Origin: Prasinococcaceae sp. CCMP 1430 | Taxonomy: Eukaryota; Plantae; Prasinodermophyta | Assembly (NCBI GenBank): GCA_013416795.1 | Contig: RQSC01000383.1 | Location: 1 to 12,617, forward strand | Reading direction: 5' to 3' | Length of the DNA: 12,617 nucleotides | In this document: positions 1-12,617 of the stretch, piece by piece | Layout of the letters: each line of letters opens with the position of its first letter | How positions within the stretch are numbered: the first letter of the stretch is position 1 | Position numbers and translations under genes: made by a program | The notes under the pieces: model-generated | Told to the model about the DNA's origin: nothing | The model's input: only the letters and a program-made list of their open reading frames with translations | The model's database searches: none

Positions 1-743
1 TATCCGCACTAAAATTACACAACCGGGTTTACCCAAATCCTGAGGGATTCCTGGGCGGGGCCTCCCTTAGTACCGTAGGAAGCAGAATAGTCGTTGGGTT
101 GCTGGTGCAACCGGGGGTTTTCATGGCTTGTTACACAGCACGGCTTTTTTTTTGGGAACACTTGTTAATGCAGCGCCGCAGCGCTCGTCCCAAAGGAACT
201 GTTGGACCTCGCAATGGGCTATTCTTCATGGCCCCCCCCCTCTGCACCTAAATCCCACAAAGGTTTCTTCCTACTTTTGTAACCAAAACCTTCGTATTTC
301 GCGATTCCTTCGTCACCCTACTTTGCTTCCTTTCCCACTGATGTGCGTGTGGGTGCACCCATTCTAGCCCAAAAAGTCCTAATGTGTTTAGTGCTTCCTT
401 CATGCGGGGACCCTCCCCCCCCCCCTTCCCCGCATCCGACAAAACCCCAACTCACGCCGCCACTTCTCCCACCCCTAACCCAAAAATCTCACGTCACATC
501 GCATTTCAATTCGCCGATTCGCGGGGATCCACGCGCAAAGTCTCGGACCCTCTTCGGCCTGCAGGCCCCCCTTTCCCCCCCTGCGCTTCAGCAGCGATTT
601 CGTTGCACTGTATGTATTCCTGTTCCGGGAGGTTGCATTCCCCCCCCCGGGACAGATGGGATTCCGACGTACGTGTGCGTGCCTGGGCGCAGATTGCGCG
701 CCAGGCGCGCGCCAGGCGCGCGCCCGCGGGGCGGGGCGGGGCG

Positions 744-1142
744 NNNNNNNNNNNNNNNNNNNNNNNNNNNNNNNNNNNNNNNNNNNNNNNNNNNNNNNNN
801 NNNNNNNNNNNNNNNNNNNNNNNNNNNNNNNNNNNNNNNNNNNNNNNNNNNNNNNNNNNNNNNNNNNNNNNNNNNNNNNNNNNNNNNNNNNNNNNNNNNN
901 NNNNNNNNNNNNNNNNNNNNNNNNNNNNNNNNNNNNNNNNNNNNNNNNNNNNNNNNNNNNNNNNNNNNNNNNNNNNNNNNNNNNNNNNNNNNNNNNNNNN
1001 NNNNNNNNNNNNNNNNNNNNNNNNNNNNNNNNNNNNNNNNNNNNNNNNNNNNNNNNNNNNNNNNNNNNNNNNNNNNNNNNNNNNNNNNNNNNNNNNNNNN
1101 NNNNNNNNNNNNNNNNNNNNNNNNNNNNNNNNNNNNNNNNNN
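744..1142. other. Assembly gap (399 N)
   Basis: Run of N. Both flanks are GC-rich, GCGC-laden sequence. Confidence 0.99.
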
Positions 1143-1374
1143 CCTCCCGCGAAAGCGCGCGGGCGCTATCGGATCGCACCCGCGCGCCGCGCGGCCAGGC
1201 CGCGGAGGGCGCGCGCGAAACGGGCGCGCGACGGCGAAAAGGAAAAAGCGCGCGCGCGCGATACCACGCGCGCAAATGACACCATGTGTACATGCACATA
1301 TGCACATGTACTGCATTGAATTTTGTGATGGTACAGGAACCCTGATTCAAAATATACAAAACAGTGGGTGCAGG

Positions 1375-1423
1375 TTAGGGTTCGGATGCTTGGCATGGCC
1401 CTGACCCTATAATGTACCCTAAT
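1375..1423. promoter_or_regulatory. Telo-box-like motifs upstream of the microprotein gene
   Basis: TTAGGGTT at 1375-1382 (reverse complement AACCCTAA) and ACCCTAAT at 1416-1423, in an AT-richer patch ~230-280 nt upstream of ATG 1656. The plant telo-box is AAACCCTA. Confidence 0.45.
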
Positions 1424-1617
1424 TCCTTCCGACAACCCAAACGCGAGACCGCGCGCGGGGGCGGTCCGCGCGGCGCCGCCACACGGCGGGCGCGGCGAGG
1501 GTGCGCGGGCGCTCAGAGGAGAGGAGAGGAGGGGGGAGGCGAAGAGACGGGCGTCCGGTGCGCAGGCCTGGTCACGCGGCCGGTGCCGCGGCTTGTGCCG
1601 GGCCACGCGGCGCCGGG

Positions 1618-1620
<3 letters not shown>

Positions 1621-1655
<35 letters not shown>
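1621..1655 (+). repeat. (CGT)4(CGG)7 triplet tract immediately before the ATG
   Basis: Read directly: CGT x4 at 1621-1632, CGG x7 at 1633-1653, then CG and ATG at 1656. Confidence 0.9.
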
Positions 1656-1656
<1 letters not shown>

Positions 1657-2079
1657 TGATCGCCAAGTTCTACTCCAACCACAACCAGCGGCTGGTGCTG
1701 CTGGGCACGCTCGTCGGCCTCGGGCTGAGCGCCGTGCCGTTCGCGTTCAAGGACGTGCGACGCGTCGAGCAGCGCGTGCAGCAGCGCGCGCTAGGTTCGT
1801 GCGCGGTGGCGGGGCGCGCGCGCAGCCGCTCGGCGCTTGGCGCCGCGGCGGAAGCGCCCGCTCGCGCGCGCGCGAGCGCGGACGCTGACGCCGACTGGCC
1901 GCGTGCCCTCCTCCTCACTCCATTCCGCGCCATCCAACCACCCGCCACCCACGTCCCATGTATGCCCCTCCTTCGCTGCGCCGCCTCTCCCACGCGCCGT
2001 CCTGCGCAACGCGCGCCCCGCAGAGGAGCAAGACCGCGAAGAGATGCGCAACTCGCGGCTGAGCACCAAGAGCCAATAG
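1656..2079 (+). CDS. Hypothetical 64-aa single-pass membrane microprotein (2 exons: 1656-1794, 2024-2079)
   Basis: GC3-rich codons. Donor G|GTTCGT at 1795 and acceptor CCCGCAG| at 2023 are phase-1 compatible, with GCTGAC in the intron. Product: MIAKFYSNHNQRLVLLGTLVGLGLSAVPFAFKDVRRVEQRVQQRALEEQDREEMRNSRLSTKSQ. It has one hydrophobic stretch followed by a charged helix. GTAATA lies ~90 nt after the stop. Confidence 0.7.
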
Positions 2080-2136
2080 CGCGCTGCAGCGCAGCCTGCG
2101 CCAGGCGCGTCGGCGCGCCAAGCGCCTGTGGCAGCC

Positions 2137-2156
2137 GGGTGGGTGGGTGGGTGGGT
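2137..2156 (+). repeat. (GGGT)5 tract with G-quadruplex potential
   Basis: Read directly and followed by GGAGGGGG. It lies in the putative 3' UTR between two convergent genes. Confidence 0.85.
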
Positions 2157-2171
2157 GGAGGGGGCGTCTGA

Positions 2172-2184
2172 GTAATAATTATTA
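2172..2184. terminator. Putative poly(A) signal region (GTAATA; perfect palindrome TAATAATTATTA at 2173-2184)
   Basis: The only AT island between convergent stops at 2079 (+) and 2269 (-). It resembles the green-algal UGUAA signal. Confidence 0.5.
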
Positions 2185-2268
2185 AGCGCGCCGTCGCGGG
2201 GCGCTGCGAGCGCGCCTGTGGGGCGCCGTCGCTCGCAGAGGCGCGCGCGGGGAGTCCGATCCGTTCGC

Positions 2269-3125
2269 TCACGCGGCGACGTCGACCTGCTCCCGCTGGT
2301 ACGCCTTGAAGTCCACGAGCAGCGAGCTCTGCGCCTGCTGCTTCATCGCGTCGAGAATTGATTGCAGGAACGCCTGGCCGGCGGCCTCGAACACCTCCAC
2401 AGGCGTCATGCGCAGCGGCTCGGGCATGTCGCACGTCACTTTTAGCGCCACCTCTCCGCACATGGACCTGTCGCCCGCGCGCCGCGCCGCGCCGGAGCGT
2501 ATGGTGCCGTCGATGTCCATCTCGAACGTGGACGGCATGAGCGCCGCGTCGAGCCCCCGCAGTTCCCACCCGACGCACGACATGCTCAGCGTGCCCTGGC
2601 CGACCTCGTCGACGCCGGGCTCCAGCCGCAGGTCGACCACTGGCTGCACCTTGATGAGCAGGAAGTCCCTGCGCGCGCGGACGCGGGCCGAGCGCCGGGG
2701 CGCATGGGGGTCAGCAGGTTGCGGCAAGGCGCGAGGCGCGCAGCGGGAGGCCGCGCACACCGCGGGCGCGCGGGCGGACGCGCGTCTGGTGAGAGGACAC
2801 GGAGAGACGGCCAGACAGAGGCGGAGACGGAGACCCTCTGCTCGCCCACTCCCGAGTGTGCTCGCGCGGCGCACCTCTCGAGCAGGAAGGTCCGGTACAC
2901 GCCGTCGTCGAGCTTCTGCAGCCTGCTCGAGTCGGGGAACAGCGCGCGCACGACGCGGTCCGTGTCATTGAGGTACGTCTCGAGCGATGCCCCCGCGGCG
3001 TCGGCGTAGTCGCCCATGACGTTGGTGGTGCTCGCGCGGAAGCTCACGCGCGGCGGTGGCCCGAACGGGTTGGGCGGCGGCGGCAGGCCGAAGAGCGTGC
3101 GCGCGGGCGCGCGCGCGCGCGGCAC
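2269..3125 (-). CDS. DUF1997-family protein, probably plastid-targeted; 5' end lost in the gap (exons >=3125-2875 and 2668-2269)
   Basis: Donor AG|GTGCGC at 2874 and acceptor GCGCAG|G at 2669 join as AGG (phase 2). This gives ...LETYLNDTDRVVRALFPDSSRLQKLDDGVYRTFLLERDFLLIKVQPVVDLRL...GEVALKVTCDMPEPLRMTPVEVFEAAGQAFLQSIL..., which matches my recollection of the DUF1997 pattern (R...FL.I.VQPVVDL; L.V.V..P..L...P...LE..G...L..IL). Confidence 0.82.
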
Positions 3126-3301
3126 NNNNNNNNNNNNNNNNNNNNNNNNNNNNNNNNNNNNNNNNNNNNNNNNNNNNNNNNNNNNNNNNNNNNNNNNNNN
3201 NNNNNNNNNNNNNNNNNNNNNNNNNNNNNNNNNNNNNNNNNNNNNNNNNNNNNNNNNNNNNNNNNNNNNNNNNNNNNNNNNNNNNNNNNNNNNNNNNNNN
3301 N
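3126..3301. other. Assembly gap (176 N) covering the DUF1997 5' end and probably the divergent promoter shared with LPA2
   Basis: Run of N, preceded by (GC)n and followed by poly-T and G/T runs that look like low-quality sequence. Confidence 0.97.
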
Positions 3302-3440
3302 NTTTTTTTTTTTTTTGGAGGGTGGAGGCGTGTGTGGGGGGGTTTGGGGGGTTTGGGCCTGCCGCCGCAGCAGGCGGGAAAGCGGCGCCGCGGCGCAGAT
3401 TTAGATTTCGTGCGCGCGGGCAAGCGCTGGGCGTGGAAGG

Positions 3441-4012
3441 ATGGCGAGCGCGTCGAGAGGGAGGAGGGCGGCGACGCGGGCGATCTGGCCGCCGCAGGAG
3501 GGCTGGAGGCAGGTGGGGGCGGCGACGGAGGCGCCAGCGACAGCGACAACGTCGTCGCGTTCGAGCGGAAGGGGAAGAGCTCGCGCAAGCGGCGCGAGGC
3601 CAAGGTCAACGATACGAGCGCCCGCGTCGGTCGCGGCGCCGTCAAGAAGGGTGCGTGAGCACGCGGTCAGACTTGCGCGAGATGCGCGCGCTCGTGCCCG
3701 TTCGCGGCGCCCGCTGACGCTGCACCCGCGTGTGCGTGCCGCGCGCGCGCATCCCGCCCCGCTGCGGTCGCGCGCGCAGAGGCGCCCCCCGCCGAGCCCT
3801 GGGAAGAAGTGTACGTGCAGGCGCTCTTCGCCTTCGGTACCCTCATCCTGGTCGACGGCACTGTCATCGCCACCTCGACCTTCCTGCCCAAGTTCGTGGA
3901 CGACCTCGCGCTGAATGTGCTCTACCCGAGCTTCAGCTACGTCCTGGTGGTCTTCTTCATCATGTCGGCCGCGTTCGGTGCGTACAAGTACGTCCAGGGC
4001 GCCTTCGAGTGA
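3441..4012 (+). CDS. LPA2: LOW PSII ACCUMULATION 2-like thylakoid protein (exon ends 3650; intron 3651-3779; last exon 3780-4012). The start coordinate is a placeholder.
   Basis: Donor G|GTGCGT and acceptor CGCAG|AG are phase 1, with GCTGAC at ~3713. The C-terminus EEVYVQALFAFGTLILVDGTVIATSTFLPKFVDDLALNVLYPSFSYVLVVFFIMSAAFGAYKYVQGAFE matches the two-TM LPA2 pattern (IL.EG..LA.SGFLPE..D....K.LYP.F.....LF......YG..KY.Q). A basic KGKSSRKRR region lies upstream. The N-terminus is unresolved (see findings). Confidence 0.8.
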
Positions 4013-4330
4013 AGTGCGATGAGAGGGCGTGGCGCTCGCGATGAAGAGGGGAGCCCAGTGGAGCGACAGTAATAACCTACAGGTGTGGAGAGCAAGGCAG
4101 CGGCGCGAGTTGGAGGCGCGCCGCCCAGCATGTGCGCGCGGGTGATTCCATCTGCTCACTTATGACGCGAGCGCGCCCAGCGCCCTTCGCCTCTGGGCGG
4201 AGACCAGCGCACTAGGGCACGAGGCCGTCTCCCGCCAAAGGAGCCCGCAGCCCGCTGCGCCCGGCCACGGAGGACCCCTCCGTGCATGCCGTCTGTGGCC
4301 ACGCGCACCGCGCATTTCCTTCCCTCCCCT

Positions 4331-5664
4331 CTACAGCACTTTCTTCTTCTTGAAGAAGGCCCTGAGTGAGAGCGTCTGCACCACGCCAGCGATCGCCACC
4401 ACCAGTATGCTCGCCGTCGACATCCACGCCACGCGCGAGTTGGTGAGCTCGGACTTGTCGCGCATGACCTGTTCGCGTTCCTTCATCGCCAGAAGGCTCT
4501 TGTGCACCTCAGATATCTCCACCTCCACCTTGCGCAGTTCGCGCTCGAAGCCGGCCAGGTCCTCCTTCTTGGCGACAGCGTGCCAGTGGCGCGCGTGTAT
4601 GCCAGTGCGGATGTCCAGCATCAGGCCAATGGGGCCAGCGCCCTCGTCGTCGTCCTCGAAAGCGTTGGTGAAGCAGAAGACGTAGTTGCCCGTGCTCTCA
4701 GCGATGAAGCTCAGCTCGCCCTCCTCGGCGTCGTCCTCGTCGTGCAGCACCGCGCCCGTGGGTGACACCACCTTCACGTGCACGGCGGGCTCGACTTCCT
4801 CGTCCTCGTCCTCGTCGTCCTCGTCGTCCTTTGTGGCGCGCAGGACGCGCGTCAGTGGCCACGCGCATTTGCACATTGATGCGCCCGCGTGCGTGCCAGT
4901 GCGCGCACGCTCGCGCGCTCGCGCGCGTGCATGCTCGCGGGCACGCGGGCACGTACGAGGTCCTCGTAGTCCTCGGTCGGGTCGATGTCGCCATTGTTCA
5001 CCCGCTTCCTTATGCTTCTACGGCCCGCCTTCTTGAGCGCCTCGCTCAGCACCTGCCAAAGCGCGCGCGTCGTGTGGCATCAGTATGCAAGTGTGGGTGA
5101 TACGTGTGCGTGCACGCCCACGCGGGCATGACAGGTGGACGTGTGCATGCGTGCGCGCGCCCCTGTGCGTGTGCGCACCTTGTTGGTGCGATGCGAGCGG
5201 CGCTTGGCGCCGGCGTTCTCACGCTCTTTCTCGGCGAGGAGGCGGGCCGCATGGCGTTCCGCCTTCGAGAGTCAGAGCCGGCGTACGCGCACATGCCGGC
5301 GGGCGCGGATCGTCAGCGCGCCTGATACTTCGAGTGCGAGCGCTCGGACGCGCGCGGAGGCGAGCGCGCGGTCGCGCGCGTGCGCGCGCGTGTGGCGCGC
5401 TCTGTGAACACGTGTGCCCGCCCGCGCGCGCGCGCGCGCGCATAGCTGGCCTCGGGAGCCGTTGCTGCTCGCACTCACATCCTCGACGACCTTGTACGAA
5501 GCGAGCACGAGCGTGCCGTCAACGAGATCCTCAGTGATGCACTTGGGCTCGCTGCCGTGCGGGATCTCGAGCTCGAACTCGGCGGCCGCGCCTGGCAGCG
5601 ACGCGGCCGCCACTGCGAGGCCGCACGCTGCCGCCACGCCGAGCGCCGAGGCCAGCCGCCCCAT
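4331..5664 (-). CDS. TMED10: p24 (emp24/gp25L/p24) cargo receptor, delta/TMED10-ERV25 type, 287 aa as modelled (exons 5664-5479, 5262-5179, 5052-4957, 4828-4331)
   Basis: Signal peptide MGRLASALGVAAACGLAVAAASLPGAAA. GOLD domain with KCITED...LVLASYKVV and VHVKVVSPTG...FIAESTGNYVFCF. Coiled coil LRKVEVEISEVHKSLLAMKEREQVMRD, then NSRVAWMS, a TM segment and an FFKKKKVL dilysine tail. All three introns are GT-AG, phase 0, with CTGAC/CTGAT branch-like motifs. Confidence 0.9.
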
Positions 5665-5822
5665 CGCGCGCGTTCCCCCGCGCCCGCCAGCCGCGCGAGC
5701 GTGCGCGTGCGCTGTGGCATCCCGACCCGCCCCCGCCCGCGCATGCGGCACACGCCACCACGCCGCAGCGGCGATCGGGGAACTCGTGCACGTGCAATAT
5801 GCGTCCCGTCATCATGCGCCAG

Positions 5823-5891
5823 GTTAGGGTTAGGTTTGGGTCACGACACCGCACGTGATTCGAGGTGCTTGAGGTGCATTAATTAGGGTTT
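5823..5891 (-). promoter_or_regulatory. Telo-box cluster upstream of the p24 gene
   Basis: GGTTAGGGTTAGGTTTGGG at ~5822-5840 and TTAGGGTTT at 5883-5891 (AAACCCTAA on the minus strand), 160-230 nt upstream of ATG 5664. Confidence 0.55.
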
Positions 5892-5894
5892 ACA
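5890..5894 (-). terminator. TGTAA poly(A) signal of IPK1
   Basis: TTACA on + reads TGTAA on -, ~115 nt downstream of the IPK1 stop. UGUAA is the established chlorophyte signal. Confidence 0.55.
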
Positions 5895-5918
5895 AAATAT
5901 GCAGGTACTAGTACACAG

Positions 5919-5951
5919 TGTACATGTACGTGTACATGTACATGTACATGT
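5919..5951. repeat. Self-complementary (TGTACA)5 array with one TGTACG variant
   Basis: TGTACA TGTACG TGTACA TGTACA TGTACA TGT read directly. Two more GTAC cores sit at 5905 and 5911. Confidence 0.9.
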
Positions 5952-6007
5952 GGGGGGGGGATGTCGAGGCATCGAGGCCTTGAGGCCTGCAGACGTCGCG
6001 AGGCGAG

Positions 6008-7872
6008 TCACCCAAGGGGGCCGAGGCCGAGCGCTGCCTCGAGCGCCGCCGCGCGCGGCAGGTTGCGCGCAGGCTTGGCGTCCAGGTCGACGAAGGCCAC
6101 GGCGTACGCCAGCAGGGCGCCGGACGCCTGGCGCAGCACACGCACGTGCCCGCCGGACTCGAGGGCGGCCGCGGTGCTTGGCGCGTGCTCGGCGCCTGCC
6201 TGGACGCGCGCCACCGACACCATGAGCCCGCAGTCGTTCGCCGAGTGCGCCACCAGAAAGTCGTGGAGCTCATTCGCAGCGGACGCGAGCGCGTGTGAAC
6301 CCGCGCGCGCGTCTGCTCCGTTTGCGCCCGCGTGTGCATCGATGGCCTGCGCGTGCGCGTGCGCGCGCGCCGCGGCGCCGCCGCCACATCCTGCCGATGT
6401 ACCACTTCTGCCGCCGCGTTGCAGATCGAGCAACGCGCAAAGGTGCGGCTCACGCATCAGAATGTCGCACAGCATCGAGGCCAGGGCGTGCGTGGGCTCG
6501 CACGCCGGCGCGGCAGCGCGGGTGCCTCCATCGATGCTCAGCCCGGAACGGCCGTCCGCCTCGGCGCTTGTGCCTGCGCTGAGAGGTGCGTCCGCACTCT
6601 TGTGTGTGTCTTCGCGCTCAGCCTCGATCGGCACAAGGTTGTGCGCGATGGCGTGCAGCACCGTCGCGGCTGTGGAGGACTCCGCACACGCTCGCTTGTC
6701 GCCGCCGTACACACGCCGCCCTCCCTCAAACACCGTCAGATTGTTTTGAGGCGTGCGCAGCAACGCGACGAGCGCGCGCTCCACGCGCGCGCGCGCGGCT
6801 GCAAGTGCAGGAGCAAGGTCCTCGTCGCCGCCGCCGCTACCACCGCCGCTCCCAGTGGTATTGCTCACCACATGGGCATGCGCGAAGAGGTCCAGCGGGT
6901 CGTACCCGGAGCGGGAGGTCACCTCACCTCGCCGGGCCTTGTATTCCTGATGCAGCGAGTATCGGCTCATGCCGCTGCAGTGCGCGTCGGTCACCGGCAG
7001 ACCGCACTTCGGTTTGATCTCGAAGCACAGAGCACGCGCGCATGCGTCTGCGTGAGCGGTCGCGTGCGCGCCATGATCTGCCTGCGCTGACGCCCGCGCG
7101 CTTTCCAAGCCTCTCCGCCATGCCGCCGCAAGCGCGAGAGCCGCCGACGAGGTGTGGTCGCGCTCGAGCAGCGCGTGCGGCTCGAGCTCCACACCTGCAG
7201 GGCCGCCCATGGGCGCGCTCGCCTTTGCGTGCGTTGCCGGCGCCAGGCCGTCCCTACGCGCCTGTGCGAGCGCGCGCCCGAGCGCGTGCCTGAGGTGTGT
7301 GGGCATCTCGAGCGGCGCAGCATCACAGGGGGTGGCGCTTTGCGGAACGCCACGAGCGGCGAGCCGCGGGCCAGCGACGAGTGCGGCGTACGCACGCGCG
7401 CGGTGCGCCCACGAGCGCGCGCAGGTAATGTCGCTGCCATATCGAGCCCACGCGGCGCGCTCCGACGGCGCCAGTGTGTCTGAGAGCGTGGGGCGCGCGT
7501 GTGCCAACGTGCGAGCGCAGGTGCGAATGCGAGAGAAAGAGGGAGAGCGCGAGTGCGCCGTCGCGTGCGTGTGCGAGAGAGCACGTGCGCGTCAGCAGAT
7601 GCATTGATGGCAACCTTTGCGAGGACACGCGCGCGCGCCAGCGAGCGAGCGGGCAGGGCAAACGCACCGCCTCCTGCGCTACCCCCGACTGCCTTGCGCG
7701 CACGCAGCACCATGCCGGCGAGCGCCGCGTCGGCGCCCGCGTAGGCGAACACCGCGTGCGCACCGCCCTCGTTGCGGTAGCGCCAGTCGGCCGCGGCGCT
7801 CGCGGCTGCCGCTGCCGCCGCATCCGCCGCGCTCCCCCCATCGCCGCCGCCGCCGCCCCCACTGTCGGGCAT
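6008..7872 (-). CDS. IPK1: Inositol-pentakisphosphate 2-kinase, ~558 aa (exons 7872-7668, 7479-6008)
   Basis: Motifs WRYRNEGGAHAVF, LCFEIKPKCG, RYSLHQEYK, YDPLDLF, PQNNLTVF, DFLVAHSANDCGLMVSV and VDLDAKP. Donor G|GTGCGT at 7667 and acceptor CTCTCAG|AC at 7480 are phase 1. An in-frame ATG at 7971 could add 33 aa. Confidence 0.92.
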
Positions 7873-8006
7873 CGGCGCCAGAGCCGGCGCCCGCGCACGC
7901 GCAGCGCGCGGTGTGCCACGCGCCACCTCCTCGCCCGCTGCCCGCCGTAATACAGACCCTCTTACCAACATCGCCCCCAAACCTCCGCTGGCCGCTCTGG
8001 AAATCG

Positions 8007-8043
8007 AAACCCTAAAGTAAACCCTCCAAGTATAGACCCTAAT
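8007..8043. promoter_or_regulatory. Telo-boxes in the short divergent IPK1/SET promoter
   Basis: AAACCCTAAA at 8007-8016, AAACCCTCC at ~8019 and ACCCTAAT at 8036-8043, between head-to-head genes ~220 nt apart. Confidence 0.6.
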
Positions 8044-8092
8044 ACGTACATTCCGCCCGAAACTTCGCGCACCCCTCCCCGTCGCTTAGGGC

Positions 8093-9781
8093 GTGACAGC
8101 GCGGATAAGGCGGCGGCGTGCGCTGGCGCGCGGGGCGGCCACACGGTGCGCTGAGGCGCACGCGGGAGGGGTTACCGCGGCTGGTGGCCGCCTCTCGGAG
8201 GGGGCGCCGCGTTCGCCGGGAGGGGCGTGCGTGGGGGCCAGGCGCGGGGGCGGCTCCGCTCCGGCCCACCGCAGCCGCGCGGCGGCGGCAGCCGAAGCCG
8301 GCGCGGGCGACGAGGCGAGCGCCTTCCCGGCGGACGCGACCGCGCTTGTCGATGAGCAGGTGGGCGCGGTGGCGGAGCGCTGTGGGCTGCGCACGGGACG
8401 GCTAGACGTGGCGGACGGCCCGAACGGGCGCGGTCTCTTCGCCGCCAAGGACTTCGAACCCGGCGAGCCACTGCTCGCTGTGCCGCTGGGGCTGTGCGTG
8501 CTCGTCGAGCGCGCCGAAGCCATCTCCGTGCCCGGCGCGTCGTGGGCCGAGCTCACCAGTGGAAAGGTCGAGGGATTCGAGCGCATGCAGACCTTCCATG
8601 AGACGTATCCCCTGCCGTGGTCCATCCGTGCCTCGCTCGCACTGCTCGACCTCGTGGACGGCTCCGGCGGTCGCTTCTGGCAGCAGTACGCGAGCCTGCT
8701 GCCCGCGCCCGAGGACTACAGCCTGCCGCTCGTGCTGCCCGACGAGCTCCTGGACCTCATGGCGGACGAAACGCTCGCGGAGGAGAGCCGCGAGCAGCGG
8801 CGTGAGCTCTTCGCCATGTGCCCCAGCCTCGCCGAGGCCGACGGCTCGGACGGGTTGGAGCGCCGCGGCGCGCTGTGGGCGGCCGCGTGCGTGCGCTCGC
8901 GCGGCTTCGCGCTGGGCGACGAGCTCTTCGCTGTCGCGCCCTTCCTCGACATGGCCAACCACACCGCCCGGCCCAACGCCGAGGTGGGCACGCAGGCCAT
9001 CACGCGCCTCGGCGGGGCGCCCACAGGCAACCTGCAGCTGGTGGCGACGCGCCCCATCAAGGCGGGCGAGGAGGTCACCATCTCCTACGGCCCGGCGCTC
9101 ACCAACGAGCAGCTCTTCACGCGCTACGGCTTCACGCTCGAGCCCCCGCCACCGAGAGACGGCGTCGCGTTCGCGTGCGTGGCCAACGCGGAGATCCGCG
9201 CGGAGGCACAGCGCGGTGCGGAGGCCGCCAACGAGATGGACCTGCCGCCGCGCCCGCCGCTGTGCTTGGACCTGCTCGCGTTCGAGGCGGCGGCTGCGGA
9301 CGCGGAGCGGCGTGGGGGGGGTAGCTGGCTACGGAGCGTGCAGGAAGATCCTGTGCTAAAGTCGGCGCTGGCGTCGTTGCCTCTGCACGACCCGTCCGAG
9401 TCCATCGGACCCCCAGTGGACCCCGAGACAGAGCTCGCGAGTGCCCGGGAGCTGCTGGAAGAGGCGACGATCCGCCTCGACGGGGCGGCGGACCCGGACG
9501 AGGACCAGGAGTGGCTGGACGAGTACGGTCCACAGATGGAGGACTACCGCGCGGTCGCGTGCGTGGCGTATCGCGCAAGGCGCACGCGCGTGTGGCTGCG
9601 GTGCCAGTCGCTACTCGCGACGTACGTGGCCTCGCTGGAGGCCGCTGGCGTGGGAAGCGACGAGTATGTGGCCGAGAAGGAGAGGCGGAAGGCGGAGCGC
9701 GCGCAGGAGATGGCGCGCGCAAGCTCGGGGTGGCGCGACGCCCCAGCGGTAAGGGGCTTCAGGCGCCGCGAGTCCGTGTGA
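8093..9781 (+). CDS. SET-domain protein lysine methyltransferase, Rubisco-LSMT/SETD3-like; apparently intronless, start codon unresolved
   Basis: GRGLFAAKDFEPGEPLLAVP (N-SET), YASLLP, LWAAACVRSRGF, APFLDMANH, ATRPIKAGEEVTISYG and NEQLFTRYGF. The C-terminal helical region (RAVACVAYR) resembles the LSMT substrate-binding domain. Stop at 9779-9781, with GTAATA at 9882. Confidence 0.88.
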   Translation: MTARIRRRRALARGAATRCAEAHAGGVTAAGGRLSEGAPRSPGGACVGARRGGGSAPAHRSRAAAAAEAGAGDEASAFPADATALVDEQVGAVAERCGLRTGRLDVADGPNGRGLFAAKDFEPGEPLLAVPLGLCVLVERAEAISVPGASWAELTSGKVEGFERMQTFHETYPLPWSIRASLALLDLVDGSGGRFWQQYASLLPAPEDYSLPLVLPDELLDLMADETLAEESREQRRELFAMCPSLAEADGSDGLERRGALWAAACVRSRGFALGDELFAVAPFLDMANHTARPNAEVGTQAITRLGGAPTGNLQLVATRPIKAGEEVTISYGPALTNEQLFTRYGFTLEPPPPRDGVAFACVANAEIRAEAQRGAEAANEMDLPPRPPLCLDLLAFEAAAADAERRGGGSWLRSVQEDPVLKSALASLPLHDPSESIGPPVDPETELASARELLEEATIRLDGAADPDEDQEWLDEYGPQMEDYRAVACVAYRARRTRVWLRCQSLLATYVASLEAAGVGSDEYVAEKERRKAERAQEMARASSGWRDAPAVRGFRRRESV

Positions 9782-10198
9782 GCGTGCAAATCTGTGCTGG
9801 AAACTGGGGGCGCGCGCGAGCGCTCCCCCCATGCCACTCCACCCCACCCCAACCCCCTCCGGCCGGACTCTGCAACACACGGTAATATCCACGCTTCTCT
9901 GAGGGCGTTGTATCTTACTCTCGCGTGTGCACATCGCTGCTTCTTCGCTCGTGTCTTGTCGCTGGAGCACGCGCCATGTCAGCGAACGCATGCGTGCGCG
10001 GCTCCACCTCACCTAACGTTGTCGTTCAGTTCTTGCTGGCGTGCTTAGGTACCCACCGACGAATGAGCGTTGGCACTGTTCTACATACTCTACTATGAGC
10101 CTCCTTCGTAGTACTTCAAGTACCAGGTACCAACCTCAAGCTGCAATATTCGGGGGAAAGCGGGGGGGTTCTCCGTGCTTGTGCCTCTCGCTGGTCTA

Positions 10199-10799
10199 CT
10201 ATGCGCATCCCTGTGCGGTGTAGAAGCAAGGCGGATAGCCCTTGCATCTGTCTGGCGTGTTTGGACGGTAGGGGAGGCACGCTGCGTCCGTGGGGGTGTG
10301 CAGAGGGGCGTCGCGTGTCAGTGTTTCGTACGTATGCAATTGCAGCGGAGTCTGGACTTGCTACGGCCTAGCCGTCCCAGCAGAGCGATTCGCGCGCTCA
10401 CGCACAGCCGCAACAGTTGGAGAAGTGATTGCATATCGTGCCTGGCCACAGGCATGTGTTCGACGCCACGACTGAGTGGTGCACCATCGCGCACTCGCCG
10501 TCAATGCACTCGGTGTCACCGCAAAAGGCGCTGTCAGTGGCGTTTGGGTTGAGGTTCATGACGCAGTCCTTGAGCATGCAGCAGTCCGCGGACGTCGTGC
10601 ACTTCCCGTTCAGGGGCATGCAGCCGGACTCGGTAGGGGCGGTAATGCTGTGGTCCCCATTCGAGTCTCCGTTCGAGTCTTCCGCAAGCAGCGCGCGCGC
10701 GGCAAGCGTGGGAGCAGGCACCGCGCACGCCACGATGAGCGCCGCGGCGAGAGAGACGAGAAGGGCGGCGCGGGGGCGTGGCATCATTGTCGCAGCCAT
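10199..10799 (-). CDS. Secreted cysteine-rich protein with two cystine-knot-like domains, 148 aa (exons 10799-10402 and 10247-10199, or the 4-nt-shifted variant 10799-10406 and 10251-10199)
   Basis: ATG in GCG-ATG-G context and a hydrophobic N-terminus (AALLVSLAAALIVACAVPAPTLA). Two C-X6-C-X5-CC repeats. Donors GTGCGT (10405) and GTGAGC (10401), branch CACTGAC at ~10320, acceptors CCAG (10252) and ACAG (10248). The spliced exon adds CKGYPPCFYTAQGCA followed by tandem TAG TAG. Confidence 0.78.
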
Positions 10800-11394
10800 C
10801 GCGGGTGTGCAGAGAGAGACGGCGCGCGCAATTGCTTCACAGGCAGTGGCGCGACGTGTGCGAGCTGTGGCACGCCGCGTGCGGCACGCAGGGCCCGGGG
10901 GCTGCCGGCCCTTTGCTACTGCGTCACGCGCGCCGGTCGAGTGGGGTCGGCGCGTGGCGCTGCGCGCACACCGGACGCCGTAGAGACGAAACGTATCGGC
11001 AAAGGCGACAGTTAGGTGCTGACTCAGCCAAATCCAATCCCATCCTGCGACTCGCGCGTGTTCAAGACGGACGTCAAACGCACGCGTTGAAAACATTGCC
11101 GCCCGTGCGGTCCACAGGCAGCACGTTGTCCGCACGTGCAGTTGGTTGCGGGGGGTGTCTTGGAGCCACGGGAGACGCGCCGGAAGCAGGGCGCAGCGAG
11201 CCTGCAGCGCGCTGCTCGTATGTTGGGGCTCTCTCACACCCACGTCAGCATTTTTAGTACAGTACGTCAGCATTTTTTGGATGTGTGGCGGGGAGGTTGT
11301 TTGTTTCAATGTTTCGCATGCATTGGCAGGTGCCAGCGCAGGACGTGGGAATCCGTCGGCGCAAAAACTTGACTTCAATGTCAATGATATATAA

Positions 11395-11399
11395 TTACA
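11395..11399 (-). terminator. TGTAA poly(A) signal of the SDR gene
   Basis: GTGTAATTATAT on the minus strand, ~120 nt after the SDR stop. Confidence 0.6.
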
Positions 11400-11521
11400 C
11401 CCACAGGAGAGTACCCTCTCGCGAGTCCGCCCGCGCGCGCCGGCGGGAGTGGCGCTCGGCGGCCTCGCAGGCTGATCGGCACGTGGCCCGCGTCGTGCCG
11501 CCACGCCGGTCTCGTGAAGGC

Positions 11522-12617
11522 CTACGCGGCGACGGCGGCGAGGTCCTCGACGAGCGCGCCTACGCGGCCGAAGTCGTACGTGACGCGCGTGAGGCGCTCC
11601 GACTCGGCCCACAGCCTGGCGGCGTGGGCGTTGTTGCGCGCGGCCGCTGATGGCTCGGCCCATTCGTGCACACCCGGTCGGCCCTTGAGCGCCTGCTCCG
11701 ACATGTACCTACCACTGACGCCCTCGGCTTCGTCGCTGGTCGCCAGGAACATCTGCCCACGCACGCCGCTCTCCACGTCGATCAGGACGCCGGCCGGTTT
11801 GAAGAGCAAATCATAGGCCGGGATGGGCAGATTGCGCGGCAGGGCGGTGTCGACTACCCCTGGGTGGCACGCGTTAGAGGTCACGCCCGAGCCCGCGTCG
11901 GCGAGCTTTCGCGCGAGCTCGTTGCTGAAGAGCACGTTGGCGAGCTTGCTCTGCCCATACGCCGTCCACCCGAGACCACCGTAGCCGAAGGGCCATGCAG
12001 CGCTCTGGAGGTCGTCAAAGTTCATCTTGTGACGGGGAACCGGTGGCGCGCGTCAGCACACCCACAGGCGCGAGCGCGCGCGCACTCAGGCGAGCGCGTG
12101 CACCGCGCAAGTGTACCGCGCGCGCACGCACCACGCCAAACTCGTGCGCCGACGAGGCCACGGTGACTACGCGACAATCCGGCGCCATGGCCTCCAGCAG
12201 CCCTCCGGTCAGGGCGAAGTGGCCGAGATGGTTGGTGCCAAACTGCAGCTCGAAGCCATCCTCGGTCACGCGGCGCGTGGGTGGTGCCATTACGCCTGCG
12301 TTGTTCATCAGCACGCTGACGCCGCGCGCGCCGTACTCGCTCTTGAAAGTGTCGCAGAACTCGGCTATTCCACGCAGGGACGCCAGGTCGCACTGCATGA
12401 ATCGCGCATCGCCACCGGCTGTGACGCCATTCGTCTGAGCTCGCTCGCGCACGGCCGCGGCGGCTTCCTCGCCACGCCCGCTGTCACGACAGGCGAGCAC
12501 CACCTCGAAGCCGCCGCACGCGAGGCGCTCGGCGGCGAGCCGCCCGAGGCCTACGTTAGCTCCCGTAACCACAGCGACGCGCGGCGCAGCCGCCGCCGCC
12601 GCGGCCGCCGAGGCGCC
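11522..12617 (-). CDS. Short-chain dehydrogenase/reductase, retinol-dehydrogenase/WWOX/Tic32-like; 5' end beyond the window (exons >=12617-12132, 12025-11522)
   Basis: VVTGANVGLG (TGxxxGxG), LACRD, CDLASL, NNAGVM, DGFELQFGTNHLGHF, VTVASSAH, catalytic YGQSK and HPGVVDT. Donor GTG|GTGCGT at 12131 and acceptor CACAAG|ATG at 12026 are phase 0 and give HEFGVMNFDDL. GCTGAC branch motif present. Confidence 0.95.

Follow-up and report, generated by a model that had tools for sequence, protein, structure and literature searches.

PRCOL_00004289 of Prasinoderma coloniale: a lineage-restricted gene for a predicted secreted protein with two eight-cysteine, knottin-like modules

The minus strand of the window (the whole stretch of DNA analysed here, 12,617 nucleotides of contig RQSC01000383.1) contains a reading frame that starts with the ATG at 10799 and is unusually rich in cysteine. 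A first-pass annotation had taken its product for an orphan secreted precursor of two tandem, toxin-like cystine-knot domains, the second of them completed only after splicing. What does this gene encode once it is spliced, where else does it occur, and how far do its two modules resemble knottins?

Gene model, locus and transcription

The 90% cluster of the window protein includes an annotated product, PRCOL_00004289-RA of Prasinoderma coloniale (EukProt EP00793; P0014), which is 158 aa long and which the spliced translation of the window matches residue for residue. The window gene is the two-exon nuclear gene PRCOL_00004289 of this species, already annotated and uncharacterised; its parts are listed in Table 1. 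Left unspliced, the frame runs into a TGA at 10398-10400. The expectation that splicing completes the second module was right in that a downstream exon supplies the four missing cysteines, but the 49-53 nt proposed for this exon fall 30-34 nt short of its real size. Candidate exons of 49 and 53 nt are in frame but would yield eight cysteines with X1/X1 loops or only seven; they are not conserved in the paralog described below and disagree with the published gene model.

Table 1. Features of the PRCOL_00004289 locus in the window (precursor residue numbers)
Feature	Position	Strand	Remarks
Predicted signal peptide, residues 1-33	10701..10799	-	Hydropathy profile; conserved in paralog (P0003)
Acidic Cys-free spacer, residues 34-59	10623..10700	-	DSNG-DSNG tandem at 10656-10679
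Module 1, residues 60-103	10491..10622	-	C-X6-C-X5-CC-X4-C-X13-C-X4-C-X4-C
Inter-module linker, residues 104-115	10455..10490	-	12 residues; 8/12 identical in paralog; no basic cleavage site
Module 2, first part	10406..10454	-	Cys116, 123, 129, 130; C-X6-C-X5-CC-G
Coding exon 1	10406..10799	-	394 nt; residues 1-131 and first base of codon 132; donor homologous to L001 donor; product identical to P0014
Intron	10282..10405	-	124 nt, GT..AG, phase 1; GTGCGT ... GCAG
Exon 2, coding part	10199..10281	-	83 nt including TAG at 10199-10201; supplies Cys133, 144, 150, 157
3' untranslated region, approximate end	9979..10198	-	Run X1 contig over 9979-10233; DNA similarity to paralogous locus to ~9923

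We place the splice at 10406^10281 on the strength of its conservation and of the published annotation, which drew on RNA data (PMC7455551). The intron position is common to the window gene, its paralog (P0003) and L001, a paralog-type locus from an ocean metagenome whose intron is likewise in phase 1. The window donor GGCT/GTGCGT (exon 1 end 10406) corresponds to GGCG/GTACGT in L001, and the window acceptor GACGCAG/CG (exon 2 start 10281) to GCATGCAG/CC. The two introns (839-970 in L001) are 71% identical and share the motif CACTGACAC, which resembles a branch point; in the window a branch-point-like CTGAC lies at 10317-10321, and the first AG after it serves as the acceptor. All three reading frames of the intron either contain stops or encode sequence that is not conserved, and the strain variants L003 and L004 preserve the frame of exon 2. 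The spacing after the double cysteine of module 2 is the same in the window protein and in its relative.

Transcription of the gene, which the first-pass annotation had proposed to check, was found in a culture run and in seawater, with no spliced joint among the RNA contigs recovered. In the culture run (X1, which bears the same species label as the runs holding the full stretch), contigs cover 9979-10233 and 10484-10665, that is, parts of the exons and the 3' untranslated region, together with the 3' ends of the neighbouring genes (up to 9903 and from 11418), while the intron and the 5' intergenic region have none. This is the coverage pattern that RNA would give. The contigs from three seawater metatranscriptomes are confined to 10180-10648, and those at 10180-10333, 10303-10453 and 10346-10496 cross the intron borders unspliced, at a depth of 2-5. 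Since the runs had been chosen by genomic k-mers, a procedure that favours unspliced forms, were made from rRNA-depleted total RNA and were available as contigs only, these data show transcription and not the efficiency of splicing. According to the genome paper, 6,996 of the 7,139 gene models of P. coloniale have transcript support (PMC7455551).

The unspliced contigs raise the question of whether the locus is poorly spliced or decaying, its main product being a 133-residue read-through form that has an odd number of cysteines and ends just after the second CC, or the whole gene drifting towards loss. A Cys74Tyr allele in natural populations and some paralog-type contigs that break off within module 2 (P0029, P0031 and P0036) would also suit such a reading. 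However, the frame of exon 2, its four cysteines and their spacing have been kept between the paralogs at a module 2 dS of about 1, whereas the read-through tails are not conserved between the loci; the published gene model is spliced; and unspliced contigs at this depth in total RNA, from runs selected as they were, may contain pre-mRNA or DNA. We therefore regard a failing locus as very improbable and continue with the spliced, 158-residue product.

The neighbours of PRCOL_00004289 in the window are housekeeping genes (SET, SDR, IP5 2-kinase and p24), as had been noticed before. The convergent SET-domain gene, on the plus strand, lies close by: its transcript contigs end at about 9903 and those of PRCOL_00004289, on the minus strand, at about 9979, so that the two 3' ends are tightly packed, with some 75 bases between them (window 9903-9979). 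The SDR gene (11522-12572, minus strand) appears as two overlapping reading frames in different phases (12015-12572 and 11522-12025), whose Pfam matches follow on from each other (profile positions 4-143, then 142-189); this implies that a frameshift or a short intron lies near 12015-12025. Two runs of N, at 744-1142 (399 bases) and 3126-3302 (177 bases), are assembly gaps flanked by GC-rich simple sequence and homopolymer tracts, and they account for the apparent low-GC bins in the composition profile. The identical spliced product marks the window as P. coloniale DNA, and the GC content of 69.8% reported for that genome (PMC7455551) agrees with this.

Precursor architecture and a dispersed paralog

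The predicted precursor begins with a putative signal peptide, which we called from composition and hydropathy. Its n-region has two arginines, its hydrophobic core spans about 17 residues with a Kyte-Doolittle maximum of 2.97, and a cleavage-type motif, PTLA/A, lies near residue 33. The acidic spacer that follows is free of cysteine, as had been claimed, and contains a 12-nt tandem duplication that encodes its DSNG-DSNG repeat. Because it is 12 residues shorter in the paralog, this region seems to change length freely.

The framework given earlier for module 1 is exact, with cysteines at 60, 67, 73, 74, 79, 93, 98 and 103, and so is the description of a 12-residue linker after which module 2 opens with the same C-X6-C-X5-CC spacing. 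The 13-residue loop of module 1 holds an N-glycosylation sequon, N86-A-T (10536-10544), conserved in the paralog, and the mature protein is probably N-glycosylated. Once exon 2 is joined, module 2 also has eight cysteines, in the order C-X6-C-X5-CC-X2-C-X10-C-X5-C-X6-C. The cysteine framework of both modules is no chance pattern, since 16 cysteines fall within 99 residues and all 16 are kept in a paralog that is only 67% identical.

Two further claims found no support. The first was that the precursor is processed into a pair of peptides. No dibasic or other obvious processing site was found anywhere in the protein, and the linker is conserved at 8 of its 12 positions, so that the mature product would most simply be a single chain; without the signal peptide of about 33 residues it would comprise 125 residues, about 13 kDa, with a pI of 4.7. 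The second was that the modules arose by internal duplication: neither BLASTP nor hhalign finds any similarity between them beyond the cysteine framework. The protein thus has a signal peptide followed by at least two tandem disulfide-rich domains in one chain with no dibasic site between them, which defines an architectural class and not a homologous family.

The paralog, PRCOL_00004102-RA (P0003, 149 aa), comes from the same genome annotation. It shares with the window gene all 16 cysteines, the signal peptide, the position of the intron and a similar 3' untranslated region. The dN/dS between the two genes is 0.34 (dS 0.6), a ratio that points to selection. The DNA of L001, which is of the PRCOL_00004102 type, resembles that of the window only over the gene and short flanks, beginning about 80 nt ahead of the ATG and ending about 270 nt beyond the stop codon. 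No flanking gene is shared between L001 and the window, tblastx included, and the two genes are for this reason best described as dispersed paralogs; the extent of the similarity indicates that the duplicated unit was the transcription unit with its intron. Divergence is concentrated in three places. One is in module 1, where only 2 of the 6 residues of loop 1 are identical; the other two are in module 2, namely loop 2 (5 residues in the window protein vs 7 in the paralog, none shared) and the CysV-CysVI loop (4 of 10 identical).

We searched for relatives well beyond this genome. A word-index search returned close variants and PRCOL_00004102-RA only. We ran phmmer exhaustively against 1.84 billion representative proteins, taking the mature paralog as query, and recovered only the protein's own family, with no relatives in other green algae or plants at E up to 0.001. 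A scan of viral contigs found no relatives, and one of the JGI metagenomes gave a single strain variant (L004). Variants of both paralogs, at 98-99% identity, are present in TARA and other ocean assemblies. Searched against Pfam up to E 10, the full protein, the modules and exon 2 gave noise only (NIP_1, Dickkopf_N, Atracotoxin and Toxin_12), in agreement with the earlier statement that no family could be recognised. At the level of sequence the family is therefore restricted to Prasinoderma and to two genes, with one non-syntenic paralog. The label of orphan holds in that no relatives occur outside Prasinoderma, but not in the strict sense, given the paralog and the existing annotation as PRCOL_00004289-RA.

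The environmental contigs also contain variants of both genes. In at least nine of them codon 74 (window 10578-10580) encodes tyrosine, which turns the CC of module 1 into CY; the carriers are P0016 (6 contigs), P0017 (3 contigs) and L002. The presence of this allele in natural populations implies that the module 1 scaffold is not under absolute constraint everywhere. Either the allele is tolerated or defective, or module 1 depends less on its fourth cysteine than a canonical knot would. The metagenome contig L002:1-1541 is of the window type at its 5' side, from the upstream region to the start of module 1, and of the paralog type at its 3' side; the switch lies inside the conserved segment CCMLKDCVMNL, the coverage is 1.9 and the contig ends in unrelated sequence that is rich in AT. 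At this low coverage a chimera is the probable explanation, with gene conversion between the paralogs as a less likely one. Finally, in several environmental contigs of the PRCOL_00004102 type (P0028, P0029, P0031, P0034 and P0036) the reading frame is lost directly after CLWPGT of module 2, and what follows is an unrelated sequence common to them. This pattern suggests that an insertion has recurred, or that a structural variant or a misassembly made more than once is involved.

Fold and function of the two modules

Knottins are defined by a I-IV, II-V, III-VI connectivity in which the third bridge threads the ring (PMC2238874). Both modules show the knottin order of cysteines, C-C-CC-C-C, in the form C-X6-C-X5-CC-X(2 or 4)-C followed by further cysteines. 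As there are eight cysteines in each, the knotted six cannot be assigned from sequence. The resemblance to the inhibitor-cystine-knot (ICK) framework was a central point of the first-pass annotation, and we examined it by profile searches, language-model neighbours and structural models.

Profile searches of the PDB gave knottins for both modules. The top four matches of module 1 are all ICK peptides: delta-theraphotoxin-Hm1b (E 0.006), MK1-3.6.10 (0.026), lambda-MeuTx (0.047) and SGTx1 (0.2). Module 2 has three matches in all, U2-segestritoxin-Sf1a (E 0.027), SOTI-III (0.14) and bidentatide (1.2), which are likewise knottins. All these small-protein matches (E 0.006-1.2) are sub-threshold. 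The language-model neighbours of the mature region and of each module are clusters of ICK toxins, with scores of 0.75-0.82, below the lead threshold of 0.9. Knottin families in Pfam remain far under their cut-offs (Toxin_12, 8.3 vs 21 bits; Atracotoxin, 9.1 vs 25).

Structure prediction started from an alignment of only four sequences, and the confidence of AlphaFold2 was poor: the pLDDT was 57.6 when module 1 was modelled by itself and 49.2 for the paralog with both modules, in which module 2 folded poorly. These predictions differ in secondary structure, and one of them has helices in module 1. When the low-confidence model of the two-module paralog was compared with the PDB by Foldseek, the list was headed by DkTx (the tarantula double-knot toxin), hanatoxin, SGTx1, EETI-II and MCoTI-V, with no match at E up to 0.001 (best E 0.6). 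In VIA-align, the low-confidence model of module 1 superposes on hanatoxin 1 with Z 2.3 and an rmsd of 1.8 Å over 33 of 35 residues, and on SGTx1 with Z 2.2 and 1.7 Å over 31 of 34; the KNOTER3D criterion is an rmsd below 2.5 Å on the cystine-stabilised beta-sheet motif. The signals from the PDB, the language model and the superpositions thus point uniformly to knottins, but none reaches significance, and they are not independent, for all of them largely restate the cysteine spacing. Taken together, sequence and models make a coherent but weak case for a knottin fold. We rate the chance of true cystine knots in both modules as slightly better than even, and no membership of any homologous family is established.

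A secreted, disulfide-rich but non-knotted protein would also account for part of these data. Such a protein, hevein-like or built of some other cysteine repeat, could be a structural component of the thick wall or the colony matrix of Prasinoderma, or could bind carbohydrate there. Hevein domains, too, have an eight-cysteine pattern, C..C..CC..C..C..C..C; the modules have eight cysteines and not six; the AlphaFold models are of low confidence, one of them with helices in module 1; and an acidic, unprocessed and probably N-glycosylated protein suits a matrix component. On the other hand, Pfam up to E 10 gives nothing in chitin-binding, wall or adhesion families. The residues after the CC of module 1 are M-L-K-D, without aromatics where hevein has its sugar-binding triad, so that neither of the two marks of a type 1 chitin-binding domain, the Pfam match and the aromatic triad after CC, is present. 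The weak PDB matches are all to knottins and none to hevein, and two modules in a two-gene family are unlike the expanded repeats of wall proteins. We consider a non-knotted wall or matrix protein rather unlikely, although clearly the most serious of the alternatives weighed here.

A more specific proposal would make module 2 a canonical inhibitor of serine proteases, of the type known from spinach (SOTI-III) and Mirabilis, presenting a basic P1 residue in its CysV-CysVI loop to trypsin-like proteases of grazers, bacteria or viruses. In SOTI-III the inhibitory loop is the ten-residue CysV-CysVI loop, with Arg at P1 (PMC3795654). Module 2 has CC-X2-C-X10-C, its loop carries Lys or Arg at position 4 in all four sequence types while being otherwise variable, and module 2 of the paralog matches SOTI-III at E 0.008 and 0.038. 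That likeness, however, comes from the GAGP..CC.GAC segment, loop 2 of the paralog. Module 2 of the window protein, searched alone, leaves SOTI-III unmatched and finds a single spider toxin at E 6.3; its basic residue stands at position 4 of the loop and not at position 7 as in SOTI-III; and it has two further cysteines that SOTI-III lacks. We judge an inhibitor of this type improbable.

Our preferred explanation, which we hold with moderate confidence as a whole, is that PRCOL_00004289 encodes a secreted, unprocessed, bivalent tandem knottin-like binder. Each module would fold in the knottin (ICK-like) manner with one extra disulfide, which would make eight disulfides in all. As internal processing sites are absent, the protein would be released intact, as a bivalent and very stable extracellular binder. 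Binding would probably fall to the three loops named above in which the paralogs differ most, one in module 1 and two in module 2, while the cysteine scaffold and the other loops would be held constant. The likeliest role might be to act outside the cell, as an inhibitor or a ligand, in defence or in interactions at the cell surface, for instance by blocking a foreign enzyme or receptor; as to function, all of this is pure inference. The protein is probably not a membrane-active cationic peptide, because its pI of 4.7 and the sequon of module 1 make a poor fit to such peptides or to gating-modifier toxins. PRCOL_00004289 is, at any rate, a real, Prasinoderma-restricted gene for a secreted tandem eight-cysteine knottin-like protein, and it is probable that this protein represents the knottin kind in a new lineage.

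Significance and comparison with known systems

The known sources of knottins are animals, land plants, fungi and some viruses. The family list of the KNOTTIN database has no algal family (PMC2238874), and a full-text literature search on knottins in green algae turned up no report of one from an alga. Were the tandem knottin confirmed, the known range of the fold would widen to the earliest-diverging phylum of green plants, and the protein would offer a small scaffold that is bivalent by nature. It would also be a candidate for an effector acting outside the cell in a marine picoalga with a worldwide distribution. If the fold turned out not to be knotted, it would be an ordinary lineage-specific, small cysteine-rich secreted protein.

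A bolder version holds that the two modules are genuine cystine knots and that module 2 has a common ancestor with the trypsin inhibitors and antimicrobial peptides of knottin type found in angiosperms. This would be the first algal bivalent knottin, serving as an extracellular inhibitor against grazers, bacteria or viruses. We see this as a long shot. If it were true, plant knottins would date back to the base of Viridiplantae, since Prasinodermophyta branched off before Chlorophyta and Streptophyta separated (PMC7455551).

The plant systems in question are SOTI-III (PDB 4AOQ/4AOR) and bidentatide, of the KNOTTIN families "Serine protease inhibitor2" and "Plant antimicrobial", which have C-X6-C-X8-CC-X3-C and a ten-residue loop. 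In comparison, the framework of module 2 in the window protein and the paralog is C-X6-C-X5/7-CC-X2-C-X10-C, and the local motif C..G.iC.gagp..CC.GAC.P is present in the paralog; both groups lie within Viridiplantae. The matches are nevertheless marginal (E 0.008-0.14), module 2 of the window protein alone has none, and module 2 has a C-terminal extension with two more cysteines. Common descent is not established, given that phmmer found no relatives in other green algae or plants at E up to 0.001.

With spider and scorpion ICK toxins (hanatoxin 1, SGTx1, delta-theraphotoxin-Hm1b and lambda-MeuTx; Pfam Toxin_12), module 1 shares the spacing C-X6-C-X5-CC-X4-C. Over the first 16 positions, 6 of the 12 non-cysteine residues are identical to those of lambda-MeuTx, including a ..L.g.C.t.ADCC.. 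motif, and the low-confidence model of module 1 superposes on nearly the whole of hanatoxin and SGTx1, at 1.7-1.8 Å. Homology is nonetheless not significant (best E 0.006, with Pfam far below cut-off). In addition, module 1 has a glycosylatable loop of 13 residues and two extra cysteines, and the algal protein is acidic while the toxins are basic and amphipathic; it also comes from an alga, with no venom context.

The closest architectural counterparts are DkTx and the secreted cysteine-rich repeat proteins (SCREPs; PMC6262176). Like the algal precursor, they have two ICK-like modules in tandem behind a signal peptide, and the short linker that connects the modules offers no cleavage site. Chains of DkTx rank first and third in the Foldseek list, but at E 0.6 and 2.9 and with an rmsd above 11 Å, so that the likeness is one of architectural analogy only. 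The modules of DkTx and the SCREPs have six cysteines and those of the algal protein eight, and whereas the two knots of DkTx are recognisable duplicates of each other, the algal modules are unrelated in sequence.
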